From assembly GCA_021399395.1 (NCBI GenBank), contig JAAFKJ010000002.1:1-13347 (forward strand): a DNA stretch of 13,347 nt. Reading direction: 5' to 3'. The notes below the pieces were generated by a model that had not been told where the DNA came from, ran no database searches, and saw only the letters and a program-made list of their open reading frames with translations. A program made the position numbers and the translations under genes. The stretch is from Candidatus Heimdallarchaeota archaeon (GTDB lineage Archaea; Asgardarchaeota; Heimdallarchaeia; Heimdallarchaeales; Heimdallarchaeaceae). How positions within the stretch are numbered: position 1 is the stretch's first letter; each line of letters begins with the position of its first letter. Positions 1-13,347 of this stretch are shown one piece after another.

Positions 1-2
1 CA

Positions 3-248
3 AGAGTTTGCAAATGGAAGCAAGGAATTAGCGGAAGAAATCCAGAGGGTAAAGTTCAACCAATCAATTTTCCCTGTAGATATCCTAATGAAGAATTATC
101 GTCAGAATTGTGTACTCAGTGTCTTTTAGGAGACCTCTTTGCTATGTTCTACACACAAGCAATGAGCATTAGAAAAAGTTCTGATATGCAAGAGGAGATA
201 ATGGCTTTTCTAAAGAGCTTCACAACGGAAGATTTTGACATGAGATGA
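3..248 (+). CDS. 3' part of a hypothetical protein (5'-truncated at window edge), four Cys including CxxC
   Basis: Frame +3 is open from the window edge to TGA at 246-248: RVCKWKQGISGRNPEGKVQPINFPCRYPNEELSSELCTQCLLGDLFAMFYTQAMSIRKSSDMQEEIMAFLKSFTTEDFDMR*. A T-rich tract follows. Not in the ORF track. Confidence 0.6.
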   Translation, partial: RVCKWKQGISGRNPEGKVQPINFPCRYPNEELSSELCTQCLLGDLFAMFYTQAMSIRKSSDMQEEIMAFLKSFTTEDFDMR

Positions 249-268
249 TTCTTTATCTCTTTATTTCA
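249..268 (+). terminator. Putative archaeal T-rich terminator of the left partial ORF
   Basis: TTCTTTATCTCTTTATTTC directly after the stop codon, in a convergent intergenic gap. Confidence 0.3.
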
Positions 269-309
269 ATATCAAATATCTTCTAACCTATGTTTTATTC
301 TAGATATCA

Positions 310-1434
310 TTAGAAGATTTGGAGCTTATTGTAAAGAGTATCTCTTCTAACGGGTATTCTTTCAGCATCCCTTATCAAATCGATAAATTCTTCTGTACTC
401 TTCTCTTCACCAAAACTTCCTCCAGCACTCTTAGTTATATTCTCCGTAAATAGAGTCCCACCCAAATCATTTACACCAGCATTCAAAGAAACTTGAGCTA
501 ATTTAGGTCCTAATTTGACCCATGAAGCTTGAATATTAGAAAAAGATTCTCCAAGATATAATCTTGCTGTACTGAATAAAGCTAAATCGTGCATACCTGT
601 GCTACTTGGTCTTGCTCCCATGTATCTGTAGAGTTTAGTATTTGGATAAACAAAGGATAACGGGATGAATTCAGTAAATCCATTTGAAATTTGTTGAATA
701 TGTTTTAAAATTGCTAGATGTTCAGCTTCTTCTAAATAGGTTTCAATATGCCCATACATCATTGTGGCAGTTGATCTTAATCCTAGAGAATGCCCAGTTA
801 AAACAATGTTAGCCCATTGCTTTGTTGAAATTTTCTCAGGACAAATCTTTCTTCTCACATCATCTACAAGAATTTCTGCTGCAGTTCCAGGAAATGAATC
901 CAAACCTTCTTTCTTTAAATCTTTAAATATGTCTTCTACTGTTTCTCCAGAAATTTGTGACATAAAAGCAATTTCAGAAGGAGAAAAACCATGAATATGA
1001 ATATTTGAGGAAACGGATTTTATTGTTTTCAGAATATCAACATAAAACTCATAATTTAGTTCAGTATCTAATCCCCCTTGAATGCAGATTTCTGTACAGT
1101 TTCGAGCCACAGCTTTTTCTGTTTCAATCTGAATTTCTTCAAGCGACATCCTTGAGATCTTACTTTTAGATGTTTCAGGTTTTATGCTATAAGAACAAAA
1201 ACGACAGGATCCTATACAATATTGAGTGAAATTGATATTTTGATTAACTATGAAAGTAACTTCATCTCCAGATTGTTGAGTTCGTAATTCGTCCGCCACA
1301 GAAGTTTGTATCCACAGTTCTTTACCGCGCTTTTTTAACATCTGAGCTAATTCTTTGATCTCGTCTTTATGTGATGGTCCGAAATTGCTCAAATCACATA
1401 CTTCATCTATTATTGGAGTAGAGAGTTTCTTCAT
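310..1434 (-). CDS. cofH: FO synthase subunit 2 (CofH), radical SAM 5-amino-6-(D-ribitylamino)uracil--L-tyrosine 4-hydroxyphenyl transferase
   Basis: NINFTQYCIGSCRFCSY (CxxxCxxC), EICIQGG, PGTAAEILVDDVRRKICPEKI, TATMMYGHIE, GFTEFIPL, NIQASWVKLG and NDLGGTLFTENI are CofH/MqnC-family motifs. The adjacent cofG favours CofH. ATG at 1434 preferred over TTG at 1452; either start overlaps the cofG end. Confidence 0.9.
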   Translation of the reverse strand: MKKLSTPIIDEVCDLSNFGPSHKDEIKELAQMLKKRGKELWIQTSVADELRTQQSGDEVTFIVNQNINFTQYCIGSCRFCSYSIKPETSKSKISRMSLEEIQIETEKAVARNCTEICIQGGLDTELNYEFYVDILKTIKSVSSNIHIHGFSPSEIAFMSQISGETVEDIFKDLKKEGLDSFPGTAAEILVDDVRRKICPEKISTKQWANIVLTGHSLGLRSTATMMYGHIETYLEEAEHLAILKHIQQISNGFTEFIPLSFVYPNTKLYRYMGARPSSTGMHDLALFSTARLYLGESFSNIQASWVKLGPKLAQVSLNAGVNDLGGTLFTENITKSAGGSFGEEKSTEEFIDLIRDAERIPVRRDTLYNKLQIF

Positions 1435-2497
1435 TTTTATGATATTCCTCAATAATGTCTCTTAATCTACTGTTTAAATATTTTTCATATTGTGGATAAA
1501 CAGGTAATCGCTCTATAAGTTCATACTCTGAATCAATCAGCTGTTTGTGCAAAGTTTGTTCTTTATGCCATTCCATATTGGGATTAATGTAGTCAATTGT
1601 AACTGGAGAAATCCCCCCCACGTCATTTGCACCCGATTCCAAAGCATCAATAATTCTTGTTTTGTTTAAGTTCGGTGGGATTTGAATACTGATTGAATGA
1701 GATAAAATGAGACGCGCGACTGACAAGATAAGGAGTACCTCTTCATCTGAAGGAGGGGACCACTCTGCCATTGGTGTATTGGGCTGAGGATTGAAATTCT
1801 GTACAATTACTTCTTGAATATGGTTGTATTTTAGATGAATTTCATTTATTGTTTGTAAAGAGTCTATTCTCTCCTCCCAAGTTTCCCCAATTCCTATCAA
1901 AATACCAGTAGTAAAAGGAATCTTCAGTTGCCCCGCAGTTGATATAGTTTTAAGACGTAGAGAAGGCTTTTTTCCTGGTGATAAGTGATGAGGTTTCCCT
2001 TGCTCCATTAAACGTTCACTGCTTGTCTCTAACATGAGACCCATACTTGCATTTGTTTCTTTCAATAGACTTAGTTCTTCTAAACTTAAAATCCCTAAAT
2101 TTGAATGTGGAAGAAGATTTTCCTTTAAAGCAAGTTCACAGAAATTCTCCACATATTTTACTGTTGAATCAAATCCGTACTTAGATAAGAAATCTCTAGC
2201 AGTTTGATATTTTTCTTCTGGTTTTTCACCCAAAGTAATCAGGATTTCCTTACAATTTGCTTCTTTAGCTTTATTTAGCAACATCTGATATCTATCAGGT
2301 TTTATCCAACTACTAACATCATCTGAAACAAAACCACAATATCCACATCTATTCCGACATTGATGAGTTACTGGAACAAACAGATTGCGTGAAAAAGTTA
2401 CTATATTATTGTAATAATTCTCTTTTTTTTCCTTAGCTTTAAAGTACAATTCTTCTTTATTATTATCTAATGTTGAGAGAATTGTTTCGGTTTCCAT
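1403..2497 (-). CDS. cofG: FO synthase subunit 1 (CofG), 7,8-didemethyl-8-hydroxy-5-deazariboflavin synthase, radical SAM
   Basis: TFSRNLFVPVTHQCRNRCGYCGF (CxxxCxxC), SMGLMLET, PGKKPSLRL, IPFTTGILIGIGET, HIQEVIVQNF, QIPPNL, GANDVGGISPVTIDYINP and ERLPVYP are characteristic of CofG. Start is ATG 2497 or TTG 2506. Confidence 0.93.
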   Translation of the reverse strand: METETILSTLDNNKEELYFKAKEKKENYYNNIVTFSRNLFVPVTHQCRNRCGYCGFVSDDVSSWIKPDRYQMLLNKAKEANCKEILITLGEKPEEKYQTARDFLSKYGFDSTVKYVENFCELALKENLLPHSNLGILSLEELSLLKETNASMGLMLETSSERLMEQGKPHHLSPGKKPSLRLKTISTAGQLKIPFTTGILIGIGETWEERIDSLQTINEIHLKYNHIQEVIVQNFNPQPNTPMAEWSPPSDEEVLLILSVARLILSHSISIQIPPNLNKTRIIDALESGANDVGGISPVTIDYINPNMEWHKEQTLHKQLIDSEYELIERLPVYPQYEKYLNSRLRDIIEEYHKNEETLYSNNR

Positions 2498-2506
2498 GCC
2501 ATTCAA

Positions 2507-3178
2507 CTACTTTGGTTTAAGAGTTACGATAAATCCTTCTTCTAACTGATCAATTTTTTCCAATTTGAAGTTTAAAGTATCAGCAACATTAACCACAACT
2601 TCCTCTTCATACAGAGGTTTAGCATTGATAGTTCCTGCAAGTAAAGTGGCATAAAATATATGAAGTCTGTCAACTAGCTTTAACTTGAGAAATTGAGTAA
2701 TAATTTTTGATCCACCCTCAACAAGTAACTTGTTTACTTTGAATCCTTGTTTCAACTTATGGAGTATTTCAGTTAAGTCAAGATAACCATGCTGTTGTGA
2801 CTTTGAGATTTTTAGCACTTTGGCTCCTACTTCTTCCAATTGCTTAATTTTCTCCTCAGAAGAGTTTCCTGCAGTAACAATCAGAGTGGGATAATTTTCA
2901 AGGTTTGTTAAAATCTTAGAGGTTAGGGGTATTTTACATGTGGAGTCTAAGATGACGCGTAAAGGATGAGGTTTTTTAGGAGTTACATATCGAATTGTTA
3001 GTAAGGGGTCATCTTTTTCAATTGTATTTATTCCAACAAGTATGGCATCAACAGAATTTCGAAGTTCATGTACTCTTATCCAATCTTCTTTTGTTGAAAG
3101 GATTAATGCTCCTTCACTTGATGCTATAACTCCATCTAAAGAGCTTGCTACATTGATAATTACTTCTGGTCTTTCCAT
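2507..3178 (-). CDS. arfC: Stand-alone RibD C-terminal (DHFR-fold) reductase, 2,5-diamino-6-(ribosylamino)-4(3H)-pyrimidinone 5'-phosphate reductase (archaeal ArfC/MJ0671, Rib7-like)
   Basis: RPEVIINVASSLDG, EDWIRVHELRNSVDAILVGINTIEKDDPLLTIR, RVILDS and LLVEGG motifs. No N-terminal cytidine-deaminase domain. Confidence 0.85.
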   Translation of the reverse strand: MERPEVIINVASSLDGVIASSEGALILSTKEDWIRVHELRNSVDAILVGINTIEKDDPLLTIRYVTPKKPHPLRVILDSTCKIPLTSKILTNLENYPTLIVTAGNSSEEKIKQLEEVGAKVLKISKSQQHGYLDLTEILHKLKQGFKVNKLLVEGGSKIITQFLKLKLVDRLHIFYATLLAGTINAKPLYEEEVVVNVADTLNFKLEKIDQLEEGFIVTLKPK

Positions 3179-4311
3179 TTTACAATCTTTCCTTTAAACA
3201 TTTGAAAAACGATATCACTTGGTTCAGCTCTCATGGTAATAGCCGAGTAAACATCTTTTGAGTATTTGGTATTTGGACTATTCAAATCAATCCCTAATAA
3301 GTCTCCATAGAATCCTTCTGAGATTTGTCCTATTTGTCTTCTTATTATCTCTCCAGGATTAACCGTAACTGCTTTTAGAATTTCCTTTGGCAAAATAGTT
3401 TGATAGTTGCTTCTCGCCGAGTAAAGAGTAAATGCCATAAGTCTAAAGGGGTCGGGATTATTACAGAAGGTATTGTCAGTCCCTAAGCCAAGTAGAAGTT
3501 CATTTTTCAGAATAAGTGCAATTGGGGGAAATTTCAGACCATGATAGAGATTTGAAATAGGACAACAGATGACATTTGTATTGTTTTTCTTAAGAAGAAT
3601 AAGATCATTTTCATTTGAATAAGTCGCATGAACAACAAAATCAAAGAATGGATATTCACATATTTTCTCTATATCTGGTTTTCCGAATCTAGTTAGGGAT
3701 TCAGAAATTACCTCCATTGACTCAGATGCATGAATAGCAGCTATTTTCTCTTGATTATTTTCTTTCAAGTCCTTTGTTTGTCTCATAATGTCTTCATCAA
3801 TTGAAAAGACATCTGAAAAACCAAACCCATCAGACATCTCAGAAATATCGGCTAGATTATTATCTCCATATTGACGTCCTAAAATAACAGCTCTTATTGG
3901 ATATTCGTTCAATTCCTCTTTCAGGAGTTTTATTCCATCTATCCCTTCTTCTCTAAAATCAACAAAAGCAGTAAAACCGTTTTTTACATGCATATCTAGC
4001 GAATTACGTATACTTTGAGCTTTCTCTTCTTCCGATTTAGAATTAAGTGTAGAGTGTTTTACCCCTTTTGGTCCAACAGCTTCTTCAAGCGTAAGTCCAT
4101 ATGTAAAGTCCTTAAGGCAAGCATCAGCAACATGAGTATGTGCGTTGATAAAACCTGGAATTATCACATTTGATGGAGGTAACACATATTCGGCAGTTTT
4201 CTGCTCATTTGATACTTTTTGAATTATTCCCTTCTCATCTATCTGAATTAAAATATCCTCTACAAATTTCAAATCCGGACCGATTAATGCATTTCCACGA
4301 ACTGTGACCAT
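3160..4311 (-). CDS. Metal-dependent amidohydrolase/deaminase (ATZ/TRZ, archaeal chlorohydrolase/MJ0699-like); candidate pyrimidine deaminase
   Basis: PGFINAHTH (HxH), DFREEGIDGIKLL, AIHASE (HxxE), VVHAT, CPISN, LGTDN and AVTVNPG form a deaminase-type amidohydrolase metal site. Its stop overlaps the reductase start by 19 nt. Start is ATG 4311 or TTG 4317. Confidence 0.85.
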   Translation of the reverse strand: MVTVRGNALIGPDLKFVEDILIQIDEKGIIQKVSNEQKTAEYVLPPSNVIIPGFINAHTHVADACLKDFTYGLTLEEAVGPKGVKHSTLNSKSEEEKAQSIRNSLDMHVKNGFTAFVDFREEGIDGIKLLKEELNEYPIRAVILGRQYGDNNLADISEMSDGFGFSDVFSIDEDIMRQTKDLKENNQEKIAAIHASESMEVISESLTRFGKPDIEKICEYPFFDFVVHATYSNENDLILLKKNNTNVICCPISNLYHGLKFPPIALILKNELLLGLGTDNTFCNNPDPFRLMAFTLYSARSNYQTILPKEILKAVTVNPGEIIRRQIGQISEGFYGDLLGIDLNSPNTKYSKDVYSAITMRAEPSDIVFQMFKGKIVKWKDQK

Positions 4312-4337
4312 TTTCAAGGTGATATTTCAATGATAAG

Positions 4338-4350
4338 ATAATAAATCTTT
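4338..4350 (-). promoter_or_regulatory. Possible TATA box for the amidohydrolase-arfC-cofG-cofH operon (near-leaderless transcript)
   Basis: The minus strand reads AAAGATTTATTAT, about 20-35 nt upstream of the candidate starts. No clear SD precedes the start. Confidence 0.3.
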
Positions 4351-4377
4351 GTAGGTCAAAATAAGCTGGCATACATT

Positions 4378-4400
4378 CGCAAAAATCATTATATTTATAA
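4378..4400 (+). promoter_or_regulatory. Putative BRE/TATA promoter of the EF-2-like gene
   Basis: CGCAAAAATCATTATATTTATAA ends 45 nt upstream of ATG 4446. An SD-like GTGAT at 4436-4440 lies 5 nt before the ATG. Confidence 0.45.
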
Positions 4401-4445
4401 TAAGAACTATTGAAAATAGCCTCATAGCACAATTCGTGATAAAAA

Positions 4446-6677
4446 ATGGTTCGTGTAAAGAATCCAGATGAAATTCGTGATATGATTAAGAATCACCCAA
4501 TGGAGCTAAGAAGAGTTTTTTCCATTGCGGCACATATCGATCATGGTAAAACAACAACAAGTGACTATCTTCTTCGTAAAGCAGGTCTAATGTCTGATGC
4601 TGATGCAGGTAAAAAAGTTATGATGGACTCAGATGAAGAAGAACAAGAAAGAGGTATTACTATCTTTACTTCAGTTGTTATGCTCAACTATGAATATGAA
4701 GATGAAAATGGGGAGACTAAATCTTACCTATTTGAAATTAATGATACACCGGGACACATTAGTTTCACTGGTGAAGTTAGTAGAGCACTACGTGGTAGTG
4801 ACGGTGTAATTTTGCTTGTTGATGCACTTGAAGGTATTATGACTCAAACTGAAACAAATATCAGACTTAGTTTAAATGAACAATGTAAGCCTGTTCTCTT
4901 TATTAATAAAGTAGATAGACTGATTTCCGAGTTACGATTAGCTCCTGCAGATGTTTTCCAGAAAATTGACAATATCCTCAATGGTGTAAACAAACTCATT
5001 AGAGATAACGCTCCAGAAGGAACTGGCAAAAAATGGCAAGTTTCATTTAAGGATGGCTCAGTTGCAGTAGGAAGTGCAAAAGATGGTTGGGCATTCAATA
5101 TGGCCACTTTGCAGCGATTGAAGATTAAGCCACAAGATGTATTTGCTAAATATGGAGAAAATGATAAAGAATGGTTGAGAGAAAATCTCCCTCTTGAAGA
5201 ACCTCTTCTTGAAATGGTTATCAAACATTTACCAAATCCAATACAGGGGCAACAAGTGAAAATACCCGCGATTTGGGGTGGAGATGTAAACAGTCCTGTA
5301 GGTCAATCTTTGATGACATGTGATAGAGATGGACCTTTAATGGGAATGATTACCAAGATCTTCATTGAGCCAAAATCTAAACGACCAACACTTATCGGAA
5401 GAGTTTTTTCCGGGACTCTAAGGAGTTCAGATTCGCTCTTTCTTATGGGTAAGAAAACTTCTGCTAGAATTAAACGTCTTGGTGTAATGGAAATTACAGA
5501 CATTCTTGATGTTGATGAGGTCCCTGCAGGAAATCTTTTTGCGATTTATGGGTTCATCACTCCAGCCGGAGAAACCTTTGTTAAAGAAGGTGAAGAAGGC
5601 AATCTTACATCATTTGAAGAGATATCTTATGTAGCTGAACCTGTTGTTAGTAGAACAATTAAACCAAGAGATCCTCAAGACATTGCAAAATTAGGAGAAG
5701 TGGTTTCCAAGTGGATTATGGCAGACCCTACCGCAACATTTAGACATGACCAAGAATCAAAAACATATGTATTATCAGGTATCGATCCACTACAGATTGA
5801 AATTCTTGTAACAAGAATTGAAGAACAAGTTCCGATTGAGGTAAGTGATCCAATCATTGTTTACAGAGAAGTTCCAACAAAGCAAGGTATCACTGTCCAC
5901 GCTAAATCTCCAAATGGTCATAACAGACTTATGATAAATGTTCAACCTTTGAACCAAGCGTCAATAGATCTGATAGCTTCAGGCAAAGTCCATAATGATC
6001 AAGAAAGAAGAGAAAGAGCTAATCTTCTACAGGCAGAAGGCGGATGGGAAGCCAAACGAGCAAGAAGAATTTGGTATATTAAAGACTCAAATATGATAAT
6101 TGATGCCACATCGGGTGTTCAAAGATTAGATAATATCAAAGCGTATATCATTCAGATATTCATTGATTTCTGTGATGGTGCAACATTAGCTAAAGAACCT
6201 TTGATGGGATCATTATTCACAATCACAGATGCTACAGTTCACGTAGATCCTGCTCATACAGGTTTTACTGAAATCTTCCAAATGTGTTTGGCAGCATTCC
6301 ATACATCTTTCCTTACAAGTGAGCCACAAGTTCTGGAACCAATGCAAATAATCGATATCAAAGTCCCTTCAGATTATGTAGGAAATATGTCCAAAGTTAT
6401 TACTCAACACAGAGGTGTAATTCTAGATATGCTCCAAGAAGGAGAAAACACTAGAATACGAGGAAAAATACCAACAGCAGAAACTATAGATTTAGCTGAT
6501 GAAATAAGAGGAAATAGTTCAGGAAGAGCCTTCTTCGGGTATGAATTCACAGGATTTGAACGCGTTCCAGTAAGCTTAGAACAAGAGATTATTGAGAGCA
6601 TAAGAACTCGTAAAGATCTATCACCTCAAGTTCCTGATGTTTCTAATTGGGATAGGTTCATGTATAAACGTTCATAA
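4446..6677 (+). CDS. Archaeal elongation factor 2 family translational GTPase, probably the divergent paralog aEF-2p
   Basis: G1 AHIDHGKTT, G2 EQERGITI, G3 DTPGH, G4 NKVD, G5 GSAK, GRVFSGT, VSDPIIVYRE, KSPNGHNR and LEPMQ. The 743-aa length is EF-2-like. Non-canonical motifs are HTG for HRG and GIDPLQIE for GMGELHLE. No ribosomal protein genes flank it. Confidence 0.9.
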   Translation: MVRVKNPDEIRDMIKNHPMELRRVFSIAAHIDHGKTTTSDYLLRKAGLMSDADAGKKVMMDSDEEEQERGITIFTSVVMLNYEYEDENGETKSYLFEINDTPGHISFTGEVSRALRGSDGVILLVDALEGIMTQTETNIRLSLNEQCKPVLFINKVDRLISELRLAPADVFQKIDNILNGVNKLIRDNAPEGTGKKWQVSFKDGSVAVGSAKDGWAFNMATLQRLKIKPQDVFAKYGENDKEWLRENLPLEEPLLEMVIKHLPNPIQGQQVKIPAIWGGDVNSPVGQSLMTCDRDGPLMGMITKIFIEPKSKRPTLIGRVFSGTLRSSDSLFLMGKKTSARIKRLGVMEITDILDVDEVPAGNLFAIYGFITPAGETFVKEGEEGNLTSFEEISYVAEPVVSRTIKPRDPQDIAKLGEVVSKWIMADPTATFRHDQESKTYVLSGIDPLQIEILVTRIEEQVPIEVSDPIIVYREVPTKQGITVHAKSPNGHNRLMINVQPLNQASIDLIASGKVHNDQERRERANLLQAEGGWEAKRARRIWYIKDSNMIIDATSGVQRLDNIKAYIIQIFIDFCDGATLAKEPLMGSLFTITDATVHVDPAHTGFTEIFQMCLAAFHTSFLTSEPQVLEPMQIIDIKVPSDYVGNMSKVITQHRGVILDMLQEGENTRIRGKIPTAETIDLADEIRGNSSGRAFFGYEFTGFERVPVSLEQEIIESIRTRKDLSPQVPDVSNWDRFMYKRS

Positions 6678-6678
6678 A

Positions 6679-6716
6679 TTCTTTTTTCTTTCCTTTCTTT
6701 TCTTTATTTTTGTTTA
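6679..6716 (+). terminator. Poly-pyrimidine (T-tract) terminator of the EF-2-like gene
   Basis: TTCTTTTTTCTTTCCTTTCTTTTCTTTATTTTTGTTT immediately after TAA 6675-6677. Confidence 0.6.
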
Positions 6717-6807
6717 TCTGTCTTTAGAGACCTTCTTGTTAGGATACCCTTACAATAACCACCTTATTGTTTCCACTGGAAAAATTTCTTTGCAAAATAA
6801 TGTAAAT

Positions 6808-6844
6808 GAGAAAAAATAAAGGAAAAAATGAGTGAAGAAGGGGA
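6808..6844 (-). terminator. T-tract terminator of the MoxR-cluster operon
   Basis: The plus-strand purine/A tract GAGAAAAAATAAAGGAAAAAATG is a T-tract on the minus strand, just after the stop at 6845. Confidence 0.5.
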
Positions 6845-8347
6845 TTAGTCTTCGTCGTCCCCAAATTCATCTGAAAGTTGTTCATAGAACAAATCTTCTT
6901 CAGTAATTGGTTCTAACTCTCCTTCAGTAATGACACCAGGAAGTTCTTCTTCCATGAATTGTTGATCTGCTAGCATTGGGTCTAAAGCATCTTCAAATCG
7001 TTTGGAGAATCGCTCTTGAATGAACCCTATGAGAGAGGTAAGTAGTAATATGAAGATTACAATAGGAATTAGCAATAATACAACACCTTCTGGCTGTAGC
7101 ATCTCAAGGGAGTTATAAATTGGAGGTGGATATCTTAGAACAAAAAGCAAGATATCTGGATTGAGTATTGCGTACAATCCTGCGAGCATTATGAGAACTC
7201 TAAATATCACCGAAGTTAGAACGTAGACTATTGTCATAAGTGGTTTAACAGTAACTTCTGCACCAACTAGTTTCTCATCGACTCTAGGATCACTATGTAC
7301 CAAACCATCGTGGTATCTTTGTAATCTAGAAGTCAGTTTATCACGTTGTCCTCCTGGACGGGAGAAAAGTGAATCCGAAGCTTTTTCTAAGAAGTATGTC
7401 ATCCCTGCAACTCCGAATTTACGAGCAATAGAACTACCCGTTCCACCAATTGATTTTCCAGCTTGTTTTTCATCTTCTGTTTCAGCTGATTCGGTTTGTG
7501 GTTGAGCAGGGGATGTAGATGTCACACCCAATCTAAAGTCATTCAATCTATTTAGTGCCCTCAGTACACGCTGTTGTCTGCTTTGCGCAGGATTCAGTAA
7601 TTGTGAAATATACGAGATCTGTAAGGCTATCTCTAGGAACAGGTATGAAGAGAGTGCAATTAACACCACACTGTTTGAAAACAGCTCGCCTAGATTCTTT
7701 GTTGGTGAGAATCTAAAGCTAGAACTGAATAGTAGTTGTACGCTTCCATGGAAGACAATTACTTGTATACTAACAAACGCAGCTGCTGCAGAACGCATAT
7801 CAGCTCTAAACAGGAACGCTGAAAGAGATATTATTAGTAGTAGTATGAAAAACAGCATGAATGAAGCACGATTAGCTACCCGAAGAGGTTGAAGTATTTC
7901 CCCACTAAAAAGATAACCAAATGATGAGAACATATCCAAAGCTTCAGTTCCAAAGAGCAAATTACTGTCTACTCCAGATGGAGGATTAATGCTTCCAAAT
8001 AAATCACCCGTCAAGAAAGCTTTTGCACCTAACAAGAGACCACTGGCATCATTTCCTAAGAATGTAACAAATATCATCATAGGAGCTGTAAAGATTATGA
8101 TAGCTATTAGTTCTATTAGGACAAAGATAAATGAGATAGAGTCTATAAAATACCCTTCTGGAAATCTTGTAGGATCATCAAAGGCTATGAGTGTGAATAA
8201 TAACACGAGTACCCAAGCTATTGCACCAATTGCTAGTAATCTTCCAATTGTATGTGTAATTAAGGTCTGGATTCGCGCACCTCTAATCCTACTTTGAACT
8301 CCTCTTATTCCAAGGTCAATAATTCTTGTATCTGATAATGATTCCAT
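6845..8347 (-). CDS. Hypothetical polytopic membrane protein (about 6-7 TM segments, long basic loop, acidic C-terminal tail)
   Basis: 500-aa ORF. An SD GGGTGA overlapping the upstream stop lies 6 nt before the ATG. Seven hydrophobic stretches; no family motif recognised. Confidence 0.8.
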   Translation of the reverse strand: MESLSDTRIIDLGIRGVQSRIRGARIQTLITHTIGRLLAIGAIAWVLVLLFTLIAFDDPTRFPEGYFIDSISFIFVLIELIAIIIFTAPMMIFVTFLGNDASGLLLGAKAFLTGDLFGSINPPSGVDSNLLFGTEALDMFSSFGYLFSGEILQPLRVANRASFMLFFILLLIISLSAFLFRADMRSAAAAFVSIQVIVFHGSVQLLFSSSFRFSPTKNLGELFSNSVVLIALSSYLFLEIALQISYISQLLNPAQSRQQRVLRALNRLNDFRLGVTSTSPAQPQTESAETEDEKQAGKSIGGTGSSIARKFGVAGMTYFLEKASDSLFSRPGGQRDKLTSRLQRYHDGLVHSDPRVDEKLVGAEVTVKPLMTIVYVLTSVIFRVLIMLAGLYAILNPDILLFVLRYPPPIYNSLEMLQPEGVVLLLIPIVIFILLLTSLIGFIQERFSKRFEDALDPMLADQQFMEEELPGVITEGELEPITEEDLFYEQLSDEFGDDED

Positions 8348-8353
8348 ATTTTT

Positions 8354-9805
8354 TCACCCTTGTCTTTGCATCCTGTTAAATTGAGCCATTACTGTTGGCA
8401 AGAAATCATCTGGTCCAACTGAGATTGAAACAGCATCATATCTTCTGAGCATTTTGAACATGTTCTGGCGTTCTCCTAATTGTTTCTCAACCATTGCAAA
8501 ACCTATCATTTGTTCTAATGGTGAAAGTTGCTGTGAAACAATTTCAAACCAAGGTCCAAATGGAGATAATAGAGTAATATTATGCTTTCGAGCACGAGCT
8601 CTACGAATAGCTTGAACCACACGTTCAGGATGAGATTCAAGATCAGTTAAAATAACCAAATACGCAGAACGTTTAACTCTTTGGAGCACATATTCTATGG
8701 CTTTTTCAAGGTCTGATTCACCTTCAGGTTTTGTGTGAGCTAATACTTCCAAAAATTGGAACAAACGGGTTCTGGTAGAAGTGATATCTACCCAATTTTT
8801 GACTTTGTCACCATAAACACATAAACCTACAAGATCTCTCTTTTCAAATCCTAAGTGAATAAGGAGAACTGCACTTCGAATAGCATATTCCAGCTTAGTA
8901 TTTCTCGGTAAACCCGCACCCATGCTTGCTGAAGAATCGATCAAAATTATAAGACGAATATTTTCTTCAGATTCGAATTCACGAACCATCATTTTACCAG
9001 AACGAGAAAAAGCTTTCCAGTCTATAAACTTGAACGCATCACCAGTTTGATACTTTCTAATACCCCAGAACTCTGTTCCCATTCCCTTTAGCTTTGTTCT
9101 GTGCACTCCGAAAAGTAATCCTAACTGTCTTTTCTTTCCGACCATTTCCAGCTTCTTTATATCCTCATAACTTGGATACACCAATATTTCTGTCTTACTT
9201 CTTATCTTTCCTTCAGTTGCATAGAATCCCATTCGGTCTCTTATGATAACTTTAGTAGGACCAATTTCAAACAATCCTCGGATTGGTATTCTTACCACAT
9301 ACCCATAGCTAATTGTTTGTCTAGGATTCAGTTGAGTAACAATGAAGTTTTCACCTAGAACTAAATCAAATACTTCTGGAATAGCATCGTATATCTCGAT
9401 TGCAGGTAATTGGTTTACAGATTTGTTTCTTACAGTTACTTCTATGTAAACGTAATCTCCAGCAAATGCTTTTGGTTTTGATACCCTTCGTTTGATTTCA
9501 ATAGATTTTGGATTTGACCCTAGTCTATAAAATGGCAGACCTAATAATACGGAGAAGATTAACATTACTCCACCTATTATAAAGAACCAAATTAGGGTTC
9601 CAGCTCTGTCCATGTAGAAATGAAGGAAATCCATCACTCCGAATCCTTGAGAAGTTCCCGGGGCAACATAGGTATCGTTTGGTTGTGGATTAAATCCGAA
9701 CGAGTCGAACATGACGTTGATTGATAAATATCCAGCTAAGGCAAAGCCTACGCTAATCATGATGATCCCAGCAAATATCAACCATCCTCCACGACGTGTA
9801 AACAC
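8354..9805 (-). CDS. DUF58 / von Willebrand A domain protein with two N-terminal TM helices and an Ig-like segment (MoxR partner)
   Basis: GTEFWGIRKYQTGD...IDWKAFSR...VREFESE DUF58 signature, MIDAS-like IDSSASM, KLEYAI, DLVGL and ILTDL. GTG start with SD AGGTGG 5 nt upstream. Confidence 0.88.
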   Translation of the reverse strand: MFTRRGGWLIFAGIIMISVGFALAGYLSINVMFDSFGFNPQPNDTYVAPGTSQGFGVMDFLHFYMDRAGTLIWFFIIGGVMLIFSVLLGLPFYRLGSNPKSIEIKRRVSKPKAFAGDYVYIEVTVRNKSVNQLPAIEIYDAIPEVFDLVLGENFIVTQLNPRQTISYGYVVRIPIRGLFEIGPTKVIIRDRMGFYATEGKIRSKTEILVYPSYEDIKKLEMVGKKRQLGLLFGVHRTKLKGMGTEFWGIRKYQTGDAFKFIDWKAFSRSGKMMVREFESEENIRLIILIDSSASMGAGLPRNTKLEYAIRSAVLLIHLGFEKRDLVGLCVYGDKVKNWVDITSTRTRLFQFLEVLAHTKPEGESDLEKAIEYVLQRVKRSAYLVILTDLESHPERVVQAIRRARARKHNITLLSPFGPWFEIVSQQLSPLEQMIGFAMVEKQLGERQNMFKMLRRYDAVSISVGPDDFLPTVMAQFNRMQRQG

Positions 9806-9832
9806 TATTTTCCACCTATTTCCATTTTCGTT

Positions 9833-10834
9833 CTATACTGGTACAGGGAGGTTTCTCAATATTTCATTGACAACCATTGTACCTGTTGTTCCTTCTAGCT
9901 CTGCTTCAGGTTTCATTTGTAGTCTATGTGCTGTAGATACTCTTGCTATTCTCTTAATATCATCGGGAATAACATAATCTCTACCTCTCATAGCTGCAAC
10001 AGACTTTGAAGCATTTAATAAAGCGATACTACATCTTGGACTTCCTCCAAGTTGCAACCTAGGATCGGTCCTTGTTGATACTACGACATCTCTGATGTAC
10101 ACCATCAAGTCTTCATGGATGTAAATCTTGGTTTCAACAGCTTCCTTCATCTTAACGATGGTCATAGGAGTGGTAACTCGTCGGACAGATTGTCGAATTT
10201 GTTTGTGTTTAAGCCTGATAATATCCATCTCTTCTTCAGGAGAAGGTAGATCAACTAAGAGCTTAAACATGAACCTGTCAACTTGAGCTTCAGGCAAAGG
10301 ATAGGTCCCCTCCTGTTCTATGGGGTTCTGAGTCGCTATAACTAAGAATGGATCTTCCAGTTTGAAAGTTGTTCCTTCCACTGTTACTTGTTTTTCTCCC
10401 ATGGCTTCTAATAGCGCTGCTTGTGTTTTTGGAGGGCTTCTGTTAATTTCGTCTGCTAGAAGAATGTTGGTAAAGATAGGTCCTTTTCTCATTTTGAATG
10501 TTCCTGCTTTAGGATCATAAATGGTAGTACCTACAATATCTGATGGCAAAAGATCTGGTGTAAATTGCACACGCTTAAACTCACATCCTAGAGTTTGTGC
10601 AAAAGTCTTTGCCATTACTGTTTTTGCAATACCTGGTACACCTTCTAAAAGACAATGTCCTCCAGCTAGTAGTGAGATGAACATATCTTCTAGAACATCC
10701 AATTTGCCAACTATGACTCTTTTCAGTTCGCTGTATATTTCATCCCACACTCTCTTAATGTCTTTCGGAGTAACAACTGCTTCTGTAGCTGCTTTTGCTT
10801 TTCCTTTTACTTCTTCTTGTTTTTCTTCACTCAT
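9833..10834 (-). CDS. moxR: MoxR-family AAA+ ATPase (MoxR-proper type)
   Basis: Walker A GVPGIAKT, RVQFTPDLLPSDIVG, Walker B LLADEINRSPPKTQAALLEAM, ATQNPIEQEGTYPLPEAQVDRF and GSPR. ATG 10834 with an upstream GTGA is preferred over GTG 10843. Confidence 0.95.
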   Translation of the reverse strand: MSEEKQEEVKGKAKAATEAVVTPKDIKRVWDEIYSELKRVIVGKLDVLEDMFISLLAGGHCLLEGVPGIAKTVMAKTFAQTLGCEFKRVQFTPDLLPSDIVGTTIYDPKAGTFKMRKGPIFTNILLADEINRSPPKTQAALLEAMGEKQVTVEGTTFKLEDPFLVIATQNPIEQEGTYPLPEAQVDRFMFKLLVDLPSPEEEMDIIRLKHKQIRQSVRRVTTPMTIVKMKEAVETKIYIHEDLMVYIRDVVVSTRTDPRLQLGGSPRCSIALLNASKSVAAMRGRDYVIPDDIKRIARVSTAHRLQMKPEAELEGTTGTMVVNEILRNLPVPV

Positions 10835-10850
10835 TTTTTTCACATTTCCT

Positions 10851-12509
10851 TTATCTTGCTTTAGGCAATCTATCGATTAAATCTCTAATAAATGTCATAT
10901 ATTTCATGAACAGAAATTCAGGCAGGATCTTTGGTCTAGCCAAATAAGTATCTATTCTGATTAAAGTTTCAAGCAGATTCTTATGTTTCATAGAAGGATC
11001 TATCTCTATGAAGTATGCTGCCATCTCTTCTGGTGTCGACATCGATTGTTTTGTAACTCTCCTCAAATTCCTAATCAATGTTCGATGCAATAATCCCACT
11101 GCTTCACTATAAGCACCTGTTTCAACAATTCTCCGTATTTCTCTCTCAAATCTAGACTTTCCTTTTTCTCCTCTATATTTGGTCCAAAGAACTGGGGTCA
11201 ATCTTGTTTTCTTAGGTATTAGTTTGTATCCTAATACTGCAAAGATTATTGGGACAAATGGAGAGTATAATGGAAACATCGACATTTCTGTCAAAAATCT
11301 CATTATAGTCATTGAATAAACAGAAGCACTATAGAATTTCTGATGAGTATGACCTTCATCAAAAATAATTGGTGCTGACCTGGCATTACCTGTTACGTTT
11401 AAATCTTCTGTCAGATAATTGAACAGATTAAGACTAAATTGTAAATTATCATTCTCTGTAGTTTGATCTATCCATTTGTTAATGAATATATCAGGGTCTC
11501 CAATCATAACAATCTTTCCTGAGCCTATGGGAAGTGTCATAATTGGGGAGAACATAACTCCGCCCCATTCATCTGCATCTGGTGTAGCTGTTCCGTCTTT
11601 TGCTGATTGAAAATCAGATTCCATCCAAGCTGATTCAGTTGTATAAAATGGCAAAAACGGTAAGAATTGGTTTTCTATTTCCATACCAAATAGTTCTAAG
11701 GTAACTGCTTGTAAAGGCATCCAGTCTGTTCGATACGTTTTAACCGTTTCAGTTCCTCCACTGTCTAAATAATGTGGATGATGAATAGCGATACTTAATA
11801 CTGTACCAAACTCCATTTGAAGGTGAGTTACACCTGCAGTTAACGGATTGGAAGGTTCCATATTTATTAGAACGGGCTGTGCTGGATTTGTAGTATAACT
11901 ACCTGCATCCATAAGAACTGAACCATTGAACGCAAATCCTCTAAGCATGCCTAACATCTCAAACATTAGAGCTTCTTCTGTAAGACCTTCCGATTCATTT
12001 GCACCAAAACCAAACATATCCTGTAGAGAAGACATTCCTGCAACTGCAGCTACTTCTTCCCAAGTGTTAAGTATGTTAAACAACGGTTCAAAAATTTCAG
12101 CTCCCGTTCCATAATCATCCGCAACCACTAAGCTACCTCCTCTTGCTAAGAACGTTATCAATGAGATAGTATCTGTTGTTGAATATTGGGTAGCTGGACC
12201 CATAATTGCTAGAACACCTGGTTCATACACTCTATTTAGTAAAGATAAGGAAGACATACCATTAGTTATATTTGTATAGCCCTCGCTTTGGAGTGCCACA
12301 CGCAAACTAGATAATCCATCCCAATTCTCATTATATATACTAAATTTCATTCCAGCTCCACCTAAACCTACTATCCCTAGCAATATAGGTACCACTATGA
12401 TCAAGAAGAGGATAGACATCACTATCGTATATTTAGTGAAACTGAAGTTTATCCTAATCTTTCTTCTTGATTTTCTTCCTTGTCTTTGTTTGGGTTCTTG
12501 CTGGCTCAA
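10851..12509 (-). CDS. DUF4350-like membrane-anchored surface protein with a C-terminal helical cytoplasmic domain
   Basis: Basic N-terminus plus TM helix. FSIYNENWDGLSSL, FLARGGSLVVADDYG, GKIVMIGDPDIFIN and IIFDEGH are typical of DUF4350/GATase-like-fold proteins of MoxR clusters. A second TM lies near residues 405-430. TTG start. Confidence 0.75.
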   Translation of the reverse strand: MSQQEPKQRQGRKSRRKIRINFSFTKYTIVMSILFLIIVVPILLGIVGLGGAGMKFSIYNENWDGLSSLRVALQSEGYTNITNGMSSLSLLNRVYEPGVLAIMGPATQYSTTDTISLITFLARGGSLVVADDYGTGAEIFEPLFNILNTWEEVAAVAGMSSLQDMFGFGANESEGLTEEALMFEMLGMLRGFAFNGSVLMDAGSYTTNPAQPVLINMEPSNPLTAGVTHLQMEFGTVLSIAIHHPHYLDSGGTETVKTYRTDWMPLQAVTLELFGMEIENQFLPFLPFYTTESAWMESDFQSAKDGTATPDADEWGGVMFSPIMTLPIGSGKIVMIGDPDIFINKWIDQTTENDNLQFSLNLFNYLTEDLNVTGNARSAPIIFDEGHTHQKFYSASVYSMTIMRFLTEMSMFPLYSPFVPIIFAVLGYKLIPKKTRLTPVLWTKYRGEKGKSRFEREIRRIVETGAYSEAVGLLHRTLIRNLRRVTKQSMSTPEEMAAYFIEIDPSMKHKNLLETLIRIDTYLARPKILPEFLFMKYMTFIRDLIDRLPKAR

Positions 12510-12897
12510 CTACTTCTACACCCTGTTCTCTTATTCCTCTGAAACAGATATCTAATCTCTGGACTGCTTCTTGGTAATCATCGTATGATATCTCAGCGTC
12601 AGTATATCTTGCAATCTCAAATGAAGTAAGGTATTCATCCATAACTTCATGTGAAATATTCGCTCTATCTGCTACTTGGAATCCAAATTCTCTACCTGTT
12701 TGGTAAGGAGCTCGAGCTAATTCAAGAAGTCCGTCAGCGATATTTGTTAAACCACCAAAAGAGGCTATAACTGCGCCTTTGTAATCTTGTCTCTGCTCAA
12801 AAATTCGAACATCAGCCATAACTGATGTAAACATCTGGTTCAAAGCTTTTACTTGCTTTCTTCTTTTAAAGAATCCAAAGAATCCACTATGACTCAA
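12454..12897 (-). CDS. Stand-alone DUF4129-like protein
   Basis: YQTGREF...FEIARY...EIS motif typical of DUF4129. TTG start with SD AGGTGA 8 nt upstream. Overlaps both neighbours. Confidence 0.7.
   Translation of the reverse strand: MSHSGFFGFFKRRKQVKALNQMFTSVMADVRIFEQRQDYKGAVIASFGGLTNIADGLLELARAPYQTGREFGFQVADRANISHEVMDEYLTSFEIARYTDAEISYDDYQEAVQRLDICFRGIREQGVEVVEPARTQTKTRKKIKKKD
12868..12885. repeat. Perfect 9-bp tandem duplication (AAAGAATCC x2) encoding GFF-GFF
   Basis: Read directly at 12868-12876 and 12877-12885. Confidence 0.8.
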
Positions 12898-13345
12898 TTT
12901 TCATTTCACCTATTTCTATTTTATCTACTAGTTTTAATAAAGCACGTACGCCTGTGTTGAAATCTTTCTCGGTGATTTCTTCGTGACCATAACGTGCCAT
13001 TTCGAAATACAACAATAGAGTATTGACGAGTTCACTCTCAATCTTTCCTCTATATGCTAATAATCTTGCAAATTCTGTAGGAGTCTGACTCCTATATCTT
13101 GGTAGATCATAGAATTCTCTACCGATTCCCTCCAAAACACTCCAACTTTTAAGTAAGCCATCTTTATATCTCCCTTCTAAACCATCCTTCTTGATCTCCT
13201 CAATAATTTCACGAAGATAATCTTGTAATCTTCGTTTGAATGTTTGTTTTTTAGCGTAAGTTTTGATTGTGTGTCTATTAAACCATAAGAACAATCCAGC
13301 TAGAAGAACTACAATTCCTCCAACTACTCCCCCAATAATGGCACC
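12887..13345 (-). CDS. C-terminal part of a membrane protein: Gly-rich TM helix followed by a DUF4129-like domain (5'-truncated at window edge)
   Basis: The frame stays open beyond the ORF-track start at 13294 up to the window edge, giving GAIIGGVVGGIVVLLAGLFLWFNRH. This is followed by RSQTPTEF...FEMARYGHEEIT. Confidence 0.8.
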   Translation of the reverse strand, partial: GAIIGGVVGGIVVLLAGLFLWFNRHTIKTYAKKQTFKRRLQDYLREIIEEIKKDGLEGRYKDGLLKSWSVLEGIGREFYDLPRYRSQTPTEFARLLAYRGKIESELVNTLLLYFEMARYGHEEITEKDFNTGVRALLKLVDKIEIGEMKIES

Positions 13346-13347
13346 TA

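Follow-up and report, generated by a model that had tools for sequence, protein, structure and literature searches.

A predicted archaeal pyrimidine deaminase of the amidohydrolase superfamily encoded with ArfC, CofG, and CofH in a Heimdallarchaeal operon for deazaflavin supply

Apart from the phosphatase, only the deaminase among the enzymes of the archaeal pyrimidine branch of riboflavin and F420 synthesis still lacks a demonstrated protein. MJ0699, HVO_2483, and Nmar_1613 were proposed as this missing pyrimidine deaminase in a comparative study (Rodionova et al., 2017; PMC5397151), which cites as its reference 10 an earlier proposal of a pyrimidine deaminase candidate (Osterman, Overbeek and Rodionov, 2010), and a later publication still listed the candidate as open (Pfeiffer and Dyall-Smith, 2021; PMC8305020). 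The published Nitrosopumilus operon, ribBHA-pyrD-arfC, is given with PyrD (Nmar_1613) between ArfA (Nmar_1614) and ArfC (Nmar_1612), and the published supplementary table has MJ0699 in the same column as Nmar_1613. In the accessible text of the literature found, including a 2026 review, there was no published assay of this enzyme family. The caveat in the original prediction, that MJ0699-like amidohydrolases had already been proposed for this step, is borne out by these sources; the deaminase idea is therefore not new, and the protein described here is an added member of the published candidate family. What appears to be new is the setting, in which GTP cyclohydrolase II is used and ArfA is lacking, and the apparent use of the pathway for F420 only.

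Two further groups of deaminases invite comparison. The N-terminal domain of RibD and fungal Rib2 perform the same step as is predicted here, namely C2 deamination of the diaminopyrimidine intermediate, and fungal Rib2 likewise acts after the reduction step. RibD and Rib2 have a cytidine-deaminase (CDA) fold, whereas the fold of the amidohydrolase is unrelated, and the amidohydrolase would be a non-homologous replacement of these deaminases. Guanine, isocytosine (Vcz), and 8-oxoguanine deaminases deaminate the 2-amino-4-oxopyrimidine moiety, and the moiety that guanine and isocytosine deaminases attack is also found in the predicted substrate. These three enzymes share the fold and the H-x-x-E machinery of the amidohydrolase and are among its sequence and fold matches, but they are 15-19% identical to it and act on free bases and not, as predicted for the amidohydrolase, on a compound with a ribityl phosphate chain.

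The window (the whole stretch of 13,347 nucleotides analyzed, from contig JAAFKJ010000002.1 of a Candidatus Heimdallarchaeota archaeon) carries on its minus strand four ORFs that encode, in this order, a deaminase-type amidohydrolase, ArfC, CofG, and CofH. The amidohydrolase, the PyrD candidate, is encoded at 3160..4311 and comprises 383 aa from the ATG at 4311; the ORF is also open from a TTG at 4317 (4317..3160), but the ATG is the likelier start because the N-terminus MV[TSA][VI]R.NAL is common to 21 aligned relatives, the window included. ArfC (2507..3178, 223 aa), the archaeal-type 2,5-diamino-6-ribosylamino-4(3H)-pyrimidinone 5'-phosphate reductase, matches TIGR00227 (164.6 bits, cut-off 150.15) and Pfam RibD_C (145.6 bits), and its match to TIGR01508 (167.9 bits) is below the cut-off of 186.45. 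The two radical-SAM subunits of FO synthase carry one CxxxCxxC motif each: CofG (1403..2506, 367 aa; motif at 2359..2336) scores 434.5 bits against NF004884 (cut-off 209), and CofH (310..1452, 380 aa from TTG 1452, with an alternative ATG at 1434; motif at 1218..1195) scores 429.4 bits against TIGR03551 (cut-off 374.1). The original prediction had described four co-oriented genes separated by overlaps or near-zero gaps, and remeasurement agreed, giving a 19-nt overlap in which ArfC starts within the end of the amidohydrolase gene, a gap of 0 nt (TTG 2506) or 9 nt (ATG 2497) between ArfC and CofG, and an overlap of 50 nt (from TTG 1452) or 32 nt (from ATG 1434) between CofG and CofH. The four genes are presumably co-transcribed. 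When the upstream regions of 21 relatives, again including the window, were aligned, the best-conserved block was an A-rich box followed by TCTTAATA or CTTTATTA; this box is likely the BRE/TATA-type promoter element of the operon, and in the window the putative element, CTACAAAGATTTATTATC, lies at 4335..4352 on the minus strand, approximately 25-40 nt upstream of the amidohydrolase ATG. A scan for sigma-70 promoters and terminators returned sites no more numerous than in shuffled sequence, the sigma-70 scan being uninformative here because the host is an archaeon.

The best NCBIfam match of the amidohydrolase is NF005552 (PRK07213, 'chlorohydrolase'), the family of the published PyrD candidates, which it matches across model positions 2-378 of 382 with 274.7 bits, below the curated cut-off of 294 but far above the 94 bits of the runner-up family. 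That cut-off was reached by none of 83 Heimdall-class genomes, and a Nitrososphaera member of the family scores 335 bits. The protein is 31-33% identical to the Nitrosopumilus maritimus protein, with which it shares the catalytic residues and the adjacency to ArfC. A Pfam search returned Amidohydro_1 (97.7 bits) and otherwise Amidohydro_3 alone, with no match to the CDA-fold domain PF00383. The deaminase-type site (HxH, HxxE, H, GTD) noticed earlier could be assigned, in the numbering of the 383-aa protein, to H58-x-H60, H194-x-x-E197, H228, and G277-T-D279, and H58, H60, H194, E197, H228, and D279 are invariant in family alignments of 12 and of 50 members. An AlphaFold2 model (mean pLDDT 95.6, pTM 0.94) has the (beta/alpha)8 barrel and N/C-terminal beta-sandwich of the amidohydrolase superfamily, and its best Foldseek matches are deaminases and chlorohydrolases of that superfamily (TMq 0.82-0.88). 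The protein has the fold and the catalytic residues of deaminases whose substrates are amino-substituted N-heterocycles.

Such a site does not by itself separate the amidohydrolase from DadD (NF005557) or MtaD, with which it shares superfamily fold, metal ligands, and catalytic residues, and the same residues occur in all four deaminase-type paralogs encoded in its own genome. A DadD/MtaD-type deaminase that clears 5'-deoxyadenosine formed by CofG and CofH, and so relieves product inhibition, would suit an operon with two radical-SAM enzymes, and the solved structures nearest by fold include MTA/adenosine deaminases (TM 0.85-0.88, 15-22% identity). This role is nonetheless very unlikely. The window protein scores 77.5 bits against NF005557 (cut-off 522) and 41.7 bits against NF012037 (cut-off 779), whereas the genome encodes a far closer DadD-type paralog on another contig (C106; 481 bits against NF005557) as well as two MtaD-like proteins and one SsnA-like protein. 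Compared with paralogs of the DadD/MtaD type, the window protein is approximately 60-70 residues shorter, and D63, K85, R120, E121, R146, C250, N280, and R361, invariant in its own family, are absent from the four paralogs. R120 and R146 sit at the ends of predicted barrel strands in the model, and K85, R120, R146, and R361 would fit a phosphorylated substrate. Moreover, in a quick maximum-likelihood tree that used the NCBIfam-labeled paralogs of the same genome as outgroup and whose rows did not include MJ0699 and MJ1541, 42 family rows, the window protein and Nitrosopumilus rib-operon members among them, form one clade with the paralogs outside (SH-aLRT 100). The tree check suggested earlier therefore places it with the rib-operon family and apart from the DadD-, MtaD-, and SsnA-like proteins, and its tie to MJ0699 comes from the published supplementary table together with a control match in Methanocaldococcus jannaschii.

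Gene neighborhoods, which the original prediction had suggested surveying, show a strong linkage of homologs to rib and cof genes. Among 81 loci (the window and 80 others that were fetched), 65 have ArfC next to the amidohydrolase; the set is dominated by related Nitrososphaeria. Nitrosopumilus loci have the order RibE, RibB, RibH, ArfA, amidohydrolase, ArfC, and the published PyrD is thus accompanied by RibB, RibH, and ArfA where the window has CofG and CofH. Within the taxonomic family of the window, the order amidohydrolase-ArfC-CofG occurs in all 27 fetched loci (L095-L120, L122), which are short, CofH being visible where a locus extended far enough (L138, L139). Since the same order recurs across these loci and in three others (L008, L078, L082), the arrangement is not due to chance. 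Across the Heimdall class as a whole the partners vary by family and comprise ArfC-CofG, ArfC alone, RibH, RibA/ArfC, or CofH-CofG. In Nitrososphaeria, in Jord/Freya Asgard archaea, and in Heimdall family f4, the gene lies among RibB, RibH, ArfA, and ArfC with no adjacent radical-SAM gene, which also argues against a dedicated role in clearing 5'-deoxyadenosine.

The same neighborhoods bear on two other readings. In Nitrososphaeria and Jord/Freya Asgard archaea the immediate neighbors of the gene are ArfA on one side and ArfC on the other, a position that would suit a substitute for ArfB, that is, a formamide hydrolase removing the formyl group left by GTP cyclohydrolase III (ArfA), and the amidohydrolase superfamily includes amide hydrolases. 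GTP cyclohydrolase II, on the other hand, leaves no formyl group. ArfA (PF05165) was found in 0 of 83 Heimdall-class genomes, yet GTP cyclohydrolase II was found in 62 of them, including 30 of the 31 in the family of the window, and the amidohydrolase is retained; in this class, the lack of ArfA and the use of GTP cyclohydrolase II therefore exclude a deformylase role. The H-x-x-E signature is, in addition, common to the deaminase-type paralogs. Canonical ArfB is absent or merely predicted in many archaea according to the literature, but the published table gives N. maritimus a separate ArfB (Nmar_0222), and substitution for ArfB is considered extremely improbable. In the second reading, the amidohydrolase acts on another heterocycle, such as a pterin, a guanine-type base, or a damaged intermediate, and is linked to the pathway loosely, for example through salvage or repair of side products. 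Sequence is a poor guide to substrate in this superfamily, and no solved structure more than 22% identical to the window protein was found in sequence and fold searches. Furthermore, CarA and CarB adjoin the family member in 5 of 7 Methanobacteriaceae loci (one more has CarA and CarB with an intervening ORF), and one Halobacteriales locus and two others in the 81-locus set have no rib or cof neighbor. Against this, the gene keeps its place beside genes of the 5-amino-6-ribitylaminouracil branch in Nitrososphaeria, several Asgard classes, and Methanomethylicia, and action on another heterocycle is judged unlikely, the more so in view of the distribution of the gene and the content of the genome described below.

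A total of 53 of the 83 Heimdall-class genomes encode the amidohydrolase (E<=1e-40) along with CofH or a lumazine-synthase-family gene, and a further 5 encode a weaker amidohydrolase match (96-137 bits) along with one of these consumers, RibH being adjacent in 3 of the 5; because related genomes are not independent, these counts overstate the support. One genome has the amidohydrolase only (G019, at a contig end), one has CofH only (G055, 70% complete), and 23 have neither the amidohydrolase nor a consumer gene. The gene is thus present where a consumer of the precursor, CofH or RibH, is present, a pattern not expected of an enzyme acting on some other heterocycle. The threshold of E<=1e-40 for NF005552 was too strict in family f4, where it hid the 5 divergent orthologs just counted as weaker matches, 3 of them adjoining RibH, and at E<=1e-26 longer ORFs of 439-458 aa also come up, which are read as paralogs. 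In genus g14, CofH occurs in all 13 genomes with the amidohydrolase, though 49-355 kb distant, and in 1 of the 9 without it; RibA and an ArfC-like gene persist where the amidohydrolase has been lost, and its loss tracks CofH. This pattern would be expected equally if the amidohydrolase served the radical-SAM enzymes, and so counts in favor of the DadD/MtaD-type reading, but the amidohydrolase is kept in three CofH-negative genomes that encode RibH (G035, G039, and G045, the last 93% complete).

Other genes of the pathway were sought in the source genome, which is 81.8% complete, so that absences there are weak evidence alone. RibA was found outside the operon (TIGR00505, 226.6 bits, cut-off 205.85), as were CofD (323.6 bits) and two CofE genes. 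In one single-contig genome of the class (G007), the operon is present and a match to the GTP cyclohydrolase II model PF00925 is absent, a point against the route proposed below. The genome encodes two PF00383 proteins, one like ComEB/dCMP deaminase and one a cytidine deaminase, and a search of the genome for another candidate deaminase of the CDA fold yielded none beyond these; no further candidate for an indispensable step was therefore at hand, which again speaks against a substrate outside the pathway. ArfA, RibB, RibH, and RibE were not found in the genome by tblastn and local HMMs, and since most of the sequences behind these profiles came from Nitrososphaeria, with a possible bias, the searches were repeated with Pfam models. 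Across the 31 genomes in the family of the window, RibB occurs in 2, both times as a bacterial-type RibBA (a count made for this family alone), RibH/RibC occurs in 1 (and in 0 of 22 in g14), and riboflavin kinase occurs in 29. A photolyase antenna was considered as a user of FO and dropped, there being no match to PF00875 in the genome and CofD and CofE being present.

On the comparative evidence of family, tree, linkage to ArfC, and co-occurrence with CofH or lumazine synthase, the amidohydrolase is probably the archaeal 2,5-diamino-6-ribitylamino-4(3H)-pyrimidinone 5'-phosphate deaminase, a candidate PyrD within an operon for FO supply, and the deaminase reading of the original prediction is supported as a predicted function. 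What the analysis shows is which genes these are, how the operon is built, to which family the amidohydrolase belongs, and how it is linked to and co-occurs with its partners; it is the substrate, and the order of reduction and deamination, that we infer. GTP cyclohydrolase II (RibA), which takes the place that ArfA has alongside the published PyrD, would form 2,5-diamino-6-ribosylamino-4(3H)-pyrimidinone 5'-phosphate, the ribosyl side chain of which would then be reduced by ArfC. The amidohydrolase, acting as a mononuclear-metal deaminase, would hydrolyze the C2 amino group to yield 5-amino-6-ribitylaminouracil 5'-phosphate, and once a phosphatase had taken off the phosphate, the product could be combined with tyrosine by CofH and CofG to give FO. 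CofD and CofE, encoded elsewhere, would extend FO to F420.

The original prediction had envisaged a module serving riboflavin as well as FO. The compact precursor-to-FO operon stands, whereas service to riboflavin seems not to hold in this lineage, RibB and RibH being mostly absent. On balance, it seems that the family of the window (31 genomes) and g14 gave up riboflavin synthesis and kept GTP cyclohydrolase II, ArfC, the amidohydrolase, and CofGH for deazaflavin (FO/F420) only. Because RibB and RibH are missing in the family of the window while riboflavin kinase, CofD, and CofE are kept, the pyrimidine branch appears to serve F420 alone there, and the kinase suggests that imported riboflavin is presumably used. 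If so, evolution would have uncoupled the shared pyrimidine branch from vitamin B2, and the candidate deaminase would have a single read-out in these organisms, F420. The lineage would also be a cleaner natural test case: it lacks a RibD-type deaminase, its use of GTP cyclohydrolase II removes the ambiguity between ArfA and ArfB, and, as it apparently makes no riboflavin, FO/F420 is the sole product downstream of the amidohydrolase. For these three reasons, a reconstitution with a fluorescent FO read-out would be easy to design. More broadly, these observations suggest that some Asgard archaea are perhaps auxotrophic for vitamin B2 and yet synthesize F420 themselves.

The window comes from a Heimdall-group Asgard archaeon, in line with the labels of close homologues. 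The original observation of an amidohydrolase gene coupled to those of ArfC, CofG, and CofH was confirmed. The genes are co-oriented and tightly packed on the minus strand (amidohydrolase, 4311 or 4317..3160; ArfC, 3178..2507; CofG, 2506..1403; CofH, 1452..310), and their junctions (19-nt overlap, 0-9-nt gap, 32-50-nt overlap) are as first described. For the amidohydrolase, the more probable start is the ATG at 4311, since an N-terminus beginning there is common to 21 aligned sequences including that of the window; this alignment also shows a conserved A-rich box together with a TATA-like box, some 25-40 nt upstream, read as the putative operon promoter. CofG (NF004884, 434.5 bits, cut-off 209) and CofH (TIGR03551, 429.4 bits, cut-off 374.1) both carry the radical-SAM CxxxCxxC motif, and ArfC scores below the cut-off of TIGR01508 (167.9 bits, cut-off 186.45) and above that of TIGR00227 (164.6 bits, cut-off 150.15). 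Divergent from the operon is an EF-2 family gene (4446-6677, plus strand) that falls below the TIGR00490 cut-off (645.9 bits, cut-off 738.45). The minus strand also encodes two DUF4129 proteins (12454-13294), a DUF4350 protein (10851-12509), a MoxR-type AAA ATPase (9833-10843), and a DUF58/VWA protein (8354-9805), together spanning 8354-13294; next comes a multi-pass membrane protein of 500 aa (6845-8347), for which neither Pfam nor NCBIfam gave a match.

The amidohydrolase matches Amidohydro_1 in Pfam; among NCBIfam models, NF005552 (PRK07213, "chlorohydrolase") scores highest (274.7 bits, slightly under the cut-off of 294), with the second-best far behind at 94 bits. The deaminase-type site recognized earlier is borne out: H58-x-H60, H194-x-x-E197, H228, and D279 (numbered on the 383-aa protein from ATG 4311) do not vary across alignments of 12 and 50 members. 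AlphaFold2 gives a high-confidence model (pLDDT 95.6), whose nearest solved folds, at 15-22% identity, are MTA/adenosine deaminases, AtzA, isocytosine deaminase, TM0936, and guanine deaminase; the structure library compared held no solved member of the NF005552 family. That the enzyme is a deaminase or hydrolase of a heterocycle other than the FO/riboflavin pyrimidine intermediate is considered unlikely. Relative to four paralogues in the window's genome, D63, K85, R120, E121, R146, C250, N280, and R361 are invariant in this family only. TIM-barrel active sites are located at barrel strand ends, and R120 and R146 lie at the ends of predicted barrel strands in the model; additional basic residues of this kind would be in keeping with a substrate that carries a phosphate.

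Rodionova et al. (2017; PMC5397151) state, in the accessible text, that Archaea lack orthologues of the RibD deaminase domain and that Osterman, Overbeek and Rodionov (2010; reference 10 therein) used clustering and co-occurrence to propose a candidate, "PyrD," a prediction that "remains to be tested" as of the 2017 paper. The PyrD column of its table contains MJ0699, and the available part of Pfeiffer and Dyall-Smith (2021; PMC8305020) still treats HVO_2483/MJ0699 as an unconfirmed prediction; the earlier remark that MJ0699-like amidohydrolases had been proposed is matched in print by both sources. No biochemical assignment of the candidate was found in the full-text literature searched, including the accessible text of a 2026 riboflavin review (PMC13151069), a coverage outside which most subscription journals fall, such that an assay could exist. 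The window amidohydrolase is an additional member of this known candidate family, and the idea itself is already in print.

The same text places PyrD of Nitrosopumilus maritimus (Nmar_1613) between ArfA (Nmar_1614) and ArfC (Nmar_1612) in a ribBHA-pyrD-arfC operon (PMC5397151). To survey neighbourhoods, 80 loci with relatives were fetched, and neighbouring ORFs were clustered and named with NCBIfam. Nitrososphaeria loci read RibE-RibB-RibH-ArfA-amidohydrolase-ArfC, an order that matches the published operon exactly, the amidohydrolase occupying the position given to pyrD. The homologues of the window's amidohydrolase include N. maritimus protein P0100 (32% identity), and the Nitrosopumilus operon member and the window amidohydrolase, both beside ArfC, are homologous. 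Jord- and Freya-type Asgard loci read RibB-x-RibH-ArfA-amidohydrolase-ArfC. Where the amidohydrolase sits between ArfA and ArfC, a role as an ArfB-type deformylase would be natural, yet this role is very improbable given that ArfA occurs in 0 of 83 Heimdall-class genomes, and that GTP cyclohydrolase II, which leaves no formyl group, occurs in 62 of the 83 (30 of the 31 genomes in f1, the family to which the window belongs) with the amidohydrolase still kept.

The window's order, amidohydrolase-ArfC-CofG-CofH, recurs in one Heimdall MAG and two other archaeal loci, and in a Methanomethylicia locus the amidohydrolase adjoins a CofG/CofH-family gene (best cluster match, CofH). The anticipated linkage of homologues to rib/cof genes was found, with ArfC adjacent in 65 of 81 loci (the 80 plus the window, mostly related Nitrososphaeria). 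Exceptions are Methanobacteriaceae loci reading CarA-CarB-amidohydrolase with no rib gene (L067, L073-L075, L077, L079; the family member follows carA-carB, encoding carbamoyl-phosphate synthase), and three loci, one of them from Halobacteriales, with neither rib nor cof neighbours.

The main alternative raised originally, a 5'-deoxyadenosine-type deaminase disposing of the radical-SAM by-product, appears quite unlikely. The corresponding model scores 77.5 bits on the amidohydrolase (cut-off 522), and the four further deaminase-type amidohydrolases of the window's genome, on contigs C106 (457 aa; DadD model, 481 bits), C21 and C86 (437 and 448 aa; MtaD-like), and C41 (438 aa; SsnA-like), are better candidates for that role, C106 for example. 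In a quick maximum-likelihood tree with these paralogues as the outside group, 42 family rows formed one group apart from all four (SH-aLRT 100). Moreover, the family also occurs in rib operons without a radical-SAM gene, and in f4, another Heimdall family, it adjoins RibH in genomes without CofH (e.g., G045, 93% complete).

Across the 83 species genomes of the class, the window's included, the amidohydrolase (E<=1e-40) and CofH (over its cut-off) were each detected in 54, and a lumazine-synthase-family gene (PF00885, a family that includes archaeal riboflavin synthase as well) in 14. With a consumer of 5-amino-6-ribitylaminouracil defined as CofH or PF00885, 53 genomes combined a strong amidohydrolase match with a consumer, 5 a weaker match (96-137 bits; adjoining RibH in 3) with a consumer, and 23 had neither; one had a strong match and no consumer (G019, whose contig stops after ArfC-CofG) and one a consumer and no amidohydrolase (G055, 70% complete). 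In genus g14 (22 genomes), CofH occurs in 13/13 genomes with the amidohydrolase, on the same contig but 49-355 kb distant, and in 1/9 without it. These counts come from related, non-independent genomes, and the pattern is as expected of an enzyme making a shared precursor. Within g14, G051-G054, G060, and G061 retain an ArfC-like gene (TIGR01508, 147-174 bits) and, in all but G052, RibA; no family amidohydrolase, CofH, or lumazine synthase was found in them. Family membership, operon linkage, and co-occurrence support the predicted placement at the deaminase step, itself a published candidate prediction, and the amidohydrolase is probably the deaminase of the FO/riboflavin pyrimidine intermediate.

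The window's genome (G000; 81.8% complete) lacks a RibD-type deaminase, its two CDA-fold proteins being ComEB-like and a cytidine deaminase, and no RibB, RibH, archaeal riboflavin synthase, RibE, or ArfA was found in it. It encodes a stand-alone RibA (GTP cyclohydrolase II; TIGR00505, 226.6 bits, cut-off 205.85), CofD (323.6 bits), and two CofE (F420-ligase, PF01996) genes with similar scores (G000:C169:12259-12912 and G000:C172:2503-3150; 231 and 228 bits). Its riboflavin kinase ORF (G000:C70:17008-17373) has 238 aa versus 121 positions in the kinase model and may therefore have an N-terminal DNA-binding domain like that of RbkR, a regulator described by Rodionova et al. (PMC5397151). Among the 31 f1 genomes (72-95% complete, two single-contig), PF00885 occurs in 1, RibB in 2, both as ~400-aa bacterial-type RibBA fusions, and CTP-dependent riboflavin kinase in 29. 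The sole f1 genome with RibH, G006, carries it beside RibBA (G006:C1:242281-243929) whose bacterial-type scores are very high (194, 240, 280 bits), and this cluster looks like a horizontal acquisition from bacteria; the comparable RibBA of G022, on the short contig C204 (G022:C204), may be contamination. The single-contig G007 (3.3 Mb) has no PF00925 (GTP cyclohydrolase II) match and no ArfA, though the amidohydrolase-ArfC-CofG-CofH operon is present. In g14, PF00885 is found in 0/22 genomes.

F420 genes were known beforehand in Heimdall archaea (available text of PMC8498797), and no statement of riboflavin import with an F420-only pyrimidine branch in these lineages was found in the literature searched. 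In f1 and g14, the lack of riboflavin-specific genes beside FO/F420 genes that are kept, with riboflavin kinase retained in f1, points to vitamin B2 auxotrophy alongside F420 prototrophy. On the simplest interpretation, both lineages take up riboflavin from outside and retain the pyrimidine branch for FO/F420 alone, a context that would offer a clean design for a decisive assay of the amidohydrolase.
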